A stretch of 64,000 bases of DNA from an uncultured Verrucomicrobiae bacterium. GTDB taxonomy: Bacteria > Verrucomicrobiota > Verrucomicrobiia > Limisphaerales > UBA8199. The position numbers and the translations under genes are program-made. Each line of letters opens with the position of its first letter. Position 1 is the stretch's first letter. The notes beneath the pieces are model-generated. The model did not search any database. It saw only the letters and a list, made by a program, of their open reading frames with translations, and was not told where the DNA came from. Location of the stretch: NCBI GenBank assembly GCA_963809845.1, contig CAWELO010000014.1, positions 157,307 through 221,306 of the forward strand. The letters run 5' to 3'. Below, in pieces: positions 1 to 64,000 of this stretch.

Positions 1-576
1 CAATTCCCGCACCAGTTGCCGCTGGCCGGGCAAGGTGGCGTGGGCGGGGCCGATGGCAACGACCTGGCCTTCGGCGGTGACGATTTCCAGCTCGCTCAGG
101 TGGTCGGCGGTGGTTCCATAGAACGGGGTGTGCGAGCCGCTGGAATTGTTGGCGATCATCCCGCCGAGCGTCGCGCGTGAACTCGTCGCCACGTCGGGTC
201 CAAACCGGAAGCCATGCGGCCGCAGGAAAGCATTTAGTTGATCGAGCACCACCCCCGGGCCGGCGCGCACCGTGCGTCGTTCGAGGTCGAGTTCAGAGAT
301 TTGGCGATTATGGCGCGAGAAGTCGATGACCAGCCCGTCCCCCAGGGCGCCGCCAACCAGCCCGGTGCCCGCCCCGCGCGGAATGACGGGAATGCCCGAG
401 TGCAGCGCCGCTTGCACCAGTGCGGCCGTTTGCCGCGCGTCCCGGGGAAAGGCCACCGCGTCGGGTTCAATCCGGTAAATGGAGGCGTCGGTGGAGTAGA
501 GTTGACGGGTGAGATTGTCGAAGGCGACTTCGCAACCAGTGGCGGAAAGGGCGGCGCGTTGTTGCGCGGAGAGCAT
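1..576 (-). CDS. FAD-binding oxidoreductase (GlcD / D-lactate dehydrogenase-like), first 192 codons; gene continues past the left edge
   Basis: Absent from the ORF track because no stop lies in the window. My minus-strand translation from the ATG at 576-574 reads MLSAQQRAALSATGCEVAFDNLTRQLYSTDASIYRIEPDAVAFPRDARQTAALVQAALHSGIPVIPRGAGTGLVGGALGDGLVIDFS...ATLGGMIANNSSGSHT. This is the PCMH-type FAD-binding pattern. Confidence 0.8.
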   Translation of the reverse strand, partial: MLSAQQRAALSATGCEVAFDNLTRQLYSTDASIYRIEPDAVAFPRDARQTAALVQAALHSGIPVIPRGAGTGLVGGALGDGLVIDFSRHNRQISELDLERRTVRAGPGVVLDQLNAFLRPHGFRFGPDVATSSRATLGGMIANNSSGSHTPFYGTTADHLSELEIVTAEGQVVAIGPAHATLPGQRQLVREL

Positions 577-836
577 GGCTAATACTGGCAGCCAGCCTGG
601 CGGCGGGTGCGGCTGCACAACCTCCGGCTGGGTCGCACCGCCGCCTGCGCCGCCGAGGGCACACCGCGGCGGACTCGCGGCACGAGCTGCTCCAACCCGG
701 CGCGGTCGAACCCGATCTCGACCCGTCCGGGGTCGCTCTGGATAATTTCGTCTGGCATCGGTAGTCTGTCGCGTCACACGCTATCGGCGGGGGCGCGTGT
801 TGACAATGAGGAGTTGAAGCCTGAAACTCCGCCGCC

Positions 837-1639
837 ATGAACAGAATCGAGGACCGGTTCGCCCGGCTCAAGCGGCAGGGGCAAAAGGGATTCATCGCCT
901 ACATTGGGGCCGGGGATCCCGATTTGGAAGCGACACGGAGATTGGGCCTGGCCTTTGATCAACTCGGCGTCGATGTGCTCGAATTGGGCGTCCCGTTCAG
1001 CGATCCGCTGGCCGATGGGCTGGTGAACCAACTGGCGGCCCAGCGCGGTCTCGAGTCGGGCACCACCCCCGCCCGGGTGCTGGAAACCGTGGCCGCCCTG
1101 CGGCGCGACTCGCAAATCCCGGTCGTGCTCTACATCTATTTCAACCTGGTCCATCGCTACGGCCTCGAGCGCTTTATCACGGAGGCGGGCAGCGCGGGGG
1201 TGGATGGGTTGCTGGTGCTGGATTTGCCGCCCTGAAGAAGGAGACAACTATGAGAAGCTCATGCGCGCCGCCGGCCTCTGCAACATTTACCTGGTCGCGC
1301 CTACCACGCCCGTTGCGCGGCTCGAGTTCATCGTGAAGCGGGCCGCCGGCTTTGTCTATTACGTGTCACGCGAGGGCGTGACGGGTATGCAAACCAGGGT
1401 CTCGGAGACGATTGGGGCGATGACCGCGGAGATCCGAAAGCATACGCCTCTGCCCATCGCGGTGGGTTTTGGCATCTCCACGCCCGAGCAGGCGCGTCGT
1501 CGTGGCCCGGAACGCCGACGCTGTGGTGGTCGGGAGCGCGATCGTCGATCAGATTGCCCGGCTGGGAAAAGCGGCGGATTTGGTCCCGCGGGTGAGCGGG
1601 TTTGTGGGTTCGCTGGTCGAGGCGGTTCAGCGGGGTTAG
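837..1639 (+). pseudogene. trpA: Tryptophan synthase alpha chain, interrupted by two +1 frameshifts (~1230-1232 and ~1495)
   Basis: ORF 837-1235 gives MNRIEDRFARLKRQGQKGFIAYIGAGDPD...ELGVPFSDPLADG...LLVLDLPP, then a stop. The next frame continues EEGDNYEKL...YYVSREGVTGMQ...GFGISTPEQA. The third frame continues VVARNADAVVVGSAIVDQIARLGK...VQRG, with the stop at 1637-1639. The first break is one extra C in the CCC run 1230-1232. Confidence 0.85.
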
Positions 1640-1772
1640 CCGCGCGCGGGAGATCCGCGGGTTGAGCGGTCTGAAGGGCCGTTGGGGAACCGGCAAAGGA
1701 AGAAGCCAGGGGAGCCGTCCGCGCCTGGCTTTTCTCCGGGCCAAGGGCGGCGTCGTCATCCCACGGGTTAAA

Positions 1773-2246
1773 TCACAAGCCGAATCGCAGGCGCAGTTCG
1801 CGGCGCACTCCGTTGACTTGAATCACCGCCGAGTCGGTCCCGATCTCACCACATTTGATGAGGACCTTCGTGCCGTTGGGGAGCTTGACTTCGCCTTCTT
1901 CGCCCGGCTCGAAGGTGCGTCCGTTAATCATGGCCGTCCGGCGGGGGGGGCTGGTGATTCCGTTCAGCAGGAACCCCGACATGTCGATAGCGCCCCCTTC
2001 CTTGGGTTTCACCACCGGCGCCACGACTGGAACCAACTGGGGAAAGAAGGGGTTGCGTCCGTCCTTTGGGCTGGCTGGTATGGCGAAAACCGACTGGGGG
2101 ATTTCAACGGGATTAAAGGTGGGAACACCCGGGCCATGGGCTTTGCCGGGGGCATTGGTCGAAGCGGCCACCGCGCACAGCGCGCTGGCCAGAAAAAGAG
2201 CAACCACGTGAGCAAGCGTGCGAAGGCGGTGAAGGTTCATAAGCAT
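1773..2246 (-). CDS. PilP/GspC-like pilus assembly protein (signal peptide, C-terminal beta-domain)
   Basis: 157-aa ORF starting 12 bp downstream of pilO. The N-terminus is hydrophobic (LAHVVALFLASALCAVAAS). The C-terminus FLLNGITSPPRRTAMINGRTFEPGEEGEV...IQVNGVRRELRL resembles the PilP/GspC HR domain. Assignment rests on operon position. Confidence 0.5.
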   Translation of the reverse strand: MLMNLHRLRTLAHVVALFLASALCAVAASTNAPGKAHGPGVPTFNPVEIPQSVFAIPASPKDGRNPFFPQLVPVVAPVVKPKEGGAIDMSGFLLNGITSPPRRTAMINGRTFEPGEEGEVKLPNGTKVLIKCGEIGTDSAVIQVNGVRRELRLRFGL

Positions 2247-2258
2247 CGAATTCCTGGC

Positions 2259-2840
2259 TCAGGTGGTGCCGGGTTTCACCAACGTGGCAATTTGCATCCT
2301 AAAGGAGAGCTTCTCGCGTTCAGCGGACGTCAATCCCGACACCGGTTCCACGGTCAGGTTAAGGACGCGGCTATAAGGGAACTGGTTTTCGAAGTCGGCC
2401 AGGAACTTGCCCAGATCGTTGAAGGTGGCCGTGCCGCCGATGGTCAGGGCGGCCTGCTTGTAGGGGAAGCCCGGCAGCATGGACATTTCGCGCGGTCCGT
2501 CGATCTGGCTGTACTGAGGAATATCGACCCGGTACGAAAGCTTGAATTGGCGGATGGTATTGATGAACCAGGAATATAAATCCCCCGACGCCATGCCTTC
2601 TTCGATTTTGTCCAACTGCTTCCGGGTATCACACAGGTGGGCCTCGATGAGGCTGGCTTCCTGGATGGTCTGCTTCATTTGCTCGAGCTTTTGCTCCGCC
2701 GCCTGGCGTTTGCTCGCGAGACTGGCCCGGGCTTGGTACTCCGGCCGGATCAGGCCGTACCCGAGGCCGGCGATTACGCCAACCGTGATGAGCGCCACCA
2801 GCGCGAGCTGTTTGCGTTTTTCGGGGGTGAGCTTATTCAT
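2259..2840 (-). CDS. pilO: Type IV pilus assembly protein PilO
   Basis: I start the ORF at MNKLTPEKRKQLALVALITVGVIAGLGY (one TM helix followed by coiled coil). Its ATG overlaps the pilN stop as ATGA (2840-2837). Position is third in the pilMNO order. Confidence 0.7.
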   Translation of the reverse strand: MNKLTPEKRKQLALVALITVGVIAGLGYGLIRPEYQARASLASKRQAAEQKLEQMKQTIQEASLIEAHLCDTRKQLDKIEEGMASGDLYSWFINTIRQFKLSYRVDIPQYSQIDGPREMSMLPGFPYKQAALTIGGTATFNDLGKFLADFENQFPYSRVLNLTVEPVSGLTSAEREKLSFRMQIATLVKPGTT

Positions 2841-3508
2841 CGTGTCCTTTCGGGGTAGCGGCACTCCAGCGTGAATTGAACGCAAGGTTTGCCGTCGAGA
2901 AACTGCGGAGGCGACAGGCTGGTCAGGCGGACCTCGTTGCTGCCGCCCAGGGCAGCTCGAAAGTAGGGGGATTCTGCGATCGCCTTTTTGAACTTGTTGA
3001 CCTGGTCGCCGGGGTTGGCCCCGCTGTCGCGCGCGTCGAGTGTCACGATGATTTTTTCCGTGACGCTTGCGCGTTTGCCCGGGATGACGCGCTCGTCGGC
3101 GCCAGTCTTGGGCTTGACTTCCTCGTTATAGACGTAGATCTGGTCGCCCCGCACCCGGAGCAGTTGGACATCATCGGCGGTGGCTTGCTGGAGGGAATTG
3201 AGGAGCGTGCCGTACAGGAGGCGGTTCGTGGCCATCTCTTGGAGCGCGGCCAACCGGCTAATGGTTTCGTTAAGCTTGCGCTGGTTCTCGAGCACCTGCT
3301 GGAACCCGTTGGTTTTGGAGGAAAGCTGGGCTTCGAGCCGGTTGACTTCACCGCGAGCCCACATCCCCTTGGCCCAGAGTGAACTCCACCAGGCCAGCAT
3401 GAGACAGACGATGAAAACACCCGCCCAGATGGCCCGTTTTACCGGGTCGCGCCGGCGCATTTCTTCCAGGGCCTGGGCTTCGGCGAGCAGGTTGATGCGT
3501 ATGGGCAT
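2837..3508 (-). CDS. pilN: Type IV pilus assembly protein PilN (fimbrial assembly family)
   Basis: The N-terminus MPIRINLLAEAQALEE...AIWAGVFIVCLMLAWW is the canonical PilN INLLP-type start followed by a TM helix. The gene lies directly downstream of pilM. Confidence 0.8.
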   Translation of the reverse strand: MPIRINLLAEAQALEEMRRRDPVKRAIWAGVFIVCLMLAWWSSLWAKGMWARGEVNRLEAQLSSKTNGFQQVLENQRKLNETISRLAALQEMATNRLLYGTLLNSLQQATADDVQLLRVRGDQIYVYNEEVKPKTGADERVIPGKRASVTEKIIVTLDARDSGANPGDQVNKFKKAIAESPYFRAALGGSNEVRLTSLSPPQFLDGKPCVQFTLECRYPERTR

Positions 3509-3512
3509 AGGC

Positions 3513-4586
3513 TTAAAAGGCTCCCAACCCCGCGCCCACGGCCACCGTCAGTTGCGGGGACACATGGTCGATCTCGGCGGCTTGTTGCGCGGGCAAGCTG
3601 GCTTCCAGAGCGCCGACCGGGCTCCAAGGTTTGCACTCCACCATCAGTTCGGTTTGCAGCATCTGCACGATGAACTCGGAGCGGGCGGACCCGCCGCTGA
3701 TATACACGCCGGAGACGGTCTTGTCCTGCTGGTGCTCGAAAAAGTCGATGGAGGCACGCAGTTCCCGGCCGAGGGGTGTCACCAGAGTTTCGAGGTTGGA
3801 CTGGACCTCCATGGGCATTCCGATCTTGATACCCTCGGCCTCGGCGTAACTGATTCCGAGCGATTCCGCGAGCCCATGGGTCAACCGGTCGCCGCCGATG
3901 TTAACCACCCGGCTCAGCATGAGTTCACCCTCTTGCAAGATGCATATCGTCGTGTTTTTAAACCCCACATCGACCAGGGCGATGACCTCGCGGGCGAAGA
4001 CCTCGGGCACGTTAAGCTCGAAGGCGTTTACCGGGCCAATGAGCCCGGGCACCACTTGATCGGCTTGCAGGCCGGTTGCGCGCACGGCCGTTTGGAGTTC
4101 GTCCATGAGTTGTCGTTTGGCTCCGGCGACCAGCACTTTGAATTTGAGTGCGTTGGAGCCGAGCTTGGGCTTTTCGACGGGCTTTTCGGCGGCGCGCGGC
4201 GGGATCACGAAGCAATCGAAGACGTGCCCCGGCAAATCCTGTTGCAGATAGTTCTTCGCGTTGTTCTTGAGGACCTGCCGCATATCACTCAGGGGCATCT
4301 GTGGGAAATCGGCGTGGCGCACGATGGAATCATTGACGCCGATGGCCAGGCTCAAGGATCGGGTTTTGGTGTCCAGTGCCTGGCATACTTTCTTCAGATG
4401 TTCACCCAGCAGGTCGGCCGAGAGATTTCGTTCGTACACCGGCGCATCCACCAAGGCGTAGGCGGTGAGCGCGAAGCGGTCGCCCTTGCGTTGCAAGTGA
4501 ACCGCTTTTGTGGTTCGTCCGCCCAAATCAACCGAGATCACCTGATCTCGCTTCTTCGCGGAGCCGTTTAGGAATGGCAATGCCAT
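3513..4586 (-). CDS. pilM: Type IV pilus assembly ATPase-fold protein PilM
   Basis: 357 aa with actin/HSP70-like motifs: ISVDLGGRTTK, ALVDVGFKNTTI, NIGGDRLT and VYISGGSA. Confidence 0.85.
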   Translation of the reverse strand: MALPFLNGSAKKRDQVISVDLGGRTTKAVHLQRKGDRFALTAYALVDAPVYERNLSADLLGEHLKKVCQALDTKTRSLSLAIGVNDSIVRHADFPQMPLSDMRQVLKNNAKNYLQQDLPGHVFDCFVIPPRAAEKPVEKPKLGSNALKFKVLVAGAKRQLMDELQTAVRATGLQADQVVPGLIGPVNAFELNVPEVFAREVIALVDVGFKNTTICILQEGELMLSRVVNIGGDRLTHGLAESLGISYAEAEGIKIGMPMEVQSNLETLVTPLGRELRASIDFFEHQQDKTVSGVYISGGSARSEFIVQMLQTELMVECKPWSPVGALEASLPAQQAAEIDHVSPQLTVAVGAGLGAF

Positions 4587-4797
4587 TGTCGCTTTCTCTG
4601 TTTCCTGAGTTTACTGCCACCGACCTCTCACACAGGGTCGGTGAGCGAAAAGAGAGCAACCTCCGGGCCATGCAGCCCGCCGGGGACGAGCGCAGCCCTC
4701 GCACGGTGTTTGGGGTTGGGGTTTCCCCCGAATCGGAGCTCGGCGATCGAGCGGAGTGTCTAAACACGAGGCACAATCTGCCCAGGAAACTCCCGAG

Positions 4798-5676
4798 TCA
4801 GGCCAGTCGCTTTGCCCGCAGATGCAGTTCGTCCAGGACGGTTTGCAGCAGCGCGGAGACCTTTCCGCGCCACAGGGCGCCTACGATCACGGGGGGAAAA
4901 TCAGCCTTGGGCAACGGGAGCGCCTGGACGTTCGGGGGGAGCACCGCCTTGGGCACCAGGACAGACAGGCCAATCCCGAGTCCGTGGCTGACGTAGGTTT
5001 CGACGAGGTCGATGGAGCTCACTTCGATGCTGGTAAACCAATCCACGCCCAGCCGGGCCAGCCCCTGTTGAAAATGACGGCAGATCGTCTCGGCCTCGGG
5101 GAGGCAGATCAACGGCTCGTCGATCCGGTCTCGCTTCCACAGTTGCTCCGGAGCGGCCACCCCGCTGCCTTTCTCGACCAGCAGCGTCAAGGGCAATTCG
5201 AGCAAGGCAGCCGTATGAATGCCCGGGGCGGATTTCTTTTCGATCAATGTCACGGCCAGGTCGATCTCCTCCTTCTGCAGCAGGCCTTCCAATTCGGCCT
5301 GATACCCTTCGCGCAACGCCATCCGCAAGGCGGGATACCGTTTCCGCAGGCTGTGGAAGAACTCCGGAAAGTGATCGCGCAGGACAATGGTCGAGGCGCC
5401 GATCCGGATCTGGCGCGTCTGGCCGCCCTGCAAATCACTGGCCATGGCGTCCAGCCCTGAAAAGAAGGGATGAATGAAGCGGTAGAGCTTTTCCCCCGCG
5501 GGGGTCAGCAGGAAGGGCCGGCGCTGGAACAGCGTCACGCCGAGGTGCGCCTCCAGTTGGGCGACCTGTCCGCTGACGGCCGGTTGCTGGATGCCATAAG
5601 GAATATTGCGCACCGCTTCCATGATGCCTCCGTGCTTCGCCACATAGTAGAACAGTTCCAGGTGATGAATGTTCAT
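4798..5676 (-). CDS. LysR-family transcriptional regulator
   Basis: Start chosen at MNIHHLELFYYVAKHGGIMEAVRNIPYGIQQPAVSGQVAQLEAHLGVTLFQR, the LysR wHTH. A periplasmic-binding-like effector domain follows. Confidence 0.85.
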   Translation of the reverse strand: MNIHHLELFYYVAKHGGIMEAVRNIPYGIQQPAVSGQVAQLEAHLGVTLFQRRPFLLTPAGEKLYRFIHPFFSGLDAMASDLQGGQTRQIRIGASTIVLRDHFPEFFHSLRKRYPALRMALREGYQAELEGLLQKEEIDLAVTLIEKKSAPGIHTAALLELPLTLLVEKGSGVAAPEQLWKRDRIDEPLICLPEAETICRHFQQGLARLGVDWFTSIEVSSIDLVETYVSHGLGIGLSVLVPKAVLPPNVQALPLPKADFPPVIVGALWRGKVSALLQTVLDELHLRAKRLA

Positions 5677-5809
5677 AATCAGGTGCCGTTTTGACCGAAT
5701 GCTCGACTCCCATCGCCGATGCAGGGTCGTAAATCCGGTCAACCTATGGCAAGGCTAATGTGGTTAGCGGGGCGCTCCGGTGACTTCCCTTGGTTCGTGG
5801 GGGTTCATC

Positions 5810-5905
5810 GGATGGGGCGTCGCTACGCGACGCGCGGTCTCGGGGGGACGGGGATCCATGGACTGAAGTCCATGGCTACCGTCGTTCGTCGCTACGCGAC
5901 AGGGA
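5810..5905. repeat. REP-like cluster of GC-rich hairpins
   Basis: GCGTCGC-TAC-GCGACGC (5817-5833). CCATGGAC-TGAA-GTCCATGG (5856-5875). A second CGTCGCTACGCGAC copy at 5887-5900. Confidence 0.6.
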
Positions 5906-5934
5906 TGGGGGCAGTTACTTCATTTGGGCAGTCA

Positions 5935-6017
5935 CTGTTTTTAGCTAACCCCTCCTTTGGCTAACCCCCTCTTCTGGTTAACGCCTCTTTGGCTGTCGCC
6001 TCTTTTGGCTGTCGCCT
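5935..6017. repeat. Five degenerate 15-18-bp tandem repeats (TTTGGCT[A/G][A/T]C[C]CCTC) about 60 bp upstream of glgA
   Basis: Read directly: ttagctaacccctcc / tttggctaaccccctcttc / tggttaacgcctc / tttggctgtcgcctc / ttttggctgtcgcctggg. Confidence 0.6.
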
Positions 6018-6077
6018 GGGCATTCGGTCCCCTAGAATCCGGGCTGGCGATGGAACCGCCTCGGGAATCGTAACGGG

Positions 6078-7547
6078 ATGTTTATCGTAATGGTCACACC
6101 GGAGTGCGCGCCGGCGGCCAAAGTTGGCGGCCTGGCGGACGTCGTGCAGGGGTTGTCCAAGGAGCTTGGACTGCGCGGCCACGCCGTGGAGATCATCCTG
6201 CCCAAATACGACTGCATGCGCTACGACCGCATCTGGGGACTCACCAAGTGCTACAGCGATCTCTGGGTCCCATTTTACCAGCATTGGATCCATTGCGATG
6301 TTTATTCCGGCTGGATGGACGGCCTGAAATGCTTCTTCATCGAACCCCACCTGGACCGCAATTTTTTTAACCGGGGCGTCTTTTACGGGCATCAGGATGA
6401 CGGCGAGCGCTTCGCCTTTTTCTGCCGGGCCGCGCTCGAGTTCATGCTCAAGACGAACAAGCACCCGGATATTATACACTGCCACGACTGGCAGACCGCG
6501 CTGGTGCCGGTGTTGCTTTACGAGATGTATCAGCAACTGGGCATGCGGCATTCCAGGGTTTGCTTTACGCTGCACAATGTTGGGCATCAGGGGATCAGTG
6601 GGGAGTTTTTGCTGCGGGCGGTCGGATTGAACCCCGCTCACCTTTTGAATCCGGATCGGTTGCTCGATGATCGCCACCGCGGGGCGATCAATCTGATGAA
6701 AGGCGGCATTGTGTATTCGAATTTCGTGACCACCGTCTCACCGCGATACGCCGACGAGATACGGTTTACCCCCCTGGGGATGGGCTTGCAGCGGATCTTG
6801 AGGGTGCACCACCAGAAATTTGGCGGTGTCCTCAACGGCATCGACTACGGGGTGTGGAACCCGGAATTGGACCCGCACATCGCCCGGCGCTATAGTATCG
6901 GGTCGTTGGACGATAAATATGCGAACAAGGAGGCGTTGCGGCATCGTTTGTGGCTGCGTCAGGGGATGAAACCGGTGGTGTCATTCGTCGGCCGTTTAGA
7001 TCCCCAGAAGGGGGTCGATCTGATTTTGCACGCGGTGCCCTATTGCCTCGAGCACGGCTGCCAGTTCGTGCTGCTGGGGTCGAGCTTGCAGGGTGACATC
7101 AACACCGTGTTCTGGAATTTAAAGTGGCGGTTTAACGACCACCCGGACTGTCATCTGGAAATCGGCTATAACGAAGAACTGGCGCACTTGATCTACGCCG
7201 GCTCCGATCTGATCCTGGTGCCCAGCGGATACGAGCCCTGCGGCCTCACCCAGATTATCGCGCTCCGGTACGGCACCGTGCCCGTCGTGCGAAACACCGG
7301 CGGGCTCGCCGACACCGTGTTCGACGCCAATTACGCCCCGAAGCCCTACCAAGAGCGCAACGGTTATGTGTTCAACGATTACAACTGGGCGGGGCTGGAA
7401 TCGGCGCTGCACCGGGCCATCGGCATGTGGCACCATTACCCGCAACATTTTCGCGAGCTGATGGCCAACGGCATGCGTTGCGACTATTCCTGGAACTACC
7501 CGGGACAGAACTATCTCAACATCTACAACCACATCAAAGCTCGGTGA
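6078..7547 (+). CDS. glgA: Glycogen/starch synthase (GT5, ADP-glucose type)
   Basis: 489 aa. The N-terminus MFIVMVTPECAPAAKVGGLADVV carries the KxGGL motif. It also has HCHDWQTAL and a C-terminal PSGYEPCGLTQIIALRYGTVPVVRNTGGLADTV. Confidence 0.95.
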   Translation: MFIVMVTPECAPAAKVGGLADVVQGLSKELGLRGHAVEIILPKYDCMRYDRIWGLTKCYSDLWVPFYQHWIHCDVYSGWMDGLKCFFIEPHLDRNFFNRGVFYGHQDDGERFAFFCRAALEFMLKTNKHPDIIHCHDWQTALVPVLLYEMYQQLGMRHSRVCFTLHNVGHQGISGEFLLRAVGLNPAHLLNPDRLLDDRHRGAINLMKGGIVYSNFVTTVSPRYADEIRFTPLGMGLQRILRVHHQKFGGVLNGIDYGVWNPELDPHIARRYSIGSLDDKYANKEALRHRLWLRQGMKPVVSFVGRLDPQKGVDLILHAVPYCLEHGCQFVLLGSSLQGDINTVFWNLKWRFNDHPDCHLEIGYNEELAHLIYAGSDLILVPSGYEPCGLTQIIALRYGTVPVVRNTGGLADTVFDANYAPKPYQERNGYVFNDYNWAGLESALHRAIGMWHHYPQHFRELMANGMRCDYSWNYPGQNYLNIYNHIKAR

Positions 7548-10500
7548 CGACATCCAGCCAGACGGTAACGGCGCAAACGGGCCTGAAGGTCGAGGCGCTG
7601 ATTTCCCGGCGAGACACCGGCCTCGAGGTTACCCTCAAGGCGCCGGCCGTGCCTCGCCTGCTTCTGCATTGGGGCTTGCGGCGGTCTGGTGCGGAGGCCT
7701 GGACGATACCGCCCCAGCCCGGCTGGCCTCCCGGGACCGTGGCCGCCGGCCCAGGTGCGTTGCAGACCCCGTTTGCCAAGATGGATGGCGAGGCCAGGCT
7801 CGTGATTCCGCTCAGCCCCGCTGACGATTACGCCGCGCTTGAGTTTGTCCTGTTTCTGCCGGACGAAGGACGCTGGGACAATAACAGCGGGCGCAATTAC
7901 CAAATTCCCCTCGGGGAGACGCCGGCCCCGGGCGCGAAACCGCTCGGAGTCCTGCGGGCGCAGGCGGGTTCGGAGGAGTCATTGCTGGACCGAGTCTTCG
8001 AGCTGGCGGGCGGAGGCCAGTTGGCGGTGGGTGTGGCCAAGGCCGGCGACCAATACCGGCTGCGCTTCGTTTGCGACCGCGCGCGACCACTCCTGCTCCA
8101 CTGGGGCGTGGCCCAGCGTTCGCCGCATGAGTGGCTGCTGCCGCCGGAAACCTCGCGTGGCAAGGCGGCAACCGTTTTTCATGACCAATCCGCGGAAACT
8201 CCGTTTTCACCGCAGGACGGTTTGAACACGCTCCTGCTGGGGTTTTCGGAACCTGAAGCCCCACTCGGGATCCAGTTTGTGTTGCGGGAAGGGCCGGAGG
8301 GCCGCTGGATCAATTACCGGGGCGGGAATTTCTACCTGCCGGTCAAGGTGCGCCAGGCAGCTATGGCCCACCCGGGCGCCCGCGAGCATGCGGACATCGC
8401 GGAGGAGATTGTGCGGGCGGAGACCACCCACAATTCCTGGACCCTGATGCACCGGTTCAACCTGTGTTACGACCTGCTCGACCGGGTCCGCGGCAGCCCC
8501 GATGGCTTGGCTCTGATTTATGTCTATTTGCGCTTTTCCGCCATTCGCCAGCTCACCTGGCAGCGCAACTACAATACCAAACCGAGGGAGCTGGCCCACG
8601 CGCAGGAACGCCTGACGCAGCGGCTCGCCGAGCTTTACCGCCAGGAGCCCGCCGGCCGGCCCCTGGCTCGCTTAACCCTTGCCACGGTAGGCCGGGGCGG
8701 CGAGGGGCAGCGCATTCGCGACGAGATCCTCAATATCATGCACCGCCACCATGTCAAGGAGGTGAGCGGTCATTTCCTCGAAGAGTGGCACCAGAAACTC
8801 CATAACAACACGACCCCCGATGACGTGGTGATTTGCGAGGCCTACCTGGCTTTTCTGAAGAGCAATGGTGACCAGGATACGTTCTATCGCACGCTCGAAG
8901 CGGGCGGGGTTACCCGCCAGCGCCTGGAGAGCTTCGAACGCCCGATTCGCAGCCATCCTGACTTCGTCCCGCACCTGAAGGACGCCCTCATTAATGATTT
9001 CAAGAACTTTCTAAAAATCCTCAAAGCCAGCCATTCCGGAACAGATCTCGAGACCGCGATCCAAGCCGCCCGAAGCCAGCTGGATGGAGACTTGCAGGGT
9101 CGGCTGAACCAGGTCTGGGAGCAACGCAACGCCCCTCCGGAGCGCGCCCTGGATCTCGTCCGGCAGATCACCGAGGCGCGCCGCCGATTATCGAGTTCAT
9201 TCAACCGAACCGGCGGATTGCGCGAGTTGCTTTACCTCGATTTGGCTCTGGAACAACTGCTGCGCGCCATCATCGAGCGGAACATCCATTTGCCTTTCGG
9301 CGGTGACCCGTTGGTGGACTTCATCGGCTGCGTTCTGGAGAACCTGACCTTGTCCTACGAAGAACCCGAGCTGGCCGCGTGCTCGAGGCATTGGGAACGG
9401 CTTCGATCCCTGCCGCGTTTTGGCGACGCGTGGTCGCTGCATGCCAAATCCGTGCTCGACCGCGCCGCCCGGGCGCTCGGCGCGTGGATTGACCACTTTT
9501 ACCAACTCTTGCAACCCAAGGCGGAGCTGCTCGGCGGGGGTTTTAAAGCCGAGTCCTGGACGATCACGCTGTTCAGCGAAGAGGTGGTGCGCGGCAGCAG
9601 CCTGGGGTTTGCGCTTTCGGGTTTGTTGCGCCACTTGGATCCGGTCTTGCGCCGGGCGGCCCACATTGGGAATTGGCAGATCATCAGCCGCGGTCGTGGG
9701 GCGGGGCGGGTTGAGGTGGTCGAGGCCTTGAGCTCGGTCCAGGGCCGCCGGTTCGACGGGCCGAGGGTTATTGTCGCCGACCGTGTGACCGGGGAGGAGG
9801 AGATCCCGGACCAAGTGACCGCGGTGATCGCTCCGGATGTGGTTGATATGGTCTCCCACGTGGCGGTGCGCGCCCGCAATGCCGGCGTGCTCTTTGCGTC
9901 GTGCCACGATCCGGAGCTGTTCCAGCACCTGAAATCCCTGCAGGGCCGGCAAGTCCACCTCGAAGTGAGCGCTGCCGGTGATGTTCTGGCTGCCGAGGGC
10001 ATGGGAGAAACCGCCACGCAACCTCCGGCACACGAGCCTCAACGGCTGAGTCTTCCCCAGCGATCCTTCACCCGCTACGCCATTCCGTTCTCCGATTTTA
10101 CTGAACACCTGGTCGGTGGCAAAGCGCTGCACCAGGCTGAACTGCGAAAGCGGTTGCCGGACTGGATTCACCAGCCGGCCTCCGCCGCGCTGCCCTTTGG
10201 CGTGTTCGAGCGCGTGTTGAGCTTTGAGTCGAACCGCAGCGTCGCGAAACGCTATCTCGAGCTGGCCCGGCAGACCGCCTCGACGGGCACGGAACCGCTG
10301 GCGGAGCTCAGGCAAGCCATCCTTTCACTCCAAGCCCCCGCTGAGTTGATAGAGGCCCTGCGCGCGGCGATGGCAGCGTCCGGGCTCGCCTGGCCTGACG
10401 ATTGGGAGACGGCCTGGACGCGGATCAAACAGGTTTGGGCTTCCAAGTGGAATGACCGCGCGTTTCTCAGCCGCCAGCGTATCGGTTTGCCCCACGACTC

Positions 10501-11032
10501 GCTCTTTATGTCGGTTCTCGTCCAGCAGGTCGTGCCGGCTGAATACGCTTTCGTGATCCATACCGTGAACCCCTCCAATGGGAATCGTGGTGAACTCTTC
10601 GCCGAAGTGGTGCTGGGTCTGGGTGAAACGCTGGTCGGCAATTACCCCGGTCGAGCGCTTGCGTTCGTGTGGAACAAGGAAACCCTGCAACCGCGCCTGC
10701 TCTCGTTTCCGAGCAAGAGCGTGGGTCTGTATGGTGAGGGCCTGATTTTTCGGTCGGATTCCAACGGCGAGGATCTGGCCGGCTACGCGGGGGCGGGCCT
10801 GTATGACAGCGTTTTGCTCAAAGAACCGCGGCGTGTTGAGCTGGATTATTCGAACGAGCGGCTGGTCTGGGATGAGTCCTTTCGCCAAAACCTGTTTGCC
10901 AGCATCGCCCGCATCGGCCAGGAGTTGGAGCGCGCCACCGGGTCACCCCAGGACGTCGAAGGCGCCCTCACCGGCAGTGACTATTACGTCGTGCAAACTC
11001 GACCGCAGGTGGGTCTCGATGCGCATGAATGA
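7544..11032 (+). CDS. Alpha-glucan,water dikinase (GWD)-like enzyme with two CBM45-like N-terminal repeats
   Basis: Start taken at GTG 7544, overlapping the glgA TGA as GTGA. No ATG lies downstream in frame near the glgA stop. Two N-terminal repeats contain LLLHWG (7658-7675 and 8090-8107) and RWDNNSGRNYQIPL / RWINYRGGNFYLPV. The phosphohistidine motif is DMVSHVAVRARNAGVLFASC (His codon 9857-9859). The C-terminus reads WASKWNDRAFLSRQ...YAFVIHTVNPSNG...GLGETLVGNYPGRALAF...FRSDSNGEDLAGYAGAGLYDSV...SPQDVEG...YVVQTRPQ, which closely matches my recollection of plant GWD1 (potato R1). Confidence 0.85.
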   Translation: MTTSSQTVTAQTGLKVEALISRRDTGLEVTLKAPAVPRLLLHWGLRRSGAEAWTIPPQPGWPPGTVAAGPGALQTPFAKMDGEARLVIPLSPADDYAALEFVLFLPDEGRWDNNSGRNYQIPLGETPAPGAKPLGVLRAQAGSEESLLDRVFELAGGGQLAVGVAKAGDQYRLRFVCDRARPLLLHWGVAQRSPHEWLLPPETSRGKAATVFHDQSAETPFSPQDGLNTLLLGFSEPEAPLGIQFVLREGPEGRWINYRGGNFYLPVKVRQAAMAHPGAREHADIAEEIVRAETTHNSWTLMHRFNLCYDLLDRVRGSPDGLALIYVYLRFSAIRQLTWQRNYNTKPRELAHAQERLTQRLAELYRQEPAGRPLARLTLATVGRGGEGQRIRDEILNIMHRHHVKEVSGHFLEEWHQKLHNNTTPDDVVICEAYLAFLKSNGDQDTFYRTLEAGGVTRQRLESFERPIRSHPDFVPHLKDALINDFKNFLKILKASHSGTDLETAIQAARSQLDGDLQGRLNQVWEQRNAPPERALDLVRQITEARRRLSSSFNRTGGLRELLYLDLALEQLLRAIIERNIHLPFGGDPLVDFIGCVLENLTLSYEEPELAACSRHWERLRSLPRFGDAWSLHAKSVLDRAARALGAWIDHFYQLLQPKAELLGGGFKAESWTITLFSEEVVRGSSLGFALSGLLRHLDPVLRRAAHIGNWQIISRGRGAGRVEVVEALSSVQGRRFDGPRVIVADRVTGEEEIPDQVTAVIAPDVVDMVSHVAVRARNAGVLFASCHDPELFQHLKSLQGRQVHLEVSAAGDVLAAEGMGETATQPPAHEPQRLSLPQRSFTRYAIPFSDFTEHLVGGKALHQAELRKRLPDWIHQPASAALPFGVFERVLSFESNRSVAKRYLELARQTASTGTEPLAELRQAILSLQAPAELIEALRAAMAASGLAWPDDWETAWTRIKQVWASKWNDRAFLSRQRIGLPHDSLFMSVLVQQVVPAEYAFVIHTVNPSNGNRGELFAEVVLGLGETLVGNYPGRALAFVWNKETLQPRLLSFPSKSVGLYGEGLIFRSDSNGEDLAGYAGAGLYDSVLLKEPRRVELDYSNERLVWDESFRQNLFASIARIGQELERATGSPQDVEGALTGSDYYVVQTRPQVGLDAHE

Positions 11033-11129
11033 CTCGCCCGGGCATGCGGTCGGAAGTGGGCGCGCCGTCCCCGGCGAAAGCGTTTGCCGCGCCGTTCCAA
11101 ACATTCCGCGCCAGCGCGTGCGCTAGGCC

Positions 11130-14100
11130 ATGCTCTACATCGGCAACCAGACCTCCTGCTGGACGCCCGCGCCTGCGGAGCCGTTTGATTATGCCTTGGC
11201 GCAGGGGTTCGACGCCTTCGAATGGTTTCCGGACAAGAAGCCCGAGGGCGGATGGGATGACGCCGATCTCGATGGCCCGACTCGGACACTGATCCGGGAA
11301 CGTGCTCGCGCCCTGGGGGTGCGCCTGTCGGTTCATGCCCGGTGGCAAGCCAGCCCATTTTCGTCTGAGGGGTATGCGCTCCTGTGGAACGATCTGGAAC
11401 TAGCGCGAGACCTCGGGGCCGCCCTGTTGAATATCCACTTGTCGCACGAACAAGGCGTTGAAGCGTTCATCCATGCCCTTCGACCGTTGATCGAAAGAAC
11501 GGCTCAAACAGGTCTGCAGCTTGCCATCGAGAACACGCCGCTCCATTCACCTGAAGACTTCAACGAATTCTTCGGCCGGCTCAAGCAGGCCATGCCGATC
11601 AACGCCGCCCACGTGGGGATGTGCTTTGACCTCGGACATGCCAATTTGTGCGCCGCCACGCGCAACGATTACCTGAAGTTCTACGATCGACTTGCCTCGC
11701 AGGTGCCGGTTATCCATCTCCATTTCCACGAAAACTGGGGCGATTCGGATTCACACCTGCCACTCTTTACCGGTCCGGCCGCGCGGGACGACGCCGGAAT
11801 CCGCGGCTTGCTGGACCGGCTCCGGCGGCGAACGTTCGAGGGATCGGTCATTCTCGAACAATGGCCCACTCCCCCGTCGCTTCTGGACCAGGCGCGAGAT
11901 CGCCTGCTGCAGTTGTGGAGTGTCGAGGTGAAGACGGGAGCGCCCGTCGAGCCTGTGGTCGCTTCGGCTTCGGTCCCAGAAAAATCCGTCGCCCCCAAGC
12001 CGAGGGAGGAAGCGGCGGCTCATCCCGGCGACCCTCCGCTCGAGGAGGGGAGGGACCAAGGCCGAGGATCAGCGGCTACCGCCACGGCCGAATCTGGCCG
12101 GGCGCCGGGGGCCGCCGCCACGTCCGACGAGTTTATCGGCCGGCTGACCACTGGAAACCAGCGCGCTCGTAGCTGGCGTGAGAAGCTGGATTTGGTGCTC
12201 CACCTTTTGACCGATGGAACGCATCCGATTGCCGCGGAGGGCTTGATCGATCTTGCCATTTACCTGCGATTCCTCGGGACCGGCGAGATCCCCTGCGTGG
12301 AAGACGGGCGGCACTTCCGTCCGGCGAGTCACGCCCGGATTTCCGCTCAAATCCAGGAGGGTCTGGGGCGCGTGACGGGCAATGGAAATGAATTCATCGT
12401 GCGCCGGATTTGGCCCTGGCTGCCTTCCGCCGCGCCCGCCTTTCAGCGCCCGGAGCCTCTGACCCGGATTCGGGACATCGCGCACCGGAACGACATCGAT
12501 CCAGATCTGAAGCGAGAGCTCAAAACGACGCTTCAGAACAAGCTGCACCGCTGTGCCGGGCCGGAGGACCTGGCCACCTCCTCGGCTATTCTGCGGCGCA
12601 TTACCGCTCCGGGCGCCGCGTATTCGCCGGGCTTCGTCGAACAATTCAAGATCTTCCACGAGGAGCTCAAGGAGTTCTTTAACGCGCAATCGCTGGATCA
12701 ACGCCTCGAAGAACTTAAGCCGTCGGCCTCTCCGAGCCAGAGGGAACGGATCGAAGGGTTCCTGCGTGGACGACACGGCAAAACGGTCCCGGAGCAGTTG
12801 GCGGCCCTGCGGCTGCTGACCACGTTGCGTGGGGCACTGCTTCCTGCCGGCAAGCCGCCCGCCGCGGCCCCAACCCAGCCTCATATCCTGGCCGATGTGG
12901 CCCTCGAAGGTTTTGCGTTTGTACTGCTCAGCCAGATCATCAACGGCTCTGAATCCCTGGTATCGGAACAAGGCCGGAAATCTCAGATCGAGGCGCTCAG
13001 CCTGGCCTTGGACAACCTGGTGTTCAGTGGTATCGAGGTGTCCGAATCCCAGGCCCTGGCCCACGAACTTCGCGAATTCACATCCTCGAAGGTTGCACCA
13101 CTCGAGGGCGCGGTCGCGCGGCGTGCGGCCGCGGTCAGAGGCCCGTTCCTCCCTCCCGGCAGCCCATCTGCCCGCGCTCGATCCCCGCGATGATTTGCTC
13201 CGATTCAAAGCCAGCTTGTTGCGCGCTCGCCGCCTGGCGGACAGCTTCAGTGAACGAATCCTGGCGTTGTTTGGGGGCCGGGCGGAACAGCTTGGCCGGG
13301 CTTTGGGGGTGGCCGATCATGCGATTCGGGTTTTCTGCGAATCCGAACTTCGTGGACACCTCGTTTTTCAGATTTCGAAGCTGGTTTCGAGTTTGCTGCG
13401 TCAGGTTCGAACCGAGCTTCGCGCCTCACCTTGGGATGTGCTGGTGGCCGGGCGCGCGCTCGGGCGGCTTACCACCGTCGATACTTTGGATCAACTCCAA
13501 CCGGTGCCCGGCGAATCGATCATCGCGCTGCTCCAGCAGGCGGCGGGGGACGAGGAAATGCCGAAGAACCTGACCGCGGTGCTGCTGGCGCACGAGCTCC
13601 GCACCTTTCGCACTTGGGCGTCCGCGCCCGTCAAGCCGGCGTGGTGTTTGCCACCTGCGAGGAGCCGCGGGAATGGGACCGTCTGCGCGAGCTCGCAGGC
13701 CAGACCATTTCCGTCAACGCCCTTCCCGATGCGGTGACCTGGGAGATCGCCATCGCTCCCAAACCGCCCCTTGCCGAAGCGCCGCGCCGCCGGCCTCGAA
13801 TCCCTTCCATTCGCCTGAATCCCGAGGCCGCCTGGTTCCCGCTCGAACGGGCAACCCCCGAGACGACCGGCGGCAAGGCCAATGCCGCCCGCCGGTTGGC
13901 CGAACTCGCGCGCACGTCGCCGGGTTTCCACACGCCCCGCTCGCTGGTCGTCCCCTTCGGTGTCCTGGAGCAAACCTTGAGCACCGTCCCGGGAGTGGCG
14001 GCGGAATATCGAGCTTTGAAGGAAGGAATCAACGGGCTCCCGCTCCGAGGCGATCCCCGCCCGAGCCCAAAAGCTGCGCGATTGCCTGGAAAAGCTGGCC

Positions 14101-14802
14101 GTGCCACCGGCGATCGGTTCTGAGATCACCCATCAGTTTTCTTCCGAGACCGCGCTGATCGTTCGCTCGAGCGCCAATTGCGAGGATCTCGAAGGTTTTG
14201 CGGGCGCCGGCCTCTACGAATCGGTCCTCAACGTGCCGGCTTCGGAGGTGGGCCCAGCGATCCGGGCGGTGTGGGCTTCGCTCTGGACCGATCGCGCAAC
14301 GCTCAGCCGCCGCGAGGCGGGCATCCCTCACGAGCAGGCCCATATGGCGGTGCTGATCCAGGAATTGTTGGATCCCGATTTGTCCTTTGTGCTGCACACG
14401 GTCAATCCGCTGACCTCGAATGCGCGGGAGCTGTATGCTGAAATTGTGGTGGGCTTGGGCGAGACGCTTGCCTCCGCGGCCACCCGCGGCAATCCCTATC
14501 GGTTGGTAAGTCACAAGGACTCCGGCGCGGTAACCACCTTGGCCTTCGCCGACTTCAGCCAGGCATTGCACCCCAAGGCCGGAGGCGGCTTGCGCCGGGA
14601 AACCGTGGACTACGCGGCGATCGATCTCAGCCGTTGTTCGGAGGCTCGGCAGCGGCTGGGCGCGCAGTTAGCTTCAGTTGGGGCCGCCGTCGAGCGCGCC
14701 TTCGGCGGGCCGCAGGACATCGAAGGAGTCGTGGTCCAGGGTCGAGTTTATCTTGTCCAAACCCGCCCCCAGCAGGGATTATCGCGCCGAGAGCCAAAAT
14801 GA
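11130..14802 (+). pseudogene. Xylose-isomerase-fold TIM barrel fused to a phosphoglucan,water dikinase (PWD/GWD3)-like enzyme; reading frame broken three times (~13.10-13.18 kb, ~13598, ~14048)
   Basis: Frame 0 (11130-13193) holds the TIM barrel (LAIENTP, CFDLGHAN, IHLHFHENWGDSDSHLPL), a Pro/Ala linker and the GWD-type middle region (LIDLAIYLRFLGTGEI). The sequence continues in ORF 12829-13737 (DDLLRFKASLL...AVLLAHEL). It then continues in ORF 13431-14123 (PHLSHLGVRARQAGVVFATCEE; His codon 13611-13613). It ends in ORF 14101-14802 (IVRSSANCEDLEGFAGAGLYESV...VWASLWTDRATLSRR...SFVLHTVNPL...GLGETLAS...TLAFADFS...PQDIEGVVVQGRVYLVQTRPQ). The PHLSHLGVRARQ, SFVLHT and TLAF-NFS motifs match my recollection of plant PWD. 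Confidence 0.8.
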
Positions 14803-15914
14803 AAACCGTGCTTCCCACCGGGGTCAAAACGCTGGCCCTTTTTGAAAAGCGCTTCGAGGGCGACGACGCCCTGTTCGAGTTGGCCCGGCGGCGTTTCCTC
14901 AAAGCCGGCATGGGAGCGGAAATGCACGCCGGCACACCGGAGCAGTTGCAGTCGCTCTTGAAGTTCCGGCCGGGGCAAGAGGCCCCGCTGGTGGTCCATC
15001 TGCCGCGCGATTTCAATCTCATCGACGGTTCGAGCCCCGGGAGGATCCTGGAGCTGGCCACCCGGTTCGCCGGTCAAATCCATGGCCTGGTGATTCACGA
15101 TCACCCCACGATCGCCACGCGCCGTGCGGAATATGTCGCGGCTGCCTGGAAACTGGATGACCAGTTCGAGAAGATCGAGGGCTGCCCGATGCTGTTTGTG
15201 GAATACGCCGCCGGGGTCGAGCCGGGAGAGTTCGCCGGGTTCTTTGCCGAAATCCCCGACCTGGAGCACCTGAGCGCCTGCATCGATATCGGGCATGTGG
15301 GGATTCGCGCCGCGCAAGCGGACTACGCTCGAAAGCACGGGGGCGACGATATCTTCCTCTTGAAGGCTCAGGGCCCGAGGCTGCCACAGGTCATCGCGGA
15401 AGTGCAAGCTTCGGTGGCCGCAGGGGTGGCGGAGGTTTTGGAACTGATCCAGGCGCTCTCCACGCTCCGCAAGCCCTTCCACTTTCATTTGCACGACGGC
15501 CATCCGCTTTCGACGTTCAGTCCTTTCGGGGTTTCCGATCACTTGAGCTTCTTCAGCGAGATTCCGCTGAACTTCGAGCACGAGGGCCGCCGGACTGTGC
15601 CGGCCATGTTCGGGCCAGGGGGCCTGGCCAAGGTGGTCAGCCGGGTCCTCGGGTTCATGATCCCCGAGCGCGTTTCTTTTACCCTCGAAATTCATCCCAC
15701 CGGCGAACGCTTGCCCCCGGGGGCGGAGTCCTCCTTATTTGACCACTGGACCGACAAGACCAATGCGGAGCGCATGAACCACTGGATCGAGCTGCTGAGC
15801 CGTAATCGCGCACTGTTGCGCCAGACCATTGATTCAGCCCTCGCACTCAAAAACCCTCAACCGCTTATCCCGGCACCACCGGTCGAGATGGAGAGTGGAG
15901 CCTGCGACATTTGA
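14799..15914 (+). CDS. Xylose-isomerase-like TIM-barrel protein (AP endonuclease 2 / sugar-phosphate isomerase-epimerase family), paralogous to the N-terminus of the preceding gene
   Basis: Start at MKTVLPTGV, with an ATGA overlap on the upstream stop (14799-14802). Motifs are LVIHDHP, LFVEYAAG, ACIDIGHVG and FHFHLHDGHP...VSDHLSF. The equivalent fused-domain motifs are IENTP, FDLGHAN and HLHFHEN...DSHLPL. Confidence 0.75.
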   Translation: MKTVLPTGVKTLALFEKRFEGDDALFELARRRFLKAGMGAEMHAGTPEQLQSLLKFRPGQEAPLVVHLPRDFNLIDGSSPGRILELATRFAGQIHGLVIHDHPTIATRRAEYVAAAWKLDDQFEKIEGCPMLFVEYAAGVEPGEFAGFFAEIPDLEHLSACIDIGHVGIRAAQADYARKHGGDDIFLLKAQGPRLPQVIAEVQASVAAGVAEVLELIQALSTLRKPFHFHLHDGHPLSTFSPFGVSDHLSFFSEIPLNFEHEGRRTVPAMFGPGGLAKVVSRVLGFMIPERVSFTLEIHPTGERLPPGAESSLFDHWTDKTNAERMNHWIELLSRNRALLRQTIDSALALKNPQPLIPAPPVEMESGACDI

Positions 15915-15954
15915 CCTGGACCACACCCAATCCTCGAGCCCGCTTAGCTTTTTC

Positions 15955-17135
15955 ATGCGAACGATTTCTCACGCTCTCGTCCTGAATCTCCATCAACCCC
16001 TGGGCAATCTCGAAGCCCTGCTCGAGACCAAGGAATGGGAGGCTAAGGAAATCCTTTTTGCCATGGATCGCATCCCGCGTTCTCTTTGGGGCTATGAAGA
16101 TGTCGGGCGGGTGCACCTCGCTCTTTCGGGAACGCTATTGGAAACCCTCTCGCGCTCCGACTTCCAGGAACGCGTGTATGGGATCGTGAAATGCGGCGAT
16201 CTGCTGTGGCACCTGCAAAATGACCGCGCTCTGCAGGTGCTGGGCACCGGTTATTACCATCCCGTTTTGCCTCTGATACCCGCGGAGGACTGGCAGGCGC
16301 ATTTAGAGCGCTGGCAGGGCATCGCGCGGCACTTGTTTTGGCGCGCCCGCTTCCCCGGCTTCTGGCCGCCCGAGATGGGCTTTTGCATGGAGCTCATCCC
16401 GCTGCTCAAACGGTTGGGCTATGAATATGTGCTGGTGGACAGCCAGCATGTCGCACCCGTCACCCCCATGCGTTGGGAGGAAATCCGCTACCGTCCGCAT
16501 GTCGCCCGCCATGGCGGCGAGGAGATCATCGTCGTGGTCCGGGATCGTGAACTCTCCGACGCGCAAGAAGCGGGGATGGATACCGGCTGGTTCATGCACG
16601 AGGTGCGCGAGCGGACCCGGTTTTGCGACTTCCCCCCGCTGGTCACCACTTGCAGCGACGGCGACAACGGCGGCTGGTTCCGCAACCTCTCCGAAAAGGG
16701 CAACTTTTGGGGGGTATTCTATTCAGCCGTTGCTCGAACGGGTGCGGCGGGGTGAAACCGAAGTGCGTCCGGTTTTCATTGACGAATACCTTCGGGGCCC
16801 ACGGCGCGCATGGCGAGGTGCGCGTGCAGACCGGGGCTTGGAACACCGGCTGGCACAGTGGCTTCGGCTTCACTCAGTGGACGGGCACCCAGGTACAGAA
16901 GGACGCCCTGCGGCGGCTCGCCGAAACCAGCCGTGCCTTCCACGAGGTGGCGCAGGCCACCGGGGGAGCCGGAAGTGGAAGTCCGGACAGCCGCCGCCGG
17001 CTCGAAGAGGCCCATTGGCGCCTGCTCCGAGCCGAGACGAGCTGCAATTTCTTCTGGGGCGAGGCCTGGGTGCCGCGCTGCCACGCGGATCTCGATCAGG
17101 TCTGGGCCATCCTGAATGGCCTCAACGCGAGGTGA
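15955..17135 (+). pseudogene. Glycoside hydrolase family 57 protein, two +1 frameshifts (~16714 in a G6 run, ~16799 in a CCC run)
   Basis: MRTISHALVLNLHQPLGN (the HQP motif), GTGYYHPVLPLI, FWPPEMGF and TTCSDGDNGGWF. The protein then continues in the next frame as YSIQPLLERVRRGETEVRPVFIDEYLRG. The third frame follows with HGAHGEVRVQTGAWNTGWHSGFGFTQWTG...NFFWGEAW. Confidence 0.8.
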
Positions 17136-17218
17136 TTTCGGTTGCGTAACCGCGGCCCAAGCCGCGTCGCAACGCCCTGCGCTGTTGCCGCCGCCCGCCA
17201 AAGGCCGGCGGCCTTCAG

Positions 17219-18577
17219 TTACGGCCCATTCCGGACGCTATAAAAGGCCGCGCCTTTGGCCGCGGCGTTGGCGTCCGATATACGCACGAGTGTGCCGGGG
17301 CTGTTGGTCGTGAGCAGCACGGCCCACGAGCTCAGCGGCAAGCCGCAGTTGGTGGTCGAGACCACGGTAAGCATCTGCCCGGGGACCGTCGCAATATCGA
17401 ATCCAAAAGCGCTCCCGCTCCACCCGGGATTTGAGACCACTGGCAAGGGACTCACGCCGCCCGCGGTGATTAAACTCAGCTTGGTGGAGGTGGCACGGTA
17501 GGCCACGGTCGCATAAACCGAATTACTGGCCCATGCGCCGTGATAAAAACCCACGCTGAGGTCGTAGGTCGAGTTCGGCAGCAGAGTTCCGGCTGGGATG
17601 ATCACGGAAGTTGCCGTTCCGTTCAACGCGCCGGGGGTTAGGATGTCGCCGCTGCTCCAAACGTTGCTGGCCGATCCGACTATGACGCTAATGTAATCCG
17701 CTGTGCCGCCCCCGACAAAAGGGTCCCAGGTGATTGTGAACGGCTTGGTTGCATCCACGGCCTGGGCCGCCGCATAGTTTGAAACGTGGGGGGCGTTCGG
17801 CTGGGCGATCGTGCTGGGCAACGAGACCGCAACGGTTTGGTTGGAGGTCGAAGCCATCACGTCAAAACTGTAGTTTCCTTCCGGGTACGCCGCCTCGAGC
17901 ACGTTGGAATCGACCGTGAAATAGAAGAAATAGTACGTCTCGTGCTGCACAAAGTTCTGGGTTAGGTTCGTAACGGCGCTTGAAGGCGAGGTCAGTGTGA
18001 TGGCGGTAGCCGTCCGGTTCGACGCCAGGGTGACCGAAGCGCCGAAGGCAAACGGAACATTTGTCATCAGCGATGGCGCCGCGGCCGAGTTTTGCTCGTA
18101 GGAATATATTTTTCCCACGTTGAAGGTGGTAATTCGATTGGTGCCCGAACCGGAAGTCGTGCCGCCTCCCCCGCTGCCCGTCGTGAAGGAGCCCGTGGGG
18201 ATGCCACCCAACGGGGTGCTATCGGCGGCTTGACCGGAAACGGCCCACGTGAGCGATTTGTTGGAGGGAAAGGCCGGACTGGGGGTGCAGGTCAGGACGG
18301 TGCCCGCCGCGTTCCAGTCCTGGATGGTGGTCAAGGGACCCGTTGGATTCGAGATATCGATGAAAAAGGCCGTGGTGGCATTCGTATCCATTGCCCCGCT
18401 GAAGGTAAAAACCACCGCCGCGCTGGGCGAGACGCCGGTCGCCCCATTGGGCGGCACCATGGAACTGATCGTGACCTGGGCCTGCGCGCCCGCACCGCAA
18501 AGCCCCAGCCAAAGGAGGGCCAGGATGGCGGCCCGGCCGGCCCGAATTGAAAACCGAAGAAATGCGTACCCATTCAT
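17219..18577 (-). CDS. Secreted Ser/Thr-rich protein with an N-terminal Ig-like (SbsA/Big_5-type) domain and a C-terminal FYR-type tail
   Basis: Start at MNGYAFLRF. Signal peptide is AILALLWLGLCGAGAQAQ. Then VTISSMVPPNGATGVSPSAAVVFTFSGAMD. The C-terminus reads GSAFGFDI...SSWAVLLTT...AAFYSVRNGP. Confidence 0.7.
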   Translation of the reverse strand: MNGYAFLRFSIRAGRAAILALLWLGLCGAGAQAQVTISSMVPPNGATGVSPSAAVVFTFSGAMDTNATTAFFIDISNPTGPLTTIQDWNAAGTVLTCTPSPAFPSNKSLTWAVSGQAADSTPLGGIPTGSFTTGSGGGGTTSGSGTNRITTFNVGKIYSYEQNSAAAPSLMTNVPFAFGASVTLASNRTATAITLTSPSSAVTNLTQNFVQHETYYFFYFTVDSNVLEAAYPEGNYSFDVMASTSNQTVAVSLPSTIAQPNAPHVSNYAAAQAVDATKPFTITWDPFVGGGTADYISVIVGSASNVWSSGDILTPGALNGTATSVIIPAGTLLPNSTYDLSVGFYHGAWASNSVYATVAYRATSTKLSLITAGGVSPLPVVSNPGWSGSAFGFDIATVPGQMLTVVSTTNCGLPLSSWAVLLTTNSPGTLVRISDANAAAKGAAFYSVRNGP

Positions 18578-18817
18578 ATTGCGTTGACCCTTCGCTACAC
18601 CTGATGATTCACCTGTTGATACCAACCGCTTTCGGAGAGTCTCTATAGCCTAAGGCCCGGCAGGAGGCCAGAATAAAGTTGACCGGCTCGCCGGGTGGTC
18701 ATCGAGCGCCCGCGCCCTGGAGGACTACAGCAGCGAGCGGGCCAATTTAGGGAAACTGAAAACGTGTGGCGGGCAGCCCGCCTTCTTGACTTCGCGCGGC
18801 TGGTTCGAAAGAATTGG

Positions 18818-19246
18818 ATGCAACGTATGCCGCGCAAACGCAGTGCTCAGAACAAACGGCTTTCCCGAAAGGAAGTGCGGGAGTTGGACCTCAAGATCAG
18901 TTTTTTGGAGGGGATCGTGCGGCGCGATGGCAATTACGTTGAAGCGCTGCAGGTGCTGGGTGATCATTACACGCAACGGGGTCAGTACGAGCACAGTTTG
19001 AAGGTGGATCAGCAACTCTCGCGGCTGGAACCGCTCAACCCCCTGGTCTTCTACAACCTGGCTTGCAGCTACGCGCTGAATTCGGAATTTGATTTGGCCG
19101 CCGTTGCCCTCGAACAAGCCCTGACGCTGGGCTATCGTGATTTCAAGTGGCTGGCCAGGGATCCCGACCTCCGGCGGTTGCGCAAGCACCCGCTGTATCG
19201 CACCATCGAGGATAAAATCCGGAAGATGAAGGTGAAGGTGACCTGA
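18818..19246 (+). CDS. TPR-repeat protein
   Basis: MQRMPRKRS...YVEALQVLGDHYTQRGQYEHSLKVDQQLSRLEPLNPLVFYNLACSYALNSEFDLAAVALEQAL is TPR-like. The exact start is uncertain (18818 or 18827). Confidence 0.6.
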   Translation: MQRMPRKRSAQNKRLSRKEVRELDLKISFLEGIVRRDGNYVEALQVLGDHYTQRGQYEHSLKVDQQLSRLEPLNPLVFYNLACSYALNSEFDLAAVALEQALTLGYRDFKWLARDPDLRRLRKHPLYRTIEDKIRKMKVKVT

Positions 19247-19340
19247 GCGCAGGTTTCACCCCGGCGGGCGGCCTTGTGCCCGCCTCCACCCGAGCAACCC
19301 CCCAGCGGACGCGCGTGCTGTGCCCCCGGCCCACCCGCTT

Positions 19341-20492
19341 ATGAACGTTAAGAACCACGGACGCATCCAGCATTACCGGACGGTTTGGTTCGACGCCGCC
19401 CGCAACGAGGTCCTGCTCATCGAGCAACGCCTGCTCCCGCATGTCTTCCGGGTGGTGCGCACCCGTGATTTTCGAGAGACCGCCGCGGCGATCCGCGACA
19501 TGGTCGTCCGTGGCGCCGGCGCCATTGGGGCCACGGCGGCTTATGGGTTTGCGCAGGGGGTGCGGGCGTTCCGTGGCGGCAACCTCGAGCGATTTCGTCG
19601 GCACGCCGAAGCGGTTTGCCAGACTTTGACGCGCGCTCGCCCCACCGCCGTCGATCCGGTCAACGCGATGCTTCAAGTGCGCCAGGCGATGCAGGCCGGC
19701 GAGACCGTCGGAGAGCGGCAGGCATTGGCCCTGGCGGCGGCGGAGGAATTCGCCAACGAGGATGTCCGCCATTGCGCGGCCATCGGCCGGCAGGGAGCCA
19801 GGTTGATTCGCAACGGGTTGAATGTGCTCACTCATTGCAATGCCGGCTGGCTGGCGTTCGTGGATATTGGCAGCGCCACCGCGCCGATTTATGAGGCCCA
19901 GGCGCGCGGGCGCCGGTTCCATGTGTTTTGCGACGAGACCCGGCCGCGGTCTCAGGGTGCCACGCTCACGGCATGGGAACTGGCGCAACAAAAGGTTTCC
20001 CATCAGATCATCGCCGACAACGCCGCCGGCCACCTCATGCAGCGAGGCAAGATTGATCTGGTGATTGTGGGCAGCGACCGCACCTTGGGGCGGACTGGAG
20101 AGGTGGCCAACAAAATCGGCACCTATACCAAGGCCGTGCTGGCGCGCCGCCATGGCATTCCGTTTTACGTGGCCATCCCGCTCTCGACCATCGACTGGCA
20201 GCTAAAATCCGGCTTCCAAATTCCAATCGAAGAGCGGCACGAAGGGGAAGTCCTCGGAGCCTGGGGCGTGGTCGCCCACCCGCATTCCAAGACCCGTCAC
20301 CCCAAGGTTGCCCGACGGGTCTATGTGCGCGTCGCTAACCCGGACAGCACGGCTCTGAATCCCGGATTCGACGTCACGCCCGCGGAGTTGATCACCGGCA
20401 TCATCACTCCCGCCGGCATTTTCAAGCCGGGTGAGTTGTGGGCGAACCGGGAACGATTGGGTGCACCGGCGAGTGCGAATCCGCGGCGCTGA
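19341..20492 (+). CDS. mtnA: S-methyl-5-thioribose-1-phosphate isomerase (eIF-2B alpha/beta/delta-like family)
   Basis: RGAGAIGATAAYG, THCNAGWLA, FCDETRPRSQGA.LTAWEL, VIVGSDRTLGRTGEVANKIGTY and NPGFDVTPAELITGIITPAGI. An upstream GTG at 19320 is an alternative start. Confidence 0.85.
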   Translation: MNVKNHGRIQHYRTVWFDAARNEVLLIEQRLLPHVFRVVRTRDFRETAAAIRDMVVRGAGAIGATAAYGFAQGVRAFRGGNLERFRRHAEAVCQTLTRARPTAVDPVNAMLQVRQAMQAGETVGERQALALAAAEEFANEDVRHCAAIGRQGARLIRNGLNVLTHCNAGWLAFVDIGSATAPIYEAQARGRRFHVFCDETRPRSQGATLTAWELAQQKVSHQIIADNAAGHLMQRGKIDLVIVGSDRTLGRTGEVANKIGTYTKAVLARRHGIPFYVAIPLSTIDWQLKSGFQIPIEERHEGEVLGAWGVVAHPHSKTRHPKVARRVYVRVANPDSTALNPGFDVTPAELITGIITPAGIFKPGELWANRERLGAPASANPRR

Positions 20493-20603
20493 TGGCGACC
20501 GTCGAGTTTCTGGAAAGGCATCTGCCACCCTTGCCGTCGTTTAGTCCCCGATCTTCGATCATTCCACAGCGCCCAGGCGGTCTGAAGCCCCGCAGTATTG
20601 GAG

Positions 20604-21723
20604 TTAGCCCTTCCGCATCAGGAACAGAAACTCTTTGTTCTTCTCGCGCGCATCATTGACCCACTCGTTGGTCCAGCGCATCTCCGCCATGACATTCCGC
20701 TGGTAATCGATCTCGATCACTTCGAGCAACTCGCCGACCGATGCAATCGCGGCGTTTAGTTCCTGAGCGGTAGCCCGCCCGCCGGAGCTGTAGGAGAGGA
20801 GGATGTGCTTTGCCCGGGTTTCCCGCAGGAGGCGCTCAATGGCTTCAACGACGACAAATCGCCCGGCGGGGCTGCGGCGAAAGTCCTCGAAAGGCGAATA
20901 GGCGACGCGGTCAGAGCTGTCTTCTCTGCGGTTGGCTTTGCCAAACACCCCCGGACGGTCGTTGAGGCAAATGGAAGTCCACAGATGGTAGTACGCGGCG
21001 TAGCGGACGCGCGAAGGCGGCATCTTCTCGTTGTTCGAGCCGTACGGCGGGTCAAAGTAGGCCAAATCCACGTCCACCGTCGGAACGAGGTCGAAGATGT
21101 CCCCTTGGTGAACACTATGCCGTCCCACGCTCTGGAAAAGCCGGGGGACTTTCAAATGGATTTTGCGGTACGAGCGATCCGACCAGGCGCCCAGGTAGGA
21201 GGCAAAGTGCCCGAGCGTGCTGTCCACCACATCCATCGCGAGGATCAGGCTGGTGAGCAAAACCGCCCGCTCAAGCGGGGCGAGGGGCAGGCGGTCAATC
21301 GCTTCGCGGATGGCGTCGAGTTTGCGGGTATTGTGGGTTTGCCAGGGCCGTTTGACCGCGCCGCCGCCGGCAGCCTCCGCGCCGTAATGCTCGGTAAACC
21401 AACCGTCTGTTCCGGGGAGGGCGTTGAGGTGATCCACGAGCGGCTGATAGTGCTCGGGCGGGTGCGGGTTTAGGAGGTAGCAGGTCCCGAAGATTTTTGA
21501 CCACATGGCTAGGTCGTTCGCGACGACGGAGATACCCCGATTGTGCCAGCGCCTGGGAGACGCGGGTGCTTCCCGAGAAGCCGTCGAGCACCGTTTTGGG
21601 ATTGACCCGGTGCACGAGCCGGAGGAGGTGCGGGAGCAGCTTGAGCTTCGAGCCAATGTATTTGACGCCTTCCGTTGGCGGCGCGCCAACGACGGGTATT
21701 CGCGGTTTCGTTGTGGCGTTCAT
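20604..21723 (-). pseudogene. D12-class N6-adenine DNA methyltransferase, one frameshift at ~21535 (GGGG run)
   Basis: The N-terminal frame gives MNATTKPRIPVVGAPPTEGVKYIGSKLKLLPHLLRLV...LDGFSGSTRVSQALAQSG. The protein continues in ORF 20604-21689 as ISVVANDLAMWS...DLAYFDPPYGSNN (DPPY motif IV)...ILLSYS. Confidence 0.75.
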
Positions 21724-22054
21724 TCGGTTGCGGACCGGCGGGCTCACGCCCTGGTCGCCAGCGAGGAGACAGCCTGCGTCCGAGCCGGGCGGCTTGCACT
21801 AAGAAAATTGGCGTGCTGCCGCCTGGCCGCCTGGCCCGAAGCGCCACGTTGTTCAACCACCTGGTGGCTGGGCGGAGGCGAGCCGCCCGCCGCCCGGGTT
21901 CGATCCAGGCGGAATCATCCACTCGATTAGGCGAAGTTCAATCTAACGTGGGCGGATTGAATCCTCGCGCGCGGCGGGATAAACTAAACTGAACAGGCGA
22001 GTGGGTCATGAAACATGGAACGGTCGCGCGATCCAAACTGGAAAGGGTAGGAAT

Positions 22055-22774
22055 ATGTCGCCGCAAATAGGGCTGGAGAGCTGCTTGAGCTTCATCAACT
22101 GTCACCTGCAATCGCCCCGGGGGCCGGGGAGCGATCATCCGGCGCCACCGGCGCGGCGGGTCGTGACGATTTCCCGCCAGACCGGCTCGGGCGGTCATAA
22201 CGTGGCTCAACGGTTGCTTGGCCTGCTTCAGTCGCCCTGGGCCAGCGGGCTCTGCCCGTGGGCGGTGTTCGACCGGGACCTGGTCGAGAAGGTTTTGCGG
22301 GACCACAACCTGCCCAAGCGCCTGGCCCGGTTCATGCCGGAGGATCGGATCCTCGAGATCTCCGATACCATGGACGAATTATTCGGCCTGCACCCCTCTT
22401 CCTGGACGCTGGTTCATAAGACGGCCGATACGATCCTGCGCTTGGCCGAGCTGGGCCATGTCATCCTCATCGGCCGGGGAGCGAACGTGATCACGCGGAA
22501 GCTGGATTACGCCTTCCATGTCCGGCTGGTTGGGGCATTCGAAACACGGGTCCGGTACATCCAGGAGATGAACCAATCGACCGATGCGGCTGCGCGGGAG
22601 CTGGTTCGGCACGAGGACCTGGGGCGCGCGCGCTATTTAAAGAAGTACTTTGACGAGGACATTGAGAACCCGCTTCTCTATCACCTGGTAATCAACACGG
22701 ACCTCGTCCCGCATGAGGAGGCAGCGGAGATGATTGCCCAAGCCGTCATGGGCAAGCTGAACGTGCCGGCCTGA
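22055..22774 (+). CDS. Cytidylate kinase-like family protein
   Basis: VVTISRQTGSGGHNVAQRL is the glycine-rich N-terminal signature of the cytidylate-kinase-like family. The start is uncertain (22001, or 22055 at MSPQIG). Confidence 0.55.
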   Translation: MSPQIGLESCLSFINCHLQSPRGPGSDHPAPPARRVVTISRQTGSGGHNVAQRLLGLLQSPWASGLCPWAVFDRDLVEKVLRDHNLPKRLARFMPEDRILEISDTMDELFGLHPSSWTLVHKTADTILRLAELGHVILIGRGANVITRKLDYAFHVRLVGAFETRVRYIQEMNQSTDAAARELVRHEDLGRARYLKKYFDEDIENPLLYHLVINTDLVPHEEAAEMIAQAVMGKLNVPA

Positions 22775-22805
22775 AGGGCGAGCGAAATCCGGCGGCCCGC
22801 AATGG

Positions 22806-23252
22806 CTACGCGGGCACCAGCGTGAACGCGGGCGTATGCCGGTGGTGCGACCAATGCGCCTCGGGGCGGTAGCTGCCCACCACGGACGGGCGCTCTCGGG
22901 CCAGGCGTTCGATTTCGACAATCTGCACGGTGGTGAGACCTTTGAAATAGTCATCCCACCAATTAAACCAGCGCCAGAAAAAGGGCGAGAACTGGCCGTA
23001 ATCCATCACGGGCAGGACAATGTCGAACCGTTCGGTGGCCGACACCGCTTCGTTGAAGTGGCCCAGCAGCGAGTTGGATTTGTCGAGAAAGGCCGCCCGG
23101 TCAATTTCGGCGTTCTTGAACGCGCGCTCCAACGCGCGCAGTTGATTGACGATGACCAGGCAATGAATGAAGACGGAGACTTCCGGGGCGCGCACCAGGA
23201 TCTCCTGGTCCCGCTCGATTCCCAAGCCTGATTTGACGGTCGTTTTAGGCAT
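22806..23252 (-). CDS. Hypothetical protein
   Basis: ORF with good coding look, starting at MPKTTVKSGLGIERDQEIL. I recognise no motif. Confidence 0.45.
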   Translation of the reverse strand: MPKTTVKSGLGIERDQEILVRAPEVSVFIHCLVIVNQLRALERAFKNAEIDRAAFLDKSNSLLGHFNEAVSATERFDIVLPVMDYGQFSPFFWRWFNWWDDYFKGLTTVQIVEIERLARERPSVVGSYRPEAHWSHHRHTPAFTLVPA

Positions 23253-23320
23253 CTTGCTGCGAGCTAGGTAATTCCTCGCAGAAGCCGGACCGGTTTGCCA
23301 TGCCAATGAGTACGGATGGA

Positions 23321-25072
23321 TCATCGTGCCAAAAACGGATACGCCGCGCTGTCGTGGGTCAGCTTGCTCCACAGCCGCTCGAGAACATCCCCACAGGGCG
23401 GCGGGGCGGCGCCCGCATAAGCCACCTGGGCGTAAAGGCGGCCAACTTGCCCAACTTCAGGATCGCAATCCGGAAACTGTTCACCAACCCGGCAGGCAAA
23501 CTCGAAGGGCGTCTGCTCGGGCTGCCGGCCACAGCCGCATCCCTCCGCCCAAGCCTCGAGGGCTTCAAAGGTGTAGATGATGAGGTCCCGAGCCGGCATC
23601 GCTGAAGCCTGCCCGGAGCTGAAAGGGTTGGAGAAGGCGGCGAACGGGCGGGGAGCGGACCGCCGGGGAACAGGCACGGACTGAACGGACGCGCTTGGCT
23701 TGGAAGCGAACAGGCCGTGCCAAAAATCCTGCAAAGCGCGCCAAAGCGTTTGGATGAGCACTGCCAGGTGATGCCGGTTCTTGATCAACAGGAAGAGCAG
23801 CAGCGCCAGCAAAACAGCGTAAGCAGCGGACTTGGGCCAATTCAGGGTGAGCCGGCTTGCCGGCGCGGGACTTGGGCGCGGCTGAACGGCCTGCCCGCCA
23901 GGACCCGAAACCCTGCCGCCACTCACACTTGGGTTTCCGCTCGGGTGGTTCTCCCCCCCTCCGGTCCGCCCGGCGGCGGGTTTTTCGCCGGCCGTATCGT
24001 CCCGGGATGTCGCCACCTGCCGTGCCCGGTCGTCGGGGGTGGCGCCTGGCTGTTCGCCGGCGGTTTCTGATTGGGGATTCGCCTTTTCCGCGAAGTAGGA
24101 ATTGGTGGACTCCCGCGTGGATCGAGAGCGTGGATCGCCGAACCGGTCCATCAGGGAGCCAAACGACCAGGTGGCATTGGGACGTGGCAACAGGATGCAG
24201 GTCACCAATATGGCCAGACCCAAGGTCGAGCCCAGGCTGATCCAAGCCGCCGAGACGGCTGGTGGCATGACCAGTTGGCGCTGCCGCAGGTAACGGCGCA
24301 GGCCCAGGAAGCTGGTCAGCAGCAGCAGGCCCAGGGCCGAGGCGAGGTAAACGACAACGAAAAGAAAGGCGCGCGCTCGCGCGGCCGGATCGGAGGAGGG
24401 GAGGAGACTCTGGCCAAGGCCAAAGATGGGGAGCGCCGCGAGTGAGAAATAGATCACCCACAGGCCGGGGGCGTGCGGTTCGGTGGCGGCTTTGGGTTTG
24501 GGGCGGTAGAGCAGCTTCCACCAAGGCGGCTTGGCGGACGCGGACCTGGCGTGGCCGTCCGGGTTTGTGGGAGCGGTGCCATCCGGGGTGTCCCCGGCCG
24601 GAACGGCTGAAGCGGCGCGGGGAATATCCAGTTTGGCCGCTTGCAGCAGCCCCTCACCCGAGGCGTCCGCTTCCTCATCGATGACCGTGCAGTCCCAGGT
24701 CAGTTTGTTCGTGGCCCACCAGATCAGACCGAGGATGCACCAGGCGCCGAGGTAGTTGTCGATGTATTGCGTGAGGACAAAGGCCGTGGCGGCAGCCAAC
24801 CCGAGGCCGTAAATGCCGGCGTGGTCGTAGCCCTTTTCGATGGCGATGCGCGACACCAGGACCATGGCCAGCACGAACCAGAAGAGCGTCCAGCGCAGTT
24901 TCGCCAGGTGCGACCCGGCATAGCCGATTTCGATGAGAAAGAACACGAACGTGCCGACCACCAGCATGATGAGGATCGGGCAGACCGCGATGGCCGCGTA
25001 ATCGGCCAGCGTTTTGGCCGGTCGGAAACGAGGCAACGGCTGCAGAAAACTCCTGGGTGCGGGCGGGCTCAT
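23321..25072 (-). CDS. Multi-pass membrane protein with a C-terminal DUF4129-like domain (third gene of the MoxR operon)
   Basis: The second Met gives an ATGA overlap with the DUF58 stop (25072-25069). It has several TM helices and a long Pro/Gly/Ala-rich linker. The C-terminus is LIIYTFEALEAWAEGCGCGRQPEQTPFEFACRVG...LYAQVAYAG. Confidence 0.7.
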   Translation of the reverse strand: MSPPAPRSFLQPLPRFRPAKTLADYAAIAVCPILIMLVVGTFVFFLIEIGYAGSHLAKLRWTLFWFVLAMVLVSRIAIEKGYDHAGIYGLGLAAATAFVLTQYIDNYLGAWCILGLIWWATNKLTWDCTVIDEEADASGEGLLQAAKLDIPRAASAVPAGDTPDGTAPTNPDGHARSASAKPPWWKLLYRPKPKAATEPHAPGLWVIYFSLAALPIFGLGQSLLPSSDPAARARAFLFVVVYLASALGLLLLTSFLGLRRYLRQRQLVMPPAVSAAWISLGSTLGLAILVTCILLPRPNATWSFGSLMDRFGDPRSRSTRESTNSYFAEKANPQSETAGEQPGATPDDRARQVATSRDDTAGEKPAAGRTGGGENHPSGNPSVSGGRVSGPGGQAVQPRPSPAPASRLTLNWPKSAAYAVLLALLLFLLIKNRHHLAVLIQTLWRALQDFWHGLFASKPSASVQSVPVPRRSAPRPFAAFSNPFSSGQASAMPARDLIIYTFEALEAWAEGCGCGRQPEQTPFEFACRVGEQFPDCDPEVGQVGRLYAQVAYAGAAPPPCGDVLERLWSKLTHDSAAYPFLAR

Positions 25073-26394
25073 CGCAGGATGCGTTCGGCGCAAAGCTGAG
25101 ACAGGGAGGCCTCATCATCGATCCGGCGGAAATCAATGCCCTGAGCGACCAGCCGATGCGCCCAATCGGGCGGTTGCGCCCAGTCGTAATACTCGGTTTC
25201 GCCAAAAAGGACCAGGACCGCGGTGACCGCGTAACCGCTGCGCTTTAAATTCCCCAGCGCCAGGGCGGACTCCTCGGTCACTTCCGTCAGAATGGCGATC
25301 ACCGTCGCGTCGCGCGTCAGCCGGCTGGCGGTTTCAGTGACCAGTTGGGAAAAGTCGAAGCCGTCGGTAAGTTCGAGCCGGGCCAGCGTTTCAAGGATCC
25401 GCTCCAATTGAGCGACGCCGCGCCGGGTCTCGACCCGGATCGGTTCGAGGCGCTCGGAGGCGTTCACCGTTTGTGCTTTGGCCTTGGCTGTGGTTCGTGT
25501 CCGAAATTCCTCCTGCCACCCCTCATACCGGATGCGCTCGGCGGCATCCCGGCCGTTGGTGATGAGCCCGACCTGCTCGCCCATCTGGTACACCGCATTG
25601 GCCAGCGAAGCGGCGGCCGTCACGGCCAGTTCCGCGCGGTAGTGGGGGTTGCGCAGCTTGAGCATGGCGGCGTGGAAATCGAGGAGAATCGTGGCGCCGG
25701 CGACGCATGAGGGGTCGTACACCTTGCTGTGGAGCTGCCCGGTTCGCGCGGTGGCCGGCCAGTGGAGCCGATTGAAGGGGTCGCCGAGCTGATAGGGGCG
25801 CACCCCCGCAATCCGGGTCGGGTCCTCGAAGAGCCGATGCGAAATGCGCACCTCGCCAATGGGGCGGCGCGAGGCGATATCGTAGCCTTCGAGCGGAACG
25901 ACTTTCGGATAGACCAGCACGCAGTGCGGCGCGGTGACCACGCGGTAGCGGCGGTGCAGCCCGAACAGATCACCGCTTTCCAGCAGCAGCGGACCCAGTT
26001 GATAATAGCCGCGCATGAGGAATTGCACCTGGTAGGTGAATGATTTTTCCACGCCGGGCGGCATTTGGGTCAGGAACAAGGTATGGCCTTCGAGCTTGAG
26101 CCGCGGCGGATGCTGGCGCAGGGCTTCGCCCGGCACCGAATCTTCCATCAGCAGCCAGGGCACCTTCAGGCCGCCCGAGTTTCGCACGGTGACGGTTACC
26201 TGGGCGGATTCCCCGATTTGAGCGGACTCCTTGTCCGCTTCGCGTGAAGCGGAGAGGTGGCCGGTCCAGGCCCAGGCCAGGTAGCGGCTGACCAGCAGCA
26301 CGCCCAGCAGGGTGTACATGGCATAGACCAGCAGGCCGAGCTTGAACACCAGGCCCAGGATCAGGAGCACGGTTGTTCCGAGGACCCATTTCAT
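25069..26394 (-). CDS. DUF58 domain protein (vWA-like partner of MoxR)
   Basis: 441 aa with two N-terminal TM helices. Motifs are GDPFNRLHWPATARTGQLHSKVYD and LLDFH. Its ATG overlaps the MoxR stop as ATGA (26394-26391). Confidence 0.8.
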   Translation of the reverse strand: MKWVLGTTVLLILGLVFKLGLLVYAMYTLLGVLLVSRYLAWAWTGHLSASREADKESAQIGESAQVTVTVRNSGGLKVPWLLMEDSVPGEALRQHPPRLKLEGHTLFLTQMPPGVEKSFTYQVQFLMRGYYQLGPLLLESGDLFGLHRRYRVVTAPHCVLVYPKVVPLEGYDIASRRPIGEVRISHRLFEDPTRIAGVRPYQLGDPFNRLHWPATARTGQLHSKVYDPSCVAGATILLDFHAAMLKLRNPHYRAELAVTAAASLANAVYQMGEQVGLITNGRDAAERIRYEGWQEEFRTRTTAKAKAQTVNASERLEPIRVETRRGVAQLERILETLARLELTDGFDFSQLVTETASRLTRDATVIAILTEVTEESALALGNLKRSGYAVTAVLVLFGETEYYDWAQPPDWAHRLVAQGIDFRRIDDEASLSQLCAERILR

Positions 26395-27527
26395 GCCTTG
26401 ACGATGCTGTCCGGCACCAACGGCACTTCCACCTTGTTGAGGATTTCATCCGCCACCGTGGTGGCGGTCATCTTGCGCAGGCGATTTTCCGGCCGGAGAA
26501 TGAGCCGGTGATCCAGCACCGCGTGGGCCAGTTGCTTGACGTCGTCGGGCAGGACGAAATCAAAGCCGTTGATCGCCGCCAGCGCCTGGGCGGTGTGGAA
26601 CAGGGCCAGTGAGGCGCGCGGACTTCCGCCCAGGCTGACGGCCGAATGCTCGCGCGTGGCGCGCACGATCTGCAAAATGTATTCGCGAACTTTTACATCG
26701 ACATGGATTGCACGCACAGCTTGCTGGCACGCCAACACCTCCTCCGCGGATACCACCGCTTCGAGCGTGTCGATGGGATGCTCGCTCTGCAAGCGTTCGA
26801 GCATCGTGTGTTCCGCTAGCAGGCTGGGATAGCCCAGGCGCATCCGCATCAGGAACCGGTCCAACTGGGCTTCCGGCAGCGAAAATGTTCCCTCATGATC
26901 CACCGGGTTTTGCGTGGCCATGACGAAGAACGGACGGTGCAGCGGGTAGATCGTGCCATCGACGGTCACCTGCCGTTCCGACATGGCTTCGAGCAGGGCG
27001 GATTGAGTGCGCGGGGTGGTGCGGTTGATCTCATCGGCCAGGACGACCTCGGCGAACAGGGGCCCGCGGCGGAACTCAAACTCCGTGGTTTTTGGGTTGA
27101 AGATCGAGGCCCCCGTGATGTCGTTGGGCAGCAGGTCCGGCGTGCATTGGATACGCTTGAAGGAGCAGCCGACGCTCTGGGCGATCGCCCGCGCCAGCAT
27201 GGTCTTGGCCACACCCGGCACGTCTTCCAACAATAGATGGCCCTCGGAGAAGAACGCGACCAGCGCCAGAACGATCTCGTCGTGCTTGCCGATGACCACT
27301 TGCTCGACGTTGTCGAGGATTCTTCGCGCCACTGGCGCGATTCCGGCGTTGCCGGGCTCCTGGTGGCGGGAAATCTGCCGCCGCTGGGGCGGGATGCGGA
27401 TGCGCGTGGGCTCCGAAGCCCTCAGCAGCGTTTGCGCTCCACAGGTCGGGCAGGGGATTTTTTGTCCGGACATTTCGACCGGGAACTCGATATTCTGGGC
27501 ACACTCGGCACAAGCGCACGTAGGCAT
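26391..27527 (-). CDS. MoxR-family AAA+ ATPase with an N-terminal CxxC...CxxC zinc ribbon
   Basis: MPTCACAECAQNIEFPVEMSGQKIPCPTCGAQ is the zinc ribbon. Then come Walker A-region LLLEDVPGVAKT, Walker B VVLADEINR and VMATQNPVDHEGTFSLPEAQLDRF. Confidence 0.9.
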   Translation of the reverse strand: MPTCACAECAQNIEFPVEMSGQKIPCPTCGAQTLLRASEPTRIRIPPQRRQISRHQEPGNAGIAPVARRILDNVEQVVIGKHDEIVLALVAFFSEGHLLLEDVPGVAKTMLARAIAQSVGCSFKRIQCTPDLLPNDITGASIFNPKTTEFEFRRGPLFAEVVLADEINRTTPRTQSALLEAMSERQVTVDGTIYPLHRPFFVMATQNPVDHEGTFSLPEAQLDRFLMRMRLGYPSLLAEHTMLERLQSEHPIDTLEAVVSAEEVLACQQAVRAIHVDVKVREYILQIVRATREHSAVSLGGSPRASLALFHTAQALAAINGFDFVLPDDVKQLAHAVLDHRLILRPENRLRKMTATTVADEILNKVEVPLVPDSIVKA

Positions 27528-27735
27528 AGGTGGTTAGGTTATGGCGGCAAGCATGTTGACACTGTGAGCAGGCGGCGGGCGAAAATCAAACCAGGCGGAG
27601 GACGGCCCGCCCGCCGCGGCAGGCCCTGGCCCTCACAGATCCCTCGTCAGAATGCCGGACGCCGATCTTGGGTTTAGACCGGGCTGGCTGCCCGGTGTCA
27701 CGGACGGGCCCGCGACTCCGTCTGCCCGGTTCGGA

Positions 27736-29139
27736 TCACGGCAGGGTCAGCGCGCGAAAAAAGCCGGGACCCGGAGCCAAAACCGGGAAGCGGATCGAGG
27801 ACGACAGATTGGTGGCCAGCAGCGTGAAATCGTCCAGCCATTGGATTAAATCCCCGCTGCTCTGCAACGCATACCGGCGGTCGGGTTCGGTCAGGAGCTC
27901 AAAGGCCGCGCCTTGAGGAGTCCACCGCGGGTTGCTGAGCCGCGCCGAGGCGGGCGGATCGGCGGGCACGAACTCGAACGATTGAATGATCACCTCGGCT
28001 TCCTGGCCGTTGGACGGCGGGGTGCCGTTATAGAGCCAGAGGTTCAACCGGACGTTTTCATCCCCCGGTTGAGGCGGCGCGAAGGTGTAGGTCCAGCCGG
28101 AGATCACGTTCGTTGGGTCGGGATTAGGCGAAAAATCCCCGCTTTGGCATTGAAAGACGACGCGGTTGCTTTGCCAGTTGAAAAAGTGGGTCGTATTGGT
28201 CCGTTGCGCGGGAACGGCGTAGCGGACGAGGTGACCCGGGCTGCCAAAGGGTTGGACAACGAACTGCGCGTTTCGCAGATCCGCGGCGTTGCTCCAACGC
28301 GAGCATTCAATGTCGATTTCGCGGTGCGTGAACGCGGGATCATCACTCCAAGTGAACAATCCCAGCACCACGTTGGGATCCAGGCGGTTCACGTCCGACA
28401 GGAGATGGAACCGGTAGTAGCCAAATCCGAAGCTGCGCGCCGAAACGATCTCTGCGCATTGCCACTGGTTCGAGCGATAGGTCTGCTTGAGGTGCAGGTA
28501 TCCCGTGTCGTCCACCCACACATTATTGGTGCTGTCGGAGAAATAATTTGGGCCGGGCCCGACCGGGTTCGCGCTGGTTTTAACCCACCAATCATAGCCG
28601 GAGAAGCGCAACCAGCGCGGGCCCGGGTAAGGCCGGGTGACCACGGCGCTGGCTGCCGCCAGTGCGAACGCGTTGGTCAGAAAAGGCTGGCCCTGGACAC
28701 AGTCCGGCGGCGAGTTGGCCGGCACCAGCACGGCGGCAATGCGGGTGGCCAGTGCGTCCGAGCCGCCGGTGGTGATGTCGGTGGCCCAGCTCCCGTCCGG
28801 GTGGATCGGCGTGAGCGGGTTGGCGCAGGTGGGTTTGCTCACCCAGCCATAGCCCGGCACGTAGATGCACACCGCAACGGCGTAGTTGGTGGCCACGACT
28901 CCCGTGACCACGCCACCGAGGTTCTGCGACGTGCCATACACGGGCAGATTGGTAATGACGATTCCCGGGGAGGCCCGGAGCGAACCGGAAACCCCGCACC
29001 AAAGCGCCACACCCAGGAACAGCTCCACCCATCGAGCGGGGCGAACCGCCGCCGCCGCGGGGCTCGGCCTGGGCCATTCCCGCGGCTTGTGCAAATGCCG
29101 TCCGTGGGTGTTAGAAAATGAAAAAAGATACATCGACAC
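27736..29139 (-). CDS. Secreted GH16-like (concanavalin-A-fold) glycoside hydrolase with a C-terminal FYR-type tail
   Basis: It has a signal-like N-terminus and the catalytic-type motif HREIDIECS (ExDxE). The C-terminus is AAFELLTEPDRRYALQSSGDLIQW...GFFRALTLP. Confidence 0.7.
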   Translation of the reverse strand: MSMYLFSFSNTHGRHLHKPREWPRPSPAAAAVRPARWVELFLGVALWCGVSGSLRASPGIVITNLPVYGTSQNLGGVVTGVVATNYAVAVCIYVPGYGWVSKPTCANPLTPIHPDGSWATDITTGGSDALATRIAAVLVPANSPPDCVQGQPFLTNAFALAAASAVVTRPYPGPRWLRFSGYDWWVKTSANPVGPGPNYFSDSTNNVWVDDTGYLHLKQTYRSNQWQCAEIVSARSFGFGYYRFHLLSDVNRLDPNVVLGLFTWSDDPAFTHREIDIECSRWSNAADLRNAQFVVQPFGSPGHLVRYAVPAQRTNTTHFFNWQSNRVVFQCQSGDFSPNPDPTNVISGWTYTFAPPQPGDENVRLNLWLYNGTPPSNGQEAEVIIQSFEFVPADPPASARLSNPRWTPQGAAFELLTEPDRRYALQSSGDLIQWLDDFTLLATNLSSSIRFPVLAPGPGFFRALTLP

Positions 29140-29422
29140 AGTTCAGACGTTTAGATTAAGAATGCAAATGTTATCGTCAAGCAATGTAATGCCTGGCTTC
29201 TATCGTTGCGATCACAGCGACAGCAACACCGATTCGTCCGGCCACGCCTTCATGACCGATAACTGGGCGCCACGCGGCGATTCTACCGGGTCAACACCCT
29301 GTAAGGACCGAGTCGGCACACAGTGGAGGCAGCCGCTTGGCTCCGGTTTTTAATGTGTGGAACGCGAACTCCTGATCCCCGCAAGCCCACCGCTACGGGT
29401 GAATCCGCGGGCTGCGCGCACC

Positions 29423-29518
29423 GCCGTTCAGACCAAAGGCCTGGGTCATACCAGCCCGGGGCAAACCACGCCCCGGGTTCATGGGCCCGAGAGCATAGTC
29501 TGAGCGCTGAAGGCGCGA
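29423..29518. repeat. REP-like triple-hairpin element, subfamily B
   Basis: gaccAAAGGCCTgggtcataccagCCCGGGGcaaaccacGCCCCGGGttcatgg...gagcgctgaaggcgcga. An inverted copy lies at 47337-47430. Confidence 0.7.
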
Positions 29519-29635
29519 CTCGGCCCGGAGCGTCGCGCGGGGGCGCTAAAGACAATCCGCGAAATAGCCCGGCTGAGGGATTGCGGTATAGGCGGTGTGA
29601 TCCCGCCGTGTTTGGATCGAATGTCGGGTGTCTAA

Positions 29636-29750
29636 TGAACGCAGTGAACCCTATGAGGCAGGCCGTTGGCCTGCAACCCTGAAGAACGGGCCATGAACCT
29701 AGGGCGCTGCCCTAGGCTGGTATGACTGACGCCGTTGGCGTCCAAAACCC
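29636..29750. repeat. REP-like triple-hairpin element, subfamily A
   Basis: CAGGCC-gtt-GGCCTG, CCTAGGGC-gct-GCCCTAGG and GACGCC-gtt-GGCGTC. Inverted copies lie at 37550-37672 and 47173-47298. Confidence 0.75.
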
Positions 29751-29909
29751 CCGGCGTGGTTGGTTCGGTCTCGCCTCCGAAGTGGACGCCGCGGCTTGCG
29801 TTCCGAGGCCCCTTCCTGGCGGCGGTACTGTGCCAGCGGCTTATTCGGAGGGGCGCGCTCCGGACTCCTAAAACCCTGTAAATCCTGTTCATCCTGTCTT
29901 CTCACCCGC

Positions 29910-31236
29910 TCAGGTCTTCGAGGCTTCGATGAATTTGATGATGGCGCGGACGTCGTGGTAGTTGCACTTCCAGTTGTGCGCTTTGGCGGTGTTTTTGGGT
30001 TTGCCATCCGCCGTGACGGTGTCGAGCCAGATGCCGTCGGCAGGGTTGGCCTGGTAGGTCAGGACGAAATTCAGGAGCTGGTCGAGGGCCTGGGAGTAGT
30101 CGGGGTTCGGCCGGTGCTGGAGCGCCTCAGTGAGGGCGGCCAGCATTTCCGCCTGCACCCACCACACCTTATCGGTGTCGGTCGCGGGTTGATCGTCGAA
30201 ACCCCGGCTGTACAGGCCGCCGCGGGTGTGGTCGAAACCATACTTCAGCGCGTGCTCCAAATGAGCATAGAAATGGCCCCAGGCGGGCGGTTGCCCCAGG
30301 ACGCGCTGGGCACGGATCATCAGCCAGGCAAATTCGACATTGTGCCCGTAGGAAACCCCGGCGCTCGACGGTTCGGTGACCGGCGTCCAATCCAGGTGCC
30401 GGTGGAACGCCGACTTGCCGGGGTCTTCGGGATAGAACCAGGTGGCGTTGATGCGCACTGCCTCTTCGAGCGACAGGCGGACCCCTGGATCCTTGGTCGC
30501 CTCGTAGAGTTCGGTGAGGGACTCGAGCAGGTGCAAGTGGGTGTTGGCGCTCTTGCACCCGGCGCGTTCGACGATGACCTCCGCCTTGGGATCCAGGATG
30601 GGCGTCCAGTCCCGTTGGAAATGTTCGAGCCAGCCGCCATGGTTCGGGTCATGGGCGCGCTTCTGCAAAACCTGGTACAGATCCATCGCGTGGCGCAGGG
30701 CGTCCTTGTCCCCGCTCGCCCGGTAGGTACTCGACCAGGCCGTAAATCGCGAAGGATTCACCATAAACAATCTTCCGCTGGTCCAGGGGCTTGCCGGTGA
30801 CGTCGGTTGTCCAATAGTAGCCGCCGTCCTTGGGATCCAGAAAATGATCCACCAGGAAACGGTAGCCTTGTTCGGCCGCTTTTAAATAGTCGCGATGGCT
30901 GCTGTTGAAGCCTTTCAGATACGCATGTGAGAACCCCCAAATCATGCGGGATTGGGTCACCAACTGTTTTTCGGTGGCCGGTGGCGAGGCCTTGGCGGCA
31001 TCGTCGGAGAGGAGGTAGCCGCCGTATTTTTGGTCGATGGCCGTGTCGTACCAATAGGGCAGGATTTTCTGCACCAACTGGGCATTTAATTCACGGGCAT
31101 ACTCGGAGCGCTCTTTGGCCAGAGCCTCCGCGGGCTGGTAAAACCCCAGCAGCAGGCAGGACAAACCGCACACGCCCCACCATCGCACGCCCGCGGCGAT
31201 GGTTTGATGGGGATAGAGCTTCGGCATCATGCCCAT
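29910..31236 (-). pseudogene. N-acylglucosamine 2-epimerase (AGE) superfamily (alpha/alpha)6-barrel protein, one frameshift at ~30727
   Basis: ORF 30649-31236 gives a signal/TM segment, then ILPYWYD...GGYLLS...QSRMIWGFSHAY...GGYYWTTD...IVYGESFAIYGLVEY. The protein continues in ORF 29910-30770 as YRASGDKDALRHAMDLYQ...HGGWLEHF...ANTHLHLLESLTELY...GHNVEFAWL. Confidence 0.75.
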
Positions 31237-31391
31237 GTGTTGCCCGAAAGGCGTGGCGGGCGCAATCTCGATCTTTTTTGGTACAACATTTGCTAATTCA
31301 AACCTGCGCGCAGGACTTCTCCCCCTGCGCGCCTGTTAACCGGGGCGGCGCGGATACTAAAAGCCCTGCCCCGCTTTCATAGCGGAGCCAC

Positions 31392-31427
31392 GGCGAACCG
31401 GCACGAATGCCGGCTCGCCCTTTTTTT
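31392..31427 (+). terminator. Intrinsic-terminator-like hairpin plus T7 run, with no upstream plus-strand gene
   Basis: GGCGA-a-CCGGC acgaat GCCGG-c-TCGCC c TTTTTTT. The flanking genes diverge from this spacer. Confidence 0.5.
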
Positions 31428-31429
31428 AA

Positions 31430-33654
<2,225 letters not shown>

Positions 33655-33776
33655 GCGGTGGCTCCGGTCGGGGCAGGATTCCACGCCCACCCAGGCCTGC
33701 CGCCGGGCGCGGCGCCCGCGCCGCGGGCGAGAAGCGGCGCCAATGCGCCTGTTGCCCGCCCGCTCGGGAAAGGTGG

Positions 33777-34199
33777 TTACTGTGTCTTCTGCTCGGCCGT
33801 GCCGGCGTTGGCGTTCGTCCCGCCTTGACGGTTCCGGCCTTGGGGACGCATCTTTTGCCACTGCGTGAACTGTTCGGGGGTGAGGATTTCCTTGAGCTTC
33901 TTGTTTTGTTCCTGCATCAAGGTGCGGCCCTTTTCACGCCGGTCCTCGCGGGAGAGGGCGGTATCGGCGCGCAATTCCTGGCGCTTTTTGGTTTCGGTTT
34001 CGAACAGCGTGGTGACTTTGGTTTTCTGTTCTTCGTTGAGTTTGAGTTCGGACGCCATGCGATCGACGCGCTGCTGGACGGTCATGCGGCGGCCGCCGCG
34101 GCCCGGGGCGTTGGTGCTTTGGGCGGAAGCGATGGTGGTGCAGGCCAGGAGACTGCCCAAGGCCAAGGCTGCGATCAGGCTGATTTTGCGTGTGCTCAT
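33777..34199 (-). CDS. Periplasmic Spy/CpxP-like LTXXQ-motif protein
   Basis: It has a signal peptide (LIAALALGSLLACTTIASA), LNEEQKTKV and LTPEQFTQWQ. Confidence 0.6.
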   Translation of the reverse strand: MSTRKISLIAALALGSLLACTTIASAQSTNAPGRGGRRMTVQQRVDRMASELKLNEEQKTKVTTLFETETKKRQELRADTALSREDRREKGRTLMQEQNKKLKEILTPEQFTQWQKMRPQGRNRQGGTNANAGTAEQKTQ

Positions 34200-34358
34200 A
34201 TAATGTAACTGCTTATAGTGGAAAACCTCTAGGACCCATCACCGGTTCTTCCCGGCCAGTCCGGTCTTCCTAATCCAACAGACGCGCAGCAGCGGATTTG
34301 GTTACAACCAACAATGGACGTGACATCAGGCGGCGGCCATGGGAGATTCTGGCGAATT

Positions 34359-34952
34359 ATGAAGATGTTGTTATCGATTTGTGCCTTTACTGTCGTATTG
34401 GGCCTGGCGACCGCCAGGGCTGAGGATTCGAAAAAGGAAAGCGCTTCCGCTGCGAAGGAAGTTGCCGTGATCAAGACCACCGAGGGTGAGATGGTCATCG
34501 AGTTTTGGCCGGATGTGGCGCCGAAGACCGTCGAAAACTTTAAGACGCTGGCGCGCAAGGGCTTTTACGACGGCACCTGCTTTCATCGCGTGATTAAGGG
34601 TTTTATGATTCAAGGTGGAGATCCGCTCACCAAGGATCCTGCCGCGGAGGGCCGTTGGGGCACCGGCGGTCCCGGTTACACCATCAAAGCTGAATTCAAC
34701 GATCACCATCATGACCGGGGGGTGATCTCGATGGCCCGCACCCAGGATCCCGACTCGGCCGGCAGCCAGTTCTTTATCTGTCACGGCAGCCCGCGACAGC
34801 TCGATCACCAGTACACCGCATTTGGCAAGGTGATCAAAGGCGATGATGTGCTCGAAAAGATCGCCACTACCCCCACCCATCCCCCCGACCGGCCTGACAA
34901 GCGCATGGGCATTGAATCCATCAAGATTGTGCCGGCGGATTCGATCAAGTAG
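34359..34952 (+). CDS. ppiA: Exported cyclophilin-type peptidyl-prolyl cis-trans isomerase
   Basis: Signal peptide starts at MKMLLSICAFTVVLGLATARA. Then FHRVIKGFMIQGGDP, ISMARTQDPDSAGSQFFI and YTAFGKV. Confidence 0.85.
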   Translation: MKMLLSICAFTVVLGLATARAEDSKKESASAAKEVAVIKTTEGEMVIEFWPDVAPKTVENFKTLARKGFYDGTCFHRVIKGFMIQGGDPLTKDPAAEGRWGTGGPGYTIKAEFNDHHHDRGVISMARTQDPDSAGSQFFICHGSPRQLDHQYTAFGKVIKGDDVLEKIATTPTHPPDRPDKRMGIESIKIVPADSIK

Positions 34953-35095
34953 GGTGCGCCCAACGCGGTTCTGCGGGATATCGAGCGGCTGCCGCCGCGC
35001 ATGAACTCGAATAACCACGAATCCCATCTGCCGCTCGACGCGATGACGCTTGAGCGGCTTGCGGCGGATTTGCGGTCGCAACGACAAGGAGATAT

Positions 35096-35623
35096 ATGAG
35101 CAACGGAAACAAAGAAGTGGCCGTGGTAAAAACCACCGCCGGGGAAATGGTCCTTGAATTATGGCCCGACGTGGCCCCCAAGACCGTCGAGAATTTCAAA
35201 ACCCTCGCGGAGAAGGGCTTTTATGATGGAACGGCGTTTCACCGGATCGTCAAGGGGTTCATGATCCAGGGCGGGGACCCGCTGACGAAGGATGCCGGCC
35301 AGGCGGATCGCTGGGGCACGGGCGGCCCGGGCCACACGGTGAAGGCCGAGTTCAATGACCGCTCGCACGAGCGGGGCGTGATCTCGATGGCGCGCTCGCA
35401 GGACCCCAACTCTGCCGGCAGCCAGTTTTTCATTTGCCTGGGCGATGCCGCGTTCCTGGATCGAAAGTACACGGCTTTTGGCAAACTGTTGCGCGGCGAC
35501 GATGTGCTGGCCAAAATCGGCGATACGCCGGTGGGGATGAGCAACGGCGGCGAGAAGAGCAAACCGCTTTCCCGCGTCGGCGTCGAGAGCATCCGCGTGG
35601 TGGTGTCCGATGCCTCCCACTGA
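35096..35623 (+). CDS. ppiB: Cytoplasmic cyclophilin-type peptidyl-prolyl cis-trans isomerase
   Basis: FHRIVKGFMIQGGDP, ISMARSQDPNSAGSQFFI and YTAFGKL. No signal peptide. Confidence 0.9.
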   Translation: MSNGNKEVAVVKTTAGEMVLELWPDVAPKTVENFKTLAEKGFYDGTAFHRIVKGFMIQGGDPLTKDAGQADRWGTGGPGHTVKAEFNDRSHERGVISMARSQDPNSAGSQFFICLGDAAFLDRKYTAFGKLLRGDDVLAKIGDTPVGMSNGGEKSKPLSRVGVESIRVVVSDASH

Positions 35624-35825
35624 TCCGCCTTTGGGGGAACTGGCGGCGGCGCTGGTGGCCCTGGGTTGCCCGGCGGCCAAAGCCCCCGAGATGGCCGCGC
35701 AGCTCGACAAACGGGCGAGGCAACTCGCCGAGCGGAAACAGCGTGGCTACGAGGAGGCCCTGGCCCATCTCCTCGGCCTCATGCGCCAGGGCTGGGCCGC
35801 GCAGGAAAAGGGCGCCGATGCTTAA
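35610..35825 (+). CDS. Small hypothetical protein (71 aa)
   Basis: The ORF overlaps the ppiB 3' end by 14 nt and the NUDIX gene start by 8 nt. It is supported only by this packing. Confidence 0.35.
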   Translation: MPPTDPPLGELAAALVALGCPAAKAPEMAAQLDKRARQLAERKQRGYEEALAHLLGLMRQGWAAQEKGADA

Positions 35826-36384
35826 ACCTTGGGAAAAAATTGGCTCCCGCCCGGCGGGTGACTTCAAAATATTTTCGATCCGCTCGGAGCGGCTGGTTTC
35901 ACCGCGCACCGGCCAGGCGCATGATTTCTTCGTCATCGATTGCGTCAACTGGGTCAACGTGATCGCCATAACCCCCGACCGACAGCTCGTGATGATCGAG
36001 CAGTACCGTCACGGCTCGGGCACGGTCGAGTTGGAAATACCCGGGGGCATGATCGATCCCACCGACGCCTCCCCTCAAGCGGCGGGCATCCGTGAGTTGC
36101 GGGAGGAAACCGGCTACGAAGGCGAAAGACCGCGGCTCATCGGCGAGGTTTTCCCCAACCCGGCCATCATGAGCAATACCTGCTTCACGTTGCTGGTCGA
36201 AAACTGCCGCTGCGTCCACCCGGTCGCCTTCGACCACGGGGAAGATTTGCTCACCCGCCTGGTTCCGCTGGCGGAGGTCCCGCGCCTGGTGGCGAGCGGA
36301 AAGATCCGTCACTGCCTGGTCGTGGCCGCGCTGTATTTTTTCGAACTCGGATCGCGAATCCCTGAACCGCCAAACGCGGTGTAA
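35818..36384 (+). CDS. NUDIX hydrolase (ADP-ribose pyrophosphatase-like)
   Basis: Start at MLKPWEKIGS. The Nudix box is GGMIDPTDASPQAAGIRELREETGY. Confidence 0.85.
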   Translation: MLKPWEKIGSRPAGDFKIFSIRSERLVSPRTGQAHDFFVIDCVNWVNVIAITPDRQLVMIEQYRHGSGTVELEIPGGMIDPTDASPQAAGIRELREETGYEGERPRLIGEVFPNPAIMSNTCFTLLVENCRCVHPVAFDHGEDLLTRLVPLAEVPRLVASGKIRHCLVVAALYFFELGSRIPEPPNAV

Positions 36385-36502
36385 GGGAGCCGGGTTTTGG
36401 GGGGCTGCGGCAGGGCGCTCCGGCCTCAGGCAGCGCCGGGAAGCTGCCAACTTACTCCGACCGCGGCATGCGCCCGCCCGGCGCAACGCCATACTCGGCC
36501 GC

Positions 36503-36784
36503 TTACGGTGCAGGGGCCCGGACCTTTTCCTTCTTTTCGTCAAAGTCCGCGCGCAGCGATTTGCGGTCGCTGACCAGTTGCTTTTCCAGTTGTTCCACCG
36601 CTTCGGCGTCCCCTTTGTCGATGGCCTTGACGATTTCGTCCTTCAGGAACAGTTCGCGTTCGGCGATGCGGGCGGCGCATTGGGATTCCAAATCGGCGAG
36701 CTTGGCTTTTTGGTCGTTGGTGAGCTTGACGGTGGGCGAACCCTTGCTGAGCCGCTCCATGGCTAATTCGTAGGCGCTTTTCAT
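36503..36784 (-). CDS. Hypothetical protein (93 aa, coiled-coil-like)
   Basis: MKSAYELAMERLSK... Its start overlaps the stop of the upstream TPR gene (36781-36784). Confidence 0.5.
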   Translation of the reverse strand: MKSAYELAMERLSKGSPTVKLTNDQKAKLADLESQCAARIAERELFLKDEIVKAIDKGDAEAVEQLEKQLVSDRKSLRADFDEKKEKVRAPAP

Positions 36785-37224
36785 TTCTTTTTCCAGGGCA
36801 TGTCGGGGAATTTCGAGGGGATCTTTACCGGCTGCGGCTTGGGCTTGGCCAGGCTGAGTTCCGGGTCTTCGGCGGCCGGGGCCAGGCCGGACTTGGCCTG
36901 CTGGGCGTCGGCGCGCCAGGAAGCGACGCGCGCTTGCAGCCCGTGGTGCTCCGCGGTCACCTTGTCGCCGGCCTTCATATAAAACAGCGACAGATTGGTA
37001 TGAACGAGTTGCTCGTGAGGCTTCAGTCGCTCGGCTTTGTGGCCCTCGCGGATGGCGGCGGCGTAGTCCCCCTTGCGGTAATAGGCCATGCCCAACGCCA
37101 GTTGCGCCTCAAAATGGTCCGCATCCGCGCCTACGATCGCGCCAAGCTTTTCAATGGCGCTGTCGTAGTCGCCCGTGCTGAAGGCGAACATCGCGTCGTC
37201 GTACTGGTCTTGCAAGTCCGGCAT
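36781..37224 (-). CDS. TPR-repeat protein
   Basis: FEAQLALGMAYYRKGDYAAAIREGHKAERLKPHEQLVHTNLSLFYMKAGD. Confidence 0.7.
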   Translation of the reverse strand: MPDLQDQYDDAMFAFSTGDYDSAIEKLGAIVGADADHFEAQLALGMAYYRKGDYAAAIREGHKAERLKPHEQLVHTNLSLFYMKAGDKVTAEHHGLQARVASWRADAQQAKSGLAPAAEDPELSLAKPKPQPVKIPSKFPDMPWKKK

Positions 37225-37285
37225 GGTTTGTTAAAGACAGGGTTAAGATAGGGGATGGGGGGTGGGGGGGCAAGGGGAGGCGTTG

Positions 37286-37451
37286 GGCGTAAGGACGTAA
37301 AACGTAATGACGTAAAACGTAACAACGTAACAACGGAATGACGTGATGACGTGATGACGTGATGACGTGATGACGGAATGACGTGATGACGGAATGACGC
37401 GATGACGGAATGACGTGATAACGTAACAACGTAATACGTAACGACGTAAGG
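37286..37451. repeat. Direct array of about 20 ACGT-core octamers (core run GTGATGAC / GGAATGAC)
   Basis: ...acgtaaaacgtaatgacgtaaaacgtaacaacgtaacaac ggaatgac gtgatgac gtgatgac gtgatgac gtgatgac ggaatgac gtgatgac ggaatgac gcgatgac ggaatgac gtgataac gtaacaac gtaatac gtaacgac gtaagggg. Confidence 0.8.
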
Positions 37452-37549
37452 GGAGATGCCGGGGGGGAGAAGCGTGAGGAGTAAGCGAGAGGGGGGAGGA
37501 ACGGGAGGGCAGGACAGAGTTCTTCTGGGGCGAGGCCGGACCAACCCCG

Positions 37550-37672
37550 CCGGAGTTTTGAGACGCCAAAGGCGTCGGTCATACCAGCCCAGGGCACACG
37601 CCCTGGGTTCGTGGCCGGGCCCTTGGGGTTGCAGGCCAACGGCCTGCCTCATAAGGTGTGCGCGGTTCATTT
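37550..37672. repeat. REP-like triple-hairpin element, subfamily A (inverted relative to 29636-29750)
   Basis: GACGCC-aaa-GGCGTC, CCAGGGC-acac-GCCCTGG and CAGGCC-aac-GGCCTG. Confidence 0.75.
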
Positions 37673-37885
37673 GGCCTGAACGGCCGGGTGCCCAGCCTAC
37701 GGAGTTGCCTGCAGCGGTGGGCTTAAGGGCCGTGGATATAGGGGCAAAGATCCAGGAATCGCCCAAACCCTCGGAGGCCTGCGGCCTGCGAAGAGATGCA
37801 TCCCGCATCCAAGGAACGGCAGCGGTAAAGAAAGAGCTTCACATGGGGGCTGGAAGATGTATAATAAAAGCAATTAAGCCCTTTT

Positions 37886-38797
37886 ATGAACACGAACTCG
37901 CGAGAGCTCAGTTGCGTGGAAAGAACCCACGCCTTCACCCTCATCGAATTATTGGTCGTCATTGCCATCATCGCCATCCTGGCGTCGATGTTGCTGCCGG
38001 CCTTGAGCAGGGCCAAAGCCAAGGCGCAGGGCATCGGCTGCATTAATAACAACAAGCAGCTTTGCCTGGCGTGGCATATGTACTCGACGGACAATTCCGA
38101 TCAAGTCGCGAATAATTTTGGAGTCGGTGAGACCACCACGGCCATCAACAACGGGAAGCTGAACAACTGGGTGAATAACGTTATGACCTGGGGGGCCGGT
38201 AATAATGTGGATGACCGGAGCAATACCAACCCCACTTGGGTTGCGAATGGGGTGCTGGGGAAATACACGGCCGGGGCGATCGGGGTTTACAAATGCCCCG
38301 CAGACAATTACCTGAGCCCTGCTCAGCGGCAGGCGGGTTTTACCCGGCGGAACCGGAGTCTTTCGATGAACTCGATATTCGGACTTTTCAGCAGCGATGC
38401 GGAGTCGGGCGACACCACCTACCAGGGTAAGAATTGGGGGTTTTCACAGTATGCCCAGTATCTTAAACAGGCTTCCGTCTTAAGGCCGGCGAAGACCTGG
38501 TTGTTCCTGGATGAACATCCCGATTCGATTAACGACGGCTACTTCATCAATAACCCTGCCGCTACTTCGTGGCAGGACACTCCGGCCTCGTATCATGGCG
38601 GGGCGTGCGGGTTTTCGTTCGCGGACGGTCACGCGGAGATTCGGAAGTGGCTGAGCAGGACCTCGAACTATCTGGTGCAATACAGCTACGGCAACCGGAT
38701 GAACTTCGATGCCGCCGGAAAACTGGACTTTCAGTGGTACCTGGAGCGGACGGGCTACGTGACCGCTGCCGGCGGGATACCGCAGTTTGGGTATTAG
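37886..38797 (+). CDS. Prepilin-type N-terminal cleavage/methylation-domain protein (type II secretion / pseudopilin-like, DUF1559-like)
   Basis: [44 protein letters not shown], followed near the C-terminus by [15 protein letters not shown]. Confidence 0.85.
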
Positions 38798-38837
38798 GCG
38801 AATGAGGCTCGGCCTCGGCCCGCCGTGCGTTGTGGGG

Positions 38838-41075
38838 TGGGCGAGGGCCGGAGGGCCGGAAGACGGAAGACGGAGGGCGGAGGGATTGGGGATGCCCTTC
38901 CGGAACTCGCCGTGTAACCATGCCTGTATCCCGAAGGGATTTGAGCACTCAGCCCAGGGTTGCGAGTCGGCGAGCTACCCTGGGTCTGCGACGCCCGAAG
39001 GAAAGTGTTCTATCCTGAAAGGATTGGAGCGCATGCCCGCGCGGACCGCGCTGAAACCCTTTCAGGGTAAATGACCCTCCGGCCGGTCTGGACCCAGGGT
39101 AGCTCGTGCCTCGCAACCCTGGGCTGAGTGCTCACGATCCTTTCAGGATGAGAATGGGTGCGTTCGTGGGCGCGGACCCTGCCGCGCGCATCGGCCCTGC
39201 TGGCGGGGAGGCTTCTTTTGTCCCGAAGAGGGCGGAGGGCCGGAAGACGGAGGACGGAGGACGGAGGGCGGAGGGCGGAGGGCGGAGGGCGGAGGGATTG
39301 GGGATGCTTCCGGAACTCTGGGTAACGTGGCTGTATCCCGAAGGGATTCTAGCACTCAGCCCAGGGTTGCGAGTCGGCGAGCTACCCTGGGTCTGCGACG
39401 CCCGAGGGAAAGTGTCCTATCCTGAAAGGATTGGAGCGCATGCCCCCGCGGACCGCGCTGAAACCCTTTCAGGGTAAATGACCCTCCGGCCGGTCTGGAC
39501 CCAGGGTAGCTCGTGCCTCGCAACCCTGGGCTGAGTGCTCACGATCCTTTCAGGATGAGAATGGGTGCGTTCGTGGGCGCGGACCCTGCCGCGCGCATCG
39601 GCCCTGCTGGCGGGGAGGCTTCTTTTGTCCCGAAGAGGGCGGAGGCCGGAAGACGGAGGGCCGGAGGGATTGGGGATGCCCTTCCGGAACTCGCTGGGTA
39701 ACGTGGCTGTATCCCGAAGGGATTTGAGCACTCAGCCCAGGGTTGCGAGTCGGCGAGCTACCCTGGGTCTGCGACGCCCGAAGGAAAGTGTTCTATCCTG
39801 AAAGGATTGGAGCGCATGCCCCCGCGGACCGCGCTGAAACCCTTTCAGGGTAAATGACCCTCCGGCCGGTCTGGACCCAGGGTAGCTCGTGCCTCGCAAC
39901 CCTGGGCTGAGTGCTCACGATCCTTTCAGGATGAGAATGGGTGCGTTCGTGGGCGCGGACCCTGCCGCGCGCATCGGCCCTGCTGGCGGGGAGGCTTCTT
40001 TTGTCCCGAAGAGGGCGGAGGGCCGGAAGACGGAGGACGGAGGACGGAGGGATTGGGGATGCCCTTCCGGAACTCGCTGTGTAACGTGGCTGTATCCCGA
40101 AGGGATTTGAGCACTCAGCCCAGGGTTGCGAGTCGGCGAGCTACCCTGGGTCTGCGACGCCCGAAGGAAAGTGTTCTATCCTGAAAGGATTGGAGCGCAT
40201 GCCCCCGCGGACCGCGCTGAAACCCTTTCAGGGTAAATGACCCTCCGGCCGGTCTGGCCCCAGGGTAGCTCGTGCCTCGCAACCCTGGGCTGAGTGCTCA
40301 CGATCCTTTCAGGATGAGAATGGGTGCGTTCGTGGGCGCGGACCCTGCCGCGCGCATCGGCCCTGCTGGCGGGGAGGCTTCTTTTGTCCCGAAGAGGGCG
40401 GAGGGCCGGAAGGCGGAGGGCGGAGGGATTGGGGATGCCTTTCCGGAACTCGCTGGGTAACGTGGCTGTATCCCGAAGGGATTTGAGCACTCAGCCCAGG
40501 GTTGCGAGTCGGCGAGCTACCCTGGGTCTGCGGGGCTCGAACGAAAGTGTTCTATCCTGAAAGGATTGGAGCGCATGCCCCCGCGGACCGCGCTGAAACC
40601 CCTTCAGGGTAAATGACCCTCCGGCCGGTCTGGACCCAGGGTAGCTCGTGCCTCGCAACCCTGGGCTGAGTGCTCACGATCCTTTCAGGATGAGAATGGG
40701 TGCGTTCGTGGGCGCGGACCCTGCCGCGCGCATCGGCCCTGCTGGCGGGGAGGCTTCTTTTGTCCCGAAGAGGACGGAGGGCCGGAAGGCGGAGGGCGGA
40801 GGGCGGAGGGATTGGGGATGCCCTTCCGGAACTCGCTGGGTAACGTGGCTGTATCCCGAAGGGATTTGAGCACTCAGCCCAGGGTTGCGAGTCGGCGAGC
40901 TACCCTGGGTCTGCGACGCCCGAGGGAAAGTGTTCTATCCTGAAAGGATTGGAGCGCATGCCCCCGCGGACCGCGCTGAAACCCTTTCAGGGTAAATCAC
41001 CCTCCGGCCGGTCTGGACCCAGGGTAGCTCGCGGACTCGCAACCCTGGGCTGAGTGCCGGAATCCTTTCAGGATG
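38838..41075. repeat. Tandem array of six ~376-406-bp composite palindromic units (last copy degenerate)
   Basis: The landmark gtatcccgaagggatt recurs at ~38927, 39333, 39709, 40090, 40467 and 40848. The landmark gggctgagtgctcacgatcctttcaggatg recurs at ~39121, 39527, 39904, 40287 and 40663, with a degenerate copy at 41047. Whole units are near-identical, so there are no unique spacers. Confidence 0.9.
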
Positions 41076-41077
41076 AG

Positions 41078-41392
41078 GTCGGAACCGAAGCCCAGAGTTG
41101 CGCCCGCATCCAGCAACGACCGGAACCTGTAGGCGCCTTGGGCGCGTTCCCGTCCGAGGCGCTTCTCACACCATCGCCCGTCGTCGGCGGCATCGGTACG
41201 GTTGCATGGAAGCGATGACATGTTCGGCGGCGAAGCTGGGGAAATCGCCGTGGCCCAGGTGCTGAGCGTGCTCGATGCGGAAGCGCCGGTCGCGCGGGCC
41301 GTTCGTTAGAGCGGCCAGGCGGTAGAGTCGAGGATGCGCCGGTTTGCCTCCTCACCGATGCGGTTGCCGGCGATGGCGATGGCCTGTGCCCG
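41078..41392 (-). pseudogene. Decayed amidohydrolase-family remnant (internally deleted, frameshifted, 3'-truncated at the repeat array)
   Basis: Minus-strand pieces lie in three frames: [12 protein letters not shown]..., [10 protein letters not shown]...VIASMQPY, and [36 protein letters not shown]. The last runs directly into repeat sequence at 41078. Confidence 0.5.
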
Positions 41393-41467
41393 GGGGGGAG
41401 CGAGCGGCGTCGGGGAATGCGGGCGGAATTGACCTGACCTGGCCGAGCATCCGTTGTAAGAAGGGAA

Positions 41468-42790
41468 ATGCGTTACCGACCGATCAACCCGGAATTGTTT
41501 CTCAACAACCGCGCGAACCTGGCCAAGCTGATGCCGCCCAACTCCCTGGCGCTAGTGAACGCGAATGACATCCTGCCCACCAACGCCGATGGCACGCTGG
41601 CTCTGCGGCAGAATTCGGATTTGTTCTATCTCACTGGCATTGACCAGGAGGAAAGCGTTCTGCTGGTGTATCCCGAGGCCGCTGAGGAAAACATGCGCGA
41701 GATCCTGTTCTTGCGCGAGACCAACGACCTGGTGGCCACGTGGGAAGGGCATAAGCTGACCAAAGCGGAGGCGAGGGCGGTTTCCGGCGTCAAGCGCGTC
41801 GAGTGGCTTTCGGAATTTCGCCCTTTGTTCCACCGGCTGATGTGTGAGTGCGATCAGGTTTATCTGAATACGAACGAGCACAAGCGGGCCGTCATCGAGG
41901 TGGAAACCCGCGATGCCCGCTTCATCGAGGACACCCAACGGCGCTATCCCCTGCACGACTACCGACGCCTGGCCCGTTTGATGCACCGGCTCCGCGCCGT
42001 GAAGTCCAATCTCGAAATCGATCTCCTTCGCCAGGCTTGCGCCATTACCAAGGCCGGGTTTCTGAGGGTCTGCCGCTTCGTCCGCCCGGGCGTCAACGAA
42101 ACGGAAATTGAAGCCGAGTTCGCCCACGAGTTTATCCGGCGCGGTGGGAATTTCGCCTACTGGCCCATCATTGCCAGCGGCCCCAACGCGTGTGTCCTGC
42201 ACTATATTCAAAACGACCAGACGTGCAGGAAAGGCGACCTGCTGCTGCTGGATGTCGCTGCCAGCTACGCCAACTACAACTCGGATCTGACCCGCACGAT
42301 TCCGGTGGGCGGCCGCTTTACGCGGCGTCAACGGCAGGTGTATAACGCCGTGCTGCGGGTCTTGCGAGCGGCCAGCCAGGCGGCGACCCCGGGAAAACTG
42401 CCCAAGGCCTGGCAGAAGGAGGCCGAGGCCTTCATGCAAAAGGAGCTGGTCGATTTGGGTTTGTTAAAAATGTCCGAGATCCGAAAGCAGGATCCCGACA
42501 AGCCCGCGCTCAAAAAGTACTTCATGCACGGGATTGGCCATCCGCTGGGGTTGGATGTTCACGACTTGGGCCTGACCACCGAACCCATCCAGGCCGGCTG
42601 GGTGCTCACGGTCGAGCCGGGGATCTACCTGCCCAAGGAAGGTTTTGCCGTGCGCCTGGAAAACGATGTGTTGGTCCAGGAAGGCGGAAACCTCGATCTC
42701 ATGGCGGACATCCCCATCGAGGCCGACGCGATCGAGCGCCTGATGCAGGTCCAGCGCGGGCCGAAACCCACTCGCAGGCGCGGGGCCTGA
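41468..42790 (+). CDS. pepP: Xaa-Pro aminopeptidase (M24B)
   Basis: SDLFYLTGIDQEESVLL, LLLLDVAASYANYNSDLTRT, FMHGIGHPLGLDVHD and VLTVEPGIY. Confidence 0.85.
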   Translation: MRYRPINPELFLNNRANLAKLMPPNSLALVNANDILPTNADGTLALRQNSDLFYLTGIDQEESVLLVYPEAAEENMREILFLRETNDLVATWEGHKLTKAEARAVSGVKRVEWLSEFRPLFHRLMCECDQVYLNTNEHKRAVIEVETRDARFIEDTQRRYPLHDYRRLARLMHRLRAVKSNLEIDLLRQACAITKAGFLRVCRFVRPGVNETEIEAEFAHEFIRRGGNFAYWPIIASGPNACVLHYIQNDQTCRKGDLLLLDVAASYANYNSDLTRTIPVGGRFTRRQRQVYNAVLRVLRAASQAATPGKLPKAWQKEAEAFMQKELVDLGLLKMSEIRKQDPDKPALKKYFMHGIGHPLGLDVHDLGLTTEPIQAGWVLTVEPGIYLPKEGFAVRLENDVLVQEGGNLDLMADIPIEADAIERLMQVQRGPKPTRRRGA

Positions 42791-42929
42791 CGGAGCGCCG
42801 GCTCTGACGGGATTGCGGCCTGTCGCGGGGCTTTGGATTACGAGATTCTGGAACGCGTCGCATTCCGGCGACTGGCACGGATCTGGCTCTGAAATTCTCC
42901 AGACGTCATTTTCGCATTCTCGATACCGC

Positions 42930-43700
42930 ATGAAGGCACCCGCAGCAAACCGAACCGGCGGCCGTGTAACCGAACGCAAGCCCGCGCTTGCAACGGGCAG
43001 TCTTACCGCAAGCGAAGCGCCGCGCTCGCCGGAAAAGCGGCTGCGCCTGCTCCTGGCCGAGGATCATCCCGTCGTCCGGAAAGGGCTGATCGCCCTGCTT
43101 GAGCACCAGCCGGGCATCGACGTCCTGGCGGAAGCCAGGGATGGACAGGAGGCTCTGCGTAAAGCCAAGGATTTGAAACCCGATGTAGTATTAGTGGACA
43201 TCGAGATGCCGCAGTTGAACGGGTTTGTACTTACCGAACTGCTTCACAGAGATCTCCCCCAGATTGCCGTCTTGATCCTGTCCAGCCATTCGGGGGCGCA
43301 ATGCGTGCCCCGCATCATCCAATCGGGTGCGCGGGGTTACCTCAGCAAAGAAGCTTCCGCCGAGGAGTTGGTGACCGCGGTCCGGGCCGTCGCCGCAGGG
43401 GGCACTTATTTTGGACCGGAAGTCGCCCAGCTTGCCATGGCACACCTGGTCAAATCGAACGGCCAAGCAAGCGTCCCGGCCTTGACGTCCCGGGAAAGGG
43501 AAGTGCTGACCCTCATCGCCGAGGGGCTATACAACAAGGAAATCGCCGCCCGCCTGAATATCGGGACACGCACCGTCGAGACCCACCGCGAGCGCATCAT
43601 GCGCAAGCTCGGAGTGCACAGTGCCGCCGGCTTGACCACGTACGCTGTAGCCAATGGCTTTGTGGTCGTGACCCAAGCGCCGACCTTCCAGACCGATTGA
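42930..43700 (+). CDS. NarL/FixJ-type response regulator (REC + LuxR HTH)
   Basis: LRLLLAEDHPVVRKGL...DVVLVDIEMPQLNG, plus LTSREREVLTLIAEGLYNKEIAARLNIGTRTVETHRERIMRKLG. Confidence 0.9.
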   Translation: MKAPAANRTGGRVTERKPALATGSLTASEAPRSPEKRLRLLLAEDHPVVRKGLIALLEHQPGIDVLAEARDGQEALRKAKDLKPDVVLVDIEMPQLNGFVLTELLHRDLPQIAVLILSSHSGAQCVPRIIQSGARGYLSKEASAEELVTAVRAVAAGGTYFGPEVAQLAMAHLVKSNGQASVPALTSREREVLTLIAEGLYNKEIAARLNIGTRTVETHRERIMRKLGVHSAAGLTTYAVANGFVVVTQAPTFQTD

Positions 43701-43796
43701 CACCGTCGAATCTCAGCCGCAGGGGCGGAGATACAAGGTTGGGAATCGTAGGGGCGCGCCGGGCGGGGGGAACACCCCGCCCCGACAGGCAATTGC

Positions 43797-44267
43797 CTAA
43801 CGCCAGTGGCCGCCAATCCAGACGTAACCTCGGCCGCGCCTGCCCCAATGGCCCCCAACCCACAGGGCATGCGGGTAAGGGCGGATCATATAATGGCCTC
43901 CCACCCAAACCCAGCCTCCACCTACGCCCACGGTCCAGTAACCGGGCATCCAGAGATATTGAGGCCCGGGGGCGATGGGCACCACCTCGACCTCCGGCGC
44001 GGGAGGAGCGGCCTGGACCACGACCGGCGGAGGCGCTTGCGGGGGCGGCACCGTGGCGGCGTCGGGCACTGTAGCCGGCTGGCCGGGGGCGGGCAGAGGT
44101 CCGTTCGTTCCGTAAGTGGCTTGGGGTTGGTAGGTGTAAGCGGGCGCGCCCTGGTAAGCTGGTTGGACCTGGTACGCGGGCACATATTCCACCCGCCGCT
44201 CGACGCATCCGCTCGCCAAGGCGGCCATTCCCGCCGCCGAAAGTATCAATAATGCATTTTTTTTCAT
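43797..44267 (-). CDS. Lipoprotein with a Pro-rich linker and a YxWxxGxW-repeat C-terminus
   Basis: The lipobox is MKKNALLILSAAGMAALASGC. The C-terminus is YLWMPGYWTVGVGGGWVWVGGHY...LWVGGHWGRRGRGYVWIGGHW. Confidence 0.7.
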   Translation of the reverse strand: MKKNALLILSAAGMAALASGCVERRVEYVPAYQVQPAYQGAPAYTYQPQATYGTNGPLPAPGQPATVPDAATVPPPQAPPPVVVQAAPPAPEVEVVPIAPGPQYLWMPGYWTVGVGGGWVWVGGHYMIRPYPHALWVGGHWGRRGRGYVWIGGHWR

Positions 44268-44417
44268 GGCAACTTGGTTTTTCAAGTTCTGCCTTAATGG
44301 ACGCCCGGTGCGCGGGGTTTTTCAACCAGAAAAGGAGAAAAATTAGGCGCCTGCCTGTAACCTGTCCGCCAGCCCAGCCGTCTTGGTCCCCCTGGCCGGA
44401 AAGGCCGTTAATCCGGG

Positions 44418-45161
44418 CTAAGCCGGCTTGCCGGGACCAAAAAGGGCCGCGATCCGCCGCTGGATATCCTCGGCTTGCGCCCGGGGATCCGGGGCCTTTC
44501 GGATGGGCCGCCCGACCACGATATAATCCGCTCCGTTCCTGAAGGCCTGCTCGATATCCACGGTGCGTTTTTGGTCGTCAAGTTCACGGTTCACGACCGG
44601 TCGAATGCCCGGGCTGACGATGAGGAAGTTCGGGCCCAAATCGGCCCGCAGTTTGGGAGCTTCCAAGCCGGAGGAGATCACGCCGTCGCAGCCGATTTCC
44701 AGGGCGCGCTTCGCCCGCGACAAGACCAGCGCTTGAACGTCGCACTGGAATCCCAGCGCGGTGAGATCGCCCTGATCCAGGCTGGTCAACACCGTCACGG
44801 CCAGAATCTTCACTTCGCCTTTCCTCCGGACCGCCGCCTGCAGGATGGCATCGTTGCCGTGGACCGTCGCGAACTCGATATGCTTGCCCGGAAGCTGCGC
44901 CACCGCCGACTCGACGGTTTCGGGCACATCGAAGAATTTTAGATCGGCAAACACCTTTTTTCCCCGTGCGTGCAGCCAATCGATCAGCTCGAAATAGCCG
45001 CCCGCCATGAAGAGCTGCAAACCCAGCTTGTAAAACGCGACCTCGTCGCCGAGTTTTTCGACCCATTCCCGGGCCGCGGCCACGCTGGGCACGTCCAGGG
45101 CAAAGATCAGGCGCTCCCGGACGGGGATTGCCTTCGCGGAAAGAGCGGGCACGGCATTCAT
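44418..45161 (-). CDS. pyrF: Orotidine-5'-phosphate decarboxylase
   Basis: LIFALDV, FYKLGLQLF, VFADLKFFDVPETV, ATVHG and IVVGRPI. Confidence 0.9.
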   Translation of the reverse strand: MNAVPALSAKAIPVRERLIFALDVPSVAAAREWVEKLGDEVAFYKLGLQLFMAGGYFELIDWLHARGKKVFADLKFFDVPETVESAVAQLPGKHIEFATVHGNDAILQAAVRRKGEVKILAVTVLTSLDQGDLTALGFQCDVQALVLSRAKRALEIGCDGVISSGLEAPKLRADLGPNFLIVSPGIRPVVNRELDDQKRTVDIEQAFRNGADYIVVGRPIRKAPDPRAQAEDIQRRIAALFGPGKPA

Positions 45162-45472
45162 CCGTTGATGATCCGCGCCGGGGGAAGCTGTGGAAATTCA
45201 TTTTTATTGAAACCTATGCGCATCCTTTTCACAAAACGGACATGAGGATTGAGGGTTGATTCCACGAGGGTTGCGGCTGGTCGTGCCTCGTTGCTCACAG
45301 CCTGTCAATAACCTGCCACGGCTTATTCACAGCCGCTGGCGAGTGGCGGGTTTCGAGAGAACGTCAAACCCACCGCGGCAGTGAGATGGCGTATCCGCAC
45401 CGCGCAGGCATCGCTGGACACCAGGTTTGGACTTTGGACTGCGGGGCCGCTGGAGTTAGATTCCCTGGCGGC

Positions 45473-45868
45473 ATGAAAACCAAACCTGGTCCGGTCCTCT
45501 CCATACTACCCCGGCTGCGCATTGTGTTGGGCAGCCAGATCGCGATGGGGCCGGGCAAGGCGGAGTTGTTGGGGCTGGTGCGCGAAACCCATTCCATTGC
45601 GGAAGCTGCCCGGCGCATGGGCATGTCTTACATGCGGGCCTGGTCTCTGATTCAAACGATGAACGGCTGCTTCCGGGAACCCGTCGTCCTAACCCGGCGC
45701 GGCGGATCGGCCCGGGGCGGTGCGCGCCTCAGCAAAACCGGCGAGCGACTGCTCACCTTGTATCAAGGCCTGGAAACCGAGTTCCTCGCCGCGAGCGCAG
45801 ACACTCGCCGGCGGATGGCCGCCTTGCTGAGGCCGGCCCCGGCCAGCCGGCCCGGGAGAGACGCTTGA
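45473..45868 (+). CDS. ModE N-terminal-domain-like winged-helix regulator (no Mop domains)
   Basis: GPGKAELLGLVRETHSIAEAARRMGMSYMRAWSLIQTMN...RRGGSARGGARLSKTGERLLTLY parallels the E. coli ModE N-terminal HTH (SISQGAKDAGISYKSAW...GGKGGGGA.LT..G..L) as I recall it. Confidence 0.7.
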   Translation: MKTKPGPVLSILPRLRIVLGSQIAMGPGKAELLGLVRETHSIAEAARRMGMSYMRAWSLIQTMNGCFREPVVLTRRGGSARGGARLSKTGERLLTLYQGLETEFLAASADTRRRMAALLRPAPASRPGRDA

Positions 45869-45947
45869 GCGATCGGTTGCCGCCGCGGGGATCGGTTGCG
45901 AGCCGCGCATCCTGGCCGGACGAACGGACCGGGCCGAGCCTGGTTTG

Positions 45948-45983
45948 CGATATATTTGACAAAATATATCGGCAAGTTAGAAT
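45948..45983 (+). promoter_or_regulatory. Perfect 10-4-10 palindrome (ModE-operator-like) overlapping a sigma70-type promoter
   Basis: CGATATATTT-gaca-AAATATATCG lies at 45948-45971. TTGACA lies at 45956-45961. After 16 nt comes TAGAAT at 45978-45983. The downstream ATG is at 46016. Confidence 0.6.
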
Positions 45984-46015
45984 CTGCGCGTCCCAGATTA
46001 GCCACCAACCCGATC

Positions 46016-47017
46016 ATGCCTATGCGATGGAACAACCGAGATTTGCGGGCGGGCGAGCCCACCCTGGCTTTCGGCCGCCAGGGCTGGCCGAACAGCGAAG
46101 GGCTTGGTCAGGGCGTGACGAGTCGATCACAGGCTGGCGCCACCTTCCTGGCCATGGCGCTCTGGTTGCTGGCGGCCGGGACCGCCTGTCGCGCGGGTGA
46201 CGACTCGGCCGCAGCCGGCGGCGACGGAGCCTCGGCCAACCCGGTGGCGGGCTACTTCCAGAATTGGTTCATGCGCGTATCGGCGATCCAGGCGGAACAA
46301 CCCCACTGGGTTACGCCGTTGGTGACCGTGACTCCGCGCTTGGAAGAGGAGTTGCGGTATGATCAGCTTTGGGAATCGCTGCCGGGCGGGCACACGCTGA
46401 CCAGTTACGGCGGGGGCGGCGGCAAGGGCCTCGAGCTGATCCCGTTCGACCCGGTCGAAGTCATCATCGGGGTGCCCTCGTGGCAGACCCAGAATACCTC
46501 ACCGGCCCGGAACGGATGGAGCGACGAGAGCTTCCTGCTCAAGTACCGCCTTCTCGCCGGCAACGAACAACACGGTGATTATATCCTGACGGCCTTCATG
46601 GGTTTGACGGTGCCCAACGGCAGCGACAACCTGACTTCGCACCATTTCGCCTACAGCCCGACGCTGGCCTTTGGCAAGGGGTGGGGCGATTTTGATTTCC
46701 AGAGCACACTCGGCATCTCGGTGCCCGACGATGGCGCGTCCCGGACTGGCGCCGGAACGCCGATTTTGTTCAACACAGCTTTCCAATACCGGGTGTTCAA
46801 ATACTTCTGGCCGGAGGTCGAAGCCAATTACACCTATTGGCCGAACGGCAAACATAGCGGTTTGAACCAGCTCTTTGTCACGCCGGGTTTGGTCATTGGG
46901 CGAATCCCCATCGCCGGGCGAGTCGGACTCACCTTCGGCGCCGGTTGCCAGGTCGCGGTCACGGACCACCCGTTATATCACCGGAACATTATCCTGACCG
47001 CCCGTCTGCCGTTCTGA
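46016..47017 (+). CDS. Outer-membrane beta-barrel channel (MetA/phenol-degradation-like transporter family)
   Basis: It has a signal-like segment (ATFLAMALWLLAAGTACRA), alternating beta-strand-like sequence and a C-terminal ...LTARLPF ending in Phe. The start could instead lie further downstream. Confidence 0.6.
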   Translation: MPMRWNNRDLRAGEPTLAFGRQGWPNSEGLGQGVTSRSQAGATFLAMALWLLAAGTACRAGDDSAAAGGDGASANPVAGYFQNWFMRVSAIQAEQPHWVTPLVTVTPRLEEELRYDQLWESLPGGHTLTSYGGGGGKGLELIPFDPVEVIIGVPSWQTQNTSPARNGWSDESFLLKYRLLAGNEQHGDYILTAFMGLTVPNGSDNLTSHHFAYSPTLAFGKGWGDFDFQSTLGISVPDDGASRTGAGTPILFNTAFQYRVFKYFWPEVEANYTYWPNGKHSGLNQLFVTPGLVIGRIPIAGRVGLTFGAGCQVAVTDHPLYHRNIILTARLPF

Positions 47018-47109
47018 GGTAAATTGGGAGCGCGCCCATCCACGCCGCCGACAGGCCCCCCCGGTGAAGGGGCGCAGGACGAGGCTCCCCGGGAGCGAGA
47101 CCGAACCAA

Positions 47110-47193
47110 CCCGCAGGGATTTTGTGACAACCTGCAGGGTTTTTGAGACAACGCGCAGGGGTTTTGAGACAACGCGCAGGGGTTTTGAGACGC
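47110..47193. repeat. Four tandem 21-bp copies of the terminal segment of REP subfamily A
   Basis: ccgcagggattttgtgacaac / ctgcagggtttttgagacaac / gcgcaggggttttgagacaac / gcgcaggggttttgagacgcc. Confidence 0.8.
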
Positions 47194-47298
47194 CAACGGC
47201 GTCGCTCATACCAGCCCAGGGCACCCGCCCTGGGTTCATGGCCCGGCGTCTGGGGTTGCAGGCCAACGGCCTGCTTCATAAGGTGCGCTGGGTTCATC
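47173..47298. repeat. REP-like element, subfamily A
   Basis: GACGCC-aac-GGCGTC, CCAGGGC-accc-GCCCTGG and CAGGCC-aac-GGCCTG. Confidence 0.75.
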
Positions 47299-47336
47299 AA
47301 GCACCCTAATTGAATCCATACAGCCAGGCGGAGGAT

Positions 47337-47430
47337 GAATCGCGCCTTCAGCGCTCAGAATGTTTTCTTGAGCCATCAACCCAGGGCGTGTGCCCTGGGC
47401 TGGTATGATGCAGGCCTTTGGCCTGAACGG
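47337..47430. repeat. REP-like element, subfamily B (inverted relative to 29423-29518)
   Basis: tcgcgccttcagcgctcag...CCAGGGC-gtgt-GCCCTGG-gctggtatga-tgCAGGCC-ttt-GGCCTG. Confidence 0.7.
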
Positions 47431-47439
47431 CAGGTTGCC

Positions 47440-47555
47440 CAGCCCACGGATTGCCCACACGGATGCCCACAGGATTGCCCACATGGATTGCCCACATGGA
47501 TTGCCCACACGGATTGCCCGCGCGGATTGGCCGCACGGATTGGCCGCAGGGTTTG
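47440..47555. repeat. Nine tandem ~13-bp repeats (GCCCACAYGGATT, drifting to GGCCGCACGGATT)
   Basis: Read directly: agcccacggatt gcccacacggat gcccacaggatt gcccacatggatt gcccacatggatt gcccacacggatt gcccgcgcggatt ggccgcacggatt ggccgcagggttt. Confidence 0.8.
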
Positions 47556-47671
47556 CCGTAAGGCCGGGTTCGATGGCCGTTTATTTTCGGGCAAACATCC
47601 AGGATCGTCCAAACTCCCGCAGCACTGTGCGGCCTTCGAAGCACGCTGTCCTGCGCCCCCCCTCTCCAAGA

Positions 47672-47820
47672 GCGCATCCCGGCAGTATCCCCCCGCCGAA
47701 CACGGCTAGACGCGGGAGCGCCGGCTTTGAGCCGGCTTAGCGCCTCCCATATCCATAGGAGCACGACAAGGATCGCCGAGCGCCGTAAGCCGGCTCTCCG
47801 GGGGTACTGCCGGGACGCAC
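47672..47820. mobile_element. MITE-like ~150-bp element with ~20-bp terminal inverted repeats (family C)
   Basis: The left TIR is gcgcatcccggcagtatcccc and the right TIR is ggggtactgccgggacgcac. An internal hairpin is GCCGGCT-ttg-AGCCGGC. A second copy lies at 57696-57852. Confidence 0.55.
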
Positions 47821-47937
47821 CCCCTCTCCAAAATCCCCTGCCATCGGGCTTGACCCATTCGCATTTGTCGCCAATCCTGGCAGCACCGAAGCAGGCTTTT
47901 GTCGTCTCCCGCCAACCGCCGGCTCCGAATAAATTGC

Positions 47938-50019
47938 ATGAACGAAAGAACTTTGTTTACTCACGCCCTCGTCGCCTTCGCCTGTGCCAGTCTTTCGGCC
48001 GCTCTTGGTTCCCAGGACCCGGCGGGAACCTCCTCCGCCTCTGCCGATGCCGGCATGGGCCCTCGAATCCCCCGGTTTGATGTCGGCTACATGGATGACG
48101 CGATCCAACCGGGAACCGATTTCTATCATTACGCGGACGGCGGCTGGCTCAAGCGCAATCCCATCCCCGCCGACAAGTCGCGGTGGGGGGCCTTTATGGA
48201 GCTGCAGGAGCGAAACTGGTTTCTCATTCATGGAATTTTGAACAATGCCCTCACCTGCAATCCGCCGGCCAATTCGCCGACCGAAAAAGTTGCCAACTTT
48301 TTCCGTTCGGCCATGGATACCAACCGGCTGGAGGAACTCGGGTTAAAGCCGTTGCAGCCGGATCTGAAGCGGATCGATGATCTGGGCTCCGCCGCGGACG
48401 TGTTGAAATTGCTGGCTGATTTCCACGGGCGGGGTGTGGGCGCCTGTTTTTCGCGATCGGCCTCACCGGATGCCAAGAACAGTTCGGTCTATGCGTTCTA
48501 CCTGGGGCAAGGGGGGCTGGGGCTTCCCGACCGCGACTATTACCTGACGGAGCGGTTTGCCAAGCAGCGCGAGGCGTACGCCGAGCACGTGGCGAAGATG
48601 TTCGGTTTGCTGGGCGAGGCGCCGGAGGTGGCTAAGGCCCATGCCGCTACCGTGCTGGACCTCGAGACCGCCCTGGCCAAGGCCAGCAAGTCCCGGGTCG
48701 ATCTGCGTGATCCGGTTGCCAATTACCACAAGGTTTCCGTGGCCAGCCTGCTCGCGGATTACCCGGACAGCGATTTCAAGGTCTATCTCGAGGCTTCCGG
48801 CGTGGGCGGTCTCACCGATGTCATCATCGAGCAGCCGGAGTTTTTCCGTTCCCTTTACGCCATGAGCCGGGAACGTCCGCTGGACGACTGGAAGACCTAT
48901 TTGCGCTGGCACTTGATTCACGCCAGCGCCCCGTATCTGAACGCGGCGGCGGAGCAGGAGTCGTTTCACTTTTATGGCCAGGTGCTCCGCGGCCAGGAAG
49001 TGCAGGAGCCGCGCTGGCAGCGCTCGGCCCGGGTGATCGATGGGGAAATCGGCGAGGCCCTGGGCCAGCTCTTTGTGGAAAAGTATTTCCCGCCGGCCGC
49101 GCGCGCCCGCATGACGGAGCTGGTGCAAAATCTCAAGGCCGTGTTTCGCGACCGGCTGCAAAAGCTGGATTGGATGACGGAGACCACCCGCGACAAGGCG
49201 CTGGCCAAGTTCGACCGCTTCACCCAGAAAATCGGTTACCCGGAGAAATTCCGCGATTACTCGACCGTCGAGATTCGCCCGGACGATTACCTGGGGAATA
49301 TCCAGCGGGCGGACCAATTTGAGACTCAGCGGAGGCTGCGGCGCATTGGCCAGCCGGTGGATCGGACCGAGTGGCACATGACCCCCGAGACGGTCAATGC
49401 CTACTTCAACCCGTTGCAGAATGAAATCGTCTTCCCGGCCGGCATTCTGCAACCGCCTTTCTTCGACATGCAGATGGATGATGCGGTGAATTACGGCGGC
49501 ATTGGCGCCGTGATCGGACATGAGATGACCCACGGTTATGATGACGAGGGGCGAAAGTACGACGCGGATGGGAACCTGAACGACTGGTGGAGCGAGGCGG
49601 ACGCCAAGGCCTTCGACGAGCGCGCCCAAAAGGTGGTGGACCAGTACAACGCCTATGAAGTCTTGCCCGGCACCCACGTGAATGGGAAATTGACCCTCGG
49701 CGAGAACATTGCCGACCTGGGTGGCGTCACCATCGCCTACGAGGCGCTGGAACGCGTGCTGGCCAAAGACCCGTCCAAACGGAAGAACATCGACGGCTTT
49801 ACCCCCGAACAACGGTTCTTCCTGTCGTTCTCGCAAATCTGGCGCACGAACTGCCGGGAAGCGGAGGCCCGGCGATTGGTTACTGTGGACCCGCACAGCC
49901 CCGGTCAATTCCGCGCCATCGGCGCCCATGTCAACCTGGAGCAGTTCTTCGACGCCTTTGGAATTAAATCCGGCATGCCCATGTGGCGTCCGGTCGAGGC
50001 GCGGGCAAAGATCTGGTGA
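47938..50019 (+). CDS. M13-family zinc metallopeptidase (PepO / endothelin-converting-enzyme-like)
   Basis: Start at MNERTLFTHALVAFACASLSAALG (signal peptide). Motifs are NAYFNPLQNEIVFPAGILQPPFF, the HExxH site VIGHEMTHGYDDEGR, and GENIADLGG. Confidence 0.9.
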   Translation: MNERTLFTHALVAFACASLSAALGSQDPAGTSSASADAGMGPRIPRFDVGYMDDAIQPGTDFYHYADGGWLKRNPIPADKSRWGAFMELQERNWFLIHGILNNALTCNPPANSPTEKVANFFRSAMDTNRLEELGLKPLQPDLKRIDDLGSAADVLKLLADFHGRGVGACFSRSASPDAKNSSVYAFYLGQGGLGLPDRDYYLTERFAKQREAYAEHVAKMFGLLGEAPEVAKAHAATVLDLETALAKASKSRVDLRDPVANYHKVSVASLLADYPDSDFKVYLEASGVGGLTDVIIEQPEFFRSLYAMSRERPLDDWKTYLRWHLIHASAPYLNAAAEQESFHFYGQVLRGQEVQEPRWQRSARVIDGEIGEALGQLFVEKYFPPAARARMTELVQNLKAVFRDRLQKLDWMTETTRDKALAKFDRFTQKIGYPEKFRDYSTVEIRPDDYLGNIQRADQFETQRRLRRIGQPVDRTEWHMTPETVNAYFNPLQNEIVFPAGILQPPFFDMQMDDAVNYGGIGAVIGHEMTHGYDDEGRKYDADGNLNDWWSEADAKAFDERAQKVVDQYNAYEVLPGTHVNGKLTLGENIADLGGVTIAYEALERVLAKDPSKRKNIDGFTPEQRFFLSFSQIWRTNCREAEARRLVTVDPHSPGQFRAIGAHVNLEQFFDAFGIKSGMPMWRPVEARAKIW

Positions 50020-50304
50020 AGCGCCGGTCCGGGCTATCACCTGTTGGATCCTGGCGGCGGCAACGGGGTGAAACCAAGGCTCCTGCTGGACGCCCTGATC
50101 GAGCCGGCCGCCTGCCTCCCGGTGGAGGTCTCGGGTGAACAGCTCGTCGCTTGCGCCAGCCAGCTCGCGCGCGAACACCCCCGGCTCCGGGTTCCGCCGC
50201 TCCGCGCGGATTACACCCGGGAGTTCGAACTCGCCGACTTGCCTGCGAACGGAGCGCGGCGCGCGGTGGACAGCGGGAGGCATCCCTGCCACACTTTTCC
50301 CGCA

Positions 50305-51561
50305 ATGAACGTCCAGCTCGCCTATGGCCAGGGCCGGCTCCCGGTGGAACTGCCGGAGGCTTGCACCACCGTGATCGAACCATCCCACGCGCTGGGTCTT
50401 CCGGACGAACGCGGCGCGGTCCTCAACGCCCTGGCCCAACCCGTCGCCGCTCGTCCGCTGCGCGAGTGGATAAAACCCGGGGCGCACATTTGCGTGGTGT
50501 TCACCGACATTACCCGGGCGACTCCGAACCACCGTCTGATTCCTTGGTTGCTGGACTACCTCGAAGACGTGCCCCACGAGGCCATTACGCTCTTGAACGC
50601 GCTGGGTGGGCACCGCCCCAACACCCAAGCCGAGCTCGAGACGATGCTGACCCCTGTGGTCGCGCGAAAATACCGCGTGCTGAATCACGAGCCGGAAAAT
50701 CCGCAGGCGCTGGTTCCGCTCGGCACGACTCGCGACGGCGTCCCGGCGCTCCTCAACCGCACATTTGTGGAAGCCGATGTGCGCATCGTCACCGGTTTTA
50801 TCGAACCCCACTTTTTTGCCGGGTTCAGCGGCGGTCCCAAGGGGATCATGCCGGGCGTGGCCGGCCTGAAAACGATCGTAAGCAATCATGGCGCGAAGAA
50901 CATCGGCGACCCTCGGGCCACCTTCGGGATTACCCAGGGCAACCCGATCTGGGAGGAAATGCGCGATATCGCCCTGCGCGCGGGGTCCAGCTTCCTTCTG
51001 AATGTCGCGTTGAACAACGACCGCAAAATCACCGGGGTATTCGCCGGAGATCTTGTGGCCGCCCACCGGCTCGGTTGCGAGTTCGTGAGGGCTTCGGCGA
51101 TGCAGCAGGTCGAAGCACCGTTCGACCTCGTGATCACCACGAACAGCGGGTATCCGCTGGATCAAAACCTGTATCAGGGGGTCAAGGGCATGAGCGCAGG
51201 GGCGCGCATCGTCAAGCCGGGTGGCACGCTGATCCTGGCGTGCGAATGCCGCGAGGGCGTTCCGGCCAACAGCAGCTTCGAGCAAATCCTCCGCCGGTCC
51301 GCAAGCCCGGAAGCGGTGCTGACCTTGTTGGCGGATCCGAACTGTTCTTTGCCCGACCAGTGGCAGGCGCAAATTCAAGCCCTCATCCAACGCCAGGCGC
51401 GCGTGCTGCTTTATAGCTCCCTTCCCGAGGAGGCGGTCCGGGCCGCGCACCTCATCCCTTGCCAGGACATCCGTGCCGCCGTTCGGGAATGCCTCGACCG
51501 GAATCCCGCGGCCCGCATCGCGGTCCTGCCCCAGGGGCCACTGACCATCCCCTATCTATGA
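50305..51561 (+). CDS. larA: LarA-like (nickel-dependent lactate racemase family, DUF2088) protein
   Basis: Start at MNVQLAYGQGRLPVELPE. Motifs are VFTDITRATP, ALGGHRP, TGFIEPHFFAGFSGGPKGIMPG and QGVKGMSAGA. The true substrate is unknown. Confidence 0.75.
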   Translation: MNVQLAYGQGRLPVELPEACTTVIEPSHALGLPDERGAVLNALAQPVAARPLREWIKPGAHICVVFTDITRATPNHRLIPWLLDYLEDVPHEAITLLNALGGHRPNTQAELETMLTPVVARKYRVLNHEPENPQALVPLGTTRDGVPALLNRTFVEADVRIVTGFIEPHFFAGFSGGPKGIMPGVAGLKTIVSNHGAKNIGDPRATFGITQGNPIWEEMRDIALRAGSSFLLNVALNNDRKITGVFAGDLVAAHRLGCEFVRASAMQQVEAPFDLVITTNSGYPLDQNLYQGVKGMSAGARIVKPGGTLILACECREGVPANSSFEQILRRSASPEAVLTLLADPNCSLPDQWQAQIQALIQRQARVLLYSSLPEEAVRAAHLIPCQDIRAAVRECLDRNPAARIAVLPQGPLTIPYL

Positions 51562-52436
51562 GGTCAATGGCCCGGATCCCGACCGATTCGGAGGCCGGTG
51601 CCGCGCTCCCGGGCGGGGAAGCCCGGCCTTTCTTGAAATGGGCCGGGGGCAAAGCCCAGTTGCTGGCGCAGTTCGAGCCGTTTTTCCCCTCCGCCTTCCA
51701 GCGCTATGTCGAGCCGTTCGTCGGAGGCGGCGCGGTCTTCTTTCATCTCCGGGCTCGGTTTCCCGGCGTTCCCTGCCGGCTGTGCGATCGCAATGAAGAA
51801 CTGATTCATTGCTACACCGCCGTTCGGGATGACGCGGTCGCGTTGATGCGGAAACTGGACGGACACCTGGAGCGCTTTCTCGCCCGTCCCAAAGACTATT
51901 ACTACCAGGTTCGCGCCCGGCATCACCTCAGCGATCCAGTGGACCGGGCGGCGCGCATGATCTTTCTCAACAAGACCTGTTTTAACGGGCTCTGGCGGGT
52001 GAACGCGAAAGGAGAGTTTAACGTGCCGATTGGGTCGCGGAAAAAGACCGTCCTCTATGATCCGGACAAACTCCTCGCCGCCAGCCAGGCTCTCCAAGGG
52101 GTTCAACTCGCCGTCCAGGATTTTCAAACCACGCTCAGCCGGACCGGTCCGGGGGATTTCGTTTACCTTGATCCACCGTATGACCCGGCGTCCCGGACGG
52201 CTTGTTTTACCTCGTACACCAAGGACGAATTCGGACCGGCGCGGCAAAAGGAACTTGCCGCGAGCTTCCGCGCGGCCAGCAAACGAGGCGCAAAGCTGCT
52301 CTTGTCCAACTCGAACACGCCTTTGATCCGCGAACTCTATAAGGGGTGCCGAATCGAACTCGTGCAGGCGCGGCGGCGGATCAATTCGGAAGGCAAGGGC
52401 AGGGGGGCTGTGGCTGAAGTGCTGGTCGCAGCCTGA
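51558..52436 (+). CDS. dam: Dam-family (D12 class) N6-adenine DNA methyltransferase
   Basis: PFLKWAGGKAQLL, EPFVGGGAVFF, FLNKTCFNGLWRVN, FNVP.G and YLDPPY. The ATG at 51558 overlaps the larA-like TGA as ATGA. Confidence 0.85.
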   Translation: MRSMARIPTDSEAGAALPGGEARPFLKWAGGKAQLLAQFEPFFPSAFQRYVEPFVGGGAVFFHLRARFPGVPCRLCDRNEELIHCYTAVRDDAVALMRKLDGHLERFLARPKDYYYQVRARHHLSDPVDRAARMIFLNKTCFNGLWRVNAKGEFNVPIGSRKKTVLYDPDKLLAASQALQGVQLAVQDFQTTLSRTGPGDFVYLDPPYDPASRTACFTSYTKDEFGPARQKELAASFRAASKRGAKLLLSNSNTPLIRELYKGCRIELVQARRRINSEGKGRGAVAEVLVAA

Positions 52437-52521
52437 GCGGAGCGCCGGCGTTCGCGCCCGGGAAAAAGGGTGGGGGCGGCCGCAGGTCGCCAGGGAAAGC
52501 GAGCCCGGTTGGGTGGAGCTT

Positions 52522-53139
52522 TTAGCCCGGGCGTCCGGCCAGACCCGAAGTCTTGCCGCGCGTCAGGTCAGGGAAGTTCAGTTGCAAGGTTTGGTAGAAG
52601 ACCTCGGGGTGCTCCTTGTCCCACAGCGGCATCGCGGCATCGAGCGCGTCCAACAAATCCCGCACCTGTTCCGAACTCGGCAAGAGAAACCGGCAGCCAT
52701 GCTTTTGGCGCAGTTCATAGACCTGCGCCGAGCCCACCCGCATTTCCTTAACCTCGCGGAACGTATCGAGCCAGAACTCGACGCGCACGGCTTTAGCCGC
52801 GGCTGCCTCCGCCGCGGGAGGGGTGGTTTCGGGCCTGGCCAGTTTGAAATGCGCGGGAGGCTCGCTTTGCGCCTGAAGGGGCCGGCCCTGCGTTCGGCTC
52901 ATTTCGCCACCACCTTCCCGCGCCGGCGCGGCCGGGAGGCCAGGCTTTCCGGCCGAGCTTCCTGCTGGGGGAACTTCAGGTTGCGGAGGGGCGGGGGAGA
53001 CCGGGCGGGGCGGGCCTTTCTTGTATTGGCGGATGAGGCTGGCCGCCTGGGTCAGAGTGAGTGGCCGGGCGATCATGTAGCCGAGCTTCTTCAACTGATC
53101 GACCTGCTGTTCGGTAGCCGGTTCGTCTGGCCAGTCCAT
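52522..53139 (-). CDS. Hypothetical protein with a central Pro-rich linker
   Basis: 205-aa ORF. The N-terminus is MDWPDEPATEQQVDQLKKLGY and the C-terminus is WLDTFREVKEMRVGSAQVYELRQKHG. I recognise no family. Confidence 0.5.
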   Translation of the reverse strand: MDWPDEPATEQQVDQLKKLGYMIARPLTLTQAASLIRQYKKGPPRPVSPAPPQPEVPPAGSSAGKPGLPAAPAREGGGEMSRTQGRPLQAQSEPPAHFKLARPETTPPAAEAAAAKAVRVEFWLDTFREVKEMRVGSAQVYELRQKHGCRFLLPSSEQVRDLLDALDAAMPLWDKEHPEVFYQTLQLNFPDLTRGKTSGLAGRPG

Positions 53140-53394
53140 ACCAGGACAAGTGGGGTTAAAGGCTTACCGTTTACTCTGCTCCCCTGGTCGTCGCTTTGCA
53201 AGTCCCTTTCCATACCCCGAAGCCGCAGGCACGCGCCCGCAAGACTTCCGAAAGAGACACGAAAAACGCGAAATACGCGAAAGAATGAGCCGCTTTTTCA
53301 CGGTGCGTGCATTTCGCAGCGGGACGCGCTCACGCTCGGGCCGCCTGGTGCATGGCCCGTGGTGCATCGGTCGCGCCGATGCGACTTGGGCGCG

Positions 53395-53862
53395 CTACTT
53401 CCAAAATTGCCACCAGCGTTTTCGAGGCGGGTGCTTCCACTCCTCGTAGCGCCGCGTAATGACTGGCGCGAGCTTTTCATAGTTCTCCCAGGTGTCCGCC
53501 ACGTGCCAAAAACTCGGCAACCCCGCCGCCAGCACTCGCTTATAATCGGCGAAGTACGCCCCACGTTCGCCGGCCTCGTCCCGGTAGTAATGTTCGGCGA
53601 AGGCGTTGCCCTCGACATTCAAATCCTTTTCGGCGAATTGCTCTTTGCAAGCGGCTGCGAAGAACTGCCGGCCGGTAATTTGGCGGTCGCGCAACTGGGC
53701 GACGAGCGCGGAGGAATGTTGCTCGTGAAAATCGTTCAGGAGTTTGCCCATGGCCGCCCAGGCCAGGAACATCCCCATGTGCGTCGCCGCATGTCCCTTC
53801 GGCAAAGGCTCGGCCTCGGTGCTGTAATCGTAATCGGCGCGATCGTAAGCCATGGATGGCAT
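53395..53862 (-). CDS. Hypothetical protein
   Basis: 155-aa ORF with a conserved-looking core, GHAATHMGMFLAWAAMGKLL. The family is not confidently recalled. Confidence 0.5.
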   Translation of the reverse strand: MPSMAYDRADYDYSTEAEPLPKGHAATHMGMFLAWAAMGKLLNDFHEQHSSALVAQLRDRQITGRQFFAAACKEQFAEKDLNVEGNAFAEHYYRDEAGERGAYFADYKRVLAAGLPSFWHVADTWENYEKLAPVITRRYEEWKHPPRKRWWQFWK

Positions 53863-54311
53863 TCTATACCCAAAGGCGGCGGCGCTAATCGAGGGAAATC
53901 TGGGCTCGGTCCCGCCCTTTTACAAAGAGGCGCCCAGGGGTCGCGCGAGGCAGGATCAGGCGTGTCAGGCCATCGGTCAGTTCCATTTCGTGGAAGTTAA
54001 CGGCCAGCCCCAGTAGTATTTTCAGCCGCTTCATAGAGCTCGGGAGCTGTGGCTTGTGGATCGGCAGGATCTCCTGACCACACTTGGGTTCCAACCAGGG
54101 GCAACCCTCGACCGGAGCGTCGAGGGGGCGCCAATTACGTGCTGGCTCAATTCTTCAGCCCTGGGGAACAGCACACCAAGCAAACAAAGGAAACGAAGCC
54201 CCTTGTCCCGCACCCCCCCAGCGCGCTTACGGGCTTTGTATCATTGACACTCTCAGGCTACATTTGGAGAATAACATTTCAGGAAACCGGGCCTTAAGCT
54301 TTGGAGCTGAC

Positions 54312-54755
54312 ATGAGTGCCTTCGCAGTGCTGCATATCGACGACGATCCGAACGACGCGTTCTTCGTCCAGCGAGCCTTTCTGAAAGCGAACCTGGGAGT
54401 CACGGTCTTTCATGTGCCGGATGGCGTGAAAGCGATGGACTATCTTTCCGGCGCAGGTGCCTACGCCGATCGCGCGCATTTCCCTCTTCCGTCCGTGGTG
54501 CTTTTGGATCTTAAAATTCCGCTGCTGGATGGCTTCGAGCTGCTGTCCTGGGCTCGCAACCAGGCGCCACTCCGGCGCCTGCCCATCTACATTCTGAGCT
54601 CGTCGGATCATGTGCGCGATCGCACGCGGGCGCGGGAGCTCGGCGCCGACGAATTTTTCGTCAAGACGGCGACGTTTCCGGACGTGATTGAAAAGGTGAG
54701 GAGTTTGCTGCCCGCAAGCGCGTCCGCGGCGGCCGCCCGGCTTCGGACAGTTTGA
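54312..54755 (+). CDS. Single-domain response regulator (CheY-like receiver)
   Basis: MSAFAVLHIDDDPNDAFFV... The phospho-acceptor region is VVLLDLKIPLLDG. Then ILSSS and DEFFVKT. Confidence 0.85.
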   Translation: MSAFAVLHIDDDPNDAFFVQRAFLKANLGVTVFHVPDGVKAMDYLSGAGAYADRAHFPLPSVVLLDLKIPLLDGFELLSWARNQAPLRRLPIYILSSSDHVRDRTRARELGADEFFVKTATFPDVIEKVRSLLPASASAAAARLRTV

Positions 54756-54830
54756 AAGCGGCGGGGCGGTCGAGGGCTGGGGTAGCTTTGGGGTAGCGGA
54801 CGCTTCGTTGCTTCACTGCGGGTGCCGAGA

Positions 54831-56594
54831 TCACCCCGGCAGTTCGGAGGAAACATCGAAGCGATCGAACCAATACCCGAGCAGGAGGAATCCCAGGGCG
54901 GCCTCGCCGGCGAGCACCAGGGCCGCGGCCAGAGCGGCGAGCGGGATGGCGGGTGTTGCGCCGAGCACGAACCTGGCCAAAAAGAATACCAGCGTGAAGA
55001 CAATCGCCGCGGGAATGAGCGCCAGGAGAAAAATCAGGAGCTGGCCCAGCATGAAAATGATTCGTTGACCGGTGGCTTCGATGCCCTGCGCGGCTTCCTT
55101 GCCGGGCTGGAACCACGCGGGGAAAAGCAGCACGGCGGAATTTGGGATGAGCAACAGGATCAGGTTGAGCACCGGCACCAACAGGGCGGCGCCGAGCCCG
55201 ATCGCCAGGCTGCTCACGCCGCCCGGGAGCCGTTCATCGCTGCGCCAGACCAGGCCGGCGCCGACGATGAGCAGGCACCATTGGATGGCGGTCAAAATTA
55301 CAGCCGGGGCCAGCAACTCCCCGAGCACCACCTGCCAGCCGCGCAAGGGGTAGAGCTTGAGGACATCCGCCACCGCCAGGTCCTGGCGCAGGTCCTGCCG
55401 CAACACCTGGGGCCCGAGGAATAAGGACCAAACGAGCAAACCGCACACCACCATGCCGGTGGCGAAAAGCCCGCCGGAATCCGAGGCGATCTGGCGCACG
55501 AGAACGCACAAAACCACCGCCAGCATCACCAGGATAACCCACATCCGCACCGTGAAGGCCTGGCCCGTGCTGATCACATTCTTCCAAATCAAAGCCACCA
55601 TCGGCGGGCCGGTGGGACTGAGGGTAAACGGCGGGCGCTTGGGGGAAAACCCCTTCCTGGCCTGCCAGTTGCCCGAGCGAACTGCCGCGACTTTTTCCGC
55701 CAGCCGCCGCGAGGCGGTGATCGACGCTTCTTCGAAGGCCACATTGGATCGAATGACCCAGAGATAATGCAAGGCCAGGAGCAACGCCGCCGGCAGGAGC
55801 GCCTCGAGGAACGCCACGCCGTTCGGCGCCAAATACGGACGCACGACCAACCGCAGCGGGTAGAGCACGTAGGGCACCGGTCCGGAAGTGACGACGAGAT
55901 GAAAATAGTGCTGCGCCCGGGCTGCGAGTTGGTCCAGCGGCTGTGAGACATCCCACCCGGAGGCGTCGAAAGGGGGCAGGGTGCGCCAGGCCCACAGTCC
56001 GACCGCGGCAGCCAGGGCGGCGACCAGCGCGAGGATCATCCCACGGCGCTGCCAGTTGCTGATGCCCCGCTCGAGCAGCATCGTCCGCGCGAACGATGAG
56101 CCCAGCAGGTGCAGGTTCAGCGTCGAGAGGATCACCCACCAGCCCGCGGCGTGAATCCAGAATCGGCCGCCAAACCGGTTCGTGACCAGCATGAGAAAAA
56201 GGGTCGTGAACAGGATGGCGGTCTGCGAGCGCAAGAGTTTGAAGTGGATCAGACCGCGGCGGCTGATGGGCGCCGGAAAAAGGAAGGCCACCTCCGCTTC
56301 GGTGAACGCCAGCGCGGCGCGCTCGTGCGGCACCAGCCACGCCAGCAACACCGCGACGAACAGCAGGCACGCGCCAATGGCTTCGAACAGCCCGGCATCG
56401 GCGGCAAACCCCGGCGCCGCCAGGGCGGGACGGGAACCGCCCCTGCCAAACAGATACCGCACGAAGTAAAAATAGAAATAAAGCGCGCCTACCAGGGCGC
56501 CGGCGAGGTATTTGGGCCGCTTGAGCCGCTTGAGCCGCTGCCAGGTGCGGTTCTTGAAGGAACAAGCCTGCAGATAGAGCAGCGCGCGGTACAC
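54831..56594 (-). CDS. Polytopic membrane protein, putative ABC-exporter permease partner
   Basis: 587 aa with at least 10 hydrophobic segments. It starts 13 bp downstream of the ABC ATPase. Confidence 0.7.
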   Translation of the reverse strand: MYRALLYLQACSFKNRTWQRLKRLKRPKYLAGALVGALYFYFYFVRYLFGRGGSRPALAAPGFAADAGLFEAIGACLLFVAVLLAWLVPHERAALAFTEAEVAFLFPAPISRRGLIHFKLLRSQTAILFTTLFLMLVTNRFGGRFWIHAAGWWVILSTLNLHLLGSSFARTMLLERGISNWQRRGMILALVAALAAAVGLWAWRTLPPFDASGWDVSQPLDQLAARAQHYFHLVVTSGPVPYVLYPLRLVVRPYLAPNGVAFLEALLPAALLLALHYLWVIRSNVAFEEASITASRRLAEKVAAVRSGNWQARKGFSPKRPPFTLSPTGPPMVALIWKNVISTGQAFTVRMWVILVMLAVVLCVLVRQIASDSGGLFATGMVVCGLLVWSLFLGPQVLRQDLRQDLAVADVLKLYPLRGWQVVLGELLAPAVILTAIQWCLLIVGAGLVWRSDERLPGGVSSLAIGLGAALLVPVLNLILLLIPNSAVLLFPAWFQPGKEAAQGIEATGQRIIFMLGQLLIFLLALIPAAIVFTLVFFLARFVLGATPAIPLAALAAALVLAGEAALGFLLLGYWFDRFDVSSELPG

Positions 56595-56607
56595 TCAGTT
56601 CACCTGC

Positions 56608-57336
56608 TCATTGGCGATCTTCGGTTGCGCGGAAGAACACCTCTTCCAGCGTCGTGTCGCCGGCGCGCTCGGAGAATTTCTGCCGGATCTCCGCGATCGT
56701 GCCATCGGCGATCTTTCGCCCGCTCTTCAGGATCAGGATGTGAGAGCAAATCTCCTCGACCACGTGCAGCAGGTGCGAGCTGATAATGATCGCCGCCCCG
56801 TCCCGGGCGCGTTTCAGGATCGAGTCCTTCATTCGCCGGATGCCGATGGGATCCAGGCCGGTCAAGGGTTCGTCGAAATAAATCACCTTCGGGGCGTGCA
56901 ACAGGCCGCAGGCAATGGCCAGTTTCTGCTTCATGCCCCGCGACAATTCGCCCGGCAACGCGTCCCGCTTGGGGCCGAGTTCCAATTCTTCGAGCAACGG
57001 GTTCGCGATGGTTTCGTAGTCCCGCACCTGGTAGATCCGCGCGGTAAAGGCCAGGTGTTGCCGCACCGTCAGGTAATCAAAGAGGCGGGGTTCGTCGGTG
57101 AAAAACGCCAGTTGGCGTTTGGCGGCGATGGGCTCGCGGCCCAGGTCGTGCCCGCAGATGCTGACCGTTCCGCGCGTTGGGGGGATAATGCCCGAGAGGC
57201 AGCGCAACGTGGTGGTCTTGCCGGCCCCGTTCGGTCCGACCAGGCCCAGGACCTCCCCCAGCCGCACCGAAAAGGATAACTGGTCCACAGCGACGAATTC
57301 GCCGTACAATTTGGTCAGGCCTTCAACCTGGATCAT
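56608..57336 (-). CDS. ABC transporter ATP-binding protein
   Basis: Start at MIQVEGLTKLYGEF. Walker A is GPNGAGKTT, the signature is LSRGMKQKLAIA, and Walker B is VIYFDEPLTGLD. Confidence 0.9.
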   Translation of the reverse strand: MIQVEGLTKLYGEFVAVDQLSFSVRLGEVLGLVGPNGAGKTTTLRCLSGIIPPTRGTVSICGHDLGREPIAAKRQLAFFTDEPRLFDYLTVRQHLAFTARIYQVRDYETIANPLLEELELGPKRDALPGELSRGMKQKLAIACGLLHAPKVIYFDEPLTGLDPIGIRRMKDSILKRARDGAAIIISSHLLHVVEEICSHILILKSGRKIADGTIAEIRQKFSERAGDTTLEEVFFRATEDRQ

Positions 57337-57510
57337 GGGAGCTCCTCGGCATGAACCGCGCCATCCGCAAGCGGATTGCCGAGGCGCCAGAGTTTCATGG
57401 CCGGATACTAACGCCTGGGGCGCGCCGAGTAAAGTTGAGCGGCGATGATCAGGCGCGCCTCGGAACCGGGCGCGCCTCGCAATCGGGTGAGGCTCGTCGT
57501 CGGTTGATTT

Positions 57511-57590
57511 GTCCCGAAGGGACAGGCGAAAACAGCCCAATGCTTCAGCATTGGGTCAGGGGCAGACAAAGCGACAAGTCCCGAAGGGAC
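57511..57590. repeat. Hairpin triplet (family D): GTCCC-gaa-GGGAC / CCCAATGC-ttca-GCATTGGG / GTCCC-gaa-GGGAC
   Basis: Hairpins at 57511-57523, 57536-57555 and 57578-57590. A degenerate copy lies at ~60248-60292. Confidence 0.6.
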
Positions 57591-57695
57591 GATCGAGACC
57601 CGGCAGCAGCCGTCTTCGGGCAATGACTCGGTTGTCCTGACGGGACTTGGTTCCTTTCCCGAGCTTACCCAACGCCGAAGCTTTGCGAAAGCGTC

Positions 57696-57852
57696 GCGCC
57701 CGGGCAGTACCCCCCGTCGAACACGGCCAGACGCCGGAGCGCCGGCTTGGAGCCGGCTTAGCGCGTCCAATATCCATAGGAGCACCATAAGCATCGCCGG
57801 GCGCCGTAAGCCGGCTCCAAGCCGGCGCTGCGGGGGTGCTGCCGGGATGCGC
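57696..57852. mobile_element. MITE-like element, family C, second copy
   Basis: gcgcccgggcagtacccc ... gggggtgctgccgggatgcgc. The interior is collinear with 47672-47820 (cgaacacggc.agacgc.ggagcgccggctt.gagccggcttagcgc...atatccataggagcac). Confidence 0.55.
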
Positions 57853-58379
57853 TCTCGGACGAGGCGCCTATTCCTTTTTTTCTTGGCTTCGGGCGGGGAC
57901 CGGCGTAGGAATGCATCGTTCTTTGATAGCGGTGGATCTTGTGTCCACCTGTAGTCACAGCCAGGCGTCAGGGAACCCCGTGAGAATCGGGGACGGTTGC
58001 GCCACTGTAACGGGTTACGAGCTCCCACCCGCGGGTTAACGCCGCGGCTTGAGCCACTGGTTTCTTTCGAGACCGGGAAGGCGGGAGTGAGGTTTTGATG
58101 CCCGAAGTCAGGATATCGGCTTGGTTGTGCTCGTCATGGTCGTCGTCAAAGACAGGCGAAATCCTGTCCGCCCGGCGGCCAACTTCTCCGTCAAGAGAAG
58201 GATGAGGCCAGCCCGGCGCGCGTGTGCGCGCGGGGATTCGTCGGATGCCTTCATTCTCCGTTTTGCCGAGGGCTGAAGGTTTTTTGTTGCCACTGAACAG
58301 GTTTCCTTCGGCTTCCGCGCTGGTCTCTCAATCGCAACCCGCCCTGTGTGTCCCACGGGGCAATTGAAAGATCAGCCTT

Positions 58380-59375
58380 ATGCCACATGCTCGTTCCTTC
58401 GCGCTGGCGCTGGCCGGCGCGTCCGTTCTGTTTGTCGCCCACACCCGGGGAGCTTCGCGCCTCGAGGATTTCTCCACCGATCCCGCTTCGAGCGGTTGGC
58501 AGACCTTCGGTGATGCCGGCCTCTTCGCCTGGGATGCCACCAATCACGATCTCCGGGTGACTTGGGATTCATCTCAAACCAACAGCTACTTCTATCATCC
58601 GCTGGGCACCGTTTTGGCCCGGGACGACGACTTCGCATTCGAGTTTGATCTCCGGCTGTCGGACATCGCGACCAATGCCAAAAGCGGCCCCTTCGAAATC
58701 GCCATCGGTTTCCTGAATTTCGCCGAGGCGGCCGCCACGAATTTCGAGCGCGGCAGTGGCGTGGACGCCGTGCATGGCCCCCGGGATATTGTCGAATTTG
58801 ATTATTTCCCAGCCGGATATTATCCCGATTACGGTGATGTTCTGCCGAGCCTGTCGCCGACGCTGGTCTCGCGAGATAATGGGTTTGCCTCGGGGTTCGA
58901 CCTGCTCACGTTTACCACCAACGATCTCTTTCACATCGCGCTGAGCTATGCTTCGTCCAACCAGACGCTGCACACACAAATCACGCGCAACGGCGCGCCG
59001 TTTGGGCCGGTCAGCGATGTCAGCCTGGGAACCAACTTCACGGATTTTCGCGTGGATACGTTTGCGGTGAGCAGTTACTCGGATTACGGCGACATTTACG
59101 ATTCTGTGCTGGCCCACGGCACGGTGGACAACCTGCTCATCACCTTGCCGCCCTCGCCGGTGGGTGAACTGAACGGCAGCCGGACCGGTGGTTCCTGGCA
59201 GGTGCAATTCGCCAGCCGGACCAACTGGCTTTACACCCTCGAACGAACGGCGGACTTTCATTCATGGACAGCAGTCTCGACCAGCGTTCCGGGGAGTGGC
59301 GGCAACTTGCTGGTGCAGGACACCAACCCGCCGCCGGTGCAGGCGTTTTACCGGATCAACGCACAGCGTCCGTGA
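58380..59375 (+). CDS. Secreted protein, LamG/concanavalin-like N-terminal region and C-terminal FYR-type tail
   Basis: Signal peptide is MPHARSFALALAGASVLFVAHT. The C-terminus is GGSWQVQFASRTNWLYTLERTADFHSWTAV...VQAFYRINAQRP. Confidence 0.7.
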   Translation: MPHARSFALALAGASVLFVAHTRGASRLEDFSTDPASSGWQTFGDAGLFAWDATNHDLRVTWDSSQTNSYFYHPLGTVLARDDDFAFEFDLRLSDIATNAKSGPFEIAIGFLNFAEAAATNFERGSGVDAVHGPRDIVEFDYFPAGYYPDYGDVLPSLSPTLVSRDNGFASGFDLLTFTTNDLFHIALSYASSNQTLHTQITRNGAPFGPVSDVSLGTNFTDFRVDTFAVSSYSDYGDIYDSVLAHGTVDNLLITLPPSPVGELNGSRTGGSWQVQFASRTNWLYTLERTADFHSWTAVSTSVPGSGGNLLVQDTNPPPVQAFYRINAQRP

Positions 59376-60196
59376 GTGCGGGTACGGCAGCAGCCCGTGG
59401 GCGGCCTGTTTACGGGCCGCCGGTCGATCCGCGCCAGCCCCGGCTTTTACAGCGGGCAGCGTGGGGCGTCCGGCGTTCGGCTTTCACGCTGGTTGAACTG
59501 CTCGTCGTCATTGCGATCCTAGGAGTCATGGCCGCGCTCCTGCTGCCGGCGTTGACGCGGGGGCGGGTCTCCGCCCAGCAAGTCCAATGCGCCAGCAACG
59601 TGCGTCAACTGGGATTGGCGGCGCACATGTACTGGGACGACAACGGGGGGAAATGTTTCCGTTACGGGGGTGTGGCGACCAACGGCGGCCAACTCTACTG
59701 GTTCGGCTGGATCGGTCCCGGTCCCGAGGGGCAGCGGGCGCTGGATCTGGCCCAAGGCGTTCTGTTCCCCTACGTCAGGGGCCGTGGCGTCGAGGTTTGT
59801 CCCTCGTTCAACTATGTTTCCGCGCAGCTTAAGCTCAAGGCGGCGGGTTCGTCCTACACTTACGGGTACAATTTATTCCTCTCCGCGTCGTCGAGCCAGG
59901 CGCCGGTCGATTCGACGCGCCTGTCGCGGCCCGCCGGCCTTGCGTTGCTGGCGGATGCGGCCCAGATAAATACCTGGCAATCGCCCGCCTCGCCCACCCA
60001 TCCGCTGCTCGAAGAATGGTCCTACATCAACGGGGATACGAATCAGCCCAATGGGCATTTCCGCCATTCCCGCCGGGCCAACGTTGTCTTCTGCGACGGG
60101 CACGTGGGTTTGGAAACCATGGTCCCCGGCTCGCTGGATATGCGCCTGCCTGATCAGTTCATCGGTCGATTCCGGCCCGGCGCGCTGGGTGAATAG
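59372..60196 (+). CDS. Prepilin-type N-terminal cleavage/methylation-domain protein (DUF1559-like)
   Basis: [46 protein letters not shown] and HSRRANVVFCDGHVG. No in-frame ATG lies upstream of the motif. GTG at 59372 overlaps the upstream TGA as GTGA. Confidence 0.75.
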   Translation: MSAGTAAARGRPVYGPPVDPRQPRLLQRAAWGVRRSAFTLVELLVVIAILGVMAALLLPALTRGRVSAQQVQCASNVRQLGLAAHMYWDDNGGKCFRYGGVATNGGQLYWFGWIGPGPEGQRALDLAQGVLFPYVRGRGVEVCPSFNYVSAQLKLKAAGSSYTYGYNLFLSASSSQAPVDSTRLSRPAGLALLADAAQINTWQSPASPTHPLLEEWSYINGDTNQPNGHFRHSRRANVVFCDGHVGLETMVPGSLDMRLPDQFIGRFRPGALGE

Positions 60197-60433
60197 TTCG
60201 ACCCGATTGGATTTCCTGGGAAAGATGGGCAACCTGCCGGCAGTTTCATCCCGGAGGGACGCCTGGGAATAGCCCAACGCTTCAGCGTCGGGATCGAGGA
60301 TTTGAAGCGGGCAAGACCCGACGGGACGGCTGAGTGCCGTGCATCAACCAATAAGTTTGTCCTGCATCCCCGCCGCGCCGCGGAGCAACAAGGTGCTGGA
60401 CTGCGGCCAGGCCAAACCCCAAATTGCCTGCGA

Positions 60434-62788
60434 ATGGCCGCAGAGCTCGAGCAAGTTAACGCACCCAGTCCCGCGCCTATTTCGTTCATTCCTCCGCAAG
60501 CCACGCTGAGGGAATTGACCCCGCGAGCGGTGATTCTCGGTGCGTTGCTGGGGGTGGTGTTCGGCGCGTCGTCGCTTTACCTCGTGCTCAAGGTGGGGAT
60601 TACCGTCAGCGCGTCCATTCCGGTGGCGGTTATCTCGCTGACCCTGTTCCGGCTCTGGTCAAAACTGGGCGGCCGCGACGCCACGATCCTGGAAAACAAC
60701 ATCGTGCAGACGGCCGGCTCCGCGGGGGAATCGATTGCGTTTGGGTTGGGCGTGACGATGCCCGCCATTATGATCCTGGGGTTCGACCTCGAAATCGGGC
60801 GGGTGATGCTGGTGGGATTATTGGGCGCGCTGCTGGGCATTCTGATGATGATCCCTTTGCGCCGGGCTCTGATCGTGGCCCAGCACGGCCAGCTCAAATA
60901 CCCGGAAGGAACCGCCTGCGCCGAGGTGCTCAAGGCCGGGGCTTCGGAGGAGTCGATCCTCGCAGCGGGGACGGGCGGTGCCGCGGGAGCGGGCCGGGCA
61001 CAGGTTTCCAACCCGGCGGGACTCGGCGCGACCGGCGCCAGCCAAGGCATTGGCGCCGGAACAATCTTCGGCGGGTTTGGCCTGGGGCTTCTCTACAAAA
61101 GCCTCATGGACGCCTTTAAGCTGTGGAAGGATACACCGGAGAAGGTTTTCTCGGCGCCGCTTAAGGGCGGCTCTATTTCCGCCGAGATTTCTCCCGAGCT
61201 GTTGGGCGTTGGTTATATTATCGGTCCCCGCATCGCCTCGATCATGATGGCGGGCGGAGTGCTCAGCGCGCTGCTGCTGACGCCTTTGATCCAGTTTTTT
61301 GGCGGCGGCCTCACCGGAGCGCTGGCCCCGGCAAGCAAACCGATTTTCGAGTTGAGCCCGGCGGAGATCCGCGGCGCCTACATCCTGTACATCGGCGCCG
61401 GAGCGGTGGCCGCCGGGGGCATCATCAGCCTGGTGCGTTCGTTGCCCCTGATCTGGCATGGCATGCGCTCGGGTTTTGCGGACTTCCGGAGCGCCGCGGT
61501 GGCCGGCGCTTCGCTGCTGCGCACCGAGCGGGATCTGCCGATGAAGTTTGTGGCCGGTGGCGTGCTCGCGCTGGTGGTTGCCATCCTGGTGGCGCCCGGT
61601 TTGCACATGAATGTGCTGGGCGCGGTGCTGATCGTGGTGTTCGGCTTTCTCTTTGTGACGGTGTCGTCGCGGTTGACCGGCGAGATCGGCTCGTCCTCGA
61701 ACCCGATCTCCGGCATGACCGTCGCCACACTGCTGCTCACCTGCTTGATTTTCCTGGTCGTGGGCTGGACGGGCGGAAACTACTACGTCACCGCGCTGTC
61801 GGTGGGCGGGATTGTCTGCGTCGCCGCCTCCAACGGCGGCGCGACTTCCCAGGATTTGAAGACGGGGTTTCTAGTGGGCGCCACTCCCCGCTCCCAGCAA
61901 ATCGCAATTCTGATCGGGGCGTCGGCCAGCGCGCTGTTCCTGGGGCCGATCCTGCTGGGCTTAAACAACAGCGCCACGGTTTATGTCCCGGTCGCGCAGG
62001 TCGCGCCCGGGTTGCGCGCGCCGGCGGATGCCACCTTGGCGGGGCCGGAAAAATTGCGCGGGCCGCAGTCGGGCTCGGATACAAATGCGTATCGCGTTTG
62101 GCAAAAGACGGATGATGCCGGCGGTCCGGCGGGCCGCTACCTGGTGGACCCATCCGGGGCGGTGGTCTGGCTGGTCGATCCCGGGATTAACGGAAACTTC
62201 ACCAAGCGCCCGGATGGAACGGAAGCGCAGAAGCTGCTGGCGCCGAAAGCCACCCTCATGAGTTACATCATCCAGGGCATACTCGGCGGGAAATTGCCGT
62301 GGGCGTTGGTGCTCTTCGGCGTCATGACCGCCGTGGTGCTGGAATTATGCGGGGTCTCCTCGCTGGCGTTTGCGGTCGGGGTGTATCTTCCGATCTCGAC
62401 CTCGGCGCCCATCTTTGTGGGCGGCTTGGTGCGTTGGCTGGTGGATTTTCGCCGGCGCCGGCAATTGCTCGAGCACCAGCTCGACGAGACTCAATTGGCA
62501 GCCGACAGCGACAAGAGCCCGGGGGTCTTGCTCGCCAGTGGTTACATCGCCGGTGGGGCGATCGCCGGCATCGTCATCGCCTTCATGGCCGGGGCTCTGC
62601 CGCATGCCGACGCCGCGCTGACCAATTGGGCGGTGGCCCACAACCCGTTCTTCGCCGGGCCAAACTCCGATGCGCTGGCCCTCGTGCCGTTCGTGGCGCT
62701 GACGGCTTTGCTCTACCTGGTTGGGCGGGGACGGCCAGACCGAGGGAATGAAGCCCGGTCTCAGGCCATCGGCGCGTCGGGCGGATAA
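60434..62788 (+). CDS. OPT-family oligopeptide transporter
   Basis: About 780 aa and polytopic. It contains TPRAVILGALLGVVFGASSLYLVLKVG, NIVQTAGSAGESIAFG and KYPEGTACAEVL. The start is uncertain (60302 or 60434). Confidence 0.8.
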   Translation: MAAELEQVNAPSPAPISFIPPQATLRELTPRAVILGALLGVVFGASSLYLVLKVGITVSASIPVAVISLTLFRLWSKLGGRDATILENNIVQTAGSAGESIAFGLGVTMPAIMILGFDLEIGRVMLVGLLGALLGILMMIPLRRALIVAQHGQLKYPEGTACAEVLKAGASEESILAAGTGGAAGAGRAQVSNPAGLGATGASQGIGAGTIFGGFGLGLLYKSLMDAFKLWKDTPEKVFSAPLKGGSISAEISPELLGVGYIIGPRIASIMMAGGVLSALLLTPLIQFFGGGLTGALAPASKPIFELSPAEIRGAYILYIGAGAVAAGGIISLVRSLPLIWHGMRSGFADFRSAAVAGASLLRTERDLPMKFVAGGVLALVVAILVAPGLHMNVLGAVLIVVFGFLFVTVSSRLTGEIGSSSNPISGMTVATLLLTCLIFLVVGWTGGNYYVTALSVGGIVCVAASNGGATSQDLKTGFLVGATPRSQQIAILIGASASALFLGPILLGLNNSATVYVPVAQVAPGLRAPADATLAGPEKLRGPQSGSDTNAYRVWQKTDDAGGPAGRYLVDPSGAVVWLVDPGINGNFTKRPDGTEAQKLLAPKATLMSYIIQGILGGKLPWALVLFGVMTAVVLELCGVSSLAFAVGVYLPISTSAPIFVGGLVRWLVDFRRRRQLLEHQLDETQLAADSDKSPGVLLASGYIAGGAIAGIVIAFMAGALPHADAALTNWAVAHNPFFAGPNSDALALVPFVALTALLYLVGRGRPDRGNEARSQAIGASGG

Positions 62789-62842
62789 TTCAGGGTTGGG
62801 GAGCGAGAGCGTCGGCGCGGGAGGAGCACCGGTCCAGCCGTC

Positions 62843-63985
62843 TTATTTCCACTCGCGCAACACGTCCGCTACCGGTGGCCAGTGGGCGGTGCCGGGGATG
62901 CGGACCTTGCCCCAGGTCGTACAGAGGTAACCGAGCATCCGCGGGTTTGTCTCCTGCCGCGCGAAGTGGCTGAAGGCCTTCGAGGCTTCGAGCGGCTGCC
63001 ATCCTGAGGGCCAGACCCGGAACCCCTTTTGCAGCAGCAGTGGCACCGAGGGGTATGACTCCCGCCGCTCATAGTGCCAGTCGCACATGACGATATCCTT
63101 CGGGAGCCGATCGATGGCGCCGGCGGTGTGATTGCGTGAAGCCTCCCATTCCGAGTAGCCAAGCGCTTTGGAATCCAGCAGGCGGTCGGCCCACATCAGC
63201 ATTTCAAGCTTCTTCGACCCCACGATATGGCGGTGCAGGTCGTTGACGCAGCGCGCGAACAGTTCCGCCGGATCCTTTCCGCGGCAGCGCGGACAGTACT
63301 CCGAGCCGAGCAGAAAAACCTCGTCCATCCCGACATGGACGGCATCCGCTTGGAACGCATCGACGAGTTCGTCGATCAGCGCGAACACCACCGGGTTGAC
63401 CTCCGGATTCAGAGGGCACCAACTGCGGCAATAGATATCCCTGTTCCCCGGAAATTGGCCGGGCGTCTCGTCGAACTGCGGATATTTCGTCAGCAGTGGG
63501 AAGGTGGTTTTGCTCCACGACTGGTGGCCGAGGCAGTTGAACTGGGGAATCAGGCGAATTCCCCGCGCGTGCGCCGCCTCGGTCAATTCCCGCGCCCGGC
63601 CCCGGGTCAGGCAGGTTCGGGACCGCAGTTCAGGGTGCGATTGAAACTCAAAGCTGTAGTCGATCTCGACGACCAGCACGTTGACCCCGGTGTCGGCCAA
63701 ATCCGGCATCGCGGCGATCAGTTGGGCGGCCTGGTCATCGTTGTTGACGGCCAGGTGGACACCCCGCCAGGTAGGATTGGCCGACCGCCAGTGACGCACC
63801 CAAGCTGTCGAGGGGCCGGAGGCTCCGCCGGTCCGGCACCCCGTCGGCAACAGGATCAGGCCCAATAGCATCAGGGCCGCGATCCATTGAACTCGCAGCC
63901 GGAAAATCCGGATTAGTACGGAATGGCCGAAGGCGGTCGCTCGCTTCATGCGAGCCTTTGTTAGGTCTTTCGGCGCCGTTCGCAA
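62843..63985 (-). CDS. GH20-like glycoside hydrolase (beta-N-acetylhexosaminidase catalytic-domain family), lipoprotein-like N-terminus
   Basis: IRLIPQFNCLGHQSW, AVHVGMDEV (an H.G.DE-type motif) and WADRL. The N-terminus has LLGLILLPTGC. An alternative start is at 63949. Confidence 0.65.
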   Translation of the reverse strand: MRTAPKDLTKARMKRATAFGHSVLIRIFRLRVQWIAALMLLGLILLPTGCRTGGASGPSTAWVRHWRSANPTWRGVHLAVNNDDQAAQLIAAMPDLADTGVNVLVVEIDYSFEFQSHPELRSRTCLTRGRARELTEAAHARGIRLIPQFNCLGHQSWSKTTFPLLTKYPQFDETPGQFPGNRDIYCRSWCPLNPEVNPVVFALIDELVDAFQADAVHVGMDEVFLLGSEYCPRCRGKDPAELFARCVNDLHRHIVGSKKLEMLMWADRLLDSKALGYSEWEASRNHTAGAIDRLPKDIVMCDWHYERRESYPSVPLLLQKGFRVWPSGWQPLEASKAFSHFARQETNPRMLGYLCTTWGKVRIPGTAHWPPVADVLREWK

Positions 63986-64000
63986 GCCTTTTATTCCGAC

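Follow-up and report, generated by a model that had tools for sequence, protein, structure and literature searches.

The window analysed here, a stretch of 64,000 nucleotides from a contig of an uncultured Verrucomicrobiae bacterium, contains about 2.2 kb of palindromic sequence repeated head-to-tail between genes, which raises the question of what kind of element this is and how it came to be multiplied at one locus. We consider it likely that the array is a tandem cluster of six REPIN-type gene-less doublets of an element with a Y1 transposase, which was later amplified together with its flank. The array is thus a large, uncatalogued case of a known kind of bacterial repeat, whose transposase-carrying relatives have REP/REPIN-RAYT (or TIRtron) organisation.

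Extent of the array and its surroundings

The array extends from about 38845 to 41077, without an assigned strand, and is composed of six imperfect palindromes of about 222 bp and five linkers of about 150 bp. Five units are complete; the sixth is truncated and ends at 41077, just after its right-hand small hairpin. Tandem Repeats Finder reported positions 39257-41077 with a period of 376, 4.8 copies and 95% matches, the call beginning late because unit 1 is more divergent. Exact matches of the anchor TATCCCGAAGGGATT at 38927, 39334, 39710, 40093, 40469 and 40852 mark the six cores, and a second anchor, ATCCTTTCAGGATGAG, matches exactly at 39137, 39544, 39920, 40303, 40679 and 41062; this gives periods of 407, 376, 383, 376 and 383 bp. 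The six-unit array of the preliminary description is thereby borne out. Of the periods given there (406, 376, 381, 377 and 381 bp), the second is exact and the rest are slightly off. The 17-mer CAGCCCAGGGTTGCGAG occurs 12 times in the window, every time within the array, against an expectation of 0.36. Over a core of 270 nt the units differ from one another by 2-13 substitutions; the inner units are the closest (2 differences between units 3 and 4) and the edge units are the most divergent. The high-identity repeat stops at about 41033, within the loop of the right arm of unit 6, because that arm is of a different sequence type. A CRISPR array, in which short direct repeats and unique spacers are expected, was rejected, as had been proposed, since here the full unit of 376-407 bp repeats and such spacers are absent.

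The gene upstream of the array (37886..38797, plus strand) encodes a protein with an N-terminal methylation motif and DUF1559, and the gene downstream (41468..42790, plus strand) encodes a Xaa-Pro aminopeptidase with AMP_N and Peptidase_M24 domains. A short amidohydrolase-like remnant (41078..41191, minus strand) matches positions 339-374 of the 472 positions of the Pfam profile Amidohydro_3 with E = 1.2e-4 and 22 bits, under the cut-off of 29.7, and the aligned part ends exactly at the array edge. The evidence for the destroyed amidohydrolase gene that had been postulated here is this single weak, sub-cut-off match. None of the six ORFs tested over the array and its left edge has a Pfam match, and the periods are not multiples of 3; on these grounds a coding array was rejected, in agreement with the earlier view that it holds no credible ORF. 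A recorded contig of 359 kb carries a copy identical to the aminopeptidase (P0121). The closest relatives of this aminopeptidase, with 85-87% identity, have neighbours different from those in the window, and exact look-ups of the window proteins gave no match for a comparison of orthologous loci.

The palindromic core and the linker

The six palindromes, none with an assigned strand, lie at 38928..39149, 39335..39556, 39711..39932, 40094..40315, 40470..40691 and 40853..41074. Each is an inverted doublet of a module of about 100 nt with three hairpins, namely a small hairpin, the arm CCCAGGGTAGC...GCAACCCTGGGCTGA and a second small hairpin, and the two modules are separated by a spacer of about 31 bp. 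Palindrome 1 accordingly reads hp1, left arm, hp2, 31-nt spacer, hp3, right arm and hp4. Within the module, the first small hairpin is followed by about 20 nt, an 8-bp stem CCCAGGGT/ACCCTGGG, whose A-A mismatch is conserved and whose apex varies, the tail CTGAGTGC and the second small hairpin. The left arm of unit 1 (38949..38984) reads CCCAGGGTAGCTCGCCGACTCGCAACCCTGGGCTGA on the minus strand, and its equivalents end at 39391, 39767, 40150, 40526 and 40909; the right arm (39093..39127, plus strand) reads CCCAGGGTAGCTCGTGCCTCGCAACCCTGGGCTGA, and its equivalents start at 39500, 39876, 40259, 40635 and 41018. The arms of a pair, about 105 nt apart, are 100% complementary over 25 nt, have a central mismatch of 4 versus 3 nt, and are again 100% complementary over 16 nt, so that the inverted arms of about 44 bp had been correctly described and placed, as had the small hairpins. 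In palindrome 6 the right arm, with the loop CGCGGACTCG, is of the different type mentioned above, and the two arms are 90% complementary over 59 nt. The entire 222-bp core forms one long imperfect palindrome; palindrome 3 as single-stranded DNA is predicted to fold into a long rod of -77.9 kcal/mol (z = -10.6). Arm complementarity and rod fold together give the single hairpin made from two REP sequences that characterizes a REPIN.

The arm follows the pattern CCCAGGGTAG-N(9-45)-CAACCCTGGGCTGA. GTAG was found in every arm (CCCAGG-GTAG-C), always with its GT in the outer 8-bp stem. Several variants have an inner stem-loop immediately after GTAG, as in GTAG-GCGC-TGCT-GCGC at locus L002 and GTAG-CGCG-TGC-CGCG at L013; the commonest apex, CTCGTTCCTCG, has no self-complementarity. 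In the GTAG-tagged REP super-family, an unpaired GTAG stands at one end of a short stem-loop (Di Nocera 2013, PMC3733652).

The linker consists of three parts. The right linker (39150..39231, strand unassigned) recurs four more times, once behind each of palindromes 2-5; 79 aligned nt of it are 100% identical across units 1-5, and it holds the hairpin GCGCGG-ACCCTG-CCGCGC and, once per unit on the plus strand, a weak terminator-like site. It is followed by a G-rich tract of heptamers of the GGAGGGC/GGAGGAC type; the longest tract, with a G-quadruplex-type motif, lies at 39232..39296 (plus strand), and the others end at 38884, 39668, 40051, 40427 and 40810. This tract varies from 40 to 75 nt and is the sole source of the difference in unit length and period. 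The left linker (39297..39334, strand unassigned; ATTGGGGATGC...GTGGCTGT) is present in all six units and is their most variable part. No similarity to the linker was found in other doublet loci or in the rest of the window, and a 23-mer from it was not found in the JGI metagenome contigs. As judged by these comparisons, the linker is local and unique to this locus, and the array is a local amplification.

A transposase gene between the same modules in relatives

The core was traced elsewhere by the 19-mer GCAACCCTGGGCTGAGTGC, which was found at 20 genome loci and 72 metagenome loci. The named genome loci belong nearly all to Verrucomicrobiota, with a few in Planctomycetota or other phyla. Many of these loci have a left arm 165-175 nt upstream, and their small hairpins are the same as in the window. 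The core is thus a conserved element across genomes. The doublet is present singly in many contigs of Verrucomicrobiota and some of Planctomycetota; several doublets occur inside 8 kb at L002, L021 and L027, and within the window the family is confined to the array. Of 75 metagenome matches, 10 lie at most 60 nt from a contig end, against 3.3 expected. Other tandem arrays containing the arm are rare, L053/L102 with 2.5 copies being the only one among the other loci. The 19-mer was not found in the viral contigs searched, and a phage origin was ruled out on this ground.

A gene for a Y1/HUH transposase of 151 aa is carried by 17 loci, and at all of them, allowing for two that are incomplete, the two modules bracket it in inverted orientation; the gene occupies the place of the window doublet's spacer of about 31 bp. 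Eleven of the gene-carrying loci are from metagenomes, and both arms are present in 9 of these; at the other two, L056 and L089, the contig ends within the element. At L003 and L020 the ORF between the halves matches Pfam Y1_Tnp (PF01797) with E = 1.3e-21. At L021, L023, L026 and L027, which were fetched independently, the annotated gene is preceded, at a distance of up to about 110 nt, by an arm in minus orientation and followed, about 40 nt past its stop codon, by one in plus orientation. The halves of the window doublet align over about 100 nt with the flanks of the gene. These flanks are inverted copies; on either side, the tail and the outer hairpin face outwards from the gene, which stands alone. 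Inverted REP sequences around a Y1 gene, as in a REPIN system, are thus found in the relatives and not within the window.

The domain, the HUH motif and the catalytic tyrosine together identify the protein as a Y1/HUH enzyme. Its HUH motif DHVHLL and catalytic Tyr motif YIAGQ (YIxxQ) align with DHIHIL and YIENQ of IS608 TnpA (2a6m), and H56, H58 and Y116 are invariant among 24 homologues. The top 120 homologue clusters are at least 79% identical, which fits conservation. The protein passed the NCBIfam IS200 model NF033573 (57.5 bits, cut-off 55) and scored 16 bits with the RAYT model NF047646 REP_Tyr_transpos, whose cut-off is 80, so that membership in the canonical RAYTs was rejected; the 'RayT' names in JGI look like a generic label because the curated model is not reached. 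In a structure profile search the TnpA proteins of IS608 and ISDra2 were the closest and E. coli RAYT was not matched; a search of solved structures with the single sequence gave no match. Since the 64-kb window holds no Y1 gene, a partner elsewhere in this genome is an assumption.

The preliminary description had named, as an outcome that would speak against it, a unit that is the end of a known IS or MITE with an identifiable autonomous partner. The Y1 gene bracketed by the same modules in relatives is such a partner. Its suggestion of a tandemly expanded MITE was right in kind, the core being non-autonomous, and the finding of the autonomous form in relatives counts against novelty.

Origin of the array and related repeat systems

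We propose that the gene-less doublet derives from the full element carrying the 151-aa IS200-like Y1/HUH tyrosine transposase between its modules. By analogy with REP/RAYT and IS200/IS605, a transposase of this kind, supplied in trans, would have brought it to the locus by acting on hairpins of single-stranded DNA. Six copies would then have arisen by amplification of the doublet together with about 150 bp of its flank, in which the slippage-prone G-rich heptamer tract lies. Unequal homologous recombination between the long palindromes, or slippage there during replication, may have kept the copies alike. Local amplification is backed by the likeness of the inner units, the divergence at the edges, the 100% identical right linker, the odd last arm and the variable heptamer tract. 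The route, whether recombination, slippage or a transposase-driven process, we can only infer; the recombination or slippage hot spot suggested earlier is a plausible way for the array to have grown and not a separate identity for it.

An alternative that we regard as improbable is that the Y1/HUH transposase itself built the array, for example by copying in a rolling-circle-like way or by re-integrating single-stranded circles that had been excised with doublet and flank. HUH enzymes use hairpins in single-stranded DNA as substrates and are able to produce multimers; the right arm and right linker, 100% identical in five units, fit very recent copying, and L053/L102 provides a second arm-containing tandem array. 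However, about 150 bp of each repeated unit is flank specific to this locus and lies outside the conserved element, and the gradient from alike inner units to divergent edges is the classic signature of unequal crossing-over. We give similarly low probability to the broader view that the array is functional or actively generated rather than passive, either through such tandem copying by the transposase or by serving replication, recombination or a long-hairpin RNA as a programmed site that forms structures. The features that gave rise to this view are the long palindrome, the linker 100% identical in five copies and the G-quadruplex-prone heptamer tract. The array resulting from local amplification is probably a by-product with no function of its own; it would have no dedicated cellular role and would be at most a fragile or structure-forming intergenic site.

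The hairpins themselves appear to be constrained. Among 100 non-redundant modules, 96.8% of the cells were paired, compared with 27-54% in shifted controls, and double changes were found in 148 cells, compared with 20-30 in the controls, a covariation indicating that the hairpins are preserved. Such covariation might also be expected if each unit were a gene for a structured noncoding RNA, an sRNA or long-hairpin RNA related to Acido-Lenti-1, repeated in tandem. Both strands of the unit fold as RNA far better than shuffled sequences (z = -8.6 and -10.0), each unit has the weak terminator-like site on its plus strand, and one left arm gave the best match in the array to Acido-Lenti-1 (RF01687), with 22.6 bits and E = 0.029. 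This score is below the gathering threshold of 37 bits, so that membership in RF01687 was rejected; no Rfam family reached its gathering score over the array, a weak Acido-Lenti-1 match being the only one at E <= 10, and none did so over the transposase-flanking arms, which gave no Acido-Lenti-1 match. Moreover, modules are found in either orientation and paired as inverted doublets, and DNA palindromy therefore explains any fold signal, and the mismatches are symmetric (G-U/U-G in 13 cells, A-C/C-A in 12), which leaves no strand-specific RNA signature. A scan of the array revealed no sigma-70-like promoter, the linker is conserved nowhere in the searched loci, and the same modules bracket a transposase gene. 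The array of structured RNAs proposed earlier thus lacks support, and we consider it very unlikely.

Least probable is an assembly artefact, a mis-expanded or collapsed repeat or a wrong copy number: near-identical 380-bp repeats are hard to assemble, but the unit-specific substitutions, differing heptamer counts and distinct first and last units are unlike a naive loop expansion, and the identical aminopeptidase on the 359-kb contig suggests a long, well-assembled source contig.

Among the known systems closest to the tandem REPIN-type cluster inferred here are REPINs and their RAYT transposases, on which Nunvar and colleagues reportedly wrote in 2010. In both, two inverted palindromic REP-like sequences combine into a single long hairpin, inverted copies of these sequences stand on the two sides of a Y1/HUH transposase gene (here in relatives), gene-less doublets occur in intergenic DNA, and clusters consist of tandem near-identical doublets with flanking sequence. 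Tandem clusters including flanking DNA have been described for REPINs in Pseudomonas (PMC3116915) and for REP/REPIN sequences (PMC3116915, PMC3733652). The present case differs in size, with a module of about 100 nt and three hairpins versus 20-40 nt, a doublet of 222 bp versus about 70-110 bp, and six doublets over 2.2 kb versus the four doublets and one REP over more than 700 bp in SBW25 (Bertels and Rainey 2011, PMC3116915). It also differs in its host, Verrucomicrobiota, in a transposase that fits the IS200 model and not the curated RAYT model, and in copies confined within the window to the array, whereas high dispersed copy number is a hallmark of REPs.

TIRtrons and their TIRYT transposases (Di Nocera et al. 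2013, PMC3733652) are similar in having a RAYT-like Y1 gene flanked by long inverted repeats instead of simple REPs, in that some of these repeats contain self-complementary tracts, and in that the repeats, organised as dimers or clusters, make up families of moderate abundance. TIRtrons have been described from Acidobacteria and other non-proteobacterial phyla (PMC3733652). The GGGGWSAS motif of some TIRs is not evident here, and the arm sequence was not found in the parts of the supplementary files of PMC3733652 that were available. The Opitutus terrae REPs of that paper are much shorter than the arms because they encode only 7-8 residues. E. coli BIMEs, too, are tandem series of REP units of alternating orientation in intergenic DNA, but BIME linkers are short conserved motifs, whereas the linker here is specific to the locus, measures about 150 bp and contains a heptamer microsatellite.

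IS200/IS605 elements generally have ends that are not inverted repeats, since both hairpins act on the same strand; their non-autonomous forms keep only the ends, and PATEs are gene-less palindromic derivatives of them. The element described here shares with this group hairpin ends and a transposase nearest to IS608 and ISDra2 TnpA that passes the IS200 cut-off. An IS200/IS605 element in the strict sense, with non-inverted ends and often tnpB, was rejected because the flanks are inverted copies and the gene stands alone, without tnpB.

These results extend REPIN/RAYT-style organisation to a family widespread in Verrucomicrobiota of soil and peat and seen in some Planctomycetota. Its module is unusually complex, with three hairpins in about 100 nt, and strikingly conserved, a 19-nt core being identical across many genomes. 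With its IS200-like transposase, the family may throw light on the emergence of REP-type systems from IS200-type elements. In annotation, such palindromes and tandem clusters should be expected to break short-read assemblies and to pass for structured RNAs.

The Acido-Lenti-1 RNA motif (RF01687; Weinberg et al. 2010, PMC2864571), which Rfam types as an sRNA, has three true matches in the window. It resembles the arms in its 8-bp stem, which starts with CC and ends with GG, and in what comes after the stem, namely CU(A/G), a short linker and another small hairpin; the difference lies in the apex, 16 nt here versus a tetraloop, and in scores below 37 bits for the array and transposase-flanking arms. 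A further reading, to which we also give low probability, is that a single super-family of DNA substrates of Y1 transposases comprises Acido-Lenti-1, the arms of the array and a second hairpin family of the window, in which case the sRNA type given to Acido-Lenti-1 in Rfam would be mistaken.

Organisation of the array and folding of its core

Tandem Repeats Finder, run on the window, reported a repeat of period 376 with 4.8 copies and 95% matches at 39257-41077, and exact anchors located six cores, spaced at periods of 407, 376, 383, 376 and 383 bp; the six-unit tandem array claimed in the preliminary description was thus confirmed. Alignment of the six units placed the array start at about 38845, within a G-rich heptamer tract, and the array end at 41077, right after the sixth right-hand small hairpin. 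The differences in unit length are all due to this GGAGGGC/GGAGGAC tract, which varies from 40 to 75 nt. In three units out of six, the tract gives canonical G-quadruplex motifs; the long palindromes and the heptamer tract make the array region structure-prone. A 17-mer derived from the arm of the core occurs 12 times in the window (0.36 expected), every time inside the array.

The core is a single long imperfect palindrome of 222 bp (for example, 39711-39932). It begins with the small hairpin hp1 (ATCCC-GAA-GGGAT) and a short linker (TTGAGCACTCAG in most units), followed by the left arm (CCCAGGGTTGC...GCTACCCTGGG), hp2 (ATCCT-GAA-AGGAT), a 31-nt spacer with the centre GCGCGG-A-CCGCGC, hp3 (ACCCT-TTC-AGGGT), the right arm (CCCAGGGTAGC...GCAACCCTGGG), the tail CTGAGTGC and finally hp4 (ATCCT-TTC-AGGAT). 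The arm positions proposed earlier were correct, and the members of each pair are perfectly complementary over 25 + 16 nt, on either side of a 4-vs-3-nt mismatch. As single-stranded DNA, the core was predicted to fold into a rod (-77.9 kcal/mol, z = -10.6). Whole units folded as RNA equally well for both strands, which is expected because the unit is a DNA palindrome. Six ORFs from the array and its left edge were compared with Pfam and none matched a family, in agreement with the earlier claim that a credible ORF is absent. No Rfam family reached threshold in the array, the sole match being that of one left arm to Acido-Lenti-1 (22.6 bits; gathering score, 37).

Related loci, the basic module and the bracketed transposase gene

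The 19-mer GCAACCCTGGGCTGAGTGC was found at 20 loci among representative genomes, mostly MAGs of Verrucomicrobiota but also an Aeoliella MAG, a Phycisphaerales MAG and an Acidiferrales MAG, and at 72 loci in JGI metagenome contigs; it was absent from viral contigs. The architecture of the core recurs at the related loci: the left arm precedes the right one by 165-175 nt, and the four small hairpins are shared, with loops in complementary versions (AAC/GTT, GAA/TTC) set by orientation. Some related loci carry one half only. This occurrence of the halves, together or singly, indicates that the basic unit is a module of ~100 nt (small hairpin, arm, tail, small hairpin), present alone or as an inverted doublet. 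The module owes its polarity to the tail and to an A-A mismatch (T-T on the opposite strand) that is conserved.

Few of 127 distinct arms vary in the 8-bp stem, and those that do are mostly altered on both sides. In 100 non-redundant modules, 96.8% of the consensus-structure cells are paired, compared with 27-54% with shifted partners, and double changes occur in 148 cells, compared with 20-30 in the shifted controls. G-U/U-G cells (13) are as frequent as A-C/C-A cells (12) in these modules, which gives no sign of selection for a one-strand RNA.

At two related loci, L003 and L020, a 151-aa ORF lies between the halves; it encodes a Y1_Tnp (IS200-like) protein (E = 1.3e-21). The inner small hairpin starts two bases past the stop codon, and the 31-nt spacer of the window cores occupies the position of the gene. 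This transposase has thousands of close homologues, of which the best 120 share at least 79% identity and measure 151-214 aa; the few organism-named entries are from Verrucomicrobiota. Four further homologues were retrieved independently. In all four, the annotated gene is preceded, within ~110 nt, by a minus-oriented arm and followed by a plus-oriented arm ~40 nt past the stop, often with extra doublets close by. Among the 72 metagenome loci, 11 carry the gene and 9 of these carry both arms; the gene-carrying loci L056 and L089, cut by a contig end, do not display both. The window half-elements align over ~100 nt with the flanks of the transposase genes. Inverted modules around a Y1 gene are the defining arrangement of REP/REPIN-RAYT systems and of the related 'TIRtrons'. 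At L056 (129-162) and L076 (2591-2624), an arm abuts the Y1 gene start in place of the usual inner hairpin and leader, and the protein would start MHLAKILVH instead of MPQSLAKILVH.

The HUH motif and the catalytic tyrosine are conserved in the 151-aa transposase, and both align with those of IS608 TnpA, its best relative of known structure (E = 8.6e-5). The protein scored just over the cut-off of the NCBIfam IS200 model (57.5 vs 55 bits) and far under that of the curated RAYT model (16 vs 80 bits), and was not assigned to the canonical RAYT family. The ends of IS200/IS605 elements are generally not inverted repeats, whereas the modules flanking the gene here are inverted copies of one another. 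Taken together, the module-bracketed gene and the NCBIfam scores suggest a transposase that works like a RAYT or TIRYT in genomic arrangement and is not a canonical RAYT protein.

Probable growth of the array and its interpretation

The cores of different units differ by 2-13 substitutions per 270 nt, the inner units being the closest and the first and last the most divergent. In the ~150-bp linker, the heptamer tract lies between a right and a left linker; the right linker is identical over 79 nt across units 1-5. Unit 6 has a right arm of another sequence type than the remaining units, so that the high-identity repeat stops within this arm, at about 41033. The similarity gradient, the identical right linkers and this terminal arm point to tandem amplification and homogenisation, probably by unequal recombination or slippage. 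The linker has no similarity to 31 other related loci or to the rest of the window, and the metagenome contigs lack a 23-mer derived from it; the linker is hence local DNA outside the conserved element.

Among 103 related loci, a single further tandem array with arms was seen, adjoining a tRNA gene (L053 4344-4416, minus strand) at L053/L102. It comprises 2.5 copies of 280 bp, each a single half-module plus flank, with 88% matches (L053 4587-5312; L102 4598-5310). Arrays like the six-unit one would rarely be resolved by short-read assemblies; a contig end lies within 60 nt for 10 of 75 matches, against 3.3 expected.

We consider it quite probable that the array is a cluster of six REPIN-type, Y1-transposase-dependent palindromes, amplified in tandem together with their flank, the partner transposase and dispersed doublet copies being assumed to exist in the source genome. 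The earlier interpretation is therefore partly supported: among the options it offered, a tandemly expanded MITE was the right kind. The phenomenon is already known, since tandem REPIN clusters, the largest comprising four REPINs and one REP over >700 bp, have been reported in Pseudomonas, as have REPIN clusters beside every RAYT gene (PMC3116915), and Di Nocera et al. described REP dimers that recur in tandem along with flanking DNA, REP families in Opitutus terrae and Rhodopirellula baltica, and TIRtrons as Y1 genes between long inverted repeats (PMC3733652). The array arm sequence is not among the accessible part of the supplementary data of PMC3733652. The module family, its complexity and host range, and the size of this cluster appear undescribed.

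Neighbourhood and other repeats in the window

The putative amidohydrolase remnant gave one sub-threshold Pfam match, and the alignment stops precisely at the array edge. Exact searches with window proteins returned no match, and in the nearest relatives of the downstream aminopeptidase (85-87% identity) the gene neighbours differ.

A second REP-like hairpin family, sharing its plan with the array arms, consists of CCCAGGGC-GTGT-GCCCTGGG, then CTGGTATGA and a small hairpin GACGCCnTTGGCGTC. It occurs at 29453-29477(-), 29698-29718(+), 37586-37607(-), 47213-47234(-) and 47380-47401(+); the sites at 29453 and 29698, and those at 47213 and 47380, form inverted doublets with outward-pointing tails. 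Scanned generically for this plan, the window yielded 20 sites, compared with 1.0 ± 0.9 in shuffles.

Three matches to Acido-Lenti-1 exceed the gathering score in the 64 kb, on both strands (5856-5901(+), 57510-57555(-) and 60247-60292(-)), each beside small GAA/TTC-loop hairpins resembling the array modules; another match lies at L013 5179-5224. This 'sRNA' family may in fact represent a DNA repeat of REP-like type, which we offer as a lead only.

Short-period tandem tracts adjoin REP-like modules, as the heptamer tract adjoins each array palindrome: a 21-mer x4 (47107-47191), a 13-mer x8.8 (47445-47557), a 16-mer (5940-6017), a 17-mer (57452-57487) and an 8-mer x20 (37288-37449). The 21-mer unit resembles the sequence just beyond the outer small hairpin of the second REP-like family. 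A palindromic microsatellite of ACGTAA-type 7-8-mers at 31427-31582, GTAACAACGTAA... facing TTACGTTGTTAC..., has a unit related to the 37288-37449 tract and no adjacent REP-like module. The window also contains two adjacent cyclophilin-type peptidyl-prolyl isomerase genes upstream of the array region (34314-34952(+) and 35096-35623(+)) and a full-length cobalamin riboswitch aptamer at 57946-58138(+) (62.8 bits).
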